In this document: positions 1-64,000 of the stretch, piece after piece | How positions within the stretch are numbered: the stretch's first letter is position 1 | Layout: each line of letters opens with the position of its first letter | Assembly (NCBI RefSeq): GCF_000027125.1 | Contig: NC_017627.1 | DNA from: Escherichia coli 042 | GTDB taxonomy: Bacteria > Pseudomonadota > Gammaproteobacteria > Enterobacterales > Enterobacteriaceae | Length of the DNA stretch: 64,000 nt | Strand: one strand, 5' to 3' | Notes under the pieces: generated by a model | Seen by the model: only the letters and a program-made list of their open reading frames with translations | Databases searched by the model: none | Told to the model about the DNA's origin: nothing | Translations under genes and position numbers: made by a program

Positions 1-19910: not shown

Positions 19911-22900
19911 TCAGTCTCCGCCCAGGGTTTTCTCTTTCTGCAGGTCACGGACCATATCCCGCTCCATCTGCTGCAGACGCTCCTGCAGCAGATTTTCCCG
20001 GGCAACCTCCCGGACCGCTTCCCGCTCCCGTTGTGATTCACGCAGCACACTCTCCGGCAGTGCGGTTTCCCGTTCAGAAGTGGCAGTCCGGTCACGTTCC
20101 TGCCCGGCAATCTCCCTGACAGCCTGCTCTGTTTTGCCATCCGGCAGGTCAGGTTTGTTCTCTGCCATTTTACGGACAATTTCATCTGCGCGACGTTCCG
20201 TTTCACGGCGGATGGCCTCTTCAGCCTGCCGCTGTGCCAGCACTTCAGCTGTAACCGGTTCACCATTTCCGGCCCCCGGCTGGACGCTGTTATCCGGGAT
20301 ATCCCCCCACACGCGGCCACCGGTGATGGCACCGGGATTCCACGGACGACCTTCACCGGCAATTCTCACCACCACACCGCTGTCAGGATTATCACGGGCA
20401 ATCCGGACACCATCCTGCATATTATCAGCCAGCAGGCTTTCTCCGTTACGGCTGCCCTGCAGGGCCACGAACTGCGCATCCCCGCTGCCCTTCACCCGTC
20501 CTTCACCGCTGAATCCCCGCAGCCCGTTTCCGTCATCCGTGGTCAGTGGGTTCAGCCAGATACCGGCGGACCTGCCGTTACGGTCAAACGCCGGCAGTGC
20601 CACATACGGCTGCGGATATTTACGTCCCGGTGCAATAAACCGTGCAGGGCTGTCTCCCCCGGCCAGCCCTGCCTGACGGAGAACGGCACGGCCTGCCGCC
20701 ACGTCCCGCAGTTCCCGTGCCGTACTGAACAGCCGCTCTGCATTCATGACCTCCCGGTCCGGTTTCGGTTCAAACACATCGTGGGCTGTTCCTTTCTGTA
20801 CGGCATTGTTAATGGCATCCGTCCAGCCCTGACGGTTATCGGTGTACACCTGCACATGCTGCTTCATACGCGACAGGGCCACGTAGGCTGACTCAAAGCC
20901 TGCCATCAGTTTCCGGTTACCTTCCGTGCCTTCAAGCGCGATGGCAAAGGTTTCACTCGCCCCCTGCGCACCGTGGGCGGTGATGGCATAGGCCAGGTCA
21001 ATATGTTGCTCTGCCCGCTCCTGTCCGGGGCGAATCACCCGGGTCTGCTGTCCGTCCGACAGCGTGACACTGTCACCGGAAACCGCTGTCACCGTCCAGA
21101 CGCTGTTGGCCACATAACCGCGCTCCCGGTCACTCTTCGTGAAGCGCATCCGGTCGCCGGTTCCCACCCGGATGGTGTCCGGGGTGTACAGTGTGACGCC
21201 TTCAGCCACCGCCTCCCGGGGCGAAATCAGCCGCGTGTTACCTTCCGCATCCTGCAGGGTTATCAGCCCGTCATCCTTACTGACACCGGCAATCCGGTGA
21301 TACACATTATCCACCAGGGCAAGGGCATCCGGGTTATTCTCCCAGGTGGAGAGACGACGCAGTTCCCCGTCGCGTATATTCGCTGTATTCAGGACAGGCA
21401 CCATGACCTGCTCTTTCCCCAGCTCACCGGCCTTTTCCCGTGCATCATGAATCATGCTGTTCAGTACGCGCCGGTCCTCATTCAGGTGCGTGACAATCAG
21501 CGTCTGCTCCCGTGCTTCCGGTGTCCTGCCGGTATAGTCGCGGACAATGGCTTCATACAGTGTCATGGGGACATCCGGGAAAGCCTCGCCTTTCAGCATC
21601 GCCTTCTGCTGCGCTTCTGCCAGTTTCGCTTCCTGGCTGTGACTGAACTCCGTCACGGAGTGCTCCGGTGCCCATGCGCCCTCCAGACGTGGCACCTGAG
21701 ACGGTTTCACACTCTCAAGCCCGGACAGTGCCCTTTCCACATCCCGGTTAATCAGGCTGTATACCGCCTCCCGCAGTTCCGGCGTCTGACGCACAATCTC
21801 CTTCATGATGACCACATCGGCAGCACTGCGCGTCTGCTGGAGACGGAAAGGCTGACCGGGCGCGATGGCCTGCAGCTGGTCCGTGTCACCGCTGGCCACA
21901 GCACGACCGCCACCGGCCGCAATCAGGGCGTATGCCCGTGCCATGTCGGTATTGCCCACCATTGAGCTCTCATCGAGCAGGAACAGCGTGTTGCTGAAAT
22001 CCGGCGTTTCTCCGCTGCGCTGCTGCAGCTGCGTGTCATGCAGAAAGGACGCCAGCGTCTGTGCATCCACGCCGGCGCTGCGCATCTCACCGACCGCACG
22101 GTGCGTGGGCCCCAGCCCCACAACTCGGGGACGCTCACTCGCCGGCAGCATGTTCACGGCTGACATCACCGCCCGGAACTGTGTGGTCTTACCCACACCG
22201 GCATAACCCTGTACCACCGTGAAACGGTCGGACGTTTCCAGTATCATGCGGGTGGCGGCACGCTGTCCTGATGTCAGTTTCTCCATGAGTTCGCCAGGTA
22301 CTCTCTCCATCAGCGGCGTGACCGCCTCCTTACCTTCGAGAATATGGCGAAGAATGCTCTTTTCTGCCTCATACGACGCACGGGAAACCAGCAGGCCTGT
22401 GCCATAGCCTTTTGCCACATCCACATACAGTAAATCACCGCGTTTTATCTGCGCATTGATTTCCCCTCCCAGTTCAGTAAAACCGGTTCCTTCTGCAGCA
22501 AACGACTTCGCCTCTGTCAGCAGGTCCACCATGCTGAAGGCCAGGTTTTTACTTTCCAGCACAGGAAGGGCCAGATGAATGGCCTGGTGTGCCGGCGTGT
22601 GCAGCCCGGCTTTCTGCAGACTGATAGCGGTTTCCAGCGATGTCTCACCGGCCCGCGCCTTTATCTGCTCAGAAACCACCGTAAAGGAGGGATGGCGGGC
22701 AAGTTTTTCCGCAGTACGGGTTTCATCCAGTGAGGAATACAGCCGGACATCACGACCGCTGCGGGCCAGACCGTTCAGGGTGGCGTTGTCCATTGCCATC
22801 TGTGTGACGGAGGCAAACACCGTCGCACTGTCACTGACGGAATGCCCGGGCGTTTCCACCCAGCCGTTCTCCAGCTTCAGTGCCGTGAACGGTGAATCGC

Positions 22901-25181
22901 TCACAGGCAGGGAGGCCGGTTCAGCCCGCCCCGGCACAACAACCGTCATCGCATCTTCACTGACGGATGCCACCTGCAGGCGGTCACCGCCGGAGACGCG
23001 GAGTCCGGGAATTTTCCCTGTCACCCTCAGTCGCTCGCCGTCTGCCACCGGCATTTTTTCCGGCCGGAACAGCGACCAGCTGCTGTCCAGGGAGGAAATA
23101 CGCACCACCTGCGTTTCGCCCTGCGCATCCCGCAGGGTCAGGCTGTGACTCTGCGCTGTCACCCGGTCTATCACATAGCGGTCATGACTGCGTGTCTCCG
23201 GGTTCCACTGCTCCATCACCATCCCCGGTCGGTACATATCCCGCAGATAACGGCTCCGGCTGTCCAGCCAGACCGGTGACAGTGCAGTCATGGTCACCTC
23301 AGGGTGTCCGAGCACGCCCTGCGTTTTCAGCTCACTGCGAATGGCCTGTGTCAGTATGGCCTGTTCCCGTACCCCGCTGACCTGTGCCACGCTCTCTTCT
23401 CCGGCTTTCACGCTGGCCGCAAAATCTCCGGCCAGCCGGGCATAGCGGACATTACGGTCCGGTTCACTGATGATGGTGGCCGGTCGCTGTTCTCCGCCCT
23501 GCCAGCGATATGTGTTCACCCCGGCATCCTTCATGGCCATCAGCGCACTGCCTGTACCGGTTCGCTGCCCGCTGTCGGTTATCAGGACCTGTACGTTATG
23601 ACGTGCGGCACCGTCCAGCAGGGTTAACGTCTCTTTCAGGGAGAGTTTTTCGCCCTGGTCGACGATAACAGTACTGCCCGGCGTGAAGGCCATGCCCTCC
23701 TGCAGCTGACGACGTCCGGTTATCAGCTCACCGGACAGCCGTTCATCCTGCTTCAGGTTCATCTGCGAGCGACGGTCAGCGGCGATAATCTGCATCTCCC
23801 GCCCCTGCTCCCGGGCCATCATGACCAGTTCAGCCACCCGCTCACGCTGCCCGGCTGCACCGCCCTGCCCGGAAACAATGGCCAGCGACGGACGGTCCTG
23901 TGCCAGAACACTGACCGCATCGCTGTAACCAGCCGTCCGGGGGACACTTTTCTCCGGATGTACGGTCACCCGGTTCTGTTTCATGATGTCACGACTGAGT
24001 GCCCGGACGGACAGCTCATCGAGCACATGAATTCCTGATGTGAACAGCCCCTTCTCACGGTCGAGGGGGATAAGCTGCTCACGACTGATGGCCTCATCGA
24101 TACCGGCGCGTGCCCGTTCAATCACACCATTTTCCGGCGGCAGTATACCGACCGTTCTGGCCAGCACGTCCGTGTACGTAAACTGCACTTTTCGTTCACT
24201 TAATCCGGCAATGGCCTGTGTCACCGCCTGCTGCACATCCGGCCCCTCCTGTGAAACAGCCCCGGGCGCCTGCGTGTGGGTCTCCGCACGCTGATCCGCC
24301 GCGTCACGATATGCCCGGATGTCGAACCCGGTTTCCTTCAGCGTCTGCATCCATTCAGCCATTCTGACTTCAGGATCGACGTGCTGTTTGGATTTTCGCG
24401 TATCCAGTGCCGCCACATCCCGGGATTTCAGTGAGGCCCCTTCACCGACGGCCTCCCGGATAGCCTGTGAGCGTCCGGAGAAGGCTTCCACCGGTACGCC
24501 CGGCATCTCCCACATACCGTGCTTACCGACCACTTCGGTTTCATAGCCCAGTGCCTCAACCTGCTCTTTCAGTTTTTCCCGGTAGAGCCTGCCAAAGGCA
24601 ATCTGATTAGCGTACACATTCTCAATGAACCCCGTTTTCCCCACTTTGTCACTGCTCAGTGTCTTCCACTCACCGTTATGCTGCGTGACATTAGCCACCA
24701 CCGCATGCGTGTGTAACTGTGGTTCCTGATCGCGACTGGTGTCGTGGTTAAACAGTGCCATCACCAGATTACCGGTCAGTACCGTTTCTGACTGTCCGTC
24801 CGTCATCACCCGTGTGGAGGCCAGCGCCTCCACCTGACGAACAGCAAAGTCCACGGCCTGGTTATGTGCATCAATCAGGCGCTTATCGCCACCTAACATG
24901 GCCATCATGGAGACACTTTTGGGGGCGGAGAAGGTCAGGTCGTAGCCGGGACGATGCTTATTACTGCCATCCTGCATGCGGCTTAGATCCGCTCCGTCCG
25001 GCAGCCTTCCCTCCAGAAGACGGGTAAAAACATCCTTATCGACACTGCCCTGCAGTCCCAGCTGTTCAGCCCCCCTGCCGGCCCAGCGTTCTCCCATGCT
25101 GCCCAGTACATAGTAATTATCCTTGTCGGTATAATAGTTACCGGCACTTCCGGCCGATCTGACCTGCGCGATACTCATCAT
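19911..25181 (-). CDS. traI: relaxase/helicase TraI
   Basis: 1756-aa product; relaxase N-terminus, helicase Walker A ..GYAGVGKTT..; start overlaps the traD stop. Confidence 0.95.
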   Translation of the reverse strand: MMSIAQVRSAGSAGNYYTDKDNYYVLGSMGERWAGRGAEQLGLQGSVDKDVFTRLLEGRLPDGADLSRMQDGSNKHRPGYDLTFSAPKSVSMMAMLGGDKRLIDAHNQAVDFAVRQVEALASTRVMTDGQSETVLTGNLVMALFNHDTSRDQEPQLHTHAVVANVTQHNGEWKTLSSDKVGKTGFIENVYANQIAFGRLYREKLKEQVEALGYETEVVGKHGMWEMPGVPVEAFSGRSQAIREAVGEGASLKSRDVAALDTRKSKQHVDPEVRMAEWMQTLKETGFDIRAYRDAADQRAETHTQAPGAVSQEGPDVQQAVTQAIAGLSERKVQFTYTDVLARTVGILPPENGVIERARAGIDEAISREQLIPLDREKGLFTSGIHVLDELSVRALSRDIMKQNRVTVHPEKSVPRTAGYSDAVSVLAQDRPSLAIVSGQGGAAGQRERVAELVMMAREQGREMQIIAADRRSQMNLKQDERLSGELITGRRQLQEGMAFTPGSTVIVDQGEKLSLKETLTLLDGAARHNVQVLITDSGQRTGTGSALMAMKDAGVNTYRWQGGEQRPATIISEPDRNVRYARLAGDFAASVKAGEESVAQVSGVREQAILTQAIRSELKTQGVLGHPEVTMTALSPVWLDSRSRYLRDMYRPGMVMEQWNPETRSHDRYVIDRVTAQSHSLTLRDAQGETQVVRISSLDSSWSLFRPEKMPVADGERLRVTGKIPGLRVSGGDRLQVASVSEDAMTVVVPGRAEPASLPVSDSPFTALKLENGWVETPGHSVSDSATVFASVTQMAMDNATLNGLARSGRDVRLYSSLDETRTAEKLARHPSFTVVSEQIKARAGETSLETAISLQKAGLHTPAHQAIHLALPVLESKNLAFSMVDLLTEAKSFAAEGTGFTELGGEINAQIKRGDLLYVDVAKGYGTGLLVSRASYEAEKSILRHILEGKEAVTPLMERVPGELMEKLTSGQRAATRMILETSDRFTVVQGYAGVGKTTQFRAVMSAVNMLPASERPRVVGLGPTHRAVGEMRSAGVDAQTLASFLHDTQLQQRSGETPDFSNTLFLLDESSMVGNTDMARAYALIAAGGGRAVASGDTDQLQAIAPGQPFRLQQTRSAADVVIMKEIVRQTPELREAVYSLINRDVERALSGLESVKPSQVPRLEGAWAPEHSVTEFSHSQEAKLAEAQQKAMLKGEAFPDVPMTLYEAIVRDYTGRTPEAREQTLIVTHLNEDRRVLNSMIHDAREKAGELGKEQVMVPVLNTANIRDGELRRLSTWENNPDALALVDNVYHRIAGVSKDDGLITLQDAEGNTRLISPREAVAEGVTLYTPDTIRVGTGDRMRFTKSDRERGYVANSVWTVTAVSGDSVTLSDGQQTRVIRPGQERAEQHIDLAYAITAHGAQGASETFAIALEGTEGNRKLMAGFESAYVALSRMKQHVQVYTDNRQGWTDAINNAVQKGTAHDVFEPKPDREVMNAERLFSTARELRDVAAGRAVLRQAGLAGGDSPARFIAPGRKYPQPYVALPAFDRNGRSAGIWLNPLTTDDGNGLRGFSGEGRVKGSGDAQFVALQGSRNGESLLADNMQDGVRIARDNPDSGVVVRIAGEGRPWNPGAITGGRVWGDIPDNSVQPGAGNGEPVTAEVLAQRQAEEAIRRETERRADEIVRKMAENKPDLPDGKTEQAVREIAGQERDRTATSERETALPESVLRESQREREAVREVARENLLQERLQQMERDMVRDLQKEKTLGGD

Positions 25182-27532
25182 CAGAAATCATCTCCCGGCT
25201 CAACATCCTCCCCACGCTCCCGGTGCACATTAATGTTCACCTCTTCACGACGCTGCATCTGCTGCTGGATGTCCGGATGATTTTCCTGTTGCCATGCCTC
25301 ATAAGCGGCCATATCCACCACTTCACCGGATTCACTGATCCCGGGTGGCAGTTGCTGTTCCATCTCTTCTTCCGGTTTCATTTTCAGCTCCTGCTCGATC
25401 CCCCCTGCCGGAACACTCACACCTGCATCTGACTTCTTATCATTGATGACAGAAGACACTGGCTGTTGTGACTGTTGTGACTGTTGTGGCTGTTGTGGCT
25501 GTTGTGGCTGTTGTGGCTGTTGTGGCTGTTGTGGCTGTTGTGGCTGTTGTGGCTGTTGTGGCTGTTGTGGCTGTTGTGGCTGTTGTGGCTGTTGTGGCTG
25601 TTGTGGCTGTTGTGGCTGTTGTGGCTGTTGTGGCTGTTGTGGCTGTTGTGGCTGTTGTGGCTGTTGTGGCTGTTGTGGCTGTTCAGCCTGAGTTACGTCT
25701 TCTCCGGAGGCAACCTCCGGTTCGAAGAGGCTGGCCATCTGGCGACCTTCTGCTTCCCTTGCAGCAAGTACGGCACTCAGACGGTTCTCCATTTCCGGGT
25801 TGATGTCACGCGGAATAAACTCCGGAGCGACCTTCGGTCGTGTCTGATATTTCAGGGAGAGTTTGACTGCCGGATACGGTCCGGGCAGAGTGACATAGCA
25901 GGTCAGATCCGGCAGAGACTGAATGTCGGAATAACTGACCAGCGTCTGACGCTCCATATCCTTACCGGTCGATACCCCGTCACGTACCGGGTCAGCACCG
26001 TAAGAATACTGCTCGCTGGCTTTCAGGTGCTCTTTCTCACCAATTTCACCGGCAGCGAACTCTGCAATCTTATGGCTGGGAGAACGGAAAAAGGCACGGG
26101 TGTTCATGACGTCAAACAGCGTGGCCGCCGCTTTCTCACCGTAGATATCTTCCAGCTGGGCATAGGACTGGATACCAAACACATAACAGCCACCGAACTT
26201 ACGGGCTTCCGGCAGGATCTCCACCAGGTCCGGCAGTTTGTGTAACGTGGGTAACTCGTCACAGAAAAACCACACACGACGATTACGGTTTTCTCCCATT
26301 GCCAGCAGACCACGAATGGCAATGGACAGCCACATGGAGATCACCGGCTTCAGGGAGGCATGGGTGTCGGCATTCGACGAGATAAACAGCCAGCCGTTTT
26401 TCTGATCTTCCCGGACACCACGCATCCAGTCACGGATGGTAAAAGACTCACCGTTATGCTCAATCCCCTGCAGGTAACGGATGGCTTTCACGTAGTTGGT
26501 CAGCACAGCACGGATGGAAATCGCCGTTTTCTCAATTTTCTCTTCCACCAGGTTGGCTGCCGGTGAATTACGCAGGAAGGTACGCAGTTTTTCAATTTTG
26601 ATGGAAAGCAGTGTGTCCACCAGTTTGCTGTAGCTGCGGTTGGGGTCATTACGCATCAGGTACGCCGCTTCCGCAAAAATGGTACGTCCTGAACCCTGCC
26701 AGAACGGGTCCTCTTTTGTGCCCATCGGGATCAGCGTGTTCGCGGTATTATCAAAATCCGGCTGTGTCAGGCACTCCTTCCACAAATCCCAGGCGGCACA
26801 GCGGGCATCCAGCGGATTCAGGATTTTATCGATGGAGGGATCATAGTAACTTTTAACAAATTCCCCCGAACGGTCATAAATCACCACCATATCTCCACGC
26901 TGACGGGCGTAGTTGGCCAGACGACGGATAACTTCCGACTTACCGGCCCCGACCGTGCCGTGCAGACAGAAGTTCTGGATTTCGGAATCCCGGATAATCG
27001 GCAGGTCGCCAATCCGTATATCGGAGTCCTTGCCGTCTTTTTTCAGCATCCGGGCAACATCTTTCGGGTTTTCCGTCAGCTGACGACCACCTGTAACTTC
27101 ATTTTCGCTCTGTTGTTTACCCTGACGCCCCAGAATCCAAGAGACAACAAAGAAGGTGATCAGGCAAATAACCAGTGCCACGACAGACGCCAGAACGAAT
27201 GCGGACCATAGCTGCTCACCGCACCAGATCATATATTTATCATGCAGTACCTGGGCAGCGTTCATCCGGAAGGTTTTGCCGTAATACTGGATCTCATATA
27301 CTGGCTGGGACTTGATTAAATCCCGCATGCCTTCCAGCGTGGTACACCACCAGTAAATACAGCCGTTCACAAACGTCTGCCAGCTTATTTTTACCCATAA
27401 AATCAGACCAACGAGTATCCAGAAAAAAATAAACAGGCAGTAAAGCATGATATTGGCGATCTGGCTGAACATGCGGATACGCATGGACGCAATCTGACCG
27501 CCCTGGGTCATATCCTTTGCGTTAAAACTCAT
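25181..27532 (-). CDS. traD: type IV coupling protein TraD, with expanded C-terminal QQP repeat
   Basis: 783 aa; N-terminal TM segments, Walker A ..GTVGAGKS..; C-terminal (QQP)n array and acidic tail. Confidence 0.95.
25461..25682. repeat. about 24 tandem copies of a 9-bp unit (GGCTGTTGT/GACTGTTGT) encoding the TraD (QQP)n/(QQS) tract
   Basis: Perfect 9-bp periodicity visible in the sequence. Confidence 0.9.
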
Positions 27533-27582
27533 GATGAAACTCCGGGAAAATCTGGAACAGGGCAGAAAAGGATGATGTGGGG

Positions 27583-28320
27583 TTAATTCACAGAAACAGA
27601 CCAGGTGTACCCTGTATGCCGGTGGTGATACCCGCCTGCAGTCCTGCCGGAAGAGACCTTCTCTGTAACAATGTCAGTCAGGCGCAATACTTCAGACCAG
27701 TCACTCCCGTGCGGAAACTGGATCTGAATAAAAAGGCGTACCCGTTCACGGTGATCCAGAACTGTGTCCGGTTCATAAAAACGGCCACTGTCAGGAGAAA
27801 CACGGGACGTTTTATTGATGAGATCATACTTATCGGCAGGAGACTGCGATGACAGAGACCAGGTAATATTTTCGCCCTGATGACCATCAATACGACTGCT
27901 CCCCGGCGTCCATGCAATTTCCTGCGCACTCGCCACGATGATCTCCCTGGAGACTTCTGCCAGCTTTCTGGGTGTACCGAATACCGGTGCCAGCACACAC
28001 AGGGACAACAAATTACAGCTGACCGCTTCCGGTTTAAGCGAATTGCTCCCGGATTTTTCAGGAAAAGATATTTTTGTCAGTATTTCAGTTAATTCCTTAT
28101 GCCTGAGAGAATTAATAAAGTACATGATAAGCATCATGAGAAACAATATAACAATAAGCCCTCCGATAACCACTAAAAGGTTAGTATCAATATTATTGCT
28201 GTACAGATAGTCTTTAGTGGTCACTGTATTATCCTGTATCACCGGGGGGTATTCAGTTACAGGCTTCTCAGTAAATTGATTATTCTCACCAACATATTCA
28301 GCGATATTGTCTGATGTCAT
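27583..28320 (-). CDS. hypothetical single-pass membrane protein inserted between traT and traD (about 245 aa)
   Basis: Start [10 protein letters not shown].. with SD GGAGAAA 8 nt upstream; one TM helix [22 protein letters not shown]; 5-prime half is AT-rich. No recognisable family. Confidence 0.55.
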
Positions 28321-28522
28321 AATGACTTTCTCCGGAAGATCCCGACTTCGCCGGCAACACTTCACGGTCGCACAAAGAATTTGCACAACCGCTCAGTGTT
28401 TTCATATTTATTTCGGAAACGCCGGGAGGTGACAAAATTTATTTTGTTACATCCCGGGGTTGGACAACGAGCAACGCGAGGCGTCAGCAAGGAGGCCGGT
28501 CAGATCAGCCTCCTGACGAGGT

Positions 28523-29254
28523 TCAGAGAATATTTGCGATTGATTTGGCCAGCTGGTCTTCGAGAACAGGCTTCGCCTCTTCAAATTTCAGGTTAACCTT
28601 GTTCGCATTTGAGACCACACGGGTCTGGTATTTATGCTGGTTACCCGTTTCAGTACTGGTCTGAATTTTCGCACCGGATGTGCCCTGACGCAGGGCGGCA
28701 ACATTATCCGTTGTCACCGTTGCCTTAGTACGCTCTGCAATCTGTACATCCGTGATCATGGTATAGTTCACATCTTCCACCATCGCATCTGCAGCCATAC
28801 CCACCAGACCGGCAGCAAGGCCTACACCGAGTGTGGCACCGGCAGAATTTGAGTTATAGCCGGTAATACCGGCACCTAACGCTGCACCAACAGCTGCGCC
28901 TTCATAACCACGGTTCAGCCATCCCTGAGACTCCCGCAGATCCATCTTATCAGCCTTCAGCACATTCGCCTGAATCCAGTAGTAGGCTTTATCCGGAGAA
29001 GTCACCACCTGATATCCTTTTGCTTTCACAGCATCAGCAATTTTGCCCTGCAGCCCACTCATGTCTTTATCAGACGTGTTTTTGATCTGCAGAAATACCG
29101 TGCGTTCGCTGTCGGGTTTAAGCCAGATGGTCTCACTCATCTGAGTCTTCACCTCAAGGTTACGCTTCTTGATTGCTGTGCTCATCGCACCACACCCTGA
29201 AAGGGCCAGAGTGGAACTGACCAGTGCAACCATCATCAATTTTTTTGTTTTCAT
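28523..29254 (-). CDS. traT: surface exclusion lipoprotein TraT
   Basis: [26 protein letters not shown].. lipobox; 243 aa from the internal start. Confidence 0.9.
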
Positions 29255-29285
29255 CAAATTACCTTTATTACAAACCACAGTTTTC

Positions 29286-29789
29286 TTATCGCCTGTCATC
29301 ATAGTCCTGCCAACAAGTCCCAAAAGTATTTCCTGCTGAATCAAATCCTCCATGCATAGCTAATCCTGTTGCCGGATTAGTACGATAAAAATCCACATAA
29401 TCAAAATTCACATCATCAAAATCCAGATGCAAATCTTCATTAGTTTGTTCATTTACCTGAGATTGCATCCATTCTCTTACACTTACACAACCACTAATTC
29501 GCCTTAATTCGTATAGTGTACCAATGATAAAAACCATCAGGCTTAATAACGGAGAGAGTAAGGAAGATAATGGCATCAGTATATACCAAACGCCTTTACT
29601 GAATTTAAACTCATCCGACACATGCCGTTTTTTTCGTATTTGAGAAAACAACCATATAAACAATCCCTGCCATAGTACAATAAAGCACAGGATAAAAATT
29701 GTTTCGGCACTCCCCCAATCAGCCAGATAACAGGCAATGAACTGTATCACCGTCACCAGAGCAATATGAGCTAAATTTTTCATTATCAT
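29286..29789 (-). CDS. traS: entry exclusion protein TraS
   Basis: 167-aa hydrophobic protein between traG and traT. Confidence 0.75.
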
Positions 29790-29803
29790 CTCCCCATACG
29801 ATA

Positions 29804-32626
29804 TTATTGCTTGTGCTTATCCTGATACTCCTTTGCTCTTTTCATCAGTTCCTGTGGACTGTCAGCACCAGGCATTCTTTCCTGACCCGATTTTTCTTCA
29901 TTATATTTATTATTCTGAGATAATGCCTCTGTTTTATGGTGATTTTGTAGTTCAGAATACTGTCTTCCTACAATATTTTCTTCGCCACGTATGCTGCTCT
30001 GAGTATCTCCGATATTGCCACGATATTCTGTGACCATATTATCAACCTGATGTTTTACATCATTACGGATATTACTGTCCTGCGTTCTTTGCTCAATAAT
30101 GGCCTGATGTCCCTGATGGTCAGCAATAATATTCTGGCTGCCACCGCCCGAAGGTACGCTCTCCATTCCTTTACCGATGTCCCCACGGGATTCACGCCAG
30201 GCATTATCAACACCAGGCTGTACCTGTTCCTGCACAAAAGACCACGCCATAGCCCGACGGCGTTCTGCAATCTCCGGCGAACTGGTATTTGTCAGAATAG
30301 CTTCTGCATCCTGCGGTGCGCGTTTCATCACATACTGTGCAAACTGTTGCGACAGGTCTTCACTCATCTGCCCGCTCATGCTTTCAGTACGGGAGGCCAT
30401 TTCCGCATATTCATGGCTGCGGGTCATATTCGTCGTGTACTGGTCGTAACTCTGTTTCGCTGAGTTCAGGGCTGCAGACAACTGATCCACACGGGAATCG
30501 GCATTATTGTCCGTATGGCTGCCGGATTCACTGACCTTGCGACTGGTAAAGTAATCGCTGGCCTCTTTAAAGTCTTGTGTAGCCCTGGCATCGATATCAT
30601 GGCGAGCATCATGGCTGGCCCGTGAACCACTGCTGGCCTGATGCGCATCCTCATCACTCCAGTCAATACTTGCCCGACCACCACCTCTAACACCTGCGCC
30701 ACCACCAACACCAAGAATTTTAGGTTTAACCCCCCATTCAGCATGAACATCGCCATACATCCCCGCAGAACCTCTCGTACTTCTTGATGCCAGTTCTCTT
30801 GTTGCCTGCTCATTACTGATATTATGCGCCTTCGCATAGCTTTCCACTGCACTGCGCATACGGCTGGCCATCATGGAGTCCTGTGCACTCATGGTGCTGT
30901 CAGCGCCACCGGTGACAGAATCACTGCTCCCCCGGTTAGAACCAAACTGACTGAGCGAGTTCCAGGCACTGGCAATACTGCTGCTGAAACCATGCAGGGC
31001 ACTTTCTGCTCTGTTCGACGCCTCCCGGGCCATTTCCTGTTGTGCCGCTGCAATCTGACGCGTTGCATTGATACCAACCGGTAACCGGGACATCGCTCCG
31101 CTTGCATCCATCACCATATTACCGTCACGGGTCTGTGTGGCAGTTGCGCCACTGCCGGTCTGGTACATCATCTGACCAAACGACGTGGTGCTGTTGGTGC
31201 TCCAGCTGAAGCCGTTCACGTTTTCCGTCTGCATGTTGCCGTAGGAGTAATTACCGTCAACCACACTGCCTGCTGCACTGGCCGTCGGACTGATAGAGGA
31301 AGAGGCGAAGTGGCTGTACACGCTGGAAAAACCTGCGCCAAGGCCTTTTACCATCATCCATGACAACGGGGGGATCATGGCTGAAAGATACCCGGCAGTA
31401 GAGGCCAGGTCAGAGTATTTCAGCTGTATCTGAGAGAGTTCAGACAGCACGACCGGCGCACCATTCATCTTCGCATAGAATGTCATGGCACTGTTCAGAA
31501 TGGCATACAACAACGGCCAGGTCTGCAGCCACATCAGGGCAAACACATAGCCTTTCAGGACGGACAGTGTCAGTTTGTTGAAGACAGCTGCCAGTACCAG
31601 AAGCGGGAAAATACCAATGGCAATTCCCGTCAGGATAGTCTGTACCATTGGCAGGTTTCGCATTGTCACATGACCGATAGAGACATGCGCCAGACGTTGC
31701 TTCTCCATCGATGACGTGGTGGCCAGATTCACCAGGCTGGCGGTGTCACCATTACGGGCGGCATTACTGGTGATACCCTCTTTCAGGGCATTCATGGTGA
31801 CGTTCTGGCGCATAATCTGGCTGGCAGACTGACTGGAGCCGTAGAAATAACTGTAACTGTCACTGACCAGTTGTCTGAATAACAGGTCCGGGTCCGGTCT
31901 GCCGCCAAATATCTGCTGCACATAATAATGCCAGGTCTTGCCTCCCGTCTTTGTATCGAGATTCAGCCTGTCTTTCAGCGTGACCGACGCATCCTTACAG
32001 GTTATGAAATTATTATTGTTGTCATAAACGCCCCGTAGCGGGCTGGGTCGGGAAAAAATCAGCGTGTAGGGGTCAGCGGAGGCCATCAGATCTTCCAGCG
32101 TGTATTTATGATTCAGGTAAATATCACCCAGCACGCAGTTCTGGACGTAGTCCTGGAACAGATTGATGATTTCCGGATTCCGGGACAGGAAATCGGTGCT
32201 TTTCACAATCAGATTCGCCCCGAACAGCATGCCTGTCTTGCTGTAGGTGACGCTGTCCGGTTGGGTGAATATCATCTCGTAGCTGACCACCATCGCATGC
32301 CCGATACGTGTCGTCAGTGAAAGTGGCATCGCCAGACCGACCGGCACATTATCCACCCGATGGACTTTGACCAGGTCACTGTTATCAATAATCTGCACCG
32401 ATGTGCGGACATTAACCAGCAGGCTGATAAGCACAAACACCGCCACCCAGCCCAGTAAATCCATCACGTTGTGCCGCTGTACCCACATAAAAGCCACAGC
32501 AACAACAGACAGGGTGAGCGCAATTTTTTCAATGGAATCCCAGGTCCGGGTACTCATAAATGCTGCAATGGCATTCAGGTTGTTACGCAACCACTCACCA
32601 CCGGCAATCACATAAACTTCATTCAC
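29804..32626 (-). CDS. traG: mating-pair stabilisation / entry-exclusion partner TraG
   Basis: 940-aa polytopic N-terminus plus large periplasmic domain; position in tra order. Confidence 0.9.
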   Translation of the reverse strand: MNEVYVIAGGEWLRNNLNAIAAFMSTRTWDSIEKIALTLSVVAVAFMWVQRHNVMDLLGWVAVFVLISLLVNVRTSVQIIDNSDLVKVHRVDNVPVGLAMPLSLTTRIGHAMVVSYEMIFTQPDSVTYSKTGMLFGANLIVKSTDFLSRNPEIINLFQDYVQNCVLGDIYLNHKYTLEDLMASADPYTLIFSRPSPLRGVYDNNNNFITCKDASVTLKDRLNLDTKTGGKTWHYYVQQIFGGRPDPDLLFRQLVSDSYSYFYGSSQSASQIMRQNVTMNALKEGITSNAARNGDTASLVNLATTSSMEKQRLAHVSIGHVTMRNLPMVQTILTGIAIGIFPLLVLAAVFNKLTLSVLKGYVFALMWLQTWPLLYAILNSAMTFYAKMNGAPVVLSELSQIQLKYSDLASTAGYLSAMIPPLSWMMVKGLGAGFSSVYSHFASSSISPTASAAGSVVDGNYSYGNMQTENVNGFSWSTNSTTSFGQMMYQTGSGATATQTRDGNMVMDASGAMSRLPVGINATRQIAAAQQEMAREASNRAESALHGFSSSIASAWNSLSQFGSNRGSSDSVTGGADSTMSAQDSMMASRMRSAVESYAKAHNISNEQATRELASRSTRGSAGMYGDVHAEWGVKPKILGVGGGAGVRGGGRASIDWSDEDAHQASSGSRASHDARHDIDARATQDFKEASDYFTSRKVSESGSHTDNNADSRVDQLSAALNSAKQSYDQYTTNMTRSHEYAEMASRTESMSGQMSEDLSQQFAQYVMKRAPQDAEAILTNTSSPEIAERRRAMAWSFVQEQVQPGVDNAWRESRGDIGKGMESVPSGGGSQNIIADHQGHQAIIEQRTQDSNIRNDVKHQVDNMVTEYRGNIGDTQSSIRGEENIVGRQYSELQNHHKTEALSQNNKYNEEKSGQERMPGADSPQELMKRAKEYQDKHKQ

Positions 32627-33996
32627 AGTGAATTCCCTCCGAAGTGATAGTTGTTCTGGTAACGGCTGAGCATACGGGCGGAAAGCTGCTGACGCATGTA
32701 GCTCATCTGACGTTCGACAACCAGCAGCGCATCCTGCTGGACCTGTACCTGACTCTGGAAAATGGCAATCTGTTGCTGTGCCTGATTCAGATTCTCCAGA
32801 ACATTGTCCATCACAGCCTGCGGATAGTTCCCGGTGGCAATCATGGCCCGGGCCTGCTGAAGCAGTTCCTGAATGTACTGGAGCATGATGTCGTAGCCGA
32901 TATAGTCCGTCAGCTGGTAAACGACGCTGTTGGACACACCGAGCATCTGCGGGTCAATCAGATATTTAAAAACGGGAATGGTGGTGCTGGAAATAAACCC
33001 CTGTTCCCGGGCGTCAAGCGGAGTGTCACTCACTGCTTTATTCTGAATACTGGTCAGCAGTTTTGTAATCTGTGACTTCAGGGCTTTATCCCGGGCGATG
33101 GTCACATTTGCATCCGCCACCACCTTCAGACACTTGTCCGAATCGTTGCAGTGGTAAATTTTTGCCGTTCCCCCCTCCATAATCGCCCGGAGGATATCGC
33201 GGTCAGTGGTACTCGCCGGCAGGGGGGTAATCTCGCTGTCTTCCCCAAAAATCAGCGTACCGGTGAGCGTCATGATAAATTCTTTCAACTCTTTGTTGCC
33301 GTCAAACATTCTGTTTTTTTTCAGCGCCTCCCATATGATATTCTGGTTTTTCAGCACCCGCTCCTTGTCCTTGTCGCTGGCTTTGTCACGAACAGATGAG
33401 GACTGCCCTCCGACCGTGCACCCCTGACGAGATGCGGCCCAGTCGGCGAAGATATTGCTTTCACTGCCAATGTCCTGACAAACTTTCTGCTGAGATTCCT
33501 GCGTCTGAGGGAACAGCCCCCCCACAAGCCCCTGTGCCACCTGACAGGAACTGAGGTTCATACTGTTAATGTCACTTGCCATTTTCTGCAGGAAGTCTTT
33601 TGCGGTTTTTATTTCCGGCACCGTTGTCTGCAGGGCAAGGTCAAAAAAGTAACCGGCAGCATTGCTCATAATCTGCTTAACAAAACGCTGCAACTGATCG
33701 CCATTAATAAAACTGAACGAGCCGAGATAGGCGTCGATGCCGCCACATCCGGCATTGATATCCGGCAGCGTCATGGAAATCAGCTGGATATTTTTGACCT
33801 GGGTGCGGGCATACAGGGAGCCACCATAGGCATACCCGGCGGCCTGCCCCTGCCAGACGCCCGCCTGGGTGACATTGGACGCAAATCCCAGCTTATTAAA
33901 GAACTGATTCATGTCGCTGTTCACATCCGCTGACGCTGCGGGTGTGACCGTCAGTAAAACGGCACAAAGAACCAGAAGAGGTTTAATGCGAGGCAT
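32623..33996 (-). CDS. traH: pilus assembly protein TraH
   Basis: 457 aa with signal peptide; position and size. Confidence 0.9.
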   Translation of the reverse strand: MPRIKPLLVLCAVLLTVTPAASADVNSDMNQFFNKLGFASNVTQAGVWQGQAAGYAYGGSLYARTQVKNIQLISMTLPDINAGCGGIDAYLGSFSFINGDQLQRFVKQIMSNAAGYFFDLALQTTVPEIKTAKDFLQKMASDINSMNLSSCQVAQGLVGGLFPQTQESQQKVCQDIGSESNIFADWAASRQGCTVGGQSSSVRDKASDKDKERVLKNQNIIWEALKKNRMFDGNKELKEFIMTLTGTLIFGEDSEITPLPASTTDRDILRAIMEGGTAKIYHCNDSDKCLKVVADANVTIARDKALKSQITKLLTSIQNKAVSDTPLDAREQGFISSTTIPVFKYLIDPQMLGVSNSVVYQLTDYIGYDIMLQYIQELLQQARAMIATGNYPQAVMDNVLENLNQAQQQIAIFQSQVQVQQDALLVVERQMSYMRQQLSARMLSRYQNNYHFGGNSL

Positions 33997-34408
33997 CGTT
34001 ATTCCCCTCCCTGAAACTGTTCTCCCGGCGCATACGGCGTTTCAGCCGGAATATCCTGATCCCCCCGTTTATTAATTCATTCAAAGGGTTCCTGACGTAT
34101 ACGATAAGAAATCCACCTGCAAACGCCCATAACGTATACGGAATGACATACATCAGGATGTTCCACATATAACGAAAATTATTTAATTCCGGGTCAGCTT
34201 TCCACGAATCAATACAGGCATCAAAAATACTGTGCATAATCACCCATAAAAAAGTTCCGGCAGCAACGAACACAAAAAACAGATCAAAATATATATCAGA
34301 AACCCTGCATTCATAATCATAATCCCGTTTAGTTTTTCTGTTTTTTAGTTCCGCATCATTTCTTTTTTCTTTCATTATAAGTTTCCTCTGATATTTCTGA
34401 TGATTCAT
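33983..34408 (-). CDS. trbF: TrbF
   Basis: Small membrane protein between traH and trbJ; true start may be internal. Confidence 0.65.
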   Translation of the reverse strand: MNHQKYQRKLIMKEKRNDAELKNRKTKRDYDYECRVSDIYFDLFFVFVAAGTFLWVIMHSIFDACIDSWKADPELNNFRYMWNILMYVIPYTLWAFAGGFLIVYVRNPLNELINGGIRIFRLKRRMRRENSFREGNNDASH

Positions 34409-34643
34409 TCAGACCGGTCATGCGGCTGTAATATATTTCAGACACCAAAATCCATCCCACAATTGCTCCCACAAAAAACACAACAGAAACAGAAAAGGTA
34501 AGACACAGCGAAACGACAATTTCCACAGGGCTGGCGGGATAAAAAAGCCCCTGACGGATAAAGGGGATATTCAGGCTGACGATTATTCCCGTCGCGACGC
34601 CGGATATTCCGGCAATGAGTAACACCACCTGCTTATTTCGCAC
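34356..34643 (-). CDS. trbJ: TrbJ
   Basis: About 95-aa membrane protein; likely GTG start with SD GAGAGG upstream. Position-based. Confidence 0.55.
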   Translation of the reverse strand: MRNKQVVLLIAGISGVATGIIVSLNIPFIRQGLFYPASPVEIVVSLCLTFSVSVVFFVGAIVGWILVSEIYYSRMTGLNESSEISEETYNERKKK

Positions 34644-35178
34644 CTTTTTCCTCTCCGTACATCTGCAGAACGGTATCCATCCGCGCCATAAAACTGGCGG
34701 CATCCGTTGCCCCCTGCAAAAGCGGTAATGCCTCAAGTGTGTTGACGTTGACCAGGAAGGTGGTCGGTGTGGCCACCGGGATATTCGGGAAGAAGGTCTG
34801 CATCACGTCCGGTGGCACCGGTAATGCTTCCGGAAAGGCAGTATCCCCCTGACCATCCAGGGTGTAGGGAAAAACGGAAAAGCCGTACTGCTGTGCCATC
34901 TGCTTCAGTACCGGGTCAAACTGGTGACAGTAAGGGCAACGCCCCTGCATAAACAGCACCACCTTCCAGTCGGCCAGGTTAACCTGCCTGCCGTTGCTGA
35001 GGCGGAACCAGCGGGGAGCCGGCTTTTCTGTCCGGGCTGATGTGTCTGCTGCCGGTTGTGCAGGCTGCGCGGCCATGCCCTGCGGATTCCAGAGTCGTTC
35101 AATTTCATCCCGGGTGGAGGCCTGCACACCTGTGGCCATCATCAACAAAATGACCGGCAGTAATTTAGTGAGAGACAT
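34633..35178 (-). CDS. trbB: thiol:disulfide isomerase TrbB
   Basis: 181 aa; signal peptide and CPYC thioredoxin motif. Confidence 0.9.
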   Translation of the reverse strand: MSLTKLLPVILLMMATGVQASTRDEIERLWNPQGMAAQPAQPAADTSARTEKPAPRWFRLSNGRQVNLADWKVVLFMQGRCPYCHQFDPVLKQMAQQYGFSVFPYTLDGQGDTAFPEALPVPPDVMQTFFPNIPVATPTTFLVNVNTLEALPLLQGATDAASFMARMDTVLQMYGEEKGAK

Positions 35179-35449
35179 GTCCGCCCTCCTGCTGCCCTTC
35201 CATCATGGCCTGCTGCCTGGCTTCCAGTGCCTCACGCTCTTCCAGGCTGACACGTGCAATCCATGCATCCAGCACCTGGTATGCGCCGAACAGCACAAGG
35301 ATGGCCGCAATCAACTCCGCCAGAAAAAAAGCCATCCAGGGTTTGCTGTAAACAAGACGGGCGACGATATGAAACCAGACACCCAGGGAAAATACCCACA
35401 TACCCGTAATATCAAGCCGGGGTAAAGAGAATCTGCATTTACTTATCAT
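35165..35449 (-). CDS. traQ: pilin chaperone TraQ
   Basis: 94-aa membrane protein; position. Confidence 0.8.
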   Translation of the reverse strand: MISKCRFSLPRLDITGMWVFSLGVWFHIVARLVYSKPWMAFFLAELIAAILVLFGAYQVLDAWIARVSLEEREALEARQQAMMEGQQEGGHVSH

Positions 35450-35575
35450 GTTAAACTCCGGTTATTATTTACATGAGAATATTCATGTCTGTAATATTCG
35501 CGTTTGTGTGATATTAATCAGATCAACCTCATTATTTTGTATGGTTTTTATTACCGTTTTATATGACTTAGCCTG

Positions 35576-35914
35576 TCATAAGCCCCTTATAAAAAACCAC
35601 ATCACTCCGGACCATGCCGATGACAACATAATACAGATAAATATTCTTCTGAACCTGTCGAAGCTCGTAACGTTCGGTAATGAACCAATAACCATTGGAA
35701 CAACCATTGCTGCGCCCTGATTCATAATTGCACCACACAGAAACCAGAGACTGGCGGTAAGCACATATAAACACGCGATATTAATAACAAGGAAAACCAG
35801 TGAACTCAGGAGAAACATTTTCCTGTCATTACGCTCAGAAAAGAAATAACCGGCAATAATGACAAATATTAACAGAACAACACCTGTAAACATTTTCAAA
35901 TAATCTTCACTCAT
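35576..35914 (-). CDS. trbA: TrbA
   Basis: 112-aa polytopic membrane protein between traF and traQ. Confidence 0.65.
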   Translation of the reverse strand: MSEDYLKMFTGVVLLIFVIIAGYFFSERNDRKMFLLSSLVFLVINIACLYVLTASLWFLCGAIMNQGAAMVVPMVIGSLPNVTSFDRFRRIFICIMLSSAWSGVMWFFIRGL

Positions 35915-35929
35915 AAATCAAATCCGCGA

Positions 35930-36706
35930 TTAAAAATTTGGTTTAAAATCTTCAGAAACGTTCAGGAATTGTTTTGCCAGGTCGTCCTGCGAAATAAAGC
36001 CGTATGATAACGGGCGAACACTGCCCTGTTTCGGGTCAACCAGCATCATGGCCGGGAAATATTTCACGCCGAGGCGCTGCGCCTGCCCCTGGTCAGTCCG
36101 GGAATCCGGCAACAGCGGATTAATCACGCCATCCACGGAAACGGGAATAACACTCAGACCATACGTATCCCGGAAGCCATTAATGACCTGCGCCAGCTGC
36201 CCGTCGATGGGGTCCTGCCCCCGGTAAAAAAACATGATGCCGTAGTGTTCAGCCAGTTTCGCAATGGCCTGTCGCTGCTGCGCCTGGTCTGCCGCCAGCT
36301 GGTTCCGTACCGTGCCGTTGTAATGGCTGTACTGCAGGTTATAGTCCAGTTCGGGATGTGCCAGCATGGCCTTTTTAGCACTCATGGTGAAAAGCCCGGC
36401 CTGCTGAGTCCAGTAATTCTGCAGCCGGAAATATTTAACAAAATTATCCACGCCGGGATACAGAATGGCTTCGTACAGCGCCCGCTTTGTTGCCGTCTGC
36501 AGCGCGGCCAGTTTCTGCATAATATCCGGCTCCTGACGGGGGGCTGCAGGTACAGGTTTATTTTCTTTTTCCTTCGGATTTATTTTCTCGTTATACCACT
36601 GCCAGCCTGCATCTTTCCCTGACGCCGGAAAAATAAAGCAGCAGAGTAACAGTGGCAGTAATGCTTTATTCATCTTCATTCCTTTCATCATTTTTTCTTT
36701 CATCAT
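35930..36706 (-). CDS. traF: pilus assembly protein TraF (thioredoxin-like fold)
   Basis: 258 aa; signal peptide; position. Confidence 0.9.
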   Translation of the reverse strand: MMKEKMMKGMKMNKALLPLLLCCFIFPASGKDAGWQWYNEKINPKEKENKPVPAAPRQEPDIMQKLAALQTATKRALYEAILYPGVDNFVKYFRLQNYWTQQAGLFTMSAKKAMLAHPELDYNLQYSHYNGTVRNQLAADQAQQRQAIAKLAEHYGIMFFYRGQDPIDGQLAQVINGFRDTYGLSVIPVSVDGVINPLLPDSRTDQGQAQRLGVKYFPAMMLVDPKQGSVRPLSYGFISQDDLAKQFLNVSEDFKPNF

Positions 36707-36926
36707 CTTTCTGCAGGCCAGTCAGGGCAGAAAAACAAAAATACAGAATAAACAGGAGCACACCGGAGTAAAAAATAACAAAACAAGCAGCAAGCATCTC
36801 ACCTGCAGTGGTTTCTTTTACCGTATCCCACGACCAGATAATTACCGGGGAAATGACAATCGCTGTAATCAAAAGCCGGATAAGAAAATCAATAAAACGG
36901 TTCGACGTGAATATGACTTTCATCAT
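36666..36926 (-). CDS. trbE: TrbE
   Basis: 86-aa membrane protein; position. Confidence 0.7.
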   Translation of the reverse strand: MMKVIFTSNRFIDFLIRLLITAIVISPVIIWSWDTVKETTAGEMLAACFVIFYSGVLLFILYFCFSALTGLQKDDERKNDERNEDE

Positions 36927-36949
36927 TTCCCCCGGTTATTTTCCATACC

Positions 36950-38800
36950 TTACTGTCCTGCCTGTTTCAGCTGGTCAGCAATCTGCTCTTTCACTTTCTG
37001 CGTCAGAACGCCACTGTCCGGGATTTTCTGGTTATTCATCAGGTCTTCGTAGAAGTTAGTGAAATCCAGTCTGTCGAACTGAATTTTCTGCAGCTCATCA
37101 ACCGTAATCCCCCGACAGTCAGGATGCTTCGCACTGCCAAACCCGATACGCAACTGCCCGTTACGCCCCTGCTGCTGAACTATCTGCGCCAGCTTCGAAT
37201 CAAACTGACAGTAGCTGCGTTTTTTCTGCAGACAGACCCCCAGCACCTTTTTCGAACAGAACTCACCCACACTCACCGTCAGTTTATTGTCCTTTGCCTT
37301 TCCCAGCGCCTTTTCTTCACTGTTACACTTCGCCAGCCCCACATCCTGACCCCAGCCGCCATCCTTACAGCAGTTACTGAAGCCGGCTGCGGCCTTACGG
37401 CAGAATTTCGCCTCACCCGTGAAAGCCCTGACATCCACACCATTCAGGGCGGCAACATCCTTACCTGCGGCGGCAAGCGCAGCCAGCTGTGATACTGCTT
37501 CACCAAAATCACTGCTTTTTCCGCTCTGTGCCTTATCGCATTCACCGTCAAGGCAGAAGACATCACCACCACAGACCATCACTTTTCCTGATGTTTTTGA
37601 CTCGCAGGAGTACGTGGCGTACTCATGCAGACAGGTTCCCTCATCGGAATAAAACGCGCACTGACGTGAGGCCAGCGTACAGGCCGGATTATCGACATAT
37701 TTCTGACAGGTGCCGTTATCTGCGGACTGAGTGACATATTTATCCCGGTATGCCCAGCATGCCTGTGTGATGTTCCAGGGTTTACCTTCCATCACTCCGG
37801 TTTTCGTACCACCCGGCTCTGAACACTCAGTGCCTGTCAGCACGCCATCCGCTTTATTAAACGGACAACTCTCCACCCACTCCACCCGGGGAACCCATTC
37901 TTTATCACGGACCTTCATCCTGAGTTTCAGCGTAAAGGTGGAAGCACCACTGACAAGCGATTCATAGACTTTCCTGTCACCATTCCCGTGCGGGAGGCAA
38001 TTACCGTTAGCAGTACAGCCACTACCGGTCAGAACCTGCCCCTGTGTCACCTGCAAACCTGTCGCCCCGGACAGGGGGTAAGTATCCGACTGCCCGTTTG
38101 CCAGGCCGACATTAAAGGTTGTATTCATGAAGGTATAACGGGAGTTCAGGAAGAAAAAAGCGGCGTATACAGACAATGATGCACTTTCCACTGTACCGGT
38201 TACCGGAGCCGTGACACTGAACACCAGTTTCAGACCGTTCATACTGAACCGGAACTGTGAGTGCGGTATCGTCACCTCACGATATTCATCCGTGTATTTC
38301 CAGTCCCCGGTGATACTGGCAGTCCGTGTGCAGTACTCCTCCACCATCGTGTCCCGCTCACAGGTATAGTTTGTGAACTCACTGCGGTTTATCTGCTGCG
38401 CACTGCACTGCTGCCCGGTGTTTCCCACAATGCTGTCAGCCCGGTTCACCACATCCCTGCCGGTCTGAATGAACGGTGCATCCGGTGACAGAATGTCTTT
38501 CGGCTTGTTCATGAAGGACTCTGTGATGGTTTTTCCGGTTTCACCTGTCGCCCATTCCGTGGTGCCGTCATTTTTCAGGCCGCCATCCCCGCCGGCAGTC
38601 ACGCCACCGTAATATTTTGTCTCGTCCGGATTCGCGTTATAGCCGGGGATACTCTCCTGTGGCTTAAAGCTCTGAATACTGCCTGTACCCTGCCCCTGAA
38701 TCTGACGGGCAAAATCAGAACCGGCCCGGTAATCACTGTTGCTGTCAGCCTGTGCCATGCCGGCAACCAGAGCCAGTATCAGAGGTAAAATACGTTTCAT
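36950..38800 (-). CDS. traN: outer-membrane mating-pair stabilisation protein TraN
   Basis: 616 aa; signal peptide; many Cys. Confidence 0.9.
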   Translation of the reverse strand: MKRILPLILALVAGMAQADSNSDYRAGSDFARQIQGQGTGSIQSFKPQESIPGYNANPDETKYYGGVTAGGDGGLKNDGTTEWATGETGKTITESFMNKPKDILSPDAPFIQTGRDVVNRADSIVGNTGQQCSAQQINRSEFTNYTCERDTMVEEYCTRTASITGDWKYTDEYREVTIPHSQFRFSMNGLKLVFSVTAPVTGTVESASLSVYAAFFFLNSRYTFMNTTFNVGLANGQSDTYPLSGATGLQVTQGQVLTGSGCTANGNCLPHGNGDRKVYESLVSGASTFTLKLRMKVRDKEWVPRVEWVESCPFNKADGVLTGTECSEPGGTKTGVMEGKPWNITQACWAYRDKYVTQSADNGTCQKYVDNPACTLASRQCAFYSDEGTCLHEYATYSCESKTSGKVMVCGGDVFCLDGECDKAQSGKSSDFGEAVSQLAALAAAGKDVAALNGVDVRAFTGEAKFCRKAAAGFSNCCKDGGWGQDVGLAKCNSEEKALGKAKDNKLTVSVGEFCSKKVLGVCLQKKRSYCQFDSKLAQIVQQQGRNGQLRIGFGSAKHPDCRGITVDELQKIQFDRLDFTNFYEDLMNNQKIPDSGVLTQKVKEQIADQLKQAGQ

Positions 38801-39447
38801 TTCCCGGAATCTCCTTTCCCTGCCAGTAAATCATGAGCCACCTGCCGGCAGTCACCCGTGGCGGCAACTTTCTCCAGCGCCTGCCTGACGCGCAGATTTC
38901 CCCGGATGATGTCGTGCCCCTGGCTGCAGAACACCACCAGGGCCGGAACGCTGCGAATGCCGTACTGTGAAAACAGCGTCGGGTCGATCTGAACACCATC
39001 AGTTGCGCCGTCTTTCACCAGGGACAACACGGCGTCAGCCGTGGCCTTCAGGTCGTTGTTCACCATGCCCCGCAGCGTGGCGGGAATACCGTAGTGCCGG
39101 GTTTCGCTCAGCATCCTTTTCAGCCCCTCTTCGGGTATGGAAAACGACACAAAATACAGGGCACCCTGCCGGGGTTTCCCGTCCTGCGAAGCCTGCTGTT
39201 TACGAACCAGCTCATCCAGAAAATGGTTATCTGAACGCTGAAGGGGGTTTTCCAGCACCTGTTTCTCCGCCCAGGCTTTCAGCTGATGGTCAGGTTTCTC
39301 TCGCAGTTGTCTGCTTAAATTTTCCTGCTGCTTCAGGAACTGGCGGTTTTCAGTTGTGTTCACATTTTCTGAAGCATGAACAGCAAGATGCATCCCTGCT
39401 GTCAGAGCAAAAAGTGCAAATATTTTCCGGTTCATGATATTTCTCAC
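38797..39447 (-). CDS. trbC: TrbC
   Basis: 216 aa; signal peptide; position. Confidence 0.85.
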   Translation of the reverse strand: MRNIMNRKIFALFALTAGMHLAVHASENVNTTENRQFLKQQENLSRQLREKPDHQLKAWAEKQVLENPLQRSDNHFLDELVRKQQASQDGKPRQGALYFVSFSIPEEGLKRMLSETRHYGIPATLRGMVNNDLKATADAVLSLVKDGATDGVQIDPTLFSQYGIRSVPALVVFCSQGHDIIRGNLRVRQALEKVAATGDCRQVAHDLLAGKGDSGK

Positions 39448-39755
39448 TTTCTGCTATTTACAGGCATGAACTCATCAGAAAAAAGATAATTGAGAAAAAC
39501 AGCCATAAACACACATGTAAATGTCACCTTCAGATATAATCTGACAAGTGTCACTTGTTCTGATATATCTGCCTTCTTCCATTCATGAATAATTTCAGCG
39601 AGAAAACTGTCAGGTGCAAAATAAAATAATATAACGGGCACCATTACAAGACCAAAAGGAAATAAATTTAATGTTCTGCTTATCAGCCTGAGCAGCACAG
39701 CACCTATTTTCCTGAGGTGCTGAATATATTTACTGTCCATTGTTGCCATTTTCAT
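39444..39755 (-). CDS. hypothetical small membrane protein between traU and trbC (103 aa)
   Basis: SD AGAGGAAATG.. before MKMATMDSKYIQ..; two hydrophobic segments; stop overlaps the trbC start. Not in canonical F order as I recall it. Confidence 0.5.
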   Translation of the reverse strand: MKMATMDSKYIQHLRKIGAVLLRLISRTLNLFPFGLVMVPVILFYFAPDSFLAEIIHEWKKADISEQVTLVRLYLKVTFTCVFMAVFLNYLFSDEFMPVNSRK

Positions 39756-39778
39756 TTCCTCTTATTCATTAAAATGAT

Positions 39779-40771
39779 TTACAGGAATACACAGTTACGT
39801 TTACGCCACATCAGGTAGCCGAAGTTTTTCTTTGTGTTGGGCGGATTTTTTCCCGTCTCCCAGCGCATCACACTGCGCCCGAACGGATGGCACTGTCCGC
39901 TGTCCGGATACATATTCACCATCTGATAACGCCAGCGTTCTTTGGGCAGGATTGGGGACGGATATTCATTACAGACGGCGTTATTTTTCCCGATGGTTTC
40001 CATAATCATGCCCTGACGGTGCAGCTTGAATGCCATGCGTTCACTGACCAGCAGGGAGGACTGCAACGGACTGGACTCATTACTCACCCAGCCATTGAAC
40101 GGGTACATACTGCCCTGCGAACCGGCACACCAGAACAGAACATCGAGAGGCATATTAAAGGCACTGGCAATGGCATCTGCTGCGCAGGCCCCCTGTGCTA
40201 TCGGATTGGCAAAAATGACGGCTTCCGGGTTGAGAATGGTGGTCAGGCTGCTGTCCGTCCAGGTGGGGTCGATTTCAGAAAGATAAGCGATATCCAGGTC
40301 ACCACCTTCCAGACAGCCCAGCGATGTGATGATGTTCAGCCAGTACGTCAGCGGGTATTTGTACCAGTGAACGTGATAGAACGCCCCGTTCACCTGCTTC
40401 TCATCCTTTTTCGCCGTTCCCTGTGCCGTTTTACCAAAAGCCGGCAGGCTGAAGCCCAGGTTAACCATGCATCCCGGTGATCGGGTGACGTCCGTCAGCG
40501 CCATCGGCTCCCAGTAACCAATGGCCAGCCCGATACGCCTGAACAGCGGCGGCGGTGCCGGACAAATCTGAATGGGCATCGACGGGTTCGCCGTGTCGGG
40601 GACCTTACCCTGACTGACTTTGATACTGCCCAGCGAGAGCGGGAAAATACAGCTCCAGCAGATATCCGTGATCGGGTTTACAAAACGCCCCTCACAGGCA
40701 GAATCCGCAGACGCCGCAGGGACATGACCGGCGAGAAGGAATAACATCAGCAGCCACAGTCTTCGCTTCAT
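39779..40771 (-). CDS. traU: TraU
   Basis: 330 aa; signal peptide; position. Confidence 0.9.
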   Translation of the reverse strand: MKRRLWLLMLFLLAGHVPAASADSACEGRFVNPITDICWSCIFPLSLGSIKVSQGKVPDTANPSMPIQICPAPPPLFRRIGLAIGYWEPMALTDVTRSPGCMVNLGFSLPAFGKTAQGTAKKDEKQVNGAFYHVHWYKYPLTYWLNIITSLGCLEGGDLDIAYLSEIDPTWTDSSLTTILNPEAVIFANPIAQGACAADAIASAFNMPLDVLFWCAGSQGSMYPFNGWVSNESSPLQSSLLVSERMAFKLHRQGMIMETIGKNNAVCNEYPSPILPKERWRYQMVNMYPDSGQCHPFGRSVMRWETGKNPPNTKKNFGYLMWRKRNCVFL

Positions 40772-41400
40772 TTTCTGCCCTCCTCTGCCGAAATAAATTC
40801 CACCTTCAGGAAGCGATCGCCGGGAACGGCGCTCACCCGTGCCGGGACCTGATCAATGCCGAGGCGCTGGCAGAGCACACCGTTCTGGTCAAAGTAAATA
40901 CGGCTGTCCAGCACTTTCTGCATCTCCGGGATACTGCCCTGCACGAGGATAATTTTGCTCTCCAGTGTGGGCGGCGTCTGGCGTTTCATCCAGGCCACCT
41001 GCGCCGGATCATCGCCATTGATGAAATACAGCGTCTGGTTAAAAGGAACATACTGCAGCGGATTCATCACTTCACCCTGACGGGCAAACACCCGCCCTTC
41101 GTTATCCCGGATATCCGCAGCCAGTCTGACGGACGGGTCAAACAACCGGCTGCTGTATTTCTCCGTGCGTCCGATACCGGGCACGGCAGGGGGCCGCAGA
41201 CTGTTGCGGATCACCCGCTCCTTAAAGGCATCCATTTTCCGGCCCATCTCACCGGACTGCTCCAGTGCCGTCAGGCGCTGCATGATCACCGTCAGCATGT
41301 CCGGCTCCTTTACCGGCCACAGATCGCCCCAGGTGCCAAGATCGGCGGCGGCCACACTCTGCCCCCATATCAGCAGGGCAATCAGCCCCCGGCATCTCAT
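40768..41400 (-). CDS. traW: TraW (start placed at the internal Met)
   Basis: MRCRGLIALLIWGQSVAAADLG.. signal peptide; 210 aa from this start. Confidence 0.85.
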   Translation of the reverse strand: MRCRGLIALLIWGQSVAAADLGTWGDLWPVKEPDMLTVIMQRLTALEQSGEMGRKMDAFKERVIRNSLRPPAVPGIGRTEKYSSRLFDPSVRLAADIRDNEGRVFARQGEVMNPLQYVPFNQTLYFINGDDPAQVAWMKRQTPPTLESKIILVQGSIPEMQKVLDSRIYFDQNGVLCQRLGIDQVPARVSAVPGDRFLKVEFISAEEGRK

Positions 41401-41783
41401 GGTTCCGCCCTCATTCGCCGGGCAATATCCTGCTGGATTTCCCGGGTGATATCCGGTGCCCCCTGTACCACGGCAGGCGACACCAGAATGACCGCGTGGT
41501 GTTTCTGCTGCCATGCCTGCAGGCTGGCTTCCAGTGCCGTGTTAAAACGCGCTGAAAGGGCTTTTGACTGTGCTTCTGACAGTTGTTTCTGACTGGCGCT
41601 GTCAAAAAACGCATCCACGGTCTGTTTCATGTTGAAGGCGGCAGTCACCGGTGCGTTCAGTCTGACAATGCCATAACTGATGGCTGCGTTCAGTAACACC
41701 ATTGCCAGGCATCCCGGCACGGTCCACCACCAGTGGCTGCGTCGGGGGGCTGTAACGTCAGTCGTTTTTTGCGTTGTGGTCAT
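41397..41783 (-). CDS. trbI: TrbI
   Basis: 128 aa with one TM segment; overlaps the traC stop. Confidence 0.8.
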   Translation of the reverse strand: MTTTQKTTDVTAPRRSHWWWTVPGCLAMVLLNAAISYGIVRLNAPVTAAFNMKQTVDAFFDSASQKQLSEAQSKALSARFNTALEASLQAWQQKHHAVILVSPAVVQGAPDITREIQQDIARRMRAEP

Positions 41784-44407
41784 GCAACACTCCTGTATTT
41801 CTCATGTTCTTCCAGCCAGGCCTCCAGCGAAGCCATCTCCGGCCCCGATTTCTTCCACGCCAGCTGCCACACCGCCTCATGAATACTCATACCCTCTCTG
41901 CGTTTCTGCTGCACAAACTCAAAATCCGGGCCGTCAGAGCTGTACATGGCACGGCTTAACGGGTCCACAAACAGACGGTGCCAGGAGGAATGGTTTTCCA
42001 CCTGCAGCAGGAAGGAACTGAACCACTGGTCTTTGGCCGCACCAAACTTACCAATCATGTCGCGCTGCAGTGGCAGGAACTGGTCCGGATACAGCTGGTT
42101 GTATTTCGCGAACTCCTTCGCACTCTGTTTGAGGATAATTTTGTAGGAGGAGTTACCCCATGCCGCGCGGGCCGCACTGGAGGCCTTGTCAGAGTCAAAG
42201 TCGACGATGTTCTGTGTGATGGTGATATAGGCACCGGTATGACGGCGGGCGGTACGGTAACCTTTCTCAATAAATTCACCGACCTTGTGATTTTTGAAGT
42301 CCAGCAGACGCCAGCCTTCATCAATGACGTTCAGTTTCTTGAGGTTACGCGGCGTGCGGTACATCCGGTTCTCAATGTAAATGATAAGGCTGAACATCAC
42401 CGCAACCAGCAGGGACGGACGGTCTTCCAGTCCGCCCAGCTCCAGCACCACCATTTTCGCATCATCCCGCAGGGACGGCTCATCGGAGTTGAAATACTGG
42501 CCATAAGTGCCGTTAGCAGTGTACTGGTCAAGCAGCACAATCATTTCGTCCAGACGGCTGCGGATAGTCGGTGACTCTACATACTGGTCGTTATCACGGG
42601 CGTTTTTCAGGAAATCCACCACATCATCGATGCGCGCCTTATTCTTTTTAGCCAGCCAGGAGGCCCTGACCGCCTGCAGCAGCAGACCTTCATGCACTTC
42701 ATCCAGGTTACCGTTGGGGCTGGCCATCACCGACAACTGGTCGCGGACACGCTCCGCTGACTGGTCAATATCGGTGATGTTCGCAAACGGGTTAAAACGC
42801 AGGGTTTCACCGTCCAGATATACGCCCCCCATGTTCTCACACAGGGACTTGTAGCCATCCCCCATGTCGAACACCACGGCAAAGCCCCCGGAGTCCAGCA
42901 CGCTGCGGATAAGTGGCTGTATCAGCCCGGTTTTACCGGCCCCGGAGGTGCCACAGACCGCCATGTTGTAGTTGGTGTTATTCATCCCCCGGAAGAAAAT
43001 ATCGATAAACGCCAGCTGATTACGGTAGGTGGGTGCCAGCAGACCTGCCGGTGTCAGGGGGTTATCCGCCACTAACGGCATCAGGTTGGCCACATTAAAG
43101 CTCTCTGCGCGCTGTACCACTCCGGCCTCTTTCAGCTGTTTAAACAACCCTTTCCCGGCCATAAAGGGCAGGCAGGTCAGGAAATTGCGCATGTGGTTAA
43201 AGCGCGGTGAAATCAGCTCAAAACCGTTTTTACGGAAGCTGTTCAGGATGTCCTGCTCCACTTCCAGCGCCGTTTCATTATTGTCCTTGCAGAATGCTGT
43301 GATGTTGAGGAAGTAGGACACGACAGAGGACTGACCGGAGCCCAGCCGCTGACGCAGTTCCCCCCACTCCTTCGCCTCTTTCTCCACGGACGGAAACCAT
43401 TTGGCATAGGAGGTCTTCGACTTTTTCTCCAGGTCCATGTACTTCAGGTTGGCTTCGCTGTGAGTTTTCACCTGGTCTTCCACCACCAGAGTCAGCGTCA
43501 GGATGAACGGACAGGAGATGGACAGTTCCGGGTTCAGCAGGTTGCTGTAGTTGTCGGCCATGTTCCACAGGAAGGCGATTTCCGGGTTACGGGCCAGATG
43601 GAAATTCAGGATGCGGGCCGTGCTGTTCCTGCCGTTCTCACGCAGGCCCAGCGTCAGGTAATCCGCCCGGACTTTCAGGTCAAAACTGTCCTCCACACAC
43701 TGATAATTCAGATCAGAATACGGGTCCAGCTGACGTCTTTTCGGATACAGGGAGTCCGGGTTATGGTTAATCATCTCCCCGACAATATCGATAAAGGCCT
43801 GTGCATCCACCGCCTGTGTGGTGATACTGGCCCCCTGTAACGACGCCCGGATGATTTTCACCAGGTTTTCCATTTCCAGAATGTCAGCCCGGCTTTTTTT
43901 CTTCGAGGGAGAACAGTACGAGAAGAATACCCGGTAATGGCGCAGGGTCAGGGGCAGATTCATCCCCTCCGGCAGCGGAAACTGTGTCGCTGCCGCGTTC
44001 ATATAATAGGCACGGGTAATGGCGTTAAACCGTTCAGCCTGTTCACCGGACCAGGAGAACTCACGCAGCCCGTATTCAATTCTGTCACCAACAAGCTGAC
44101 TGGACATCAGATGGATGCAGAACGGCACTCCGCGCGGCAGTTTGGTGCGCAGCATGTGGTCGAGCGCCTCCACAATGGACTCATTCGCCCCATTGATGGG
44201 AATGGCTTCCAGCATAAAGCCCATCGTGGTGTCATTCATGAACAGACCGGATTCCTGGTTATAATCACGGTACGGCAGCAGACGGCTGAACTGCGGGAAG
44301 CTCATTTCGCCCAGAACTTCATTGGCCTTTGCGGATTCGTCAGGCAGTTTCAGTGCTGTGACGAGGGAGTTAACCGCCTGAGTGACGGCCTCAAGTGGGT
44401 TATTCAC
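41780..44407 (-). CDS. traC: VirB4-type ATPase TraC
   Basis: 875 aa; Walker A ..GTSGAGKTG.. Confidence 0.95.
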   Translation of the reverse strand: MNNPLEAVTQAVNSLVTALKLPDESAKANEVLGEMSFPQFSRLLPYRDYNQESGLFMNDTTMGFMLEAIPINGANESIVEALDHMLRTKLPRGVPFCIHLMSSQLVGDRIEYGLREFSWSGEQAERFNAITRAYYMNAAATQFPLPEGMNLPLTLRHYRVFFSYCSPSKKKSRADILEMENLVKIIRASLQGASITTQAVDAQAFIDIVGEMINHNPDSLYPKRRQLDPYSDLNYQCVEDSFDLKVRADYLTLGLRENGRNSTARILNFHLARNPEIAFLWNMADNYSNLLNPELSISCPFILTLTLVVEDQVKTHSEANLKYMDLEKKSKTSYAKWFPSVEKEAKEWGELRQRLGSGQSSVVSYFLNITAFCKDNNETALEVEQDILNSFRKNGFELISPRFNHMRNFLTCLPFMAGKGLFKQLKEAGVVQRAESFNVANLMPLVADNPLTPAGLLAPTYRNQLAFIDIFFRGMNNTNYNMAVCGTSGAGKTGLIQPLIRSVLDSGGFAVVFDMGDGYKSLCENMGGVYLDGETLRFNPFANITDIDQSAERVRDQLSVMASPNGNLDEVHEGLLLQAVRASWLAKKNKARIDDVVDFLKNARDNDQYVESPTIRSRLDEMIVLLDQYTANGTYGQYFNSDEPSLRDDAKMVVLELGGLEDRPSLLVAVMFSLIIYIENRMYRTPRNLKKLNVIDEGWRLLDFKNHKVGEFIEKGYRTARRHTGAYITITQNIVDFDSDKASSAARAAWGNSSYKIILKQSAKEFAKYNQLYPDQFLPLQRDMIGKFGAAKDQWFSSFLLQVENHSSWHRLFVDPLSRAMYSSDGPDFEFVQQKRREGMSIHEAVWQLAWKKSGPEMASLEAWLEEHEKYRSVA

Positions 44408-44566
44408 ATGAATTCCTTAGTTGAAAAATAAAGCGAGAAATGCGGTAGCCATGAAGGGAATACCTGTAATTAACGCGCCATTTCCCGGCGCATATACAAA
44501 GATTTCGGTTTTCTGAATATCAACTCATGTTCATCCGGAATTAAATCAATATGTTCTGCGACTGAC

Positions 44567-44788
44567 TTATGCATAATGTTTTCTCTGCTTTTCCTGATAC
44601 GCCTGACATTCAACGCACAACGTCACACCGGGAAATATTTTCCGCCGGGCTTCCGGAATAGGATTTCCGCATGCTTCACAGAGATAAACAGGAATACCAT
44701 GAGCATTTATTTTCTGGCGTATCCGGTTTATTCCTGTCATGGTCAGTTGTTCTGTTACTGAATATGCTTCATCGACTTCATCACTCAC
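44567..44788 (-). CDS. traR: TraR (DksA/TraR C4 zinc finger)
   Basis: 73 aa with CEACGNPIPEARRK...CVEC. Confidence 0.9.
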   Translation of the reverse strand: MSDEVDEAYSVTEQLTMTGINRIRQKINAHGIPVYLCEACGNPIPEARRKIFPGVTLCVECQAYQEKQRKHYA

Positions 44789-44922
44789 GGAATATTCCTC
44801 CCGACATGTTCTGACACGCTACCGCCCATCCCTTTTCACGCACAGGGCACTCGTTTTACAGGCAGATTTTGAATACAGAAAGCCCGCCGGCATTGCCGGC
44901 TGATATACAACTTCAGGGCCAG

Positions 44923-45438
44923 TTAATTAATACGTGGTTTTCCCCACGCAGACGGTTTAATAACAAAAAACACACTGGATGGCTGATGATAAACATCCTG
45001 ATTATCAATATAAGGCGCTATCCATAATGCAGCCGTCTGCTCACCCGTTCTTAGCGGGCGGGGAGGTGTTACCGGCGCAACTGAACTGACCGGAACAATC
45101 GTTTTCACTTCCCGGGCAGCCGTAAACAACGGACGTGGTGCCAGCAGTTTCTGCTCCGGAAGTGCCGTCACCGCAGGTCTGCTGCCGGACGGAGTGGTCG
45201 CGGTGACGGTCTGCACCGGCATTGTCCGGAAGTTCCCTTCAGCCAGGCGCGGCAGTGATGCCGCAACCGGCTTTGCTTCTGAGGACTGCTCCAGTTTTTT
45301 GGCCTTCTCATTGGCCTGCTCCATCGTCATACAGGTATCGGATGTGGTGGCGTTACACTCAAATTCCGTATTTGTTCCTGCGCAGCCGGAAAGTAATAAG
45401 GTTCCCAGCAGAGGAATAAATAAAGAAATCTGTTTCAT
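44923..45438 (-). CDS. traV: lipoprotein TraV
   Basis: 171 aa; lipobox LLSGCAG. Confidence 0.9.
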   Translation of the reverse strand: MKQISLFIPLLGTLLLSGCAGTNTEFECNATTSDTCMTMEQANEKAKKLEQSSEAKPVAASLPRLAEGNFRTMPVQTVTATTPSGSRPAVTALPEQKLLAPRPLFTAAREVKTIVPVSSVAPVTPPRPLRTGEQTAALWIAPYIDNQDVYHQPSSVFFVIKPSAWGKPRIN

Positions 45439-45745
45439 TGCCCTTCTCCTTTTTTATTACTCCCCACAACAGCAGAAATTAACTCTGCTGTCAGATTTGT
45501 TTTTCCTGCACAGGGTTGTCCGGAGACTACTGTATTTCCCGGAGAAGAAAATAAGCTCATCGATATACCCTTCTTCATCACACCGACAGCTGCCATATTA
45601 AAATTGTGCGGCAATGATTCAGAACTGAACAGCTTCGGAGCAGGAAGAACTATTTTTGTGGTGCAGTTACTGAGAACAGCATTCATAAAATCATCTGATA
45701 CGCTTTTATCCGGTACAGAGCGTGCAGTAATAATATTAATATTAC
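45435..45745 (-). CDS. small tra ORF(s) in the trbD/trbG position
   Basis: Frame between traP and traV; exact starts and the two-gene split unresolved. Confidence 0.4.
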
Positions 45746-46323
45746 GCATGTTCATTTTTATCTCCGTTGTTTCTGTTTGCCCTGTCATCAGGGAAATAAA
45801 CATGGCATTTCCTGATTTTTTCCGACAGAGAAGTGTCTTCTGCAAGAACTTCCTTCAGACGCTCATCTGCTGTTGCCACACGGACACATTTCATTTTTCC
45901 GGGTCGCACCGGATATTTCCCGGCGCCTGCCGCAAACGACATATACATAAGTGCCAGCGTTGCCCAGAATGCGGTGACCAGTTGCATCAGTGACCGGTCA
46001 GTCTCCCTGACATAATCTGCAGCATCAGCAGCACGGTAACGGCAGATTTTCTCTTCTGCTCCTGGAAGATCATGCAGAGAAGGCAAACATTCTCTTACAG
46101 GAAACTGCCCGGCAGGGGCTGTTTGTCTTACGAAGTCAATTTCCTGAACCAGTAATTTTCCTGGTGTGGTGTTGTCCTTCCATAAAACAAACAGAGCCAT
46201 CAGGGCCATTGTGGCCAGCGGCCAGATAACCACAAACCTGACGACCCACAGCAGCCAGCGAACGACAAACGCCACACGGAATGTCAGTGCATCACCCGCC
46301 ATTTCCGCCCTCCTTGCCGGCAT
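45742..46323 (-). CDS. traP: TraP
   Basis: 193-aa membrane protein; position. Confidence 0.8.
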   Translation of the reverse strand: MPARRAEMAGDALTFRVAFVVRWLLWVVRFVVIWPLATMALMALFVLWKDNTTPGKLLVQEIDFVRQTAPAGQFPVRECLPSLHDLPGAEEKICRYRAADAADYVRETDRSLMQLVTAFWATLALMYMSFAAGAGKYPVRPGKMKCVRVATADERLKEVLAEDTSLSEKIRKCHVYFPDDRANRNNGDKNEHA

Positions 46324-47743
46324 CCCCGCCCTGCGGGTTCTTGTCTCCGGACATAAACTGCTGCGGATTCAGATTGCCCAGCTGCTTCAGCATCTGGTCG
46401 GTGTTAAAACCGTTCAGGTGGCTTTCTGCCGAGGGAGGATTCGGCACAGGGCTTTCCGGGTTACCCTCTTCCGCTGTACTCTGTGACTGCTCCAGCGCCA
46501 TTTCCTCCACGGTTTTCAGCTGGAAGCCGTCCTGGAACACCACGGTCACTTCGTTGCCCGCACCAATCGGTATCACCGGGTGATACTGTTCGGCACGTTT
46601 GATGTAGTAGTCACTGAGCGTCTGTGCGGCTTTCGATGCGCCGCCACCGATACCCATTTTAAGGACATCGCCGGCCCCGTAAGCGGCTGTGGCACCCAGC
46701 CCGACAGCCGGCTGGGAGGCGCGCTCCATTCCCTGACCGATACCGTCAACAAATCCCGCGCCCCATGCCCAGCCGAGGATTTTGCCGTTACGCATCACCA
46801 CTTCGCCCTTGATACCGTTTTTACCCCGGAAGCTGACATGCCCCTTAATCGGCATATCAATGGTTTTGCCATTCTTCAGGCAGCTGATATTACGGGTGCG
46901 AACAATAGCACGTTCACTGGAGACATCCCCCCAGGCTTCCAGCCCCACAAAACATCCCGTTGCGTCATACGTCTTGCTGTTCGGCATTTCCACCAGACCG
47001 GTGATACGCAACTGCATCGGCACCGTGGATTCATTACCGGTGACTGAGGCATTGGCATCCGCCCCTTCAATCAGCATGGCTTTCGCAAAACTTCCTGACG
47101 GAATGTACGGCAGCGATGGTCCCTGTTTTCCCTCATTACGGGTAAACACCTTACGCTGTATCCGGTTAGGCACCGGCACAGACTGGTACGTCACCTGTGG
47201 TGGTGGCGTGACACCATTCCCGGGATAAAACGCCGTCGGCGGTGGAACAGCAACGCTGCCCTGCGGCGGGAAGGATACGGGGGTGTTTCCTGGCTGTGGT
47301 TCGCCTTCCGGCCCGGGCGGTGAGGCTGGCGTCTGCGGTACAGGCTCACCGGTCGCGGTGACGGGATTTGCACCCAGGGCTTTTACCTGCTCTGCCAGGG
47401 CAGCATTATCCTGTCCCAGCTTTTCAATACGACGCTGGTCATCACCGCGCTGTTTGTTCAGGACATCCAGTTCACGACGGATTTCCTCATACTGCTTCTG
47501 CATCTGCGCTGCCGTCACCTGCATCTCTGTGGTGGCATGCTGACGCACCTTGTCATCAAAGGTCGTATCCACCACACCGGTCATATCCGGCACAGGCTCC
47601 TGTTCAGCCACCGCCTCACCGTTACCGGACATGTCCACATCAGACAGATACAGTGCACCACCAATCGCGGATGCTGCACCGACAACCACAATCCCCAGCC
47701 ACAGGTACTGCTTGCGTTTCACAATGGTATTGATACTGGCCAT
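46292..47743 (-). CDS. traB: TraB (VirB10-like)
   Basis: 483 aa; N-terminal TM, Pro-rich linker, C-terminal domain. Confidence 0.9.
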   Translation of the reverse strand: MASINTIVKRKQYLWLGIVVVGAASAIGGALYLSDVDMSGNGEAVAEQEPVPDMTGVVDTTFDDKVRQHATTEMQVTAAQMQKQYEEIRRELDVLNKQRGDDQRRIEKLGQDNAALAEQVKALGANPVTATGEPVPQTPASPPGPEGEPQPGNTPVSFPPQGSVAVPPPTAFYPGNGVTPPPQVTYQSVPVPNRIQRKVFTRNEGKQGPSLPYIPSGSFAKAMLIEGADANASVTGNESTVPMQLRITGLVEMPNSKTYDATGCFVGLEAWGDVSSERAIVRTRNISCLKNGKTIDMPIKGHVSFRGKNGIKGEVVMRNGKILGWAWGAGFVDGIGQGMERASQPAVGLGATAAYGAGDVLKMGIGGGASKAAQTLSDYYIKRAEQYHPVIPIGAGNEVTVVFQDGFQLKTVEEMALEQSQSTAEEGNPESPVPNPPSAESHLNGFNTDQMLKQLGNLNPQQFMSGDKNPQGGDAGKEGGNGG

Positions 47744-48471
47744 CAGTTGCCCTCCCCGTCACGGATGACATACACATCCATGCGCGCACCTGCCAGTAAC
47801 TGGCTGGCAGGCTGGCTGAACATCACGGCACGGGTTCCCGGCTGCCAGAAATCACTTTCCCGGATATTCAGGGCAGACAGCGTTTTATTTTCCACGGCAA
47901 AGCGGACCATCTTCAGGTGATTCCCCGTCCATACGGCATCTGCCACTGAAGACAGCCCCGCCGGGGCCTGCAGGGTTTCCTTTGTCACAGGAACCTGATA
48001 CCAGCCTGCAGGTAATTTTCCGCCACGGACAGCCTGGCTGATGGTCACAAGCAGGGATTCGTAAGGCGTGGACGTTTCCCACGCACCGGCTTCTTCTCCG
48101 GTTCCGCGCAGGTCACTGACCAGCTGAATGGTACGCCCCGCGCCTTCACGGGGAACGGCCTGAATGGAAAGATTCAGACCACGTTCTGTTTCCAGAATGA
48201 ACGTAAAGGGCTTTTTGTTGACGGTGGCAACCACCACACCGCCGGAGGCGGTCTGCTCATTATTGGTCAGGGCACCATCCAGACTGTTCACGGCGATAAT
48301 CCGGTCACCGGGAACGGTAAACAGATTCGGGCTGGTATTGCTGATGGCAATACTGGCCTGACCACCGTTCACCATTGGCACCACGGTGGGGGACAGCGTA
48401 CCGTTTGCGGCCATCACGCTGCAGGAAAAAAACAGGCTGCCGAATATTATTGCCGTATTATTTTTTCTCAT
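47743..48471 (-). CDS. traK: TraK (secretin-like)
   Basis: 242 aa; signal peptide; position. Confidence 0.9.
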
Positions 48472-49024
48472 CGTCTGTTTCCCCGAAATTATCCAGCCAG
48501 GTCACCCCGTTTTCCCGCTTCAGAATAAGGATGTAATGTTTGATATCAGTGAAAGGTTTTGAATCACCAATCCAGGTTTTAAGCACACCACGAATTTCCA
48601 CACGGCCATACTGAGGCCAGACACGAACACTGGTCTGGAAAAAGGCTGAGTTCACGTTATCGTTTTTAATACGCTTCGCTTCTTCAGCCAGAATAACTTT
48701 CATCTGGTTCTGTGCGCCCGGGCGGATATATTGCAGAAGCGCCTGATGTGAGGCATCGACGGTTTCTGATGAAACATTCAGACGGAGGGCAATAAATGAC
48801 AGCGCCATCTGCTGTAAATAAGAGGCGTCGGCACTGTTCTGTGACACGGCAAAGGGCACATTAAATCCCATTGGGGTCACGGCAGTGCGTTGCTCATTCT
48901 GAAGACGGTAGTTATTCACCCCCTGAATGACGTTAACAGAGAGGCTGAGAACAATAAGCACTGACATAAATATAAAGGCGATGGCCATTACACGACTGGT
49001 ACTTAAACGGGCACCGTGTTCCAT
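48458..49024 (-). CDS. traE: TraE
   Basis: 188 aa; N-terminal TM; position. Confidence 0.9.
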
Positions 49025-49045
49025 ATAACAATCCTGGTATCAGTT

Positions 49046-49357
49046 CTATTTAATCCACTGCCGGAAACACGAATCGGGAACATTATGAAAAATACCGCGC
49101 AGCAGGGCTGTTGGCATATACCAGTAAATCAGGTCACGTAACCAGGAACTGCCCCGCCCTTTTTTCAGTTTTTTAATCCCGAAATAAACCAGAACCGCTG
49201 CACCAATACCGAACAGATATTTTGATGTTGTGATACCCCAGCCAATACAGACTGCTGCGGGGATCAGTTCATCCAGTGGCAGGCCAAACCAGCGGCTCTG
49301 GTTGGTCAGTGTTTCCGGGAAACGATATTTCTTAAGTTTATTCTCGTCTCCCGACAT
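49046..49357 (-). CDS. traL: TraL
   Basis: 103-aa membrane protein; position. Confidence 0.85.
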
Positions 49358-49371
49358 CGTTTTATTTCCTG

Positions 49372-49737
49372 TCAGAGGCCAACGACGGCCATACCCACAG
49401 CAATAAATACAGAGATGATGGCAAAACCGGCCAGGAACTTGACGTTTTTGGTCATCATGTACATGACCGCACCGACCAGAACTTCAGCCAGAACAACCCA
49501 TTTAACAACACTGGAGTCCTTACCGAAGGTCGCCTTAACCGTGGAGTTACCACTCTGCATCAGGTCCTGACCTGCCCCCTGGGCGGCCATTGCCAGTTGC
49601 GGGAAGAACATCATCAGAACAGCAGCAGGGATCACAGCGCGAACCAGGCGAAGCATATTCAGACGAGTGAATTTAGAAAAAAACGATTTCTTTTCAACGG
49701 GCGCAGAAGCACCCTGAACACTTAAAACAGTATTCAT
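49372..49737 (-). CDS. traA: F-type propilin TraA
   Basis: 121-aa propilin with long leader and C-terminal ..[25 protein letters not shown]. Confidence 0.95.
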
Positions 49738-49770
49738 ATGATTCCTCTGTTTAATATTGATAGATAAAAA

Positions 49771-49998
49771 CTAAAGTTCTTTAAATGTTGACTCGTTCTC
49801 TTCGATCACCTCCCTGAATATTTCTTCATTATAGAAATCAGGAAACCGTTTCAGATGATCTCTGAGACGGATCTGAACCTCTATAGTTTTACTTCTACCG
49901 CTACGATCTTTGGCCCGAATAAGTTGGTTATTTGTATCTTCATCGAGATACACTGAGACTGTTCTGCTTATCCCGCCTCTCGCGTTACGCCTCCTCAC
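49771..49998 (-). CDS. traY: TraY (RHH oriT-binding protein)
   Basis: 75-aa basic protein; position. Confidence 0.9.
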   Translation of the reverse strand: MRRRNARGGISRTVSVYLDEDTNNQLIRAKDRSGRSKTIEVQIRLRDHLKRFPDFYNEEIFREVIEENESTFKEL

Positions 49999-50091
49999 TC
50001 AATTCACCTCTGTTTCCCGACTAATAAAATCATGATTGCACAGAAACCGACAAAAAAAAACACACCAAAATTGGCGTGCCTTATTTAACAT

Positions 50092-50838
50092 TTACTTAAC
50101 ACCATAAAATTCACGAATTATACTTAATAGCGAATCTATTTCTCCTTTATAGATACATGACACTCTGAATAAATCAAAGTGTTCAAAAAATTCTTTTATT
50201 TTCCGTTTAACTGGTTTAATTCGATCCTCAGATGCTCTGTCTGTAATACCCAACTCTCTGGCAATTGTTGCGTGACCAACACCCAGCATATAAAAAGAGA
50301 AAACAACCAATGTCCCTGGAGAAAGATCATTCCATATCGTTAATTTATCAGAAGTATTTGTATTACTTCCACTCTGATTTAACGCAAAAAATGGATAATC
50401 AGGAAACGGATTAATTTGCCATAAAACAACAGATTCGTCATTATAAAAAGAAACATTCTCCATCCTTATCTGATAGATTTCGCCATGAAAATTAAAACGA
50501 CGACAAAATGCAGAGCCATGTCCAAGAGCCTGGCATTCCAGTTCAAGTGATGAAAGAAAAATTTCAACCTGCAGACGTATATAACTCTCTCCGGATAAGG
50601 GTTTATCTTCTCTGGAAAAGAGTTCAATAAAAGCCCCATTGGCATAAAGGATTTTCCGGTTTTTGTTACGGACACAAACCGGAACGGGAGAATTTCTGTA
50701 GATATTCTGAACGTTAAGGATGTATTTATTTACAGATTGACTGTTAAGTGGCCTTTCTCTACGATCCAGCGCACACATAGGAACCTCCGTTAAGGATTCT
50801 ATGGACAGTCGATGCAGGGAGGTCTGAACTCCCTGCAT
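50092..50838 (-). CDS. traJ: tra operon activator TraJ
   Basis: ORF between traY and traM; start codon lies within a perfect 11-bp hairpin (50811-50839). Alternative start at 50778. Confidence 0.8.
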
Positions 50839-50890
50839 CGGCGATTTTCAGTTTCAATTTTTAACGTGGCATTAACCACGTAATTAATAT
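50800..50890 (+). ncRNA. finP: probable FinP antisense RNA region (antisense to the traJ leader and start)
   Basis: Hairpin GATGCAGGGAG-GTCTGAA-CTCCCTGCATC covering the traJ ATG, followed by a T-rich tract. Ends not determinable. Confidence 0.4.
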
Positions 50891-50971
50891 AACCTTTATG
50901 CGGTTAATTGTCATCAAATTGAACCAGATCAAAATCCTGTTATTTGAAGCAAATCAACTTTTAATTCTTTT

Positions 50972-51355
50972 TTATTCCTCATCATTTTCTGGAAAGAACC
51001 TCTCCATCTCAGATGACACCTTATCCCTGATATCTTCGACCATATTCGCATATTCAAACTTTGGATTCCCGGAAACATGAGGGCTTAGTGACTCAATACC
51101 TAAAATCTTAGCAACTGTTGACTGTGTTTTTACCGCACATTCAAGAAGTACCTTATTAAACTCAGCCTGATTGAACGCTGACTCTTTACGCTCCATCTGA
51201 GCCTCATATACACGAAGCCCTAATTCGAGAAGCATAGTGGATATGCTTGAGAAACTTACATCTGTACTTTTAGCTCCTTCTGCACGTCTTCTTTCCACAA
51301 TTTTATTTATTTTATAGACAATTTCGTCACTGACATAAGCCTGCACTTTCGCCAT
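50972..51355 (-). CDS. traM: TraM (oriT-binding relaxosome accessory protein)
   Basis: 127 aa MAKVQAYVSDEIVYKINKIVERRRAEGAK.. Confidence 0.95.
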   Translation of the reverse strand: MAKVQAYVSDEIVYKINKIVERRRAEGAKSTDVSFSSISTMLLELGLRVYEAQMERKESAFNQAEFNKVLLECAVKTQSTVAKILGIESLSPHVSGNPKFEYANMVEDIRDKVSSEMERFFPENDEE

Positions 51356-51778
51356 ATGTATACCTCTTTATTTTCTTATCGAATCAAATTTATTTCACAT
51401 ATAAAAAAATGACAATTCATCGATGAATCGAATCGTGACGCAAGTTACGAAAATTACGATTCATGCAGCAAATCACATCACGAATTGAATCTAGAGTCAA
51501 TTCGCTTTAACTCGTTGTTTTATTATTACTGATTCATCTATGAGTTGCGTTAAATTCATTGGTGAATCATATGCGATTCACCAATGAATCCTTTTTATAA
51601 TGTAAAATAAATTAAAATACATTATTTAAAACATAAGTTAATGATTCAAATAGCAAATCAGCAAAAACTTGTTTTTGCGTGGGGTGTGGTGCTTTTGGTG
51701 GTGAGAACCACCAACCTGTTGAGCCTTTTTGTGGAGTGGGTTAAATTATTTACGGATAAAGTCACCAGAGGTGGAAAA
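51356..51778 (+). other. oriT: origin of transfer (oriT); F-type nic motif GTGGGGTGT|GGTGCT near 51687/51688; plus strand is the transferred strand
   Basis: tttgcgtggggtgtggtgcttttggtggtgagaaccaccaacc matches the recalled F nic region; AT-rich repeats between nic and traM. Confidence 0.85.
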
Positions 51779-52288
51779 ATGAAAAAATGGATGTTAGCAA
51801 TCTGCCTGATGTTTATAAATGGGATCTGCGAAGCCGCCGATTGCTTTGATCTTGCAGGTCGGGATTACAAAATAGACCCGGATTTACTGAGAGCGATATC
51901 ATGGAAAGAATCCCGTTACCGGGTTAATGCCATCGGTATTAATCCGGTAACGGGATATGGCAGCGGACTGATGCAGGTAGATTCCCAGCATTTTAACGAA
52001 CTGGCCCGCTATGGAATTAAGCCGGAACATCTGACAACAGATCCCTGCATGAACATTTATACCGGTGCTTATTATCTGGCAATAGCCTTTAAAAAATGGG
52101 GCGTCTCCTGGGAGGCCGTTGGTGCATACAATGCCGGATTCAGGAAGACCGAACGCCAGAACCAGAGACGTCTTACCTACGCATCAGAGGTTTACCGGAT
52201 TTATACCTGGATAAAGAGCAGTAAAGGCATCCGGGTTCCGACCACGAAGAAATCACTTTCCCAAATTAACAGTGTGCAGAACAATTAA
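51779..52288 (+). CDS. lytic transglycosylase (F gene X / orf169 homolog)
   Basis: 169 aa from [12 protein letters not shown]..; the ORF-track N-terminal extension would run through the nic site. Confidence 0.85.
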
Positions 52289-52541
52289 TATTGTATACAT
52301 TGTCAAATACCGGTTATGCCGCGACAGCGGCATGGAAGGCCACACACAAAAATATCATATGAGTGATAATGCTGACTGGCCGAAGCCCCGCAAAGCGGGA
52401 CCCCATCTTATATATATCCGGTAACTGCACAGCCTCCTGCCAGACCATTTTTCGCGGGCACAATATTTACAGACTACCGAAAAGCCAGTTGATGAAATTG
52501 AGGCATATCAGACGACACAGCAATGCCGCAGGATGATAATA

Positions 52542-52580
52542 TAAGTAAAGCCCCGAAAAATTTTTCGGGGCTTTACTTAT
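52542..52580. terminator. bidirectional rho-independent terminator (perfect palindrome) between gene X and the orf273-like gene
   Basis: taagtaaagccccgaaaaatttttcggggctttacttat. Confidence 0.7.
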
Positions 52581-52584
52581 ATTA

Positions 52585-53406
52585 TCATGACTTCCACTCC
52601 CTGAACTGTTCGGCAATCATCCATAATGCTTTGTTGATTCGGATATCACCGTCAATGCCTGTAATGGCTCTTGTTCTGGTATTTTTACCGGAGGCACTTC
52701 GCCCCGATAATCCACCTTTTATCATATTCTCCTGAACCCGCTGCCAAGTTGTCCAGAGATCGTTCTGTTTATCCTCCCAACGGCGGGGAGTAATTATTTG
52801 TTCTGGCGTCACTGGCGTTTTATTTTCATCTTCGTACCTAGCCATCAATGCAGCTCTGCCAAATAAATGTTGTTCGTCACTGTTAAGATGTATCTCTTTC
52901 ATTGTCTCCATATTTTCAGTGACTTTATCAAAGACACCGAGCACTTCATACGCTCCCTCAATAACCTGCCCGACAATATCACCTTTATGTGGAACGCGGA
53001 TTTCGCCAAAATTATTCCCACACACCAGGCCATTTGTGCAGACAAAACGAAAAATTCCTGGGATCATCTGATAACTGGATGAACCATCATGTGAATTAAG
53101 CAGGATAATTTCAGGAACTTCTTTCCCGTTAATATGCCCTTCCCTGCGAAGACGTAACATATGTTTACTGTATTCGCGGCGTCCCAAATCACGAACCCGA
53201 CTCTGACAGGCAAAGAACGGCTGGAAACCTTCATCACGTAACTTATTGATGATATTGATGGTTGGGATATATGTATAACGCTCACTCCGGGATTCATGTT
53301 TATCACCAGAAAAGACAGATGGAACAAACTGCATTAATTCGTCATCCGTTAACGGGCGCTCACGGCGAATAGAATTATATCGACCAAAACGGGAAGCTAA
53401 TCGCAT
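52585..53406 (-). CDS. leading-region protein, F orf273-like
   Basis: 273-aa ORF adjacent to gene X; function unknown to me. Confidence 0.7.
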   Translation of the reverse strand: MRLASRFGRYNSIRRERPLTDDELMQFVPSVFSGDKHESRSERYTYIPTINIINKLRDEGFQPFFACQSRVRDLGRREYSKHMLRLRREGHINGKEVPEIILLNSHDGSSSYQMIPGIFRFVCTNGLVCGNNFGEIRVPHKGDIVGQVIEGAYEVLGVFDKVTENMETMKEIHLNSDEQHLFGRAALMARYEDENKTPVTPEQIITPRRWEDKQNDLWTTWQRVQENMIKGGLSGRSASGKNTRTRAITGIDGDIRINKALWMIAEQFREWKS

Positions 53407-53516
53407 AACAGTAACTCCTTTATGAAGGCATAAAATTAATAAAATTTTTTTCGCTTAATATCATCCCCCCTCGGTTATCGTTAACAAAAAGACAACAATT
53501 CCGAGGGGAAGGACCA

Positions 53517-53813
53517 TCAAATCAGGTCAGTTCGGGACTGACCAACCTGCCGAGTGAAAAGCAGTAACAGCGCGATCAACTCATCAGCGTTTTTTCTGAC
53601 AAGAGGAGTATGATTCTCCAGGCTATCCAGTAAGTCATGCAGCTCATTATTGACCTGATGGAGCACCTTAAAGAGTGCACCAGAATCCCGGCAGCTCTGA
53701 TATGCAAGATTTGCCTGAACAGCACGATTCTGCATGATCCCGATTTGTGCGATTGCGTCTTTCTGCTGATCGCCTGTTGGCTGATAAGTGGTGTTAAAAG
53801 AAAATGCGCTCAT
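53517..53813 (-). CDS. leading-region small protein (98 aa), first gene downstream of Frpo-like repeat 1
   Basis: Start codon abuts the repeat with an SD; helical, no recognised motif. Confidence 0.6.
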   Translation of the reverse strand: MSAFSFNTTYQPTGDQQKDAIAQIGIMQNRAVQANLAYQSCRDSGALFKVLHQVNNELHDLLDSLENHTPLVRKNADELIALLLLFTRQVGQSRTDLI

Positions 53814-53821
53814 AATTCCTC

Positions 53822-54330
53822 CTGTATCTGATGTTTTCAGCCCCCATCATCTGTTGAGTTTCGGGAGCCGCGGTTTTGACGTTTTGCGGGGACCTGCCTT
53901 TTGTTCCCTCCGGTATTCACCATCACCTGTTTGAGAACCTTCGCCGCAAGGGGCATCACTGCCACGGCCTGACGCACCTGTCCTGGGCAGAACGCAAAAT
54001 TTTTTACCGGGTTTTAGGTAAAAAATTTTGTGGTCTGTTCATTTACCCTGGACAGTCAGTGCGGCAGGTTGTGGCTGTATCAGCCCCCGGCGACAGGGGC
54101 TTAAACAGGTGAATGGCACCGGACACAACAACGGGCAGGGACCCGCCGCAACGACGTGAAGCGCGGTTTGCGAAACGGCGTTGCGCCTTACATCCCGGCG
54201 GCCTTTTGCCGGGATGCCAGGAGCGCAGGCCACGGCGCGACAGAGGCGGCGCGACCGGAACGGTCGCTGCAAGCCCGGGGTTTCGCGTCAGGGATGGAAG
54301 CCCGCCAGGGGGACGCCCGGAAAAGACACT
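53822..54330 (-). promoter_or_regulatory. Frpo/ssi-like leading-region repeat, copy 1
   Basis: Shares long near-identical blocks with 59401-59860 and 62797-63250; internal palindrome caaaattttttaccgggttttaggtaaaaaattttg. Confidence 0.6.
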
Positions 54331-54629
54331 GCCAGGAGAACAACAAAACAGACAATAATCAGGGCAGCAGTAATCAGAGTCAGAACAGGAGGAAAAAGAG
54401 AATAATCAAAGGGAAGGTGATGTGATTTCTGACAGGTCATAAACAGAGAAGGCGGGGGAAAAGAACGGGCGCCGCAGGCGCGCGTTCTTCCCCGTTCCCG
54501 GAGGGAAACGGCCTTCCTGGCAGTCTGGTTGTTCATGCCCGCACAATGCCAGCAAGGAGAAAGGGGCCACCGGCGAACCAGCAGCCCCTTTATAAAGGCG
54601 CTTCAGTGCAGTCAGACCAGCATCATCCC

Positions 54630-54655
54630 TGAAAAGGCGGGCCTGCGCCCGCCTC
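54630..54655 (-). terminator. rho-independent terminator after hok
   Basis: Minus strand GGCGGGCGCAGGCCCGCC followed by TTTTCAGGG. Confidence 0.55.
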
Positions 54656-54662
54656 CAGGTTG

Positions 54663-54824
54663 CTACTTACCGCCGGATTCGTAAGCCATTGTTGCCGTAA
54701 CTTCCCTGTATCCGTCCTTCAGCCGGACTTCGCACAGACGATTCCGGGTCAGGAATGTGAATATCAACAACGTGCAGCACACGATTAATACGCACCAGAT
54801 AAGGGCGTTTCCCGGTAGTTTCAT
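54663..54824 (-). CDS. hok: Hok-family membrane toxin (hok/flmA/srnB-type)
   Basis: [53 protein letters not shown]; overlapping mok-like frame 54667-54882 in the ORF track. Confidence 0.85.
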
Positions 54825-55342
54825 GGTTTACTCCTCCTTGCAATTTGCACGGTAAGAGGCCATACTGACGTGGACTAGACATGCAGAGGCCTCGTGGGTT
54901 AATGAAAAATTAACTACGGGGCTTTTGTCCTTCTGCCACACGACACGGTAACAAACCACCTTCACGTCATGAGGCAGAAAGCCTCAAGCGCCGGGCACAT
55001 CATAGCCCATATACCTGCGCACTGACCACACTCACTTTCCCTGAAAATAATCCGGTCGTTCAGCCAGTTCACGGGCTATCAGTTCATCCGCAAACAGTGG
55101 TGCATGCCTGTTGATACGTTTCTCCAGATTCCGCCGTCGTACCGCAGCCTTACGTTCTTCGCTCCAGCGGCGCACCGGGCGGTCAGAAATAAAATCCAGA
55201 CAGACCGCATACCCTGCTCCGGCAACCCAGCGTGACATAACGGATGCCGGTGCAGGCTGCCCCGCCTCCACCACTTCTGAAACCAGTTCATGCTCGCCAG
55301 GACAGGGATAAGGCAGTTTCCAGCGCAGTGAGTAACGCCACT

Positions 55343-56062
55343 TCACGCCGCCTCCCGGAGTTTGTTCGGCACCATCCATCGCTCCATCTCACGGACGGCA
55401 TGACCGGCCTCCCTTGCCGCCATACCAGCCTCTGCGATGACCTGCCAGAACGGCATATCCTGCCACTGCCAGCGTTCCATTCCGGCCAGTGACGGGAAAC
55501 GCTCGCCCCACTGCCAGAACAGGGTTTCCAGGTCATGCTCTGCCACCCGGTCACTCCAGCGTGCATGCCAGCTTCCAACTGTTTCCGGCGAATGGAATGC
55601 CAGTTCGACTTCAGCCTGAGCGACCAGCGCCTGGTACGCACGGGCTTTCTGCTCTGCCTCCCGTGCCTGCTGGCGGCTGTACTTCTGCATGACCAGCGCG
55701 GATTTATGGCGACTGCGCTCCCTGACGCGGAACCGCACCGACGGAAACAACCGCTCTGCTGCATCACCGGGAAGGGGAAGGAGGCAGACCTCGCCCTGTG
55801 TTTCAATCAGCACATCGACGGCATACAGCCACTGAAGACGGCTGCCGTGCAGTTCTTCTGCGGTCAGGGATGGCATGAAAAATCGCAGGTCAGACAGCGA
55901 AATCCTGCGGCTTCCGTTCAGACAGCGGAAAAACGCTCCCGCATACGGATATTCCGCCAGCGTGTTTCCCTGATGGCGGCGTTTTTCCGTCTCCGCCACC
56001 GCCCGCCATGCGGCCTGTTGCTCTGCGCTGAGGGGAACCAGTGTCTGTGATCGTGCGCTCAT
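55343..56062 (-). CDS. psiA: plasmid SOS inhibition protein PsiA
   Basis: 239 aa [32 protein letters not shown].. Confidence 0.9.
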
Positions 56063-56493
56063 GCCTGACCTCCTTCCGCCATCAGGATATGAATGATGTC
56101 GTTAACGCTGTACCCCTGCGCATCCAGTGACGCCGCCAGTGCCAGTGAATGGCTGACAGCTTCCGGTGCAAACCGCCGCTGCACCTGAACCACCGCAAAC
56201 GGCTCACCACCGGCATTCACCAGAACCAGCACCCAGACCTGAGAGACATCGCCCGGTGAACATAACGCCAGGTGAAAACATTCGTGGGCAGGCGTGAAAC
56301 GGACCTGGACGGGGAAAAATCCACCAAACTCGCTGCCGTACTCGCCGTTCATCGTCCAGTTGTCCGGCGCATCCAGTTCCCGCATCACGGCGTGTGTCAG
56401 CTCACGACGTTCATCACTTCCGGCAGCCCGGATATCTTCATATTCCTGTGCGCTCATGGTCTGTAATACATTCAGGGTCAGTTCAGTTTTCAT
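56059..56493 (-). CDS. psiB: plasmid SOS inhibition protein PsiB
   Basis: [40 protein letters not shown]..; overlaps the psiA start. Confidence 0.9.
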
Positions 56494-56547
56494 CACAGTA
56501 TCTCCCTTGCTGCCGCCCCGTCTCCGGCGGGGCGGTGTGGTTGTTCA

Positions 56548-58506
56548 TCAGGCGGCATCAGCCAGGTTATCGGTGCGTTCAGTGGCATCTGTCTGTGGAT
56601 GTGGTGCACACATCCAGCCTGGAACCCAGCGGTTGTCTTTCATATTGTGCTCTGCATGTTCAGCCGCATCACCTTTCTTCATCTTCTCCGCGTCCCGTGC
56701 GGCACCGGACAGCCCTGCCTCATTCAGGGCTGCGATAATCTGCGGCTTTTTCAGGTGTCCGAAGAAGTTTGCTTTTGTCGGCTGCCACCAGTCACGCATG
56801 TGAAAGCCGATGGCGCTTTCCAGCGAGTCAAGCGGACTGCGTGACGTGTGACCACACTCGCGGGTCTGAACGCCGTGGATGCTGCACGCGGTACAGAAGC
56901 TGAGCAGGGATAACAGCACCTCCTGGCTGAGTGACAGGAACGTCGTCATATCCCGTTCCCATCCTTCCGGCAGCAGGGCAGCAAAACGAGAGTGTTCTGC
57001 CATCAGCGCCATGAATGCGGCACCTTCCTTCCCCGACGGTGCATCGCTGGTCAGCGCATAATGCTCACATTCCAGGCGAATTCTGGCGGGACTACTATGC
57101 GCTTTGCTGCCAAACACATTCAGGCAGAGCGTCCATGCCAGCAGTGTCAGGGATTTGTCCGGTTGCTGCATCAGTGCCGCCTGGACTGCCAGCGTGCGTT
57201 CGGAAGACATTTTCGTCAGCAGTGGCAGACTGATTTCCTCCACTGACGCTTTTTCCTGCACCTGTTCCGTGCGGTCAGCGTCGTCAGCCGCATCATCCTC
57301 ACTGCGTAACTGCACACCACGCTGGACACATACGTTTCCATAACGCCAGGACACCACCACTCCACCTCCGGCACGCATCTCCGGCGTCCACGCTCTGACC
57401 TTCGCCATGCAGCGCATCAGCTTCATTTCTGCTTCCAGCAGGTCAGATTCCTCACACTGATTTTCCAGCGCGTCGTAACGCGTCATCAGTTCGTTCAGAC
57501 GTTCTTCTTCCGCCTCCGTCAGCACCGCTTCCGGCTCCGGCAGACAGCGGTATGTTCCGGCATCCTCACGGCACTCACCGACAGGCTCCATGCGTCCGGC
57601 GCACCATCCCCAGCCTTCGGCTTCCCGAAGGAACTCTGCAACAGCCTGGAGTTTTTCCAGCAGGGCGGCATCGAGCGCAACACAGTCCACATAGCCACCC
57701 TCGTCGTCGCTGAACAAATCAGTGCGCAGTTCATCTGGCGAGAAGGCATCAGCCCCCACAAAGCGGAATTTACTGTTCCCCGCCACCGCCACTTCACTTT
57801 CGGTCACCAGACGACGAATGGTCTGTACTTCCGGTTTACCGCCCCATCCCGACTGGCAGGCGGCTTCAAACACCTGCACCTGACGCGCGGTGTCGTTCTC
57901 CAGCGCCAGCGCCTGACAGTGCTCTGTGGTGATGCGGTCTTCTGCCAGCGCATCGAGGATGACAGGCGCAAGGTCTGCCAGTTTCAGCATTCGCTGAACG
58001 TGGCGGGGCGAATAGCCCAGCAAATCACCGATTTGTGCAGGCGTTTTGCCTTCCTGCGCCATCGCACGGAATCCGGCAATCTGTTCGGCAGGGTGCATAT
58101 CCCGACGATGACCGTTTTCAGTCATTGATGCAGCCGTCGCCAGCTCCTGCGGAATAACCTTCACGCGTACAGGCCAGTCAGCCGGAATGATGCCACGCTC
58201 TGCCAGCATGTTGAGTGCTGCCAGTCGGCGACCACCTGCGGCGACACCGTAACGGTCACCAGGCAGGGTATGCACGACCAGATTCTGCAACAGGCCAACG
58301 CCCTTAATGGACTCCGCCAGTTCGCTGACGGACTCTGCGGAATACGGCACAGTGCGCACATTCAGCGGTGATTTAATCAGTGAAGCCAGCGGCACACTCA
58401 CTTCCTCCGTCTGCGCCAGCAGGGCAGACAGGACTGTTTCCTGCGTTTTTGCATATTTACGGCTTGCTTTGCGGGTGGTTTCTGGTTCACACTTCGTTAC
58501 AGGCAT
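56548..58506 (-). CDS. ParB-like nuclease-domain protein of the leading region
   Basis: About 650 aa from MPVTKCEPETT..; ParB/Srx-type N-terminus, acidic repeats mid-protein, basic C-terminus. Confidence 0.75.
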   Translation of the reverse strand: MPVTKCEPETTRKASRKYAKTQETVLSALLAQTEEVSVPLASLIKSPLNVRTVPYSAESVSELAESIKGVGLLQNLVVHTLPGDRYGVAAGGRRLAALNMLAERGIIPADWPVRVKVIPQELATAASMTENGHRRDMHPAEQIAGFRAMAQEGKTPAQIGDLLGYSPRHVQRMLKLADLAPVILDALAEDRITTEHCQALALENDTARQVQVFEAACQSGWGGKPEVQTIRRLVTESEVAVAGNSKFRFVGADAFSPDELRTDLFSDDEGGYVDCVALDAALLEKLQAVAEFLREAEGWGWCAGRMEPVGECREDAGTYRCLPEPEAVLTEAEEERLNELMTRYDALENQCEESDLLEAEMKLMRCMAKVRAWTPEMRAGGGVVVSWRYGNVCVQRGVQLRSEDDAADDADRTEQVQEKASVEEISLPLLTKMSSERTLAVQAALMQQPDKSLTLLAWTLCLNVFGSKAHSSPARIRLECEHYALTSDAPSGKEGAAFMALMAEHSRFAALLPEGWERDMTTFLSLSQEVLLSLLSFCTACSIHGVQTRECGHTSRSPLDSLESAIGFHMRDWWQPTKANFFGHLKKPQIIAALNEAGLSGAARDAEKMKKGDAAEHAEHNMKDNRWVPGWMCAPHPQTDATERTDNLADAA

Positions 58507-58564
58507 AATCATCCCCTTATAATTGCTTATGTCCTGCCGGACGTTCGCGCGTCCGGCACCTCTC

Positions 58565-58798
58565 TTACTTAAGAATGCCGAAATTCCGGATGACATGGTT
58601 CATCCAGTACCCGGCACCGTCCTCAAAATTCCAGGTACGCCAGACCAGGCCACTGTTATTGCGGACAACCAGGCGAAAATGCGTTCCCTGATCATCCTCG
58701 ATAAAGACATTCCGGTACTGTGCGGCAACGGCTTCAGCCTGTTCGCGGGTAAAGGAGCCGTCAGGCAGCCCCTGAAATATTCTGAAATATTCGCTCAT
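58565..58798 (-). CDS. small leading-region protein (YubL-like, position-based)
   Basis: About 77 aa from [14 protein letters not shown]..; between ssb and the ParB-like gene. Confidence 0.55.
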
Positions 58799-58853
58799 CC
58801 TCATCTCTCCGGTGATGCCCCGCACTGGACGGGGCGGTTGTCACTGTCTTAGT

Positions 58854-59381
58854 TCAGAACGGAATGTCGTCATCGAAGTCATACGCGGGTTCAGACGGCT
58901 GCTGAGGCTCGGGCTGCGCGGCCTTACGTCCACGGCCTTTCGTTTTCGCGCCACCTTTTTTCAGTTCCGGCTGTGATTCCGGCTGAGGCTGACCGCTGAA
59001 CTGTTGCGCCTCTTCCGGCTGAGTCTGAGTACCTGCGGCACGTCCCAGCATCTGCATGGTGCCCGTGGTCTTAACAAGAATTTCGGTGACGTAACGGGTG
59101 ATACCGTTATCCTCCCAGCTACGGGTGCGAAGCTGACCTTCGATGTAGACCTGCGCGCCCTTGCGCAGATACTCACCAGCCACTTCCGCGAGCTTGCCGA
59201 ACAGCACCACGCGATGCCATTCTGTCTGCTCCCGCATCTCCCCCGTCTGTTTGTCACGCCAGCTTTCTGACGTGGCCACCTGCAGGTTTGCCACTGCGCC
59301 CCCGTTGGGGATGTAACGGATTTCCGGATCTTTTCCCAGACGACCGACAAGAATGACCTTGTTAATGCCACGAACTGCCAT
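58854..59381 (-). CDS. ssb: plasmid single-stranded DNA-binding protein
   Basis: [44 protein letters not shown].. OB fold, acidic tail ..[16 protein letters not shown] 7 nt upstream. Confidence 0.95.
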
Positions 59382-59400
59382 GATGTGTCTCCTTCTGTTG

Positions 59401-60023
59401 ATGTTTTCAGCCCCCATCATCTGTTGAGTTTCGGGAGCCGCGGTTTTGACGTTTTGCGGGGACCTGCCTTTTGTTCCCTCCGGTATTCACCATCACCTGT
59501 TTGAGAACCTTCGCCGCAAGGGGCATCACTGCCACGGCCTGACGCACCTGTCCTGGGCAGAACGCAAAATTTTTTACCGGGTTTTGGGTAAAAAATTTTG
59601 TGGGCTGTTCATTTACCCTGGACAGTCAGTGCGGCAGGTTGTGGCTGTATCAGCCCCCGGCGACAGGGGCTTAAACAGGTGAATGGCACCGGACAGAACA
59701 ACGGGCAGGGACCCGCCGCAACGACGTGAAGCGCGGTTTGCGAAACGGCGTTGCGCCTTACATCCTGGCGGCCTTTTGCCGGGATGCCGGGAGCGCAGGC
59801 CACGGCGCGACAGAGGCGGCGCGACCGGAACGGTCGCTGCAAGCCCGGGGTTTTCACGCATCGGACCGTAGCGACAGCCCGAAACCGCGCCAGCGGGTTC
59901 GGCGGAGACTGGCGGGTGCGCCAGCAGCTGCCTGTCGGAGTCGGGCCTGACGACCGGATGCCGCCAGGCAGCCGGGAGCCGAAGGTGCGCCCGGCAGACA
60001 GGACAACACTGCAGTAGTCAGAA

Positions 60024-60036
<13 letters not shown>
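59401..60036 (-). promoter_or_regulatory. Frpo/ssi-like leading-region repeat, copy 2 (directly upstream of ssb)
   Basis: Near-identical to copies 1 and 3; palindromic core around 59565-59600; the ssb ATG is about 20 bp from the repeat edge. Confidence 0.6.
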
Positions 60037-60307
<271 letters not shown>

Positions 60308-60308
<1 letters not shown>

Positions 60309-60871
60309 CAGGCACGCAAACGAATAATCATCGTCGGGACATCGGTATAAGCAAACGTGCCGCGCGGCAGCTCCTCGCGGATGTCAGAAAACGGTAACAG
60401 CTTCTCCTGCTGGCGCGGCCCGTTCAGACAGACGGCAACCAGCACGCCCCCCGGACGCAACAGGGAAAAAGCCCGCAGGATATGCCGGATATCCTGCCCG
60501 TGGATGAACGGCGGATTCATAATGATCCGGCTGTAATACTGCACCGGCTGCCATTCCATGAAGTCGCCACACTGTACCCTGACACCGTTAAAATTTTCCC
60601 GCAGATACCGGACCAGCCCGCTGTTAATCTCCACCGCATCACACATGGCCTCCGGCGCGGTATCCCGAATCGCCCGCAGTATGGCCCCGGTGCCGGCAGA
60701 GGGTTCCAGAATGTGATCACGGTTGCTGATTTCCGCCAGCGTCACCAGGCGATCACAGACCGGGGCAGGACTCACAAAAAGCTGAGATTCAGCCCGGATT
60801 TCAGCAACCGGCGCGGCGTTATCCAGCCTTGCGCGCATCAGCCGGATACGTTCTCTTAACTGACTGTGCAT
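60308..60871 (-). CDS. orphan SAM-dependent DNA methyltransferase, probable N6-adenine type
   Basis: 187 aa; motif I ..LEPSAGTGAI.., motif IV ..IIMNPPF..; no adjacent restriction gene in the window. Confidence 0.75.
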
Positions 60872-60917
60872 GTCATTATCTCCGTCATCCCCCGGGGATT
60901 TCCCGGGGGGATATACC

Positions 60918-62279
60918 TTATTTCTGTGGGATTTCCGTGATTTTCATGTCGGTAATATACACATTCACCAGGCGGAAATTATTGTCCATTGTGCGGCGGT
61001 AGCGGTATGCCCCGTGGTCTTCTGTCTCTGCCACACTGCGCACGGCCTTACAGTCCCGGGGCAGGGCGGCCCACTGCGCCTTTGTCATTTCCCGGAAACC
61101 TTCCCCCGGATAGTTGACTACCGGCGGACGCTTCGCGGCCTGACTGGCGACGGCAGCCTCTTCTGCCGATGGTGCTTTGTAGTCCGTGATGCGATCGGGC
61201 GTCACTTTCATCGTGCCGCTGTACCCGAGAAAACTGTAATTTGGCGTTGTGACTGAACTCACCGCCCCGTTGCTTTTGTTCACGCGGATGATGGTCAGCC
61301 ACTCGCCCCGGCTGAAAACCTGTCCGCCCGGCTCAAAATCCTGTGTCCGGGTAACCACGCCGCCGCTTTCGTCCAGCATGGCACGCTCATAGATCAGGCG
61401 GTTCTGATAGTGGTTAACCCAGCGTTGCTGATGCTGAATCTGCCGTTCATGACAGCGGATCGCAATTTCGCGGGCCTGCTCCGTGGTGATGATGTCATCA
61501 TCCAGGGCCGACCATAACGATCGACTTCCTTCATACTGGCTTTTTTCTGCCGGGCGCGGATACCTGTCCAGCGGGAAACAGGCGCTGATATGGTCATGAC
61601 TGCTGATGAGTTTTGCCATATTCAGATCCAGCGATTCAGCCCGCCACATCGTCAGATATTTCTGCGACTGTGCGATGGTCTTTTCCGCCTTGCGCAAATC
61701 AGCTTCGATTTTTTTGATACGACGCCAGCGAACGTCCGGACGTTCTTTATACTTCGCGTGAAGCAGTGCCGACCGCGCCCGCTCTTCCCAGTATTCCGCA
61801 CGTTCAAAGAGCATCACAGCACGTTTCATACCGTTTTCAATACGCTGTGCATCACGACGGGCGCGGCGTTCGCTGTGATGCCCCACAAGAATGGGCTGAC
61901 CGGGCGGGATCATCGCGGCCAGTCTTTCCACTTCATCAAGTGCCTGTGCGGATTCACTGGCCCGCTTTCCGCTGTATCCGGTAAACCGCTCCGCCCGTGC
62001 TTCCTGACGTTCAGCGAGCGTGCTGTCTTCATCCTCAATCTCTCCGGCAAGTGAGAGGAGCACGTCTTCCCGGCCCGGTGTCCAGGCTGGCGCGACAAAC
62101 AGCGCCTGTTTGGGTGCCCAGCGAAAACCGGCATCATGCACTTTTTTATACGTCTCCGGGTCAAGACGTGACGCGGCATACAGGCGCAGTTTGTTGTCAT
62201 CCGGTGAGTAGGTCGCGCGGTACATCTGCACAGGGCTGGCGGCTTCCGGGGCGGTCATGGTGATTGCTGCTAATGTCAT
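60918..62279 (-). CDS. leading-region protein of unknown function (453 aa)
   Basis: Long ORF, basic/acidic helical middle region (..RRARRDAQRIENGMKRAVMLFERAEYWEERARSALLHAKYKERPDVRWRRIKKIEADLRKAEK..); family not assignable by eye. Confidence 0.6.
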   Translation of the reverse strand: MTLAAITMTAPEAASPVQMYRATYSPDDNKLRLYAASRLDPETYKKVHDAGFRWAPKQALFVAPAWTPGREDVLLSLAGEIEDEDSTLAERQEARAERFTGYSGKRASESAQALDEVERLAAMIPPGQPILVGHHSERRARRDAQRIENGMKRAVMLFERAEYWEERARSALLHAKYKERPDVRWRRIKKIEADLRKAEKTIAQSQKYLTMWRAESLDLNMAKLISSHDHISACFPLDRYPRPAEKSQYEGSRSLWSALDDDIITTEQAREIAIRCHERQIQHQQRWVNHYQNRLIYERAMLDESGGVVTRTQDFEPGGQVFSRGEWLTIIRVNKSNGAVSSVTTPNYSFLGYSGTMKVTPDRITDYKAPSAEEAAVASQAAKRPPVVNYPGEGFREMTKAQWAALPRDCKAVRSVAETEDHGAYRYRRTMDNNFRLVNVYITDMKITEIPQK

Positions 62280-62330
62280 AAAATGTTCTCCTTCCGTCTG
62301 TTGCCGCCCCTCGCGGGGCGGCTCACCTCA

Positions 62331-64000: not shown

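Follow-up and report, generated by a model that had tools for sequence, protein, structure and literature searches.

The traD gene in the 64,000-nucleotide stretch of DNA analyzed here (hereafter the window) contains a long in-frame array of 9-bp tandem repeats in the region encoding the C-terminal extension of the protein. A variable QQP repeat is already known from F-like TraD proteins, and the window carries a long allele of it, which makes the array an ordinary feature of this gene. We consider it probable (roughly 0.8) that the array represents a slippage-driven, in-frame and near-neutral length polymorphism of this hypervariable repeat. The features needed for the argument are as follows, with coordinates referring to the window.

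25181..27532, minus strand: traD, type IV coupling protein, 783 aa, intact (ORF, BLAST, Pfam)
25460..25683, minus strand: 9-bp tandem array, 24.67 units (Tandem Repeats Finder and sequence reading)
25814..27052, minus strand: folded nucleotide-binding and all-alpha domains of TraD, residues 161-573 (alignment to the solved TrwB structure, 1e9r/1gl6, E 3.5e-47)
25724..25798, minus strand: predicted helix, residues 579-603, N-terminal to the putatively disordered spacer and kept across TraD homologues
25184..25459, minus strand: the 92 residues after the array, including predicted helices (741-764) and the acidic tail
25184..25228, minus strand: last 15 residues, without variation among the alleles compared; in F TraD the corresponding residues form the discrimination motif that binds TraM
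19911..25181, minus strand: traI relaxase/helicase, 1756 aa, its start overlapping the traD stop (annotation of relatives)
50972..51355, minus strand: presumably traM, 127 aa, encoding the relaxosome protein to which the TraD tail binds (judged by likeness to the F TraM sequence and by the position beside traJ and traY)

The array and the gene that contains it

In BLAST searches of plasmids and of E. coli genomes, the ORF carrying the array aligned with annotated traD genes that have traI behind them; such matches numbered in the thousands and came from conjugative MOBF/MPF_F plasmids. Pfam searches of its translation recovered the N-terminal membrane domain TraD_N (PF12615, residues 32-128, E 2.9e-35), TrwB_AAD_bind (PF10412, residues 172-561, E 6e-117) and TraG-D_C (residues 419-541), and a Walker A motif (GTVGAGKS) is present, as in TrwB-like nucleotide-binding and all-alpha domains. 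The gene call made in a preliminary description of this DNA, which relied on the letters alone, is thereby borne out. Since the TrwB structure aligns to residues 161-573, residues 574-783 constitute the C-terminal extension typical of F-like TraD, and this extension ends, like other F-like TraD tails, in an acidic stretch (…EDVEPGDDF) with a terminal aromatic residue.

The gene lies between traT (TraT at 28523-29353) and traI, an order that is annotated likewise in relatives, and the region around it is a complete F-like transfer region. FinO, TraT, PsiA, a ParB-like protein and SSB were confirmed by family search; the putative TraX gene and most of the putative genes from traG to traJ were assigned by ORF size and order only. 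A 267-aa ORF between traT and traD (27583-28386, minus strand) had no NCBIfam match. In relatives, an ORF at this place is annotated as a “hypothetical protein,” and in some of them it and the start of traD share 4 nt. Many traD matches list a “hypothetical protein,” which was considered as a possible antisense ORF within the array but proved to be the ORF upstream of traD. Between traD and traI, some relatives carry a vapBC toxin-antitoxin pair, for example L017 (NZ_CP103530.1, 3135-3760), L023 (NZ_CP043286.1, 3054-3679) and L004 (1676-1764), where L numbers denote fetched loci; the window has no insertion at this junction.

Tandem Repeats Finder detected a single array in the gene, with a period of 9, 24.9 copies, 99% matches, no indels (0%) and a score of 434. 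Its plus strand reads (TGGCTGTTG)n; the coding strand consists of 22 copies of CAGCCACAA followed by two of CAGTCACAA and a final CAGCCA, which gives 24.67 units. The preliminary description had placed about 24 units at 25461-25682, correctly on both counts. The encoded product is QP(QQP)21(QQS)2QQP, that is, 74 amino acids at residues 618-691 of TraD. Twenty-two consecutive identical 9-mers cannot have arisen by chance, and the arrangement, identical units joined head to tail with a unit length divisible by three, is that of an in-frame VNTR. Long plus-strand ORFs crossing the array (poly-CCG, VAV and LWL repeats) were discarded as by-products of the repeat, and a PDB match of residues 625-691 to an inulosucrase (8xvp) was disregarded as a low-complexity match.

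Between the array and the last-15-residue discrimination motif lie 77 residues, and 84 separate it from the last 8 residues, which in F make the contact with TraM. The preliminary description had put the array next to the TraM-contacting tail; it does lie upstream of that tail, but the two are not directly adjacent.

Repeat number and its turnover across plasmids and genomes

Repeat number was read out by BLAST with a query that joined the 140-nt upstream flank to the array; the end of the alignment, or the query coverage, then gives the number of units. This one-flank read-out was validated against fetched loci. Two other approaches were rejected: ranking by whole-gene BLAST hid long alleles, as two overlapping pieces give 100% coverage from about 13 units onward, and protein clusters at 90% merged the length variants (clusters of 5,226, 4,229 and 786 members). 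The collections comprised 3,861 matching records in PLSDB and 3,189 among E. coli complete genomes; the records in both are redundant, and some contain sequencing errors inside the array (L008 and L009).

Across 59 evenly spaced rows of the PLSDB ranking, the shortest arrays had 1.67 units and the longest at least 24.67, the median being about 8.67; the minimal 1.67 units of the F type occurred in 13 of the 59 (∼22%). Arrays of at least 16.67 units were found in 236 of the 3,861 PLSDB records (6.1%) and in 183 of the 3,189 E. coli records (5.7%), and those of at least 24.67 units in about 29 (0.75%) and 30 (0.94%), respectively. The window allele is therefore in the top 1% by length of a continuous distribution in which longer alleles exist. 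Fetched loci with traD annotated as intact had 26.67, 27.67, 28.67 and 30.67 units, and the longest allele seen, in pNDM-EC16-50 (L004, NZ_MG515250.1, positions 843-1388), had 60.67 units (546 bp, 182 residues), all of them CAGCCACAA, in frame and with the TraD tail intact. The PLSDB gene table for this plasmid does not list traD. The distribution is not flat, with ∼22% of sampled plasmids at the minimum and arrays of more than 17 units rare, and this skew may stem from the way the repeat mutates or from weak selection that disfavors long tracts. In the evenly spaced PLSDB sample, arrays with CCA as the proline codon reach at least 24.67 units, and those of a CCG-Pro lineage with a 9-bp insertion in the flank stop at about 11.67.

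The statement in the preliminary description that F has fewer repeats was accurate: F-type TraD (717 aa) has QPQQP only. In relatives of more than 95% identity, traD genes are between 2145 and 2343 nt long, with lengths that differ by multiples of 9, and none reaches 2352 nt. A traD allele identical to that of the window was absent from PLSDB and from the E. coli complete genomes, and the exact 783-aa protein was absent from a collection of 15 billion protein sequences, as expected for so variable a locus. Outside the array, the window gene differs from every fetched allele at 35 or more of 2,130 positions, and its closest whole-gene match among E. coli genomes is 98.9% identical (BLAST); the backbone thus appears to be a slightly divergent or mosaic allele in itself.

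At the DNA level each array is uniform, being purely CAGCCACAA in one lineage and purely CAGCCGCAA in another, which points to recent expansion in place and not to an old conserved repeat. L010 and L012 each have a single copy of the marked unit CAGTCACAA near the 3′ end, the window has two, and the doubling looks like the footprint of a duplication of one unit. Changes of copy number on otherwise identical backbones were observed directly. Within a comparison of 14 full traD genes, pairs with 0 mismatches over the 2,130 positions outside the array nevertheless had 26.67 vs. 17.67, 20.67 vs. 1.67, 22.67 vs. 27.67 and 9.67 vs. 7.67 units, differences of 9, 19, 5, and 2 units that amount to copy-number polymorphism. 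The third pair (L014 and L015) comes from two bloodstream isolates of one hospital, and 12.1 kb of their flanks contain 0 mismatches and three single-base gaps. Because identical backbones bear different counts, turnover of the array must be much faster than point substitution. Differences in unit number were uncorrelated with traD sequence distance (Spearman 0.10, p 0.34, for pairs that are not independent). The suggestion that the array is a slippage hotspot fits genes that are identical at all non-repeat positions and differ by up to 19 units, and the literature agrees with it.

Two records, L008 (NZ_CP095084.1) and L009 (NZ_CP114364.1), contain arrays with frame shifts and scrambled units, giving protein runs such as TATTATTATT…. 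These irregularities most likely stem from read errors within the repeat, and errors of this kind can cause traD to be annotated wrongly or missed.

Spacer, tail, and known counterparts of the repeat

AlphaFold predicts residues 607-726 as coil lacking secondary structure, flanked by helices at 579-603 and 741-764; the low pLDDT of the coil (26-36) is soft evidence of disorder, given a model that is weak overall (mean pLDDT 56, from a 22-sequence alignment). The C-terminal extension of TraD has also been described as unstructured in publications including Lang et al. (2011; PMC3245843). From one conserved anchor (LF) to the other (LPPG), the spacer has 124 residues in the window, 58 in F and 108-113 in Klebsiella types. 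The last of these values indicates that spacers of this length occur naturally and lie within the tolerance of the family. A rough random-coil estimate of our own suggests that the reach of the tail could be about 40% above that in F.

Every allele compared, whether it had 1.67 units, 60.67 or a number in between, ended in the same 25 residues, and those of the window equal those of the 717-aa F-type protein (P0002). Comparison of the TraD tails thus revealed no co-variation of the specificity tail with repeat number, and the array does not behave as a plasmid-specificity determinant, for which co-variation with partner residues or lineage would be expected. In published work on F TraD, the terminal 8 residues make the contact with TraM and the terminal 15 serve for discrimination. 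In published truncations, the last 15 residues account for a 10^4-5-fold effect on cognate transfer and the remaining C-terminal domain for ∼10^1-1.5-fold; on transfer of the non-cognate pED208, the domain outside the last 15 residues has an effect of up to ∼10^3-fold. The proposal in the preliminary description that repeat length may tune specificity is not supported, given the invariant tail, the absence of correlation with traD distance, and the location of the major effect in these deletions. We also excluded an ON/OFF phase-variable contingency locus: the 9-bp unit is three codons within the ORF, and clean alleles of 1.67 to 60.67 units are all in frame with an intact tail.

The closest counterpart of the array is the variable “QQP motif” of F, R1, and R100 (Lang et al., 2011; PMC3245843, Fig. 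8), which shares with it the gene, the C-terminal position and the QQP unit. The motif has 5 residues (QPQQP) in F and 23 in R1, in contrast to 74 in the window, where two units are Ser-substituted (QQS); that of R100/NR1 should have 29, judging from a gene length of 2226 nt. The same authors described a possible functional consequence of QQP length as “under investigation,” reported that F and R1 differ in the requirement of TraI and the relaxosome for R17 infection, and named the differing C-terminal extensions, QQP length included, as a possible cause. For F33:A-:B- plasmids, a later study (mSphere 2018; PMC6052338) tabulates the number of 9-bp traD repeats per plasmid, with the unit CAACAGCCG, and notes plasmids that are no more than 3-8 nucleotides apart apart from their repeat numbers in traD and yddA. 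Going by its Table 2, this is the same variable-number locus as in the window, with CCG-Pro units in, for instance, 9 and 11 copies, as against CCA-Pro units in 24.67 copies here.

Among more distant proteins, Klebsiella-type TraD (e.g., P0038, P0040, P0047) has, as in the window, a spacer between the …LF helix and LPPG…EVVD. It is rich in P/A/S/T, low in complexity, proline-rich and similar in length to that of the window, but has no tandem units, and fast length change is not expected of it. QPQQP-type motifs occur at the same site in distant homologues (e.g., Salmonella and Atlantibacter types). Extended non-globular spacers whose length often tolerates change are also found in TonB, with its (EP)n(KP)n tract, and in the proline-rich region of VirB10/TraB. 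They belong to other proteins and compartments, however, and most are not perfect DNA arrays with population-wide copy-number polymorphism. The proline-rich region of TraB is mentioned in a publication on TraD C-terminal truncations.

Interpretation of repeat length and other features of the window

We infer that units of three codons are added and removed, the likeliest routes being slipped-strand mispairing and unequal exchange between identical units; every such change leaves the reading frame intact. The tract would sit within a disordered Pro/Gln-rich spacer leading from the ATPase domain to the distal C-terminal region with its TraM-binding tail, and in such a position changes in length should be tolerated and copy number should drift quickly. 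Tolerance and turnover together argue for near-neutrality. The sole direct effect on the protein would be a longer flexible tether, with the tail that sets specificity left unchanged. A modest effect of repeat length on coupling efficiency may nonetheless exist.

A stronger version of that effect would make the array an adaptive tuning knob, in which the number of repeats determines how far the tether reaches, or its entropy, and selection adjusts relaxosome docking, the recruitment of non-cognate mobilizable plasmids, or sensitivity to R17 and other RNA phages that depend on TraD. This idea, which the preliminary description shares with a speculation that Lang et al. (2011; PMC3245843) offered on the R17 difference, gains some plausibility from the published avidity model, in which several flexible TraD tails reach DNA-bound TraM tetramers and tether length may matter. 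The effects of the C-terminal domain outside the last 15 residues, particularly on pED208, and the retention of a Q/P- or P/A/S/T-rich spacer at this site across distant TraD lineages point the same way. Nevertheless, we regard it as unlikely: copy number varies on identical backbones and is unrelated to traD divergence, the tail is invariant, all lengths from about 2 to 31 units occur in circulating plasmids typed as conjugative, and F, with its 5 residues, is the reference transfer-proficient plasmid. A literature search found no published experiment varying repeat number alone. It is quite unlikely that the locus is an evolvable knob, in which fast and reversible in-frame changes of the tether would explore a trade-off between docking of the plasmid's own relaxosome, recruitment of mobilizable plasmids and exposure to RNA phages, with very long alleles arising from selection and not drift.

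Two further explanations were considered. That 24.67 units is an assembly or sequencing mis-estimate of a real repeat would be in keeping with the frame-shifted and scrambled arrays of L008 and L009, which are typical of read errors, and with the failure to find an identical allele in the collections searched. It is very improbable, though, given that the window array is in frame in an intact ORF with clean units and a sensible pattern of 3′ markers, that arrays of 22-31 units occur in ∼30 independent complete assemblies per collection, and that long reads, like paired short reads, can span a tract of 222 bp. Alternatively, the array might act at the level of nucleic acid, as a C-rich, G-poor and unstructured RNA that serves as a Rho-loading site or as a modulator of translation for the downstream traI, the protein repeat being a by-product. 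The composition of the array (33% C, 11% G) and the position of the traI start 279 nt downstream of it are compatible with such a role, and folding led us to reject RNA structure in the array, its RNA being essentially unstructured (MFE -4.4 kcal/mol over 224 nt, open centroid, z +3.4). The tract nevertheless lies within a translated ORF where ribosomes should shield it, F functions with 1.67 units, vapBC separates traD from traI in some relatives with no matching change in the array, and no evidence ties repeat number to traI expression; we find this explanation scarcely credible. Slippage-driven, near-neutral drift in length thus remains our preferred reading.

As it stands, the array matters little, being a polymorphism already on record for a well-studied conjugation protein. 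It can, however, serve as a fast-evolving marker that separates otherwise identical IncF plasmids in outbreak tracing, and it is a spot of assembly and annotation errors, where arrays are frameshifted and traD is left unannotated. If length did affect coupling, mobilization range or RNA-phage sensitivity, it would offer a simple handle on the spread of resistance and virulence plasmids, and a natural series of 2 to 61 units is available for testing such effects.

A second tandem repeat was detected in the leading region of the plasmid (60045-60130), where a 6-bp unit (GAGCAG) is repeated 14.3 times with a 97% match. It sits between ssb and a methyltransferase-like ORF, and the short ORFs that cross it on the minus strand encode (PA)n(TA)n or poly-Leu. 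In the F33 study (PMC6052338), a 6-bp “yddA” repeat varies together with the traD repeat, and the 6-bp repeat of the window probably corresponds to it. On the cargo side of the plasmid, the window encodes a SafB-like fimbrial chaperone (6490-7248, plus strand) and a 265-aa AraC-family regulator (9080-9877, minus strand), a combination suggestive of a fimbriae-bearing virulence plasmid such as those of ETEC or EAEC. Transposase genes of IS3, IS66, IS256, and IS481, located at ∼250-17450, surround these two genes.

Follow-up and report, generated by a model that had tools for sequence, protein, structure and literature searches.

What is known about the mechanism of conjugation in IncFII plasmids comes mostly from F. 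The tra operon of F contains the trb genes, which encode small membrane-associated proteins that are not needed for transfer in the laboratory and are variably present among F-like plasmids. The cytoplasmic side of the inner membrane is the site of action of TraD, TraC and the relaxosome. In the IncHI plasmid R27 a polytopic membrane protein, TraJ, is encoded beside the gene for the coupling protein, and two proteins, PifC and FipA, have been reported to inhibit the transfer of co-resident unrelated plasmids.

The closest described gene is an ORF of plasmid R100 (NR1) that was named YhfA, F being said to hold no similar ORF (2009; PMC2762410). Co-selection between traC and a hypothetical-protein gene called yhfA has been described for ST131 plasmids in a preprint, whose gene is matched to the ORF treated here by name only. 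We found no functional study of R100 YhfA in the searchable literature. Here we compare these systems with a locus of Escherichia coli 042 (contig NC_017627.1) situated in a stretch of 64,000 nucleotides, to which we refer as the window.

Results and Discussion

The traT-traD interval

All genes of this neighborhood lie on the minus strand. The ORFs of traG (29804-32626), traS (29286-29795), traT (28523-29254) and traD (25181-27532) are named after the near-identical plasmid pF8704-2_1; traD encodes 783 aa and is preceded by a separate GGAG (27543-27540). From the traT stop at 28523 to the traD start at 27532 the interval measures exactly 990 bp, and it contains a yhfA-type coding sequence of 245 codons plus stop (27583-28320, minus strand), which was established by ORF calling and translation, is labeled "hypothetical protein" in RefSeq (WP_000199910-like) and has a counterpart annotated at the same site in pF8704-2_1 and R100. 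Its Shine-Dalgarno sequence, a GGAG read from the sequence at 28330-28333, is situated 9 nt 5' of the ATG, and traD starts 50 nt past the yhfA stop. A 267-aa version beginning at an upstream GTG was rejected, since the extension lies in a hairpin region (described below) which plasmids lacking the ORF also conserve, and since the Shine-Dalgarno sequence belongs to the ATG. A scan for promoter and terminator consensus sequences gave nothing convincing and no promoter was identified. GC content falls to 0.355 at 28000-28300, compared with approximately 0.49-0.53 over the 3' half of the coding sequence. The initial annotation had described a gap of roughly 990 bp with an ORF having a good Shine-Dalgarno sequence and start, an AT-rich 5' half, one transmembrane helix and a C-terminal part of about 175 aa, and all of these features are borne out, residues 48-66 being hydrophobic and 175 residues following residue 70.

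The encoded protein is 96.7% identical in amino acid sequence to R100 YhfA (WP_000199905); both are 245 aa long and occupy the same position, and only a few substitutions separate them. Full-length similarity, with profile matches to the family at E values down to 1e-157, a place between traT and traD in the orientation of the tra genes, and shared architecture and motifs were all found for the window copy. Two substitutions are private to it: Gly115 (codon 27976-27978), a Cys in nearly all E. coli-branch relatives, and N47, which is D in close relatives. When identity and architecture are taken jointly, the additional traT-traD gene is almost certainly yhfA of the R100 type. It is a real observation but an ordinary one, already catalogued as an R100 gene.

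Other features of the window were noted as well. Within traD (25460-25683, minus strand) a 9-bp unit is repeated in tandem 24.9 times and encodes a run of approximately 25 QQP tripeptides close to the C-terminus of TraD. The repeat is known to vary, and its expansion is long here: TraD has 783 aa in the window, compared with 717 aa (F) and 738 aa (R100). Matches above the Rfam gathering threshold were obtained for AS-pc02, AS-traI, AS-traG and AS-pc01 (18103-18289, 22256-22332, 31822-31907 and 62556-62652, respectively; Rfam describes AS-pc01 and AS-pc02 as antisense to pHK01 genes), and further Rfam matches correspond to FinP with the traJ 5' UTR (50772-50881), sok (54822-54993) and an ALIL pseudoknot (1577-1693). 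None of the Rfam matches in the window overlaps the yhfA ORF.

Distribution among F-like plasmids

According to the initial annotation, traT is followed directly by traD in the canonical gene order of F. This is correct, because the traT-traD gaps of F (NC_002483, 252 bp), of the F-type plasmid pVNCEc57 (likewise 252 bp) and of pSLT (376 bp) carry no ORF; a search for yhfA remnants in the gaps of F and pSLT found none. Compared with F and pSLT the gene is therefore an addition. The survey of traT-traD intervals that had been suggested at the same time showed, however, that it is not peculiar to the window: in a megablast search with the interval 4029 plasmids share the traT flank, 1770 of which contain the entire 990 bp, and the ORF-less plasmids align only to query bases 1-184. 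Alignment with pVNCEc57 delimits a segment of approximately 805 bp (27535-28338, minus strand) that separates R100-type from F-type plasmids and comprises the Shine-Dalgarno sequence, the yhfA coding sequence and the 50-nt spacer ahead of traD. In its place F has an unrelated stretch of approximately 66 bp, and the divergence is complete up to the traD start codon.

The first 184-220 nt or so 3' of traT are common to both plasmid types, with 87-92% identity. This part includes the traT 3' region (28339-28522, minus strand, 184 nt), which forms a strongly structured segment of three stable hairpins (MFE -82.6 kcal/mol, z = -5.4) and is 87-92% identical in plasmids with and without yhfA (F-type, pSLT); it is probably the terminator or mRNA-stabilizer region of traT. 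Since the hairpins are conserved whether or not the ORF is present, yhfA is placed on the traD side of any termination or stabilization that they may provide.

In complete E. coli genomes yhfA was found in 1209 of 5426 (approximately 22%), nearly all copies (1398 of 1402) being plasmid-borne, while a tblastn search of PLSDB recovered the YhfA family in 3541 plasmids, 3521 of them typed as conjugative and 1898 originating from Klebsiella. Presence and absence of the gene track two flank lineages (approximately 91% versus 96-99% identity), and these lineages are old and stable. A scan of genome contigs returned only two loci, both near-identical (98%), from assemblies labeled as a Lachnospiraceae MAG and as Acinetobacter idrijaensis, and we suspect that both are contamination or mis-binned enterobacterial plasmid contigs. 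Between traD and traI of F (locus L016, 5967-6592) and pSLT (locus L013, 5545-6170) lies a vapBC toxin-antitoxin pair, encoded on the opposite strand; in pF8704-2_1 and R100 traI comes directly after traD, with which the ORF coordinates of the window agree. A reciprocal pattern of yhfA and vapBC was considered and rejected, as pVNCEc57 has neither.

Divergent homologues and origin

When 1.84 billion representatives were searched exhaustively with a profile of E. coli sequences only, just close relatives and fragments came up; the divergent branches of the family were recovered by tblastn against plasmids. A divergent E. coli plasmid (P0102) encodes a homologue of 225 aa with approximately 50% identity between traT and traD, plasmid pRHB06-C17_3 (CP057989) one of 230 aa with approximately 28% identity in the same slot, and Klebsiella IncFII(K) plasmids, e.g. 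pKF3-94 (WP_013023831), one of 229 aa with approximately 18-22% identity, again in the traT-traD slot. The gene always lies between traT and traD, in the orientation of the tra genes. The plan of the protein is common to all branches, as are 15 invariant residues, L105, V109, P139, G140, R143, D145, W154, G179, P184, Q201, L214, G229, G230, G237 and Y238, among which are PGxxRxD, W154, Q201, GG and GY. The Klebsiella ORF resembles that of the window in slot, strand, size, the succession of acidic tail, transmembrane helix and C-terminal domain, and the PGxxRxD, W, GG and GY motifs, and differs from it in its low identity and in having six cysteines in the C-terminal domain where the window protein has two.

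In one lineage (pRHB06-C17_3, locus L008, 4463-4966; also locus L006, 1430-1738) a DUF2726 gene begins 7 nt past the stop of the yhfA homologue, ahead of traD. Its product, DUF2726 being a nuclease-like domain, matches phrog_14167 (unknown function, E 5.6e-10) and has no PADLOC match, and the gene may be a second cargo gene of the traT-traD slot.

The initial annotation had regarded the gene as inserted and, from its AT-rich 5' half, as possibly foreign. Neither is borne out: distinct F-like lineages have homologues of 18-50% identity at this site, we found no IS ends or repeats at the yhfA junctions, and the AT-rich part is the region coding for the disordered tail and the transmembrane helix. 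A foreign origin of yhfA is thus not supported. It is quite plausible, even if we say so with reservation, that yhfA was not inserted recently and has long been an accessory gene in many F-like transfer operons.

Selection and disrupted copies

Ratios of dN to dS for yhfA are 0.2-0.35 overall, 0.23-0.34 in comparisons where dS is 0.07-0.16, and 0.15-0.22 against the 50%-identical homologue, with the C-terminal domain under tighter constraint than the N-terminal 99 residues. In the E. coli comparisons the ratio of 0.23-0.34 stands against 0.04-0.14 for the neighboring genes. At comparable dS, dN of yhfA is approximately 3-18 times that of traT or traD (the first 1500 nt of traD were used); for example, against pRHB24-C10_2 it is 0.056 for yhfA, and 0.005 and 0.007 for traT and traD. 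The same contrast is seen towards Klebsiella, where YhfA is only 22% identical while TraT and TraD are 82-85% identical, so that yhfA is the fastest-evolving gene of its neighborhood except traS. These values point to a real gene under purifying selection, and because of this selection and of a position that is conserved across deeply diverged F-like plasmids yhfA is far beyond a chance ORF.

It could be argued that yhfA is a decaying or functionless ORF which hitch-hikes within the tra operon, given that F and pSLT lack it without obvious cost, that its constraint is relaxed relative to the neighbors and that damaged copies exist. Disrupted variants across relatives, for which the initial annotation had proposed to look, were indeed found, both frameshifted and truncated by insertion sequences. 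The frameshifted variants of 213 aa pass at several different positions into an alternative frame, where they read a 106-aa ORF (27678-27998, minus strand), but most of them are singletons taken from raw-read assemblies and probably represent errors of sequencing or sporadic pseudogenes. IS-truncated copies of 180-184 aa occur in plasmids whose upstream tra genes are lost, and it is in plasmids of this kind that the big truncated cluster sits. The large clusters of YhfA sequences in the database are, on the other hand, intact and full length (P0001, n = 1341; P0002, n = 2474). With dN/dS well below 1 in all informative comparisons, and with the 15 invariant residues and a confidently predicted fold conserved across 18% identity, decay is very unlikely. 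Other variation within the family consists of mosaic N-termini in clusters P0029 and P0039 and of a 15-bp deletion at the 3' end of the gene in the ST131 plasmid pMB7542_1 (locus L011, 1700-2479), which removes the stop codon and results in a 259-aa ORF that overlaps the traD start codon.

Predicted architecture and fold

The protein can be divided into three parts. Codons 1-45 (28186-28320, minus strand) encode an acidic, Pro- and Tyr-containing N-terminal tail which is predicted to be disordered (pLDDT below 50 at residues 1-43) and periplasmic, and which is the most variable part of YhfA. Codons 46-70 (28111-28185, minus strand) encode the sole transmembrane helix, recognized from hydropathy and from an AlphaFold2 helix starting at residue 46; its core, residues 48-66, has a mean Kyte-Doolittle value of 3.2 and is the only strongly hydrophobic segment, and pLDDT is 75-87 at residues 51-70. 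Codons 100-245 (27586-28023, minus strand) correspond to the conserved globular domain, delimited by alignment and model and predicted from charge to be cytoplasmic. In every intact member the tail has a net charge of -3 to -7, and the 15 residues after the helix contain 2-5 K/R, compared with 0-2 before it. By the positive-inside rule, the sole basis of the topology, these flank charges place the N-terminal tail in the periplasm and the C-terminal domain in the cytoplasm, and YhfA is therefore predicted to be a bitopic inner-membrane protein. Across the family the C-terminal domain contains 2-7 cysteines.

With a shallow alignment AlphaFold2 reached a pLDDT of 43, and modeling succeeded only on an alignment of 24 sequences to which the Klebsiella and pRHB06 branches had been added. 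In this model residues 100-245 have pLDDT values of mostly 85-96 per 10-residue block, lower in the 161-192 loop. The first half of the domain is composed of beta 102-112, alpha 117-135, beta 140-148 and beta 152-160, followed by the loop, and the second half of beta 193-203, alpha 208-223, beta 228-233 and beta 236-244. We thus have a confident model of a domain of approximately 145 residues with predicted order 2x(beta-alpha-beta-beta), the fold of which is unclassified. An internal duplication is not supported, hhalign of the two halves giving a probability of 2%. A Foldseek search with the domain model matched no solved structure and returned uncharacterised proteins only; its list includes a 259-aa Salmonella "YhfA", which has the length of the ST131 variant. 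Relatives in AFDB include A0A3A3Z845, A0A8T8CB46, A0A8A4K8L9 and A0A2W0FWQ8.

Pfam, NCBIfam, PADLOC, PHROGs and PDB sequences were searched with the single protein and with a profile of the 24 sequences. Across these libraries YhfA produced only transmembrane-helix noise (Orf78, OadG, phospholemman, CARF_TM); there was no match whatever in Pfam or NCBIfam, none to the TraS/Eex family models, and none in PHROGs for any of the four branches. In PADLOC-DB v2 the window protein, the Klebsiella homologue and P0102 are without a match, and the pRHB06 homologue has a single weak one (E 0.006) limited to residues 36-95 around the transmembrane helix. The search for homologues and structures of the 245-aa product that the initial annotation had recommended led to R100 YhfA and to divergent homologues, and to no characterised family or solved structure.

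GyrI-like domains, which consist of a duplicated SHS2 unit, have 2x(beta-alpha-beta-beta) topology. YhfA could accordingly be a membrane-anchored ligand-binding or regulatory domain of this kind, and its partner would be either a small molecule, to be sensed or sequestered, or a protein, for example gyrase. The order of predicted secondary-structure elements is the same, and among the lower Foldseek ranks (23, 33, 43 and 49) are several GyrI-like or effector-binding proteins, but the structural matches are not significant and no internal repeat is detectable, and we regard a GyrI-like function as improbable.

Possible role in conjugation

Neighborhood to traS and traT had led the initial annotation to suppose a role in exclusion or defence. 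At one locus (L001) a YhfA that is 99% identical stands beside an unrelated TraS, and in pVNCEc57 (L002) a TraS that is 98% identical to that of the window occurs with yhfA absent; alleles of YhfA are uncoupled from those of TraS. This uncoupling and the place of yhfA after the traT hairpins are the reasons why we favor an accessory role on the side of TraD over exclusion or defence. YhfA would be made together with TraD, from transcripts that read past the traT hairpins, and its membrane-tethered cytoplasmic domain would act on the DNA-transfer side, on TraD, on the inner-membrane ATPases of the type IV secretion system (T4SS) or on the relaxosome docking site. It would modulate conjugation without being required, like the dispensable trb genes of F, and would not be a specificity partner in TraS entry exclusion. 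We put this mechanism forward tentatively and consider it open to considerable doubt.

The C-terminal domain is predicted at the same membrane face at which TraD, TraC and the relaxosome act, and this bears on the role on the TraD side, as do the 50-nt spacing of yhfA and traD and their overlap in pMB7542_1. The predicted co-localization and the adjacency of the two genes would be compatible with a functional tie of YhfA to TraD, although synteny with traD is weak evidence because gene order is conserved throughout the tra operon. F and pSLT conjugate efficiently without yhfA, and any role of YhfA must therefore be dispensable. The trb proteins of F are similar in being encoded in the tra operon on the tra strand, in membrane association, dispensability and variable presence, whereas YhfA is larger, has a predicted folded cytoplasmic domain and shows no detected sequence relation to them. 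As a functional analogy we favor TraJ of R27, which is likewise a membrane protein encoded beside the coupling-protein gene; the analogy is positional only, YhfA being single-pass unlike the polytopic TraJ.

Values of dN 3-18 times those of the neighbors fit a conflict function or relaxed constraint at least equally well, and so exclusion, defence and fertility inhibition stay live. YhfA could serve the recipient or resident cell as an extra layer of exclusion, immunity or anti-phage protection beside traS and traT, for example by blocking incoming DNA or a male-specific phage at the inner membrane. Like TraS/Eex it is a predicted inner-membrane protein of the same neighborhood that evolves fast, locally second to traS, and shows allelic diversity, and its mosaic N-termini and the DUF2726 gene next to the yhfA homologue in one lineage would also suit such a function. 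There is, however, no homology to TraS/Eex, YhfA having one transmembrane helix and a globular domain that is predicted to be cytoplasmic, its alleles do not follow those of TraS, and the gene is located beyond the traT hairpins. Apart from the weak match of the pRHB06 homologue in the transmembrane region, the four branches match nothing in PADLOC or PHROGs, and presence and absence follow two old, stable flank lineages, unlike the rapid turnover of defence cargo. A function of this kind in the recipient or resident cell is thus unlikely.

By analogy with PifC and FipA, YhfA might instead be a fertility inhibitor whose tethered cytoplasmic domain would act against unrelated plasmids in the same cell by inhibiting their coupling protein or T4SS. 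The predicted location on the cytoplasmic side of the inner membrane, dispensability for self-transfer, F being without yhfA, and fast evolution are in accordance with it, but no known fertility-inhibition protein in Pfam or NCBIfam is similar, the genomic context offers no support and the reasoning is purely analogical, which makes fertility inhibition, too, improbable.

Conclusions

As a sequence observation yhfA is not new. What is new here is the reach of the family into Klebsiella IncFII(K) plasmids, the predicted topology, the model of the fold and the contrast in evolutionary rate with the neighboring genes. IncFII and IncFII(K) plasmids (R100/R1-like, ST131, pKpQIL-like) are main carriers of ESBL and carbapenemase genes, and their conjugation is known mainly through F, which has no yhfA. 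YhfA might be a functional component of R100-type and IncFII(K) conjugation, tuning TraD or the T4SS or forming a new layer of plasmid-plasmid conflict, with its rapid evolution reflecting an arms race. It would then be a membrane-tethered cytoplasmic domain whose fold is otherwise seen in uncharacterised proteins only, and the absence of the gene from the model plasmid F would be why it has been overlooked; this broader reading is possible but rather unlikely. Carried by approximately 22% of the complete E. coli genomes and by close to 1,900 of the Klebsiella plasmid records searched, yhfA is a cheap and well-defined target for a knockout, and a phenotype, if found, would provide an extra component for a textbook conjugation system.

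What the first reader, a model, noticed from the sequence alone, without database searches (positions are those of the whole stretch)
39444..39755. Small two-helix membrane ORF between traU and trbC
A 103-aa ORF with its own SD is wedged between traU and trbC, with its stop overlapping the trbC start (ATGA-type coupling). I do not recall a gene at this position in F, so it may be a lineage-specific accessory component of the transfer apparatus or an unrelated passenger.
Basis: partly seen in the sequence, partly recalled or inferred. Interest (0 to 1): 0.4.

Follow-up and report, generated by a model that had tools for sequence, protein, structure and literature searches.

The report
Small membrane gene between traU and trbC
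This is a real but already catalogued, uncharacterised gene for a 101-residue two-helix inner-membrane protein; it is an optional, swappable AT-rich insert in the transfer operon of R100-type F-like plasmids, absent from F itself, so it is common and dispensable, not new.

Summary
The ORF exists on the minus strand (39444-39755) between traU (39779-40771) and trbC (38797-39435). It most likely starts at the second ATG (39749), giving 101 aa, 8 nt after a GAGG. The claimed stop/start overlap holds only for an unlikely GTG. The conserved trbC ATG lies 8 nt past the stop.

F lacks the gene; traU and trbC there are 8 nt apart. R100 has it at 94% identity, as do about 1,150 plasmids and 815 of 5,426 complete E. 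coli genomes, always as "hypothetical protein" (once "yfdA").

Diverged relatives (23-63% identity) occupy the same junction in pSLT-like, pHN7A8-like and other F-like plasmids. A 105-aa subfamily sits beside a secreted nuclease in IncX-like plasmids. The family matches no Pfam, NCBIfam, PADLOC, PHROG or PDB entry, and has only 34 representatives among 1.84 billion proteins.

It is coding: motifs are conserved and dN/dS is 0.16-0.7. It is far less constrained than traU or trbC, is 35% GC against 55% flanks, and is exchanged as a cassette. Predicted topology is N-in/C-in with an acidic periplasmic loop.

Best reading: a dispensable accessory membrane protein co-expressed with the transfer machinery. 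Its function is unknown. Interest is low to moderate.

The parts
39444..39749 (-). CDS of the 101-aa small membrane protein, TGA stop at 39444-39446. An alternative upstream ATG at 39755 would give 103 aa.
   Evidence: ORF list and sequence. RefSeq annotates the identical sequence as WP_000224413.1, hypothetical protein. R100 carries the 94%-identical WP_000224416.1 at the same position. Family conservation is shown. dN/dS is below 1.
39757..39763 (-). Shine-Dalgarno-like AAGAGGA. It lies 8 nt upstream of the ATG at 39749 and 2 nt upstream of the ATG at 39755.
   Evidence: Read from the sequence. A similar AGAGGA is present upstream of the homologues in M11 plasmid C, the S. Poona plasmid and pHN111RT-4.
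39612..39671 (-). Codons 27-46: predicted transmembrane helix 1 (LNLFPFGLVMVPVILFYFAP). It carries the conserved K-L-F-P-F and F-Y-F-x-P motifs at its two ends.
   Evidence: Kyte-Doolittle maximum of 2.04 over 19 residues. AlphaFold2 helix 4-44. Invariant P31, F42, Y43 and P46.
39549..39611 (-). Codons 47-67: acidic loop with a short amphipathic helix, predicted periplasmic. Contains invariant W57 and near-invariant D61.
   Evidence: Charge count in the window protein is KR 2, DE 5 for residues 47-66. Family means for residues 47-69 are KR 1.9, DE 4.7, against KR 4.3, DE 1.5 for the N-terminus. AlphaFold2 helix 47-59.
39480..39548 (-). Codons 68-90: predicted transmembrane helix 2, with the conserved L-V-R-L-Y-L-K start.
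   Evidence: Kyte-Doolittle 1.87. AlphaFold2 helix 62-89. L71, Y72 and L73 are conserved.
39436..39443 (-). 8-nt spacer (GAAATATC) between the ORF stop and the conserved trbC ATG.
   Evidence: RefSeq coordinates on the identical plasmid.
38797..39435 (-). trbC (212 aa). Its 5' ~240 nt share the low-GC, variable character of the cassette.
   Evidence: Pfam TrbC_Ftype. GC3 is 0.46 in the first 240 nt against 0.71 in the rest. Identity to F drops to 45-63% in the first ~60-90 nt. Identity to pHN111RT-4 is 65-87% over the first ~270 nt and 87-97% over most of the remainder, falling again in the last ~40 nt.
39779..40771 (-). traU (330 aa). It is conserved right up to its stop codon, which is the sharp left edge of the variable cassette.
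   Evidence: Pfam TraU, E=6.7e-110. Identity is 98-100% in the last 60-nt windows against R100 and pHN111RT-4, and 87-97% against F.
39200..39780 (.). AT-rich island (34-39% GC across the ORF, against ~55% in the flanks). It is the lowest-GC 300-nt block in the tra operon downstream of the traJ/traM region.
   Evidence: Composition profiles. The ORF has GC 0.356 and GC3 0.33, against traU GC3 0.665.

Best explanation
The ORF is a genuine protein-coding gene. It is the R100-type allele of a small (~100 aa) family restricted to conjugative plasmids of Enterobacteriaceae.

Expression (inferred). It lies inside the long tra operon, on the same strand. No promoter-like or terminator-like site lies in or next to it. 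It is therefore transcribed with traU and trbC whenever the transfer genes are on. It has its own ribosome-binding site, and its stop is 8 nt before the trbC start.

Product (predicted). The protein is an inner-membrane helical hairpin. A positively charged N-terminus and the C-terminus face the cytoplasm. A ~20-residue acidic loop with an invariant Trp faces the periplasm.

Role (partly shown, partly inferred). It is not part of the core F-type machine. F and many other F-like plasmids lack it, and a subfamily lives in IncX-like plasmids that have a VirB-type system without TraU or TrbC. It belongs to an AT-rich, hypervariable cassette that starts exactly at the traU stop and runs into the 5' part of trbC. 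This cassette is exchanged between otherwise near-identical backbones by recombination. In sister cassettes the hairpin is followed by, or fused to, a ~170-aa soluble protein.

My best guess (inferred, not shown) is that it acts as a membrane anchor or adaptor for an accessory function of the donor cell envelope that matters when the transfer apparatus is expressed. That function would be of the conflict or specificity type, not pilus assembly. In the R100-type cassette the hairpin works alone.
For: Gene reality:
- The ORF length is unlikely by chance (35 of 20,000 shuffles).
- Homologues of 23-63% identity keep the length and the motifs KLFPF, FYFxP, W57, D61 and LYL.
- dN/dS is 0.16-0.68 in diverged pairs.
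- 1,757 of 2,013 plasmid matches cover at least 80% of the protein.

Operon context:
- TraU and TrbC flanks.
- No promoter-like site in 38700-40300, and the single terminator-like site lies inside trbC (39156-39169), not in or beside the ORF.
- SD and spacing.

Topology:
- Hydropathy and charge and the AlphaFold2 model.
- C-terminal fusions to a protein without a signal peptide: P0150 with 335 members, P0189 on 73 contigs.

Dispensability and cassette behaviour:
- F has an 8-nt junction, and an uninterrupted F-type junction is common.
- TraU is 99.7-100% identical between window, R100 and pHN111RT-4, while the ORF is 42-46% identical. ORF dS is 1.04 against traU dS 0.075.
- The left edge is sharp at the traU stop.
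- Within the R100-type allele, ORF pS is 0.016, against 0.055 for traU and 0.21 for trbC, with pN/pS 0.73.
- GC is 0.35-0.44 in F-like copies against 0.46-0.57 in their flanks (0.50-0.57 in all but the S. Poona plasmid). In IncX-like plasmids GC is 0.37 against 0.39-0.40 in the backbone.

Second transfer system: the IncX-like loci have VirB8/9/10/11, VirD4, Cag12 and TrbM, then the family member, then SNase.
Against: - No experiment, and no published statement about this ORF, was found. The function is inference only.
- The tight placement next to trbC, and the co-variation of the TrbC N-terminal third with the ORF allele, would also fit a direct role with TrbC.
- The partner protein seen in sister cassettes is absent from the window, so the 'anchor' idea may not transfer to the R100-type allele.
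- Short-term pN/pS of 0.73, and a private N28 in place of the near-invariant K28, could mean the gene is drifting towards loss in this lineage.
- The AlphaFold2 model has only moderate confidence (pLDDT 75), and no dedicated topology predictor was available.
Confidence: 0.62

Rival explanations
1. It is a lineage-specific auxiliary subunit of the F-type pilus-assembly complex. It would work directly with TrbC, TraW or TraU, for example by tethering or positioning the TrbC N-terminal region at the inner membrane.
For: It sits between traU and trbC with close spacing to both. The N-terminal third of TrbC co-varies with the ORF allele: 77% identity where the ORF is 42%, and 100% where the ORF is 94%. 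It is annotated by some submitters as 'putative conjugative transfer protein'.
Against: F transfers well without it (junction; F's transfer proficiency is established knowledge). The co-variation with TrbC is explained by physical linkage within one recombining cassette. A subfamily sits in IncX-like VirB-type systems that have no TraU, TrbC or TraW. The family HMM shows no similarity to any F or R100 tra/trb product.
Confidence: 0.17
2. It is a polymorphic conflict determinant that works like TraS or a superinfection-exclusion protein. It would be a small inner-membrane protein that blocks entry of something using the transfer apparatus or pilus, such as pilus-specific phage, a competing plasmid, or redundant mating.
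For: The evolutionary pattern is that of traS. Both are AT-rich islands in the operon: 39400-39700 at GC 0.35 and the traS region 29200-30100 at 0.37-0.38. Highly diverged alleles sit on near-identical backbones. Constraint is weak. The gene is present in two unrelated transfer systems. It is dispensable.
Against: No sequence or fold similarity to TraS, to known exclusion proteins, to phage families or to defence-system proteins. There is no functional data. Both plasmid types already carry dedicated exclusion genes: traS/traT here, and a Cag12-family protein in the IncX-like plasmids.
Confidence: 0.12
3. The protein is irrelevant or decaying. What matters is the AT-rich DNA, acting as a cis element inside the operon (for example an H-NS binding patch or an internal promoter for trbC and downstream genes). 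Alternatively the ORF is a spurious or remnant reading frame.
For: A 35% GC island sits in a 55% GC operon. Short-term pN/pS is 0.73. Rare truncated or frameshifted variants exist in databases.
Against: No sigma-70-like promoter on either strand. Conservation is at the protein level across 23-63% identity with a maintained frame and motifs, and dN/dS is well below 1 at depth. The ORF length is unlikely by chance. The great majority of copies are intact.
Confidence: 0.05
4. It is a holin-like or toxic small membrane protein, either a pore former that helps release a periplasmic or secreted enzyme, or a membrane toxin of an addiction module.
For: Predicted two-helix N-in/C-in topology with a charged C-terminus resembles class II holins (the resemblance rests on my own knowledge). 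In IncX-like plasmids it overlaps by 4 nt the start of a staphylococcal-nuclease-type gene.
Against: That nuclease has its own typical Sec signal peptide. No endolysin, antitoxin or antisense promoter is nearby. There are no PHROG hits. It is embedded in an operon that is constitutively expressed in derepressed plasmids, without known toxicity.
Confidence: 0.04

Closest known systems
R100 (NR1) ORF between traU and trbC, WP_000224416.1. The same ORF is labelled 'yfdA, putative conjugative transfer protein' in pEFC36a (JX486126).
   Same: Same position, same length (101 aa), 94% amino-acid identity, same leader and SD, and the same 8-nt spacer before trbC. The window's exact protein is RefSeq WP_000224413.1.
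   Different: Six amino-acid substitutions: G16S, N28K, M36I, K59N, V80A and M82V. The window allele has N28 where the family nearly always has K.
Diverged members of the same family at the traU-trbC junction of other F-like plasmids (pSLT-like pSARA13, pHN7A8-like pHN111RT-4, E. coli M11 plasmid C, and E. fergusonii and S. Poona plasmids).
   Same: Same junction, same size (97-111 aa), and the same motifs and hydrophobic pattern.
   Different: Only 23-63% identical. They are often accompanied by further ORFs: a 150-173-aa soluble protein, a 154-aa P-loop-like protein, and membrane proteins of 144 and 148 aa. In one lineage the hairpin is fused to the 173-aa protein, giving 259 aa.
105-aa ORF of IncX-like (VirB-type, ~30-34 kb) plasmids between trbM and a secreted SNase-type thermonuclease (for example P0137; pDD521.3).
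   Same: Same family (37-39% identity over ~70% of the query; all motifs shared). A similar leader sequence lies upstream of the SD. It is encoded in the transfer-gene block.
   Different: A different type IV secretion family with no TraU or TrbC. It overlaps the nuclease gene by 4 nt. Its GC matches the host backbone there.
Small non-essential membrane proteins of the F tra operon (TrbE, TrbD, TrbA, TrbJ, ArtA).
   Same: Small, hydrophobic, embedded among essential pilus genes, often AT-rich, and dispensable for transfer. This is the same kind of thing by analogy (dispensability from my own knowledge of the F literature; composition).
   Different: No sequence relationship. The family HMM finds nothing else in the F tra region, in R100 or in the window. 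The position in the operon is also different.
TraS entry-exclusion protein of F-like plasmids.
   Same: An inner-membrane protein encoded in the tra operon. It is AT-rich, with extremely diverged alleles on conserved backbones (for composition; allele divergence of traS from my own knowledge).
   Different: TraS is larger (about 150-170 aa) and lies between traG and traT. There is no detectable similarity, and exclusion activity of this ORF is untested.

Membership tests
R100-type traU-trbC junction ORF (WP_000224416 / 'yfdA' group) | At least 90% amino-acid identity to the R100 ORF | tested here: met
   94.1% identity to R100. 1,156 plasmid records carry a copy at 90% or more (173 + 488 + 495).
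R100-type traU-trbC junction ORF (WP_000224416 / 'yfdA' group) | Located immediately downstream of traU and upstream of trbC on the same strand | tested here: met
Wider ~100-aa two-helix plasmid family (no database name) | Motifs K-L-F-P-F, F-Y-F-x-P-[DE], W, D and L-Y-L in a ~100-aa protein with two hydrophobic helices | tested here: met
   Alignments. The window has N in place of the K of KLFPF. The profile search recovers 204 clusters.
Named F-type Tra/Trb protein families (core or auxiliary) | Sequence homology to a named Tra/Trb product or a Pfam/NCBIfam transfer-protein model | tested here: not met
   No Pfam or NCBIfam hit above noise. The family HMM against all ORFs of the F tra region, R100 and the window finds only itself.
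Named F-type Tra/Trb protein families (core or auxiliary) | Presence in F and requirement for transfer or pilus formation | tested here: not met
   Absent from F. Requirement in R100-type plasmids cannot be tested with these tools.
TraS-type entry exclusion | Gene between traG and traT; ~150-170-aa polytopic inner-membrane protein | tested here: not met
   Different position and size.
TraS-type entry exclusion | Reduces DNA entry when expressed in recipients, with allele specificity matched to donor TraG | not testable with these tools
   Needs mating assays.
Class II holins / phage superinfection-exclusion membrane proteins | Two transmembrane helices with N-in/C-in topology | tested here: inconclusive
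   This topology is predicted from charge bias, from the AlphaFold2 model and from the C-terminal fusions. It has not been measured.
Class II holins / phage superinfection-exclusion membrane proteins | Homology to phage families, or linkage to an endolysin or lysis cassette | tested here: not met
   No PHROG hit at E<0.05. No lysis genes nearby. The adjacent nuclease in IncX-like plasmids has a Sec signal peptide.
Known anti-phage defence system proteins (PADLOC) | Match to a defence-system protein model | tested here: not met
   0 families at E<=10.
Type I toxin (Hok-like) modules | Peptide under ~60 aa with a single helix, own promoter and an antisense RNA | tested here: not met
   101 aa, two helices, and no promoter-like site on either strand.

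The most novel reading that the evidence does not exclude
The family is a mobile, polymorphic 'conflict' cassette that different conjugation systems (F-type and IncX/VirB-type) have recruited into their transfer operons. It would be a small inner-membrane protein, alone or with a ~170-aa cytoplasmic partner, that protects the donor while the apparatus is exposed. Possible targets are pilus-dependent phage, a rival plasmid or redundant mating. Allele swapping would be driven by an arms race, as for traS/traG.
Probability: 0.13. Interest if true: 0.6.

Novelty: already known. Interest (0 to 1): 0.3.

Why it matters
R100-type F-like plasmids are leading carriers of resistance and virulence genes. 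This window is an enteroaggregative E. coli virulence plasmid. About 15% of complete E. coli genomes carry this exact allele. A membrane protein made together with the transfer machinery, with no known function, is therefore a small but real gap in the parts list of a very well-studied system.

If it modulates transfer efficiency, phage sensitivity or plasmid competition, it would be relevant to plasmid spread. In practice, the traU-trbC junction is a recombination and cargo hot spot that could serve as a typing marker.

As it stands, the finding is an ordinary, already annotated hypothetical gene.

Tried and rejected
- Domain and family searches gave nothing above noise: Pfam, NCBIfam, PADLOC and PHROGs.
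- A profile search of PDB sequences gave 0 hits.
- Foldseek of the AlphaFold2 model against PDB gave no hit at E<=0.001, as expected for a bare helical hairpin.
- The exhaustive phmmer search of 1.84 billion representatives found only the same narrow family.
- To get at function through the neighbour, I modelled the 173-aa partner protein of the sister cassettes. Mean pLDDT was 54, too low for a fold search, so none was run. Pfam found nothing for it or for the other cargo ORFs, apart from a sub-threshold AAA_14 match for one 154-aa ORF.
- The partner, a second copy of the family and the IncX-type nuclease are all absent from the window.
- The idea of an internal promoter or terminator in the AT-rich island: there are no promoter-like sites, and the only terminator-like site lies inside trbC (39156-39169), away from the ORF.
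- The idea that the IncX nuclease needs a holin-like helper: the nuclease has a normal Sec signal peptide.
- I looked for the origin of F's own trbC signal-peptide coding stretch in the other cassettes, to decide whether F is a deletion derivative. No similarity was found, so the direction of the event is unresolved.
- Six literature searches and four papers read gave no statement about this ORF. The 'Five shades of F' comparison used only F proteins as queries, so it could not have seen it.
Full report
**1. The observation**

The window holds an open reading frame at 39444-39755 on the minus strand, 103 aa from the first ATG. The gene upstream (39779-40771, minus) matches Pfam TraU at E=6.7e-110. 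The gene downstream matches TrbC_Ftype at E=1.1e-19.

Read on the minus strand, the junction is: traU TAA, ATCATTTTAATGAATAAGAGGAAATGAAAATGGCA. The GAGG lies 2 nt before the first ATG (39755) and 8 nt before the second (39749). RefSeq/PGAP, on a plasmid identical over this stretch, and the submitters of pEFC36a both annotate the 101-aa form. I take 39444-39749 as the gene.

Every TrbC homologue I compared starts M-x-(R/W)-K-I at the ATG that corresponds to 39435. The real arrangement is therefore TGA, then 8 nt, then ATG. This is close enough for coupled translation (inference), but it is not an overlap.

A 105-codon stop-free run in this 335-nt, 36% GC segment was reached in only 35 of 20,000 shuffles. 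No competing ORF of 40 aa or more lies on the other strand.

**2. Is it a gene?**

Yes. A translated search of 72,556 plasmids finds a relative in 2,013 records, and 1,757 of these cover at least 80% of the protein. By identity, 1,156 are at 90% or more and 851 are below 60%.

I inspected ten diverged copies from separate records: nine F-like and one IncX-like. All nine F-like copies lie in the traU-trbC interval:

- pSLT-like pSARA13 and a second Salmonella plasmid (P164045): 23-29% identity to the window protein in the global comparison.
- pHN7A8-like pHN111RT-4 and the Klebsiella plasmid pCRKP-30_KPC: 42%.
- E. coli M11 plasmid C and the E. coli plasmid p4-S1-CAM-01-A: 40-44%.
- An E. fergusonii plasmid: 52%.
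- A S. Poona plasmid: 63% by tblastn.

The IncX-like copy is treated in section 5.

These copies keep the length (97-111 aa). They also keep a clear motif pattern: K-L-F-P-F at the start of helix 1, F-Y-F-x-P-(D/E) at its end, an invariant Trp and a near-invariant Asp in the loop, and L-(V/I)-(R/K)-L-Y-L at the start of helix 2.

Nei-Gojobori dN/dS is 0.16-0.68 for diverged pairs. For the same pairs it is 0.02-0.10 for traU and 0.04-0.21 for trbC. The frame is under purifying selection, but much weaker than its neighbours.

**3. What the protein looks like**

Two hydrophobic stretches stand out: residues 27-46 (Kyte-Doolittle maximum 2.04) and 68-90 (1.87). AlphaFold2 with a 10-sequence alignment gives helices 4-44, 47-59 and 62-89, with mean pLDDT 75.

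Across 29 non-redundant members the charge distribution is as follows:

| Segment | Mean K+R | Mean D+E |
|---|---|---|
| N-terminus | 4.3 | 1.5 |
| Loop | 1.9 | 4.7 |
| C-terminal tail | 2.9 | 1.4 |

By the positive-inside rule this predicts an N-in/C-in topology with an acidic periplasmic loop.

Independent support comes from a recurrent natural fusion. In one lineage the hairpin is joined at its C-terminus to a ~170-aa protein that has no signal peptide. The result is 259 aa (cluster P0150 with 335 members; P0189 on 73 contigs).

**4. Relation to F, R100 and the rest**

F has no such gene. Its traU stop and trbC start are 8 nt apart.

R100 has the gene at the same place, 101 aa and 94% identical, annotated as a hypothetical protein. 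pEFC36a labels it 'yfdA, putative conjugative transfer protein'.

The R100-type allele (95% or more nucleotide identity) is found at 80% or more coverage in 815 of 5,426 complete E. coli genomes. Of its 896 places, 890 are on plasmids.

An uninterrupted F-type junction is also common. The first four rows of an evenly spaced 12-row sample of 4,368 matching records were uninterrupted junctions. That is roughly a third, and it is a rough estimate only.

Other plasmids hold other things at this junction. A Klebsiella IncFIB plasmid has an unrelated 58-aa hydrophilic ORF there. The E. fergusonii and S. Poona plasmids carry extra ORFs beside the family member.

**5. The family is narrow and unnamed, and not tied to the F-type machine**

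There is no Pfam, NCBIfam, PADLOC or PHROG match above noise. There is no PDB sequence match and no fold match.

A word-indexed profile search returns 204 clusters, all from Escherichia, Salmonella and relatives, none with a Pfam domain. An exhaustive phmmer scan of 1.84 billion representatives returns only 34. An HMM of the family finds nothing else in the F tra region, in R100 or in the window. It is therefore not a diverged copy of TrbE, TraQ, TrbA, ArtA or any other tra/trb product.

A 105-aa subfamily (37-39% identity over ~70% of the query; all motifs shared) sits in ~30-34-kb plasmids with a VirB-type system, TrbM, a Cag12-family protein, TopB, Hha and H-NS. I call these IncX-like on gene content. 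There the gene lies always just upstream of, and overlapping by 4 nt, a staphylococcal-nuclease-type gene. That nuclease has a normal Sec signal peptide, and it is homologous to the thermonuclease that R100 carries near finO. The window lacks it.

**6. It is part of a swappable, compositionally foreign cassette**

The ORF is 35.6% GC (GC3 0.33), against 55% for traU and trbC (traU GC3 0.67). The first 240 nt of trbC are also low, with GC3 0.46 against 0.71 in the rest. This is the lowest-GC 300-nt block of the operon downstream of the traJ/traM region. Only the traS region, at 0.37-0.38, comes close.

F-like copies are 0.35-0.44 GC in flanks of 0.46-0.57 (0.50-0.57 in all but the S. Poona plasmid). 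IncX-like copies are 0.37 in a 0.39-0.40 backbone, so the gene is compositionally at home there. The leader upstream of the SD (TTTT(G)TAATGAAT) is also shared between the two settings.

TraU is 99.7-100% identical between the window, R100 and pHN111RT-4, while the ORF is 42-46% identical and the TrbC N-terminal third is 77% identical. For the window against pHN111RT-4, ORF dS is 1.04 while traU dS is 0.075.

Identity profiles show a sharp left edge at the traU stop. The right edge lies inside trbC, about 60-90 nt in against F and about 270 nt in against pHN111RT-4.

Within the R100-type allele the reverse pattern holds. Across seven plasmids the ORF has pS 0.016, while traU has 0.055 and trbC 0.21. 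One young allele therefore sits on diverged backbones. Both patterns mean that the junction is exchanged by recombination.

In the S. Poona plasmid a copy of the traU 3' end lies directly upstream of the family member, 1.9 kb from the real traU end. This shows cargo inserted between the two.

Short-term pN/pS in the R100-type group is 0.73: seven amino-acid polymorphisms, mostly conservative, against three synonymous ones. The window allele carries a private N28 where the family almost always has K.

**7. How it most likely works**

Shown:
- It is a conserved coding frame in the tra operon with its own SD.
- No promoter-like or terminator-like site lies in or next to it.
- It is absent from F and present in a second kind of transfer system.
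- It behaves as a cassette.

Inferred:
- It is co-transcribed with traU and trbC and translated with them.
- It inserts in the inner membrane as an N-in/C-in hairpin.
- It is not a structural part of the F-type machine.
- In sister cassettes it is paired or fused with a cytoplasmic ~170-aa protein, so it probably acts as a membrane anchor or adaptor for an accessory function. In the R100-type cassette it acts alone.

The evolutionary pattern resembles that of traS more than that of pilus-assembly genes: dispensable, AT-rich, hypervariable alleles on conserved backbones, and weak constraint. I therefore lean to a conflict- or specificity-type role in the donor envelope. That step is a guess.

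Rivals, with my confidence in each:
- A TrbC-associated auxiliary subunit (0.17).
- An exclusion-like or anti-phage determinant, which is the novel reading (0.12).
- A cis-acting AT-rich element or a decaying frame (0.05).
- A holin-like or toxic peptide (0.04).

**8. Comparison with what is known, and novelty**

The gene itself is not new. It is in R100 and in more than a thousand sequenced plasmids, catalogued as WP_000224413 and WP_000224416.

I found no paper that names or tests it. The main comparative study of F-like transfer regions searched only with F proteins.

By analogy it belongs with the small dispensable membrane proteins of the tra operon, but it is not homologous to any of them.

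**9. Verdict**

- The gene is an already annotated, uncharacterised, optional cassette gene.
- Interest is low to moderate.
- The modest points of interest are its prevalence, its presence in two transfer-system types, the natural fusion to a cytoplasmic partner, and the cassette dynamics of the traU-trbC junction.

Noticed in passing
window 1-19000: This part of the window matches enteroaggregative E. coli pAA-type virulence plasmids (aggR, aap dispersin, AAF/II fimbrial genes aafA/aafD, IS66 copies, finO, an ANR-family regulator) at 97-99.8% identity. The window is therefore an EAEC virulence plasmid with an R100-type transfer region.
   Followed up: partly
window 38797-39435 (trbC), mainly its first ~240-270 nt: The 5' third of trbC (signal peptide and N-terminal region) shares the low GC3 (0.46 against 0.71) and the allele variability of the neighbouring ORF. 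F's TrbC has an unrelated signal peptide, then becomes near-identical from about residue 22. No source for F's version was found.
   Followed up: partly
L005 4043-4862; L006 3436-3855; L007 4049-4867; L011 3404-3823; L022 2650-3469: Many F-like plasmids carry a free-standing HNH endonuclease gene between trbC and traN, often with a 123-aa ORF. The window has none, and its trbC and traN overlap. A homing-type nuclease so close by could help drive the mosaicism seen in trbC and the junction cassette.
   Followed up: no
L008 about 2444-2488, just upstream of the family member: In the S. Poona plasmid a copy of the last codons of traU (aactgtgtgttcctgtaa) lies directly upstream of the family member, although the real traU ends 1.9 kb earlier. 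Two membrane-protein ORFs (144 and 148 aa) lie in between.
   Followed up: partly
proteins P0150, P0189, P0182 and P0186-P0188 (259 aa); L005 2489-3381 for the unfused pair: There is a recurrent natural fusion of the two-helix protein with the ~173-aa neighbouring ORF of pHN7A8-like cassettes. The largest cluster has 335 members. The fused hairpin has lost the FYFxP motif. The 173-aa protein has no Pfam match and modelled poorly (pLDDT 54).
   Followed up: partly
L013-L016 8001-8806; L010 2429-3231; L004 36670-37131: In IncX-like plasmids the family member overlaps by 4 nt a Sec-exported staphylococcal-nuclease-type gene. R100 carries a clear homologue of that nuclease near finO, unlinked to its copy of the two-helix gene. 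The window has no such nuclease.
   Followed up: partly
window 28000-28300, 29200-30100, 34000-34600, 35500-36100, 36700-37000, 44500-44800, 45400-45700: Other AT-rich islands (GC 0.37-0.43) punctuate the ~55% GC tra operon. By position, and from my knowledge of the F map, they coincide with the small, polymorphic or dispensable genes: the traS region, the trbA/traQ region, trbE, traR and trbD. The ORF studied here is the most extreme of them.
   Followed up: no
window 44408-44566, compared with L004 7699-9251: R100 has four hypothetical ORFs between traR and traC. The window has none there: traR at 44567-44788 is followed directly by traC, which starts at 44407, as in F. The window's transfer region is therefore a mosaic of R100-like and F-like junction types.
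   Followed up: no

Follow-up and report, generated by a model that had tools for sequence, protein, structure and literature searches.

A FinP antisense RNA gene opposite the traJ leader of an F-like plasmid transfer region from Escherichia coli 042

Described FinOP systems and the present locus

FinOP fertility inhibition decides whether F-like plasmids, important vehicles of resistance and virulence genes, spread at high or at low frequency. We compared the systems of F, R100 (NR1) and pSLT with a locus found in a 64,000-nt stretch of DNA from E. coli 042 (contig NC_017627.1), which was analysed as a whole and is referred to below as the window. The minus strand of the window holds the 5' end of an F-like transfer operon in the order traM-traJ-traY-traA, with traA, traL, traE, traK and traB after traY. 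Both the hairpin discussed here and the FinOP system to which it belongs are already known, textbook biology, and our results leave the known model unchanged.

F likewise encodes FinP between traM and traJ, antisense to the traJ leader and composed of stem-loop I (SLI) and stem-loop II (SLII); the anti-Shine-Dalgarno sequence in the SLI loop and a cofactor of the FinO family are both as in the window. The F-type allele (L010) has SLI and SLII stems, a GACA spacer and a GAUUUU tail identical to those of the window. The two differ in the 5' tail (CAC in the window, GAU in F), in the SLI loop (G--UU against UCACA) and in the SLII loop (GUCUGAA against GAGAGAA), and the 228-aa TraJ of the window represents another allele than that of F, whose N-terminus reads MYPMDRIQQK. 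Moreover, finO of F is interrupted by IS3, whereas finO of the window is intact.

R100 shows the same FinP stem architecture as the window and encodes a FinO protein that is 97% identical. Its TraJ (WP_000283561.1), which is identical to that of pHK08 (L008), and its SLII loop (GUCGCU) belong to another traJ/finP allele, and an R100-type allele was ruled out for the window on the differences in the TraJ N-terminus and the FinP loops. R100 also carries an extra ORF, coding for an alpha/beta-hydrolase, between traX and finO; in the window finO directly follows traX (18530-19891), and the lack of this ORF may affect the FinO level. Among the named references, pSLT has the TraJ N-terminus nearest to that of the window, and annotation gives its TraJ as a PAS-domain protein in the same length class. 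The SLII loop of pSLT is UGACAG, and its stem has U for C, with which the ATG found in the hairpin of the window is lost.

The coordinates of the features are collected in Table 1, which includes Rfam matches elsewhere in the window. The four antisense families AS-pc02, AS-traI, AS-traG and AS-pc01 were originally described from plasmid pHK01. On the far side of finO, at a distance of about 1 kb, the minus strand carries three ORFs in succession (14839-17454; 225, 115 and 523 aa), whose layout is like that of an IS66-family element.

Table 1. Features of the finP-traJ region and other elements of the window
Feature	Position	Strand	Description and basis
finP gene, 77-nt antisense RNA	50772..50848	+	5' tail, SLI, GACA spacer, SLII, GAUUUU tail; Rfam, fold
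FinP stem-loop I (SLI)	50776..50803	+	anti-Shine-Dalgarno CCUCC in loop (50784-50788); fold
Single-stranded spacer GACA between SLI and SLII	50804..50807	+	sequence
FinP stem-loop II (SLII)	50808..50842	+	14-bp stem, 7-nt loop GUCUGAA (50822-50828); terminator scan, fold
FinP 3' tail GAUUUU	50843..50848	+	sequence, fold
FinP promoter, predicted	50737..50765	+	-35 TTGACT 50737-50742, 17-nt spacer, -10 TACGAT 50760-50765; promoter scan
traJ promoter, candidate	50886..50914	-	-35 ATGACA 50914-50909, 17-nt spacer, -10 TATATT 50891-50886
traJ mRNA 5' UTR, about 103 nt	50779..50881	-	Rfam RF00243, fold
traJ SLIII	50881-50864	-	fold
traJ SLIIc	50840-50810	-	middle of 5' UTR; fold
traJ SLIc	50803-50776	-	runs into AUG, -6.9 kcal/mol; fold
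traJ Shine-Dalgarno GGAGG	50788-50784	-	5 nt upstream of AUG, in SLIc loop region
traJ, 228 aa, PAS-domain activator	50092..50778	-	start ATG 50778-50776; Pfam PAS 5e-17
Upstream ATG in hairpin arm	50836..50838	-	in frame, not the start codon; sequence, allele comparison
traM	50972-51355	-	Pfam Tra_M
traY	49771-49998	-	downstream of traJ
finO, intact, 186 aa	18530..19090	-	Pfam FinO_N 2e-39 and ProQ/FinO 4e-27
AS-pc02	18103-18289	+	full-length Rfam match
AS-traI	22256-22332	+	antisense to tra operon; full-length Rfam match
AS-traG	31822-31907	+	antisense to tra operon; full-length Rfam match
AS-pc01	62556-62652	+	full-length Rfam match
sok antitoxin RNA	54822-54993	-	Rfam match; indicates a hok/sok locus
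ALIL pseudoknot	1577-1693	+	Rfam match; marks an IS3-family transposase frameshift element

The antisense RNA and its stem-loops

Rfam searches identified the plus-strand segment 50772-50848 as FinP (RF00107; score 91.2 bits, gathering score 45; whole model covered, positions 1-76 of 76), and the 77-nt RNA read from it folds into two stem-loops with a minimum free energy of -38.6 kcal/mol (z = -6.7). The sequence-only reading had expected a plus-strand antisense RNA of about 80 nt that takes in the hairpin and a T-rich run behind it, and the Rfam placement agrees with this expectation. The hairpin itself was correctly described there: GATGCAGGGAG (50811-50821) and CTCCCTGCATC (50829-50839) are the arms of a perfect 11-bp inverted repeat around the loop GTCTGAA (50822-50828), and the T-rich run is found in GATTTTCAGTTTCAATTTTT, which directly follows on the plus strand. 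In the fold of the plus-strand RNA the stem is lengthened to 14 pairs, one of them G.U (50808-50842, -27.2 kcal/mol), and the terminator scan called this hairpin on the plus strand only. Chance can be set aside as its origin, because the window has 6 places with a perfect hairpin of 11 bp or more where shuffles lead one to expect 0.18, and because of the z-score of the 77-nt RNA. Thus, the hairpin at 50808-50842 is SLII of FinP together with its predicted intrinsic terminator, and on the minus strand it is SLIIc of the traJ mRNA.

The remaining perfect hairpins of this size include two near-identical copies of AAATTTTTTACC-GGGTTTTA/GGG-GGTAAAAAATTT, which lie in the leading region at a distance of 5.6 kb from each other (53997-54028 and 59567-59598), and those at 51556-51587, 52545-52576 and 19966-19993. 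Of the latter three, one is a palindrome of 13 bp located between traM and the oriT side, another is an A5/T5 palindrome, rich in G+C, that resembles a bidirectional terminator, and the third falls within the coding sequence of traI, close to the 3' end.

The RNA has the composition of the FinP class in several respects. It lies between traM and traJ, in antisense orientation to the leader and the first codons of traJ; it consists of SLI and SLII with a 4-nt single-stranded spacer between them and a short U tail at the 3' end; and its SLI region is complementary to the ribosome binding site and the start codon of traJ, the 5' arm of SLI matching the AUG with CAU at 50776-50778. The GACA spacer is the site of RNase E cleavage in FinP of F and pSLT (PMC8136791), and the 5' part of SLII has the same sequence as the F SLII oligonucleotide GACAGUCGAUGCAGG that was used in FinO footprinting (PMC3105414). 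By analogy, SLII is predicted to be the main FinO binding site of FinP. We searched the RefSeq (PGAP) and DDBJ records for an annotated FinP ncRNA and found CDS features only.

FinP scored above the gathering threshold in all 18 plasmid loci fetched for comparison, which are 75-98% identical and come from E. coli, E. albertii, Salmonella, Klebsiella and Enterobacter; many E. coli IncF plasmids share the segment 50092-50960 at 100% identity. In plasmid p948 of ETEC H10407 (L003, NC_017724.1) FinP and the traJ leader are identical to those of the window, and traJ is truncated beside IS2 and annotated as a pseudogene; this plasmid is a naturally TraJ-less relative.

Covariation was analysed in an alignment of 16 sequences from E. 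coli, Salmonella, Klebsiella and Enterobacter plasmids, in which variable loops contrast with conserved stems and a conserved GACA-type spacer region. In SLII 100% of the cells are paired and compensatory changes occur at 10 of the 14 pairs, a level of covariation equalled by none of 500 shuffles, and sliding the partners against each other leaves 33-51% paired; in SLI, 8 of the 10 pairs never vary. The G.U pairs of SLII appear in the plus-strand reading and would be C.A on the mRNA. Since G.U is tolerated only in the plus-strand RNA, this pattern points to selection on SLII as part of FinP itself. The same comparison bears on the idea that the inverted repeat acts as DNA, for instance as a palindrome bound by a protein, or as a cruciform, in the interval from traM to traJ. 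As DNA it is indeed perfectly palindromic and placed in an intergenic region with regulatory function, and further perfect palindromes lie nearby (51556-51587), but the sequence of its arms varies freely among the alleles while the pairing is kept, whereas a protein site would conserve the sequence and not the pairing. Besides, G.U pairs exist in RNA alone, here on the plus strand alone, and both Rfam covariance models, that of FinP and that of the traJ leader, fit over their full length. We consider a function of the DNA palindrome highly improbable and rejected it on the conservation of pairing rather than of sequence, in favor of an RNA stem of FinP.

The predicted FinP promoter sits within the traJ coding sequence. 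The motifs TTGAC (-35) and TA.GATCC (-10) are invariant or nearly so in 12 alleles with divergent surrounding traJ codons, and this conservation of the hexamers inside divergent codons supports the placement of the promoter at 50737-50765. Its function is deduced from sequence, promoter and terminator alike being calls at the level of consensus. A GATC (Dam) site at 50763-50766 overlaps the -10 hexamer TACGAT and is kept in 11 of the 12 divergent alleles; an overlap of GATC with the -10 of finP is also present in pSLT, where Dam methylation has been reported to regulate finP transcription. For traJ, the best promoter-like site of the region, with 10 of 12 matches, is located just upstream of the start of the Rfam UTR, and we regard it (50886-50914) as the putative promoter.

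The traJ start codon and predicted FinOP control

The Rfam family of the traJ 5' UTR (RF00243, traJ_5) matches the minus strand at 50881-50773 over the full model (score 118.3 bits, gathering score 50), and the AUG that ends the model aligns to 50778-50776, the annotated traJ start. A 228-aa TraJ beginning at 50778 is given by two independent annotations, AP019705 (DDBJ) and WP_000332487.1 (PGAP). The sequence-only reading had placed the start codon in the hairpin instead, presumably because the longest traJ ORF (50092-50838, 248 aa) opens at the hairpin ATG (50838-50836). Translation from this codon would yield an N-terminally extended, 248-aa TraJ, whose start would be sequestered by the hairpin, and FinP would act there. 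The codon is in frame with traJ, no stop intervenes, and the in-frame arrangement recurs in three other alleles (L007, L011 and L020). However, it has no Shine-Dalgarno sequence, as the anti-Shine-Dalgarno duplex amounts to +0.4 kcal/mol against -10.2 kcal/mol for ATG 50778, and it lies inside a stem of -23 kcal/mol, 60 nt upstream of the real start. The AUG at 50778 and its Shine-Dalgarno sequence are invariant in 18 other alleles, as are the corresponding CAT and CCTCC in the 16-allele alignment, whereas the hairpin ATG is found at -59, -60, -61 or -62 in other alleles, often out of frame (as at -59, -61 and -62), so that reading from it meets stops. L009 and L012 have ATA in its place, and Klebsiella-type alleles lack it, yet TraJ of L009 has the same N-terminus as that of the window.

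Because the annotations, the AUG of the Rfam model, the Shine-Dalgarno duplex, the invariance among alleles and the variability of the hairpin ATG agree, we conclude that traJ starts at ATG 50778-50776, and that both its ribosome binding site and its start codon belong to SLIc, the weaker stem-loop, and not to the 11-bp hairpin. The extended TraJ was rejected on the Shine-Dalgarno, allele and annotation evidence, and we give it almost no chance. The statement that an ATG is contained in the 3' arm of the hairpin is true of the plus-strand reading; on the traJ mRNA this is the 5' arm. Thus, the assignment of the region to FinP/FinO control of traJ was borne out by both Rfam matches, and the hairpin geometry proposed for that control had to be abandoned. 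The FinP coordinates 50772-50848 and the traJ start at 50778 are the correct ones for annotation of the window.

The tra operon has an intact finO at its distal end. The finO product matches PDB 1DVO at 1.5e-95, and its only differences from R100 FinO, at positions 21, 54, 72, 160, 164 and 186, spare Trp36 and the RNA-crosslinking residues listed in PMC3105414. This weighs against the possibility that FinOP is a non-functional relic here, with the hairpin lacking any current regulatory role and the plasmid derepressed like F. Derepressed F-like plasmids do exist, the close relative p948 has its traJ cut by IS2, and the IS66-family-like element lies about 1 kb from finO (14839-17454), but FinO of the window is full length with both domains, its six differences from R100 avoid the residues mentioned above, FinP fits the conserved pattern in its promoter as well as in its stems, spacer and tail, and traJ is intact; we therefore hold a relic to be improbable. 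Nothing that we found contradicts the FinP/FinOP model, and the hairpin is almost certainly SLII of a plasmid-encoded cis-antisense FinP that would take part in the classical FinOP block of traJ.

For the window our analysis provides the structures, their conservation and covariation, the family membership, the true start, the intact finO and the conserved promoter, and the steps of the mechanism are modelled on work with F, R1 and pSLT (PMC3105414, PMC8136791). FinP (about 77 nt, approximately 50772-50848, plus strand) would be transcribed from the promoter inside the first traJ codons, and its transcription would end at the SLII hairpin and GAUUUU. The base of the SLII stem with the free 3' tail would serve as the high-affinity site for FinO, which would shield FinP from RNase E cutting at the GACA spacer and catalyse loop-loop kissing and duplex formation between SLI and SLII of FinP and SLIc and SLIIc of traJ. 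The FinP-traJ duplex would cover the traJ Shine-Dalgarno sequence (50788-50784) and AUG (50778-50776), both of which are in SLIc, and with the ribosome binding site occluded TraJ would not be made and the tra operon would stay repressed. Since finO and finP are both intact, the plasmid is predicted, by analogy, to be repressed for transfer, and classical FinOP fertility inhibition is to be expected.

Orientation of the stem-loop II loop

The SLII loop of the window, GTCTGAA (50822-50828), is the exact reverse complement of TTCAGAC, the loop found in a locus with the same traJ allele (L020, in the region of its positions 383-389), and the two differ only at the 3 loop positions that are not self-complementary, each in the way an inversion predicts. 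Exact 59-nt matches in PLSDB amount to 288 records for GTCTGAA and 945 for TTCAGAC, the form of the window being the rarer one. A different traJ allele has the loops TGGCTG and CAGCCA, with 259 and 12 records, respectively, among exact PLSDB matches. A pattern scan of metagenome contigs yielded 120 loci with 12 loop types on the SLII stem; these types include two pairs of exact reverse complements, namely GTCTGAA/TTCAGAC and TGGCTG/CAGCCA, and two further pairs that are one substitution short of being reverse complements. Contigs L134 and L087 are identical in their 1,200-nt flanks and carry opposite loops, the window and L056 differ at one base in 1,200, and both loop orientations occur on three different traM-side backgrounds. 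An assembly artefact was ruled out as the source of the inverted loop, because each orientation is present in hundreds of finished plasmid records.

The inversion of the loop between GTCTGAA and TTCAGAC as such is well supported by these sequence comparisons. The three backgrounds would fit recurrent flipping, to which recombination at the hairpin is an alternative. We propose only tentatively, and with more doubt than conviction, that FinP SLII, through its inverted repeat, undergoes repeated minute inversions of its own 7-nt loop, which would change the kissing-loop specificity in one step; cross-kissing between the two orientations, counted by hand, keeps 4 of the 7 loop pairs. In the literature collection that our search covered, nothing relevant was found on tables of finP allele loops or on FinP loop inversion, and the change of a specificity loop by inversion of the hairpin loop is the only point of this analysis that may be new. 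If the proposal is true, the FinP SLII loop of one plasmid would become the traJ SLIIc loop of its sibling, and the FinP RNAs of the two siblings would be complementary to each other, which would bear on how co-resident F-like plasmids escape or keep mutual fertility inhibition.

Follow-up and report, generated by a model that had tools for sequence, protein, structure and literature searches.

Anti-defence functions are now known to abound in the plasmid leading region. The closest described relatives of the toxin locus analysed here are the hok/sok (parB) locus of R1, from which the regulatory model for hok/sok is taken (PMC9841398), and the flm locus of F (flmA/flmB/flmC), which is found at the equivalent place of the leading region, shortly after psiA. 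A transcription unit running from Frpo2 to psiA has also been described in F (PMC9849209), and its layout is matched here. For comparison, NC_002483 was used for F and an R100-like IncFII plasmid in place of R1.

The 64-kb window (the whole stretch of DNA analysed) is the leading region of an F-like conjugative plasmid. Two features adjoin on its minus strand, and they are very probably independent of each other: a canonical type I toxin-antitoxin locus of the hok/sok kind, and a real gene for a 104-aa protein coupled to psiA, which we name ORF104 for easy description. The hok/mok/sok part is a standard addiction module of an already known kind, and its value lies in correct annotation only. 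ORF104 is the more useful result. Overall, this is an ordinary finding with one modest lead, ORF104. The coordinates of the features are collected in Table 1.

Table 1 Features of the psiA-ORF104-hok/sok segment and the flanking Frpo-like repeats.
Feature	Position	Strand	Details
Frpo-like repeats	59399-59698 and 53829-54128		99% identical
psiA	55343..56062	-	239 aa; PF06952 E = 2.3e-38; NF010258 417 bits
Longest frame of ORF104	55032-55379	-	115 aa from ATG 55379; overlaps psiA by 37 bp
ORF104	55032..55346	-	104 aa; conserved protein-coding gene; last of the psiB-psiA unit
hok/mok promoter	54999..55028	-	-35 TGGTCA, 18-nt spacer, -10 TATGAT; promoter scan
hok -35 box	55023-55028	-	invariant in 6/6 aligned hok loci, F and the R100-like plasmid among them
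Full-length mok-hok mRNA	54560..54992	-	~433 nt; from +1 (GGCGCUU...) to the U-tract past the terminal hairpin; ends inferred
tac element GGCGCUUGAGG	54982..54992	-	5' end of hok mRNA; invariant in 6 loci; pairs with fbi
mok Shine-Dalgarno GAGG	54890-54893	-	position equals G105/A106 of R1 (PMC9841398)
mok leader frame	54667..54882	-	71 aa; overlaps all of hok; DUF5431 E = 6e-37
hok toxin gene	54663..54824	-	53 aa; PF01848 E = 5.7e-16; NF007279
Internal 3'-UTR hairpin	54632..54653	-	GGCGGGC-GCA-GGCCCGCC then UUUU, after the hok stop
fbi element CUGAAGCGCC	54597..54606	-	complementary to tac; invariant in 6 loci
Terminal hairpin of hok mRNA	54560..54591	-	perfect 14-bp stem in the predicted fold
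Putative Sok promoter	54838..54866	+	-35 TTGCAA, 17-nt spacer, -10 CATACT; homology and position
Sok-like antisense RNA	~54873..54928	+	~56 nt; ends inferred

ORF104 is the last gene of a unit formed by ssb, a ParB-like gene, psiB and psiA, located downstream of an Frpo-like single-stranded DNA promoter repeat. The copy of this repeat at 53829-54128 forms a long hairpin when folded as single-stranded DNA (z = -8.3). Homologous loci keep the order psiB-psiA-ORF104, and psiA and ORF104 overlap in them by 4 bp. As read from the sequence, the TGA stop of psiA overlaps the GTG start of ORF104 (GTGA), and a GGGAGG Shine-Dalgarno sequence lies 4 nt upstream of this GTG. The homologues of ORF104 begin at the aligned position with the same 4-bp overlap. 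The preliminary description had reported a 115-aa minus-strand frame overlapping the last 37 bp of psiA, and this frame is indeed present; the most likely start is nevertheless the GTG at 55346, the ATG at 55379 being less likely. Through the GTGA overlap, ORF104 is predicted to be translationally coupled to psiA. Transcriptome data for pBIC1a show the gene that follows psiA, taken as the ORF104 homologue by synteny, to be nearly silent vegetatively, at the level of psiA and psiB. Early expression of ORF104 from Frpo would be an extrapolation from F, which itself has no ORF104.

The ORF104 protein occurs in 3681 plasmids, mostly of Klebsiella, and falls into at least 224 clusters at 90% identity, with 312 diverged cluster representatives at 50% identity. 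At least 1000 contigs carry a 104-aa NCBI protein with exactly the same sequence (100% identity), and the annotation of the closest plasmid lists ORF104 as WP_000872086.1. A match to phrog_27524 (E = 4e-23, PHROGs) leads to a family that carries no function label. ORF104 is a member of this uncharacterised WP_000872086.1/phrog_27524 family with no difference from it, sharing full-length similarity, the motifs WRYSL-W, PG, GY, RRWS-E-K, RRRN and APLFA-E, and a tyrosine near the C-terminus; these motifs are invariant or nearly so in three family alignments (A1, A2 and A5). The database name of the protein, "theronine dehydrogenase", is a misnomer, as the protein has only 104 aa and neither a dehydrogenase domain nor a Rossmann fold, and a literature search returned no paper using that name. 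No Pfam or NCBIfam match was found in any of the 54 family members searched, and a profile search of PDB sequences with the family returned noise only. The protein is basic (pI 9.6), and its AlphaFold2 model (mean pLDDT 91.5) predicts three beta-strands in a sheet and, after them, two long helices; the first of these helices, at residues 56-81, is very rich in arginine.

Distant homologues were identified beyond the enterobacterial plasmids. Mu-like phages carry them in their early regions, where GemA and an MT-A70 methylase follow immediately downstream. Others occur in inovirus-like contigs, and pAMBL2, a Pseudomonas plasmid, has one beside a cytosine methyltransferase. The viral homologues were found with the narrower alignment A5, and the neighbours were called from same-strand ORF lists and targeted Pfam scans (contigs of 64-68% GC). 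As these neighbours vary from element to element, guilt by association is a weak guide to function. In F and in R100-type plasmids ORF104 is internally deleted; these plasmids do without it, and the gene is therefore dispensable for basic conjugation. Like PsiB/PsiA, Ssb, ArdA/KlcA and the orphan methylases, ORF104 is small and common to plasmids and phages. No sequence or fold similarity was found to PsiA, PsiB or known anti-restriction, anti-CRISPR or defence-related families by Pfam, PADLOC and fold comparison, PADLOC giving no match to ORF104.

With PsiA and PsiB, ORF104 shares the transcription unit, the orientation and the tight coupling to psiA. It could accordingly be read as their dedicated partner, a third component of SOS inhibition (chaperone, adaptor or co-translocated factor) that works only with them. 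In enterobacterial plasmids the gene lies almost always directly after psiA with the 4-bp overlap typical of translational coupling, and PsiA itself is without a known function. Both PsiA and PsiB belong to the early leading-region products, and both are translocated into recipients as well (PMC9849209, PMC8406263). Against this stand the homologues that occur without psiA or psiB in pAMBL2, the Mu-like phage early regions and the inovirus-like contigs. Furthermore, psiA is present in at least 5000 plasmids, at least 3957 of them from Escherichia, whereas only 366 Escherichia plasmids carry ORF104, so PsiA works without ORF104. ORF104 matches neither PF06952 nor PF06290, which its neighbours match strongly, and the shared operon is the sole link to PsiA and PsiB. 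We regard an exclusive partnership as unlikely. Our best guess, a tentative one, is that ORF104 would be produced for a short time directly after conjugation has brought the plasmid into its new host, and would act on host nucleic acid or a host protein, as an accessory factor of the host-takeover or anti-defence type and not as a metabolic enzyme.

Downstream of ORF104, the intact Hok frame and the overlapping mok-like frame of the preliminary description were both recovered by profile search. Hok matches NF007279 over positions 1-51 of 52 (103.7 bits against a cut-off of 73), and Mok fits the NF010277 equivalog over its full length (141.6 against 110 bits). As expected for the Hok/Gef family, Hok is a small hydrophobic toxin of about 50 residues, and the mok frame overlaps it from upstream, with hok-mok coupling predicted. 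The locus has the same elements in the same order as F flm and R1 hok/sok: promoter, tac, mok Shine-Dalgarno sequence, overlapping mok and hok, 3' hairpin, fbi, terminator and Sok. Compared with these loci, the 53-aa Hok found here differs by several conservative substitutions and by a GG insertion close to its C-terminus. The locus is a mosaic, in which the coding part resembles a Klebsiella plasmid allele more than it does F, and the leader is F-like.

A covariance-model search for the hok mRNA, suggested earlier as a check, returned RF01794 at 54822-54993 (95.2 bits, gathering score 59, E = 1.6e-21), the only such Rfam match within the window. It lies on the minus (hok) strand, covers model positions 1-157 of 157 and stops at the hok AUG; what the model fits is therefore the sense leader and not the antisense RNA. 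The first base of the match is the predicted start of the hok transcript. Over its whole length the transcript shows 84-86% DNA identity to the F flm locus and the IncFII hok loci. Its minimum-energy fold (-185 kcal/mol, z = -5.95) joins the 5' end to the 3' region, and nt 1-7 of the mRNA pair with AAGCGCC at 54597-54603 in both the minimum-energy and the centroid folds. The numbering agrees with that of R1 hok mRNA, for which G4/C5/T6 and the GAGG mok Shine-Dalgarno sequence have been reported (PMC9841398).

Two hairpins were identified in the 3' region. The preliminary description had placed a terminator hairpin downstream of hok; a hairpin is present there, but it is internal, and homology and folding put the end of the full-length RNA about 75 nt further on. 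The left boundary of 54630 proposed for the module therefore falls short, as the transcript runs on to about 54560 and takes in fbi and the terminal hairpin. In the alignment of hok loci the stem of the terminal hairpin is kept by paired changes in two loci (L007 and L008), and the predicted fold identifies this hairpin as the true terminator of the full-length hok mRNA. The internal hairpin is also conserved, with stem changes in the same two loci. By analogy with the R1 model (PMC9841398), its probable role after 3' processing is to protect the truncated, active hok mRNA as a stem-loop. A partial Rfam match to CsrC (E = 0.055) is the hok terminator hairpin picked up as a terminator-like stem, and a match to Betaproteobacteria-1 inside psiA (E = 0.24) is a chance hit. 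A promoter-like site on the plus strand at 55022-55051 in the promoter scan was likewise treated as chance.

On the opposite strand, an antisense promoter and an RNA structure were both located, the promoter as a putative one. The Sok-like RNA begins with an unpaired stretch of about 10 nt at its 5' end, continues as one long hairpin and finishes in a U-tail; it is complementary to the mok start codon and Shine-Dalgarno sequence. Its fold has an energy of -25.6 kcal/mol, which none of 200 shuffled sequences reached (z = -5.86), and the hairpin is conserved in five distinct sequences with three pairs changed on both sides. The putative promoter agrees with the consensus at 8/12 positions, below the promoter-scan threshold. 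F and IncFII carry TTGCGC-N17-TATCCT at its position, which is conserved in six loci; the hexamers here are CATACT/TTGCAA (-10/-35) against TATCCT/TTGCGC. The R100-like locus has a Sok stem that is 5 nt longer. The RNA has the two marks of an antisense Sok, namely complementarity to the mok start region and a promoter of its own, the latter putative.

The anatomy of the locus is that of hok/sok, and its kinetics and killing would follow those of R1 and F. A stable mok-hok mRNA of about 433 nt would be made from the promoter at 54999-55028 and held closed and untranslated by pairing of 5' tac with 3' fbi. Slow trimming of the 3' end would open the mRNA, so that mok, and via mok also hok, becomes translatable. 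The short and unstable Sok from the opposite strand would pair over the mok start region and block translation. Upon plasmid loss, Sok would disappear first and the membrane toxin Hok would kill the cell. Because the hok promoter, tac, the mok Shine-Dalgarno sequence, fbi, the terminal hairpin and the antisense Sok gene are all conserved, a functional post-segregational killing module, as proposed before, is plausible from the sequence. The module may also guard the 5.5-kb segment between the two 99%-identical Frpo-like repeats against recombinational loss, as has been proposed for F.

A decayed, non-functional remnant is an improbable reading of the same locus. It would draw on the annotation of close relatives, in which only a Hok CDS of 40-41 aa is given and mok is absent, and on the weak consensus match of the Sok promoter. 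The short CDS is, however, an annotation choice and not a lesion. The full 53-aa Hok fits its subfamily model end to end above the cut-off, Mok fits the equivalog model at full length, and tac, fbi, both Shine-Dalgarno sequences, both promoters and both hairpins are intact and conserved.

The placement of these elements also bears on the 115-aa frame, which the preliminary description took to cover the region of sok-type control and possibly to be regulatory sequence read as an ORF. Sok lies opposite the mok start, and the frame ends at 55032, upstream of the hok promoter; the 3' end of ORF104 is 4 nt before the hok -35 box. Across ORF104 the dN/dS is 0.06-0.12 with saturated synonymous sites, and differences fall roughly 14-23, 13-20 and 53-62 at codon positions 1, 2 and 3, respectively. 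Judged from these substitutions, ORF104 is a true gene under purifying selection. That the frame is hok/sok regulatory region or psiA 3' sequence reading open by chance can hardly be right: it does lie between two known features without a Pfam or NCBIfam match, and F and R100-type plasmids do lack most of it, but besides the low dN/dS, the saturation of synonymous sites and the synteny with psiA, the protein is conserved down to 35-50% identity across the 312 cluster representatives, its structure prediction is confident, and the hok/sok regulatory elements all lie outside the frame, at 54560-55028.

In conclusion, a misleadingly named and strongly conserved gene sits in the operon of the plasmid SOS inhibitors. 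ORF104 is present in thousands of plasmids and absent from those in which leading-region biology was worked out, and it offers an inexpensive and clearly defined candidate for study by deletion and interaction assays. More speculatively, ORF104 could represent an unrecognised family of small early-acting proteins that conjugative plasmids encode in their leading regions, coupled to psiA, and Mu-like phages in their early regions, just ahead of gemA and an orphan methylase; the family would have a fold without a solved relative and would have been overlooked because F and R100 (R1-type) carry the deletion. Such a family could provide a new anti-defence or SOS/recombination-modulating factor that aids the establishment of incoming DNA, particularly in Klebsiella plasmids.

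The region round the locus is an F-like conjugative plasmid leading region with all its genes on the minus strand, and the reading frames that a preliminary description had listed there are all present at the coordinates it gave, none of them by chance. One of them, a 115-aa frame between hok and psiA, had been left as either a gene or a regulatory region misread as an ORF. A homologue directly follows psiA in all seven homologous plasmids fetched; in six of them its start and the psiA stop share 4 bp, and in the seventh (L009) the start lies 3 nt past the stop. In the window, the alignment places the start at GTG 55346; this codon and the psiA stop overlap as GTGA, and a GGGAGG SD sequence stands 4 nt upstream of it. 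The closest record, the plasmid pTD225C4_139 of E. coli, is 99.1% identical over 1 kb, and RefSeq annotates in it exactly the 104-aa product; the 11 additional codons of the longer frame fall within psiA, outside the conserved protein. We therefore call the gene ORF104 (55032-55346). The psiA of pTD225C4_139 (L001 4789-5562) is annotated as 774 bp and 257 aa, against 720 bp and 239 aa in the window, and the 1-kb alignment falls one base short. In that plasmid, psiA probably runs on across the ORF104 start owing to a 1-nt indel close to its 3' end.

Features of the leading region and RNA families in the window
Feature	Coordinates	Strand	Remarks
ParB-like protein	56548-58596	-	first in listed gene order
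psiB	56059-56496	-	
psiA	55343-56062	-	720 bp, 239 aa
Questioned ORF	55032-55379	-	longest frame, 115 aa
hok promoter	55028-54999	-	TGGTCA, 18-nt spacer, TATGAT; promoter scan
hok/mok	54663-54882	-	
Predicted Sok RNA	~54873-54928	+	10-nt single-stranded 5' tail, long hairpin, U-tail
Putative Sok promoter	54838-54866	+	TTGCAA-N17-CATACT; same position as Sok promoter in F and IncFII
98-aa ORF	53517-53813	-	
DUF932 gene	52585-53406	-	
FinP and traJ leader / 5' UTR	50772-50881 (~50.8 kb)		Rfam
AS-pc01 antisense RNA family	62556-62652		Rfam
AS-pc02 antisense RNA family	18103-18289		Rfam
AS-traI antisense RNA family	22256-22332		Rfam
AS-traG antisense RNA family	31822-31907		Rfam
ALIL pseudoknot	1577-1693		Rfam

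Comparison with homologues from seven Klebsiella and Salmonella plasmids and one Pseudomonas plasmid gave dN/dS values of 0.06-0.12 with saturated synonymous sites, most differences falling at third codon positions (e.g. 14/18/53). The ORF was found by tblastn in 3681 plasmids (2688 of Klebsiella, 366 of Escherichia), by a word-indexed search in 224 clusters, and by an exhaustive HMMER search in 312 cluster representatives (50% identity), the most distant being only about 35% identical to the query; among the 224 clusters is an identical 104-aa NCBI protein that occurs on at least 1000 contigs. The conserved motifs are WRYSL-W, PG, GY, RRWS-E-K, RRRN, APLFA-E, and a near-C-terminal Y. The dN/dS values and the breadth of the family settle the ORF as a gene, already catalogued and uncharacterised. 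Because its stop at 55032 precedes the hok -35 box by 4 nt, ORF104 does not reach any of the hok/sok control elements, and the earlier view that the 115-aa frame covers the sok control region was wrong.

The 53-aa Hok and the 71-aa Mok give full-length family matches above curated cut-offs. RefSeq annotates Hok with only 40-41 aa in pTD225C4_139 (L001 4164-4286) and in the R100-like IncFII plasmid (L003 2664-2789), leaving mok and Sok unannotated; since the 53-aa frame as a whole matches the Hok model from one end to the other, the shorter CDS is apparently an artefact of annotation. The covariance-model search for hok/sok proposed earlier returned one RF01794 match in the 64-kb window, at 54822-54993 on the hok strand (95.2 bits vs a gathering score of 59), ending at the hok AUG. 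Though named "sok", RF01794 detects the sense leader with the Sok target, not the antisense RNA. The first base of this match is adjoined on its upstream side by the hok promoter, whose -35 box is invariant in all six aligned loci, including the F flm locus and the R100-like plasmid. With +1 set at 54992, G4/C5/T6 fall within tac, the 5' element of the hok mRNA, and the mok SD GAGG lies at 54890-54893; under the same numbering the GAGG of L003 is at G105/A106, in agreement with the mok SD published for the model plasmid R1 (PMC9841398).

The predicted fold of 54992-54558 (-185 kcal/mol, z = -5.95) pairs the 5' GGCGCUU with AAGCGCC at 54597-54603, which in this model is the tac/fbi interaction holding the full-length RNA closed, and places a perfect 14-bp stem in the terminal hairpin at 54560-54591. 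Both tac and fbi are invariant among the aligned loci, and the hairpin stems show paired changes in more distant ones. The terminal hairpin and its conservation put the predicted transcript end about 75 nt past the hairpin at 54632-54653, so the transcript runs beyond the left edge previously drawn for the module. The latter hairpin exists but is not the terminator it was taken for; by analogy with R1, it probably serves as the stem-loop that protects the 3' end of the RNA once this has been processed into its translatable form. The preliminary description had also looked to a sok-like antisense promoter and RNA structure, and both were found in putative form: the predicted Sok RNA (z = -5.86) is complementary to the mok start codon and SD, and its hairpin is kept in five distinct sequences. 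All the sequence features that define hok/sok are thus present and undamaged, and, judged by sequence, the hok/mok/sok locus is a fully intact example of a canonical system that was already known.

In plasmid F (L005) and the R100-like plasmid, similarity to the window continues as far as the psiA stop (55343) and resumes at 55083, with the last 52 nt of ORF104 and the hok promoter. About 259 nt (window 55084-55342) are exchanged for about 20 nt (L005 7700-7775, L003 3030-3105), and the remaining 52 nt sit just upstream of the hok -35 box. Since the sequence between 55343 and 55083 is replaced, these classical model plasmids have an internal ORF104 deletion. More than 5000 plasmids match the 1-kb query, most aligning in two pieces over about 74% of it, and psiA occurs in at least 5000 plasmids (Escherichia contributes 3957 of the best 5000) vs only 366 Escherichia plasmids with ORF104; both observations fit such a deletion.

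The ssb...psiA-ORF104-hok segment is bracketed by Frpo-like direct repeats of 300 nt (59399-59698 and 53829-54128; 99% identical, 5570 bp apart), with a third, partial copy at 62788-63000. Folded as single-stranded DNA, 53829-54128 forms a hairpin of about 210 nt (z = -8.3), as would be expected of single-stranded-DNA promoters like Frpo1 and Frpo2 of F. In the recipient, the Frpo promoters of F drive the leading genes in a short-lived burst, and the F layout, which the window matches, is Frpo2, ssb...psiB-psiA, flm, Frpo1, ygeA/ygeB (PMC9849209). By this analogy, ORF104 would be the terminal gene of a Frpo2-type unit, one that in F itself is without ORF104. The GC-rich stretch that separates the hok terminator from the Frpo-like repeat (54130-54555) carries several overlapping long ORFs on both strands, such as an 82-aa frame at 54288-54536; no family matches were found for these ORFs, and the stretch is probably non-coding.

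Searches with ORF104 in Pfam, NCBIfam, and PADLOC gave no match, none of 54 diverse family members matched Pfam or NCBIfam, and PHROGs returned only phrog_27524, a family of unknown function. This makes the widespread label "theronine dehydrogenase" a misnomer; in the literature searched, the name is used nowhere. AlphaFold2 with a 54-sequence alignment produced a confident model (mean pLDDT 91.5), in which three beta-strands (residues 2-9, 20-27, and 46-53) precede two helices (63-81, 83-96) and the chain closes with a short helix at 98-101. Fold searches returned nothing significant. The protein has a pI of 9.6, and residues 56-81 hold 11 Arg/Lys vs 3 acidic residues between acidic flanks.

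Distant homologues have a cytosine methyltransferase as neighbour in pAMBL2, a Pseudomonas plasmid, and occur on small contigs with Zot or an inovirus-type rolling-circle replication protein; two cultured phages of Rhodobacter/Rhodovulum also carry them. The homologue lies directly upstream of GemA in at least five Mu-like phage contigs, and in three of these an MT-A70 methylase follows, matched by Pfam in L028 and recognised by its motif alone in L029 and L030. Among the Mu-like IMG/VR contigs L020, L021, and L027-L030 (~6000-7600, 64-67% GC), stop and start codons of the homologue and the GemA-family gene usually overlap, an MT-A70 DNA methyltransferase motif follows GemA in L027-L030 (Pfam-confirmed in L028 only), and an HNH endonuclease gene precedes the homologue in L029 and the separate contig L032. 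In an IncFII(K) plasmid transcriptome, the gene after psiA, assumed from synteny to be an ORF104 homologue, is silent in vegetative cells to the same degree as psiA and psiB (PMC6286996). Common to these contexts are genes expressed early by DNA newly inside a cell. We tentatively propose, at somewhat less than even chances, that ORF104 is a small early-made protein whose arginine-rich helix binds host nucleic acid or an acidic host protein, aiding establishment of the incoming element. A dedicated partnership with PsiA ranks lower and seems improbable, as the family is also found without psiA and psiA is commonly found without ORF104. The finding is largely ordinary; what interest remains lies in ORF104, which stands as a clean candidate for some new function of the leading region.

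Follow-up and report, generated by a model that had tools for sequence, protein, structure and literature searches.

An orthologue of F yfjB (herB) in a Frpo2-linked leading-region operon, encoding a ParB-like protein that probably acts on the host chromosome

The closest described relatives of the gene analysed here are YfjB of the F plasmid (WP_000117173.1; PMC13370423) and ParB2 of pED208 (PMC8406263), which have the same four-domain layout and all of the mutation-tested residues. YfjB-sfGFP appears early and transiently in F transconjugants, and Frpo2 dependence was shown for fusions to ssb and yfjA, the two genes directly upstream of yfjB (PMC9849209). The yfjB transcript is also among those enriched in transconjugants (PMC12672017). 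The F protein, renamed HerB in a 2026 preprint, has been crystallised with CTPγS and is a dimer by SEC-MALS and cryo-EM, with a V-shaped core held together via its domain D4 (PMC13370423). It forms nucleoid foci that depend on both CTP and the helix-turn-helix (HTH), occupies 156 chromosomal ChIP sites with no enrichment on the F plasmid itself, and broadly alters host transcription as seen by RNA-seq (PMC13370423). Neither a binding motif nor a loader was found for it (PMC13370423). Only 71 of the 156 ChIP peaks overlap regulated operons, and a large part of the transcriptional response may therefore be indirect (PMC13370423). When herB is deleted from F, acquisition becomes about 10% more costly and the mutant is outcompeted in repeated-transfer competition; transfer frequency and plasmid positioning are unchanged (PMC13370423). 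Deletion of the gene leaves SOS induction, like transfer frequency, unaffected (PMC8406263, PMC13370423).

Most of the omics data for F HerB were obtained with a C-terminal sfGFP fusion that was expressed ectopically (PMC13370423), and the functional model as a whole comes from one preprint ahead of peer review (PMC13370423). A Nature 2024 paper on leading regions does not discuss herB, and a January 2026 preprint on leading-region DNA conversion uses ParB only as a parS/ParB imaging tool and leaves herB unmentioned.

The window, a 64-kb stretch (64,000 nucleotides) of Escherichia coli 042 contig NC_017627.1, carries herB intact, with all of its motifs conserved and within the native Frpo2 operon. 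The features of this operon, in order of transcription, are as follows.

59421..59870 (+): Frpo2-like single-strand promoter element upstream of ssb, 94% identical to the F Frpo2 region
58854..59384 (-): ssb (plasmid SSB), first gene of the operon (Pfam SSB, 9e-38; start set by alignment with F)
58565..58798 (-): yfjA (DUF905; Pfam, 1e-33), 234 nt as annotated in pO86A1 and F
58536..58557 (-): 8-bp GC hairpin GCCGGACG-N6-CGTCCGGC, lying between the yfjA stop and the herB ribosome-binding region; stem conserved, loop different in F
58507..58520 (-): herB ribosome-binding region AAGGGGATGATT, with a good Shine-Dalgarno sequence ahead of the ATG at 58506
56548..58506 (-): herB/yfjB/parB2 coding sequence, 652 aa plus stop
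56511..56537 (-): GC-rich hairpin CCGCCCCG-CCGGAGA-CGGGGCGG, lying between the herB stop and the psiB ribosome-binding site; identical in F and pO86A1
56059..56493 (-): psiB (Pfam PsiB, 7e-63)
55343..56062 (-): psiA (Pfam PsiA, 2e-38), overlapping the psiB stop

Judged by its sequence, the window gene is the orthologue of F yfjB, known as parB2 in pED208. The two proteins are 92% identical (597/652) over 652 residues without a gap, and the genes occupy the same slot between yfjA and psiB, downstream of Frpo2 and ssb. Of the 55 substitutions, 36 are found in D3-D4, 10 in D1-D2 and 9 within the first 23 aa, which are flexible, and 95 codons differ synonymously against 55 non-synonymously, which indicates purifying selection. 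The upstream ribosome-binding site and intergenic sequence differ from those of F; AAGGGG-N6 precedes the ATG here and GGAGG is found at the equivalent position in F. The preprint assigns a protein to the HerB family when D1-D4 are all present at 80% coverage or more each (PMC13370423), and here 652/652 residues align to F YfjB.

The first-pass annotation had described a protein of roughly 650 aa at 56548-58506, and this is a real ORF on the minus strand with a ribosome-binding site and a start supported by RefSeq. The longest possible ORF (56548..58596, minus strand) would encode 682 aa, of which the start at 58506 is Met31; the ATG at 58506 is also the start annotated by RefSeq in pO86A1 and F. 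The predicted mass of HerB is 71.5 kDa. The identical protein occurs on 72 contigs in public databases, its cluster at 90% identity has 15,292 members, herB is found in at least 5000 PLSDB records, and phrog_7783 covers aa 37-644 (E = 5.7e-253). The gene was already described and had been correctly spotted, and little about it is new; the remark that its role is not obvious is out of date given the work on F HerB (PMC13370423).

The order Frpo2-like element, ssb, yfjA, herB, psiB, psiA is the same in F and pO86A1. Together with the 94% identity to F Frpo2, it bears out the earlier placement of herB in a Frpo-driven block with ssb, psiB and psiA. The Frpo2-like element, one of three copies in the window, folds as single-stranded DNA at -137.5 kcal/mol (z = -10.4 against shuffles), and the oriT-proximal markers traM, SLT and DUF932 lie on the expected side of the operon. 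Gene order, Frpo2 homology, single-strand fold and these markers agree with the leading-region position of the HerB family. For this operon the plus strand of the window serves as template, and it is presumably also the strand transferred. The coding strand carries no T-run at the GC-rich hairpin between herB and psiB.

The protein divides into four domains and a tail, which map to the minus strand as follows.

58099..58506 (-): D1 (aa 1-136), flexible N-terminal extension and ParB N-terminal CTP-binding domain (Pfam ParB_N)
57802..58098 (-): D2 (aa 137-235), ParB-type helix-turn-helix DNA-binding domain with R168/R172/K175 (Pfam HTH_ParB)
57256..57795 (-): D3 (aa 238-417), acidic mixed alpha/beta domain, from the charge profile
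56599..57255 (-): D4 (aa 418-636), helical domain with invariant W627 and P629; dimerisation and nucleoid-association module in F HerB
56551..56598 (-): C-terminal tail (aa 637-652), ...TDATERTDNLADAA-COOH, ending -AA and predicted to be disordered

A domain search, which the first-pass annotation had proposed as a check, found ParB_N at aa 41-131 (1.3e-7) and HTH_ParB at aa 136-222 (2.1e-8), with D3-D4 outside any Pfam match. By sequence the N-terminus matches Spo0J (1vz0, 3e-17), and a fold search with the HerB model matched Noc, ParB and KorB structures; all of these matches are confined to the first 200 aa or so. The ParB/Srx-like N-terminus reported earlier is thus real. The "nuclease-domain" label attached to it is a former Pfam name of PF02195 and does not hold up, as the conserved motifs are the GxxR and ENxxR boxes of ParB CTP binding. 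Box II reads G91-G-R-R94-L-A-A97 (aa 91-97) and Box III M128-T-E130-N131. The domain limits of D1 follow the F orthologue and its CTPγS crystal structure (PMC13370423), and all residues found to be functional in F are present here (G91-A97, R94, E130, R168, R172 and K175), including R168/R172/K175, which are required for HerB foci in F (PMC13370423).

Conservation across the family was assessed in an alignment (A3) of 85 full-length representatives at 27-92% identity. All 85 have G91, R94 and N131, and 84 keep E130. The HTH residue R168 is kept in just 27, which suggests that DNA recognition may vary among family members. ParB_N was found by Pfam scan in half of the members scanned (28/56). 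Because G91 and R94 are invariant in the 85 representatives, this reflects weak sensitivity for a divergent head rather than its absence.

A rival reading makes HerB a ParB/RepB/Spo0J partition protein, which would bind a plasmid centromere and segregate the plasmid with a ParA ATPase. The RefSeq and NCBI names say as much, the protein passes the cut-off of the TIGR00180 parB_part domain (64.3 vs 58.45 bits), and Spo0J and ParB can be aligned with its first 200 aa. The last 415 aa, however, show no relation to the C-terminal domains of ParB proteins, a ParB-type C-terminal dimerisation domain is absent, and full-length models score far under their cut-offs (RepB 19.9/201.5, PRK13832 42/640, PRTRC ParB 71/279).

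D3-D4 matches no Pfam family, and Foldseek gave it no fold relative in the PDB; the full model returned ParB-fold matches only. It nevertheless defines a large family of 2159 clusters at 50% identity, in which a ParB head is nearly always present. Full-length matches are 600-730 aa long, with D3-D4 beginning at residue 200-270. A BFVD search for fold relatives of D3-D4 gave one match, a 622-aa phage "ParB/Sulfiredoxin" protein of the same architecture. A distant relative (36% identity) lies at the same leading-region site in another F-type plasmid, where it adjoins DUF932-SLT-traM. Some family members were found outside plasmids.

The first-pass annotation had also noted central acidic repeats and a basic tail. 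The acidity was confirmed, with D3 at a net charge of -21 (pI 4.26) and a family median of -19. The repeats were not, as TRF found none in herB, self-BLASTP of HerB returned the identity match alone, and no meaningful repeated 4-mers were seen. The tail is not basic either; the last 53 aa have a net charge of -3, and basic residues are limited to a short KMKK/LKK patch at aa 585-611. In the AF2 monomer model D3 is a folded alpha/beta domain and not an elongated DNA-like array. Its conserved acidity may mark a regulatory or decoy surface instead of a passive linker.

The extreme C-terminus is rich in D, N and T, acidic, and ends in ...TDNLADAA. Its pLDDT is about 47-51 and its sequence is identical to that of F. 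Of the 85 family representatives, 26 terminate in -AA, where about 3% would be expected, and so do 16 of the 21 that are closest; this enrichment is a new observation. The tail may act as a built-in signal, a suggestion we consider doubtful. It would be either a degron of the ssrA type, read by ClpXP/ClpAP and setting the duration of the reprogramming pulse, or a type IV secretion system (T4SS) signal that makes ParB2 a good substrate. The published in vivo data on HerB all come from C-terminal sfGFP fusions (PMC9849209, PMC13370423), which would mask a C-terminal signal, so that the native protein could be much shorter-lived or better translocated than reported.

Taken together, the window gene likely encodes a leading-region ParB-like CTP-binding factor that acts on the host chromosome and eases plasmid establishment. 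During conjugation, the plus strand of the window would enter the recipient with the leading region first, and the Frpo2-like hairpin upstream of ssb would provide a promoter on the single strand, allowing ssb-yfjA-herB-psiB-psiA to be transcribed ahead of complementary-strand synthesis. The 71.5-kDa protein would then dimerise via D4, bind CTP in the D1 pocket (GGRRLAA, E130/N131) and bind DNA via the D2 helix-turn-helix and D4. Clamp-like complexes would form at many sites on the host chromosome and not on the plasmid, the expression of hundreds of host genes would shift, and the short-term growth cost of plasmid acquisition would fall. That the window allele acts like F HerB is what the sequence identity suggests. 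HerB presumably slides as a true CTP-gated clamp, and a route from its binding to the transcriptional change is likewise presumed. The earlier placing of the gene with establishment rather than partition agrees with the F deletion, which leaves positioning unchanged and raises the acquisition cost by about 10% (PMC13370423).

Other functions have to be weighed against this one. HerB could mainly be a protein substrate of the T4SS that travels from the donor with the DNA and acts on the plasmid as it arrives, or it could control plasmid genes in the manner of KorB. A fusion of pED208 ParB2 to Cre is indeed translocated and yields about 1e-3 recombinants per donor, the top end-point of six maintenance-protein fusions (PMC8406263), and the disordered acidic -AA tail could be a secretion signal. 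KorB is a CTP clamp with the ParB fold that controls plasmid genes (PMC11790492), and its structure is matched by the HerB model (8qa9, 5e-7). However, HerB is not detected in donors and each transconjugant synthesises it anew, and deletion of the gene leaves transfer, pilus production, translocation of other substrates and SOS induction unaltered. Ectopic expression in plasmid-free cells reproduces the localisation and transcriptome effects, and ChIP shows no enrichment on F, which also counts against a KorB-like role. We regard this explanation as improbable.

HerB as an anti-defence effector, either a ParB/Srx-fold nuclease or NTPase acting on host defence nucleic acids or a DNA mimic whose acidic D3 titrates restriction enzymes or nucleoid proteins such as H-NS as a decoy, appears quite improbable. 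Its appeal lies in the setting, as anti-defence genes are enriched in leading regions (PMC11541004) and this one also holds anti-restriction, methyltransferase, SOS-inhibition and ssb genes, and in D3, whose charge (-21; family median -19) is conserved and to which the preprint gives no function. Against it, PADLOC and defence profiles match only the ParB motif (E ~0.005), nuclease activity or a nuclease motif is undocumented, and the F pocket binds CTPγS. The phenotypes arose in E. coli K-12 under ectopic expression and without a defence challenge, deletion leaves transfer frequency unchanged, and the folded D3 of the model does not resemble an elongated DNA-like array.

The partition reading is largely refuted and very improbable, since parA is not adjacent to herB (its neighbours being DUF905 and psiB), the F deletion leaves plasmid positioning unchanged, and ChIP shows no enrichment on F. 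A maintenance function also cannot be reconciled with the lack of detectable YfjB in established donors. A search of the 64-kb window for the canonical chromosomal parS, allowing up to 3 mismatches, found no copy, but plasmid centromeres are variable.

Thousands of F-like plasmids with resistance or virulence genes carry herB, and the "partition protein" annotation that it still bears everywhere is misleading. Recent work suggests that HerB transiently takes over host transcription and so eases establishment, and it might therefore be targeted to slow the spread of plasmids.

Several known systems bear comparison. Chromosomal ParB/Spo0J and Noc give the best sequence and fold matches for HerB aa 26-220 (1vz0, 3e-17; 7nfu, 5e-10) and share the GxxR and ENxxR nucleotide-binding boxes. 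HerB differs in lacking a ParA partner, the ParB C-terminal domain and the membrane-targeting helix of Noc, in having no canonical parS or NBS site in the window, and in being more than twice as long. PRTRC ParB (TIGR03734) and PRK13832 are likewise long (555-578 aa) ParB-like proteins of mobile elements, and TIGR03734 is the best NCBIfam match to HerB (6.4e-20), although the match is limited to profile positions 6-163 and reaches 71 bits where the cut-off is 279. In their C-terminal halves these proteins show no relation to HerB.

KorB of RK2 (PMC11790492) is also plasmid-encoded and combines a ParB CTPase fold with an HTH (8qa9, E = 5e-7 over about 210 residues), and in both proteins a ParB-type clamp serves gene regulation and not segregation. 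KorB binds operators on its own plasmid, has KorA/TrbA and IncC (ParA) as partners and ends in a small C-terminal dimerisation domain. HerB, in contrast, acts on the host chromosome with no known motif or partner and carries the unrelated 415-aa D3-D4. korA and incC are not among the neighbours of herB, and the similarity between the two proteins is at the level of the fold only.

VirB of Shigella (PMC10770331) and BisD of ICEclc (PMC12409273) are ParB-like CTP-dependent clamps on mobile elements that change transcription at long range. They load at virS or the BisD site on their own element, activate genes of that element and have no D3-D4, whereas HerB targets the recipient chromosome, and does so only in the first generations after entry.

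The gene at 56548-58506 on the minus strand is herB, known as yfjB in F and parB2 in pED208. Its 652-aa product is identical to F YfjB at 597 of 652 positions, gap-free, and carries every defining feature of the HerB/YfjB/ParB2 family that could be tested. Its spotting in the first-pass annotation is a correct re-identification of a gene that was already known and whose function has recently been reported. The ORF listing of the window gives a longer minus-strand ORF (56548..58596) that contains herB, in which the second ATG of ...AAGGGGATGATTATG... falls at 58506; a start there yields the 652-aa protein, with a Shine-Dalgarno-like AAGGGG 6 bases upstream. The RefSeq annotations of pO86A1 and F have the same gene, 1959 nt long. 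The exact window protein is already public: 72 contigs carry it, and the 90%-identity cluster in which it falls has 15,292 members and the name “ParB/RepB/Spo0J family partition protein”. In PLSDB, herB is present on at least 5000 plasmids, and 4978 of the matches listed cover at least 80% of the gene. Codon differences between the window and F alleles are 95 synonymous and 55 non-synonymous. Judged by RefSeq annotation, database spread and these counts, herB is a conserved gene under selection, and a chance ORF is excluded.

Below ~52 kb, the window contains traJ, traM, an SLT transglycosylase, and a tra operon with TraD- and TraI-sized ORFs. It is an F-like conjugative plasmid, and its leading region extends upward from oriT with the following features.

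62760-63300, third Frpo-type copy, upstream of the next three genes
62331-62561, small ORF
60918-62279, DUF3560 gene
60308-60871, orphan class I SAM methyltransferase gene
59421-59870, minus strand, repeated element of ~450 nt, followed in order by ssb, DUF905 (yfjA), herB, psiB, psiA, and hok
53820-54290, Frpo-type copy A, preceding a 98-aa ORF and a DUF932 gene

Gaps between the genes of the ssb-yfjA-herB-psiB-psiA-hok stretch are short. The element 5' of ssb shares 94% identity with the F region upstream of ssb, which is Frpo2, and as ssDNA it forms a long hairpin (-137.5 kcal/mol vs -87 ± 5 for shuffles, z = -10.4). This homology bears out the suggestion that the gene shares an Frpo-driven block with its neighbors ssb, psiB, and psiA. 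The template strand for the herB operon genes is the + strand; going by F biology, transfer of this strand would start at oriT, run 5'→3', and bring in the leading region first. Two more copies of the element lie at about 53.8 kb and 62.8 kb. The latter suggests that the small ORF-DUF3560-methyltransferase operon downstream is also driven from ssDNA; for F, Couturier et al. (2023) describe only Frpo1 and Frpo2.

The methyltransferase gene is separated from the Frpo2-like element by a hexanucleotide tandem repeat that looks perfect (GAGCAG x14.3, 97% matches, 60045-60130); this repeat is the source of poly-Leu and Ala-Pro/Ala-Thr pseudo-ORFs in the ORF listing, and its length may vary among plasmids. 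Two GC-rich hairpins flank herB on the minus strand; on the coding strand, neither has a T-run after it. The first (58536-58557) lies between the yfjA stop and the herB RBS, where F keeps the stem with a different loop; the second (56511-56537) lies after the herB stop and before the psiB RBS, and F and pO86A1 have the same sequence there. Possible roles for the pair are in mRNA stability or translational coupling, or as structures in ssDNA.

A ParB-like N-terminal part had been proposed, and the domain search places Pfam ParB_N at aa 41-131 and HTH_ParB at aa 136-222, with no Pfam match past residue 222. NCBIfam matches are restricted to the first ~200 residues; HerB scores far under the cut-offs of full-length partition models and clears only that of the generic TIGR00180 domain model. 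A PDB sequence search matched aa 26-220 to Spo0J, ParB, and Noc. Window HerB has G91-GRRLA-A97, E130, R168, R172, and K175 at the positions known from F. Among 85 aligned full-length family members (27-92% identity), there is no variation at G91, R94, N131, Q209, W627, or P629, and E130 occurs in 84, while HTH contact residues are more variable (R168 in 27/85, R or K at 172 in 67/85, K or R at 175 in 77/85). Of the composition first described, the acidic center stands: domain D3 (aa 238-417, window 57256-57795) has a net charge of -21 and a pI of 4.26, with acidity peaking at aa 256-285 and 331-360. The central repeats do not, as TRF, self-BLASTP, and 4-mers detected none in gene or protein, and neither does the basic tail, the last 53 aa having a net charge of -3. 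The only basic stretch near the C-terminus is a short KMKK/LKK patch (aa 585-611), which falls inside the D4 subdomain (residues 577-625) where a conserved basic patch is described in the July 2026 preprint that renamed YfjB HerB (PMC13370423).

With D3-D4 alone as query, phmmer was run on 1.84 billion cluster representatives; 2159 clusters matched at E ≤ 1e-3, of which 1070 reached E ≤ 1e-10. For comparison, the preprint reports 429 homologues in PLSDB and INPHARED (PMC13370423). Full-length matches are 600-730 aa long and their D3-D4 starts at residue 200-270, and therefore the ParB head and D3-D4 travel together. One member with 36% D3-D4 identity comes from another F-type plasmid, where it lies in the leading region adjoining DUF932, SLT, traM, traY, and traA. 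The distant member P0101 (697 aa, ~31% identical in D3-D4; 8001-10094 of locus L003) lies in an integrase-bearing element, as part of a long operon with all genes on one strand. A divergent cI/Cro-like HTH pair adjoins it and RVT_1, DUF5131, and ASCH genes lie downstream, a setting that resembles the early operon of a prophage. Beyond plasmids, the family may serve mobile elements in general as an “entry-phase” module. Matching phage records number only seven, mostly cyanophages, in agreement with the preprint. The PHROGs family phrog_7783 (“unknown function”) matches HerB aa 37-644 (E 5.7e-253); collections of virus proteins thus include near-identical HerB copies, whose probable sources are phage-plasmids or misclassified plasmid contigs.

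A C-terminal -AA end occurs in 26/85 aligned representatives vs ~3% expected from composition, and in 16 of the 21 closest; 9 further representatives end in -AE. The -AA end comes after a disordered acidic D/N/T-rich stretch, and the window tail (56551-56598, aa 637-652) is identical to that of F. It resembles the …LAA-COOH end of ssrA-type ClpX recognition. A ClpX-type degron or, equally, a T4SS signal in this tail is possible but rather unlikely, a lead short of a result. The -AA end is undiscussed in the preprint (PMC13370423), and all published in vivo work relied on sfGFP fused to the C-terminus, an arrangement that would hide any such degron or signal. The strong enrichment is possibly a new element in an otherwise known gene.

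In F, transconjugants show YfjB-sfGFP before the plasmid becomes double-stranded; its level peaks within minutes, and none is detectable in donors. The demonstration of Frpo2 dependence used ssb and yfjA fusions from the same block (PMC9849209). Frpo1- and Frpo2-controlled F transcripts are enriched in recipients (PMC12672017). HerB is a 146-kDa homodimer, with a D1-D2 crystal structure containing CTPgammaS and Mg and a cryo-EM structure of D4 as a domain-swapped dimer described as without homology to characterised proteins; R94, E130, HTH residues, and D4 are needed for nucleoid-associated foci (PMC13370423). ChIP gave 156 chromosomal regions, no motif, and none on F, and 866 genes were differentially expressed. 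Transfer frequency and plasmid positioning do not change when herB is deleted, but the mutant has a ~10% acquisition cost and loses a multi-day transfer competition (PMC13370423). In pED208, deleting parB2 alters neither transfer nor the induction of SOS (PMC8406263).

The window gene is an intact herB and most likely works as in F. Expressed early, its product would act as a CTP-dependent clamp-like DNA-binding dimer that loads onto the recipient chromosome and shifts host transcription, making establishment easier. Sequence comparison establishes orthology, motifs, architecture, and context of the window gene; activity has been demonstrated for the F protein and would extend to this allele by analogy. 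We infer CTP-gated sliding and the route from HerB binding to transcriptional change. A nuclease or anti-defense decoy is a weaker explanation, backed by no match or assay, but the acidity of D3 is a family trait (median charge -19, range -31 to +1 among the 85 members): D3 has the lowest identity of the four domains (mean 28%), yet its negative charge is conserved. Delivery through the T4SS, or a KorB-like role in plasmid regulation, is also weaker; pED208 ParB2 does pass through the T4SS as a Cre fusion (PMC8406263), but HerB is made de novo in recipients, and plasmid-free ectopic expression reproduces the phenotypes. A partition ParB is weaker as well, as there is no parA, no ParB C-terminal domain, and no plasmid binding, and the protein is missing from established donors; the first two are defining features of a canonical ParABS ParB, so that the window protein is not one. 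In working principle, HerB is instead like KorB, VirB, BisD, and Noc, ParB-fold CTP switches repurposed from segregation.
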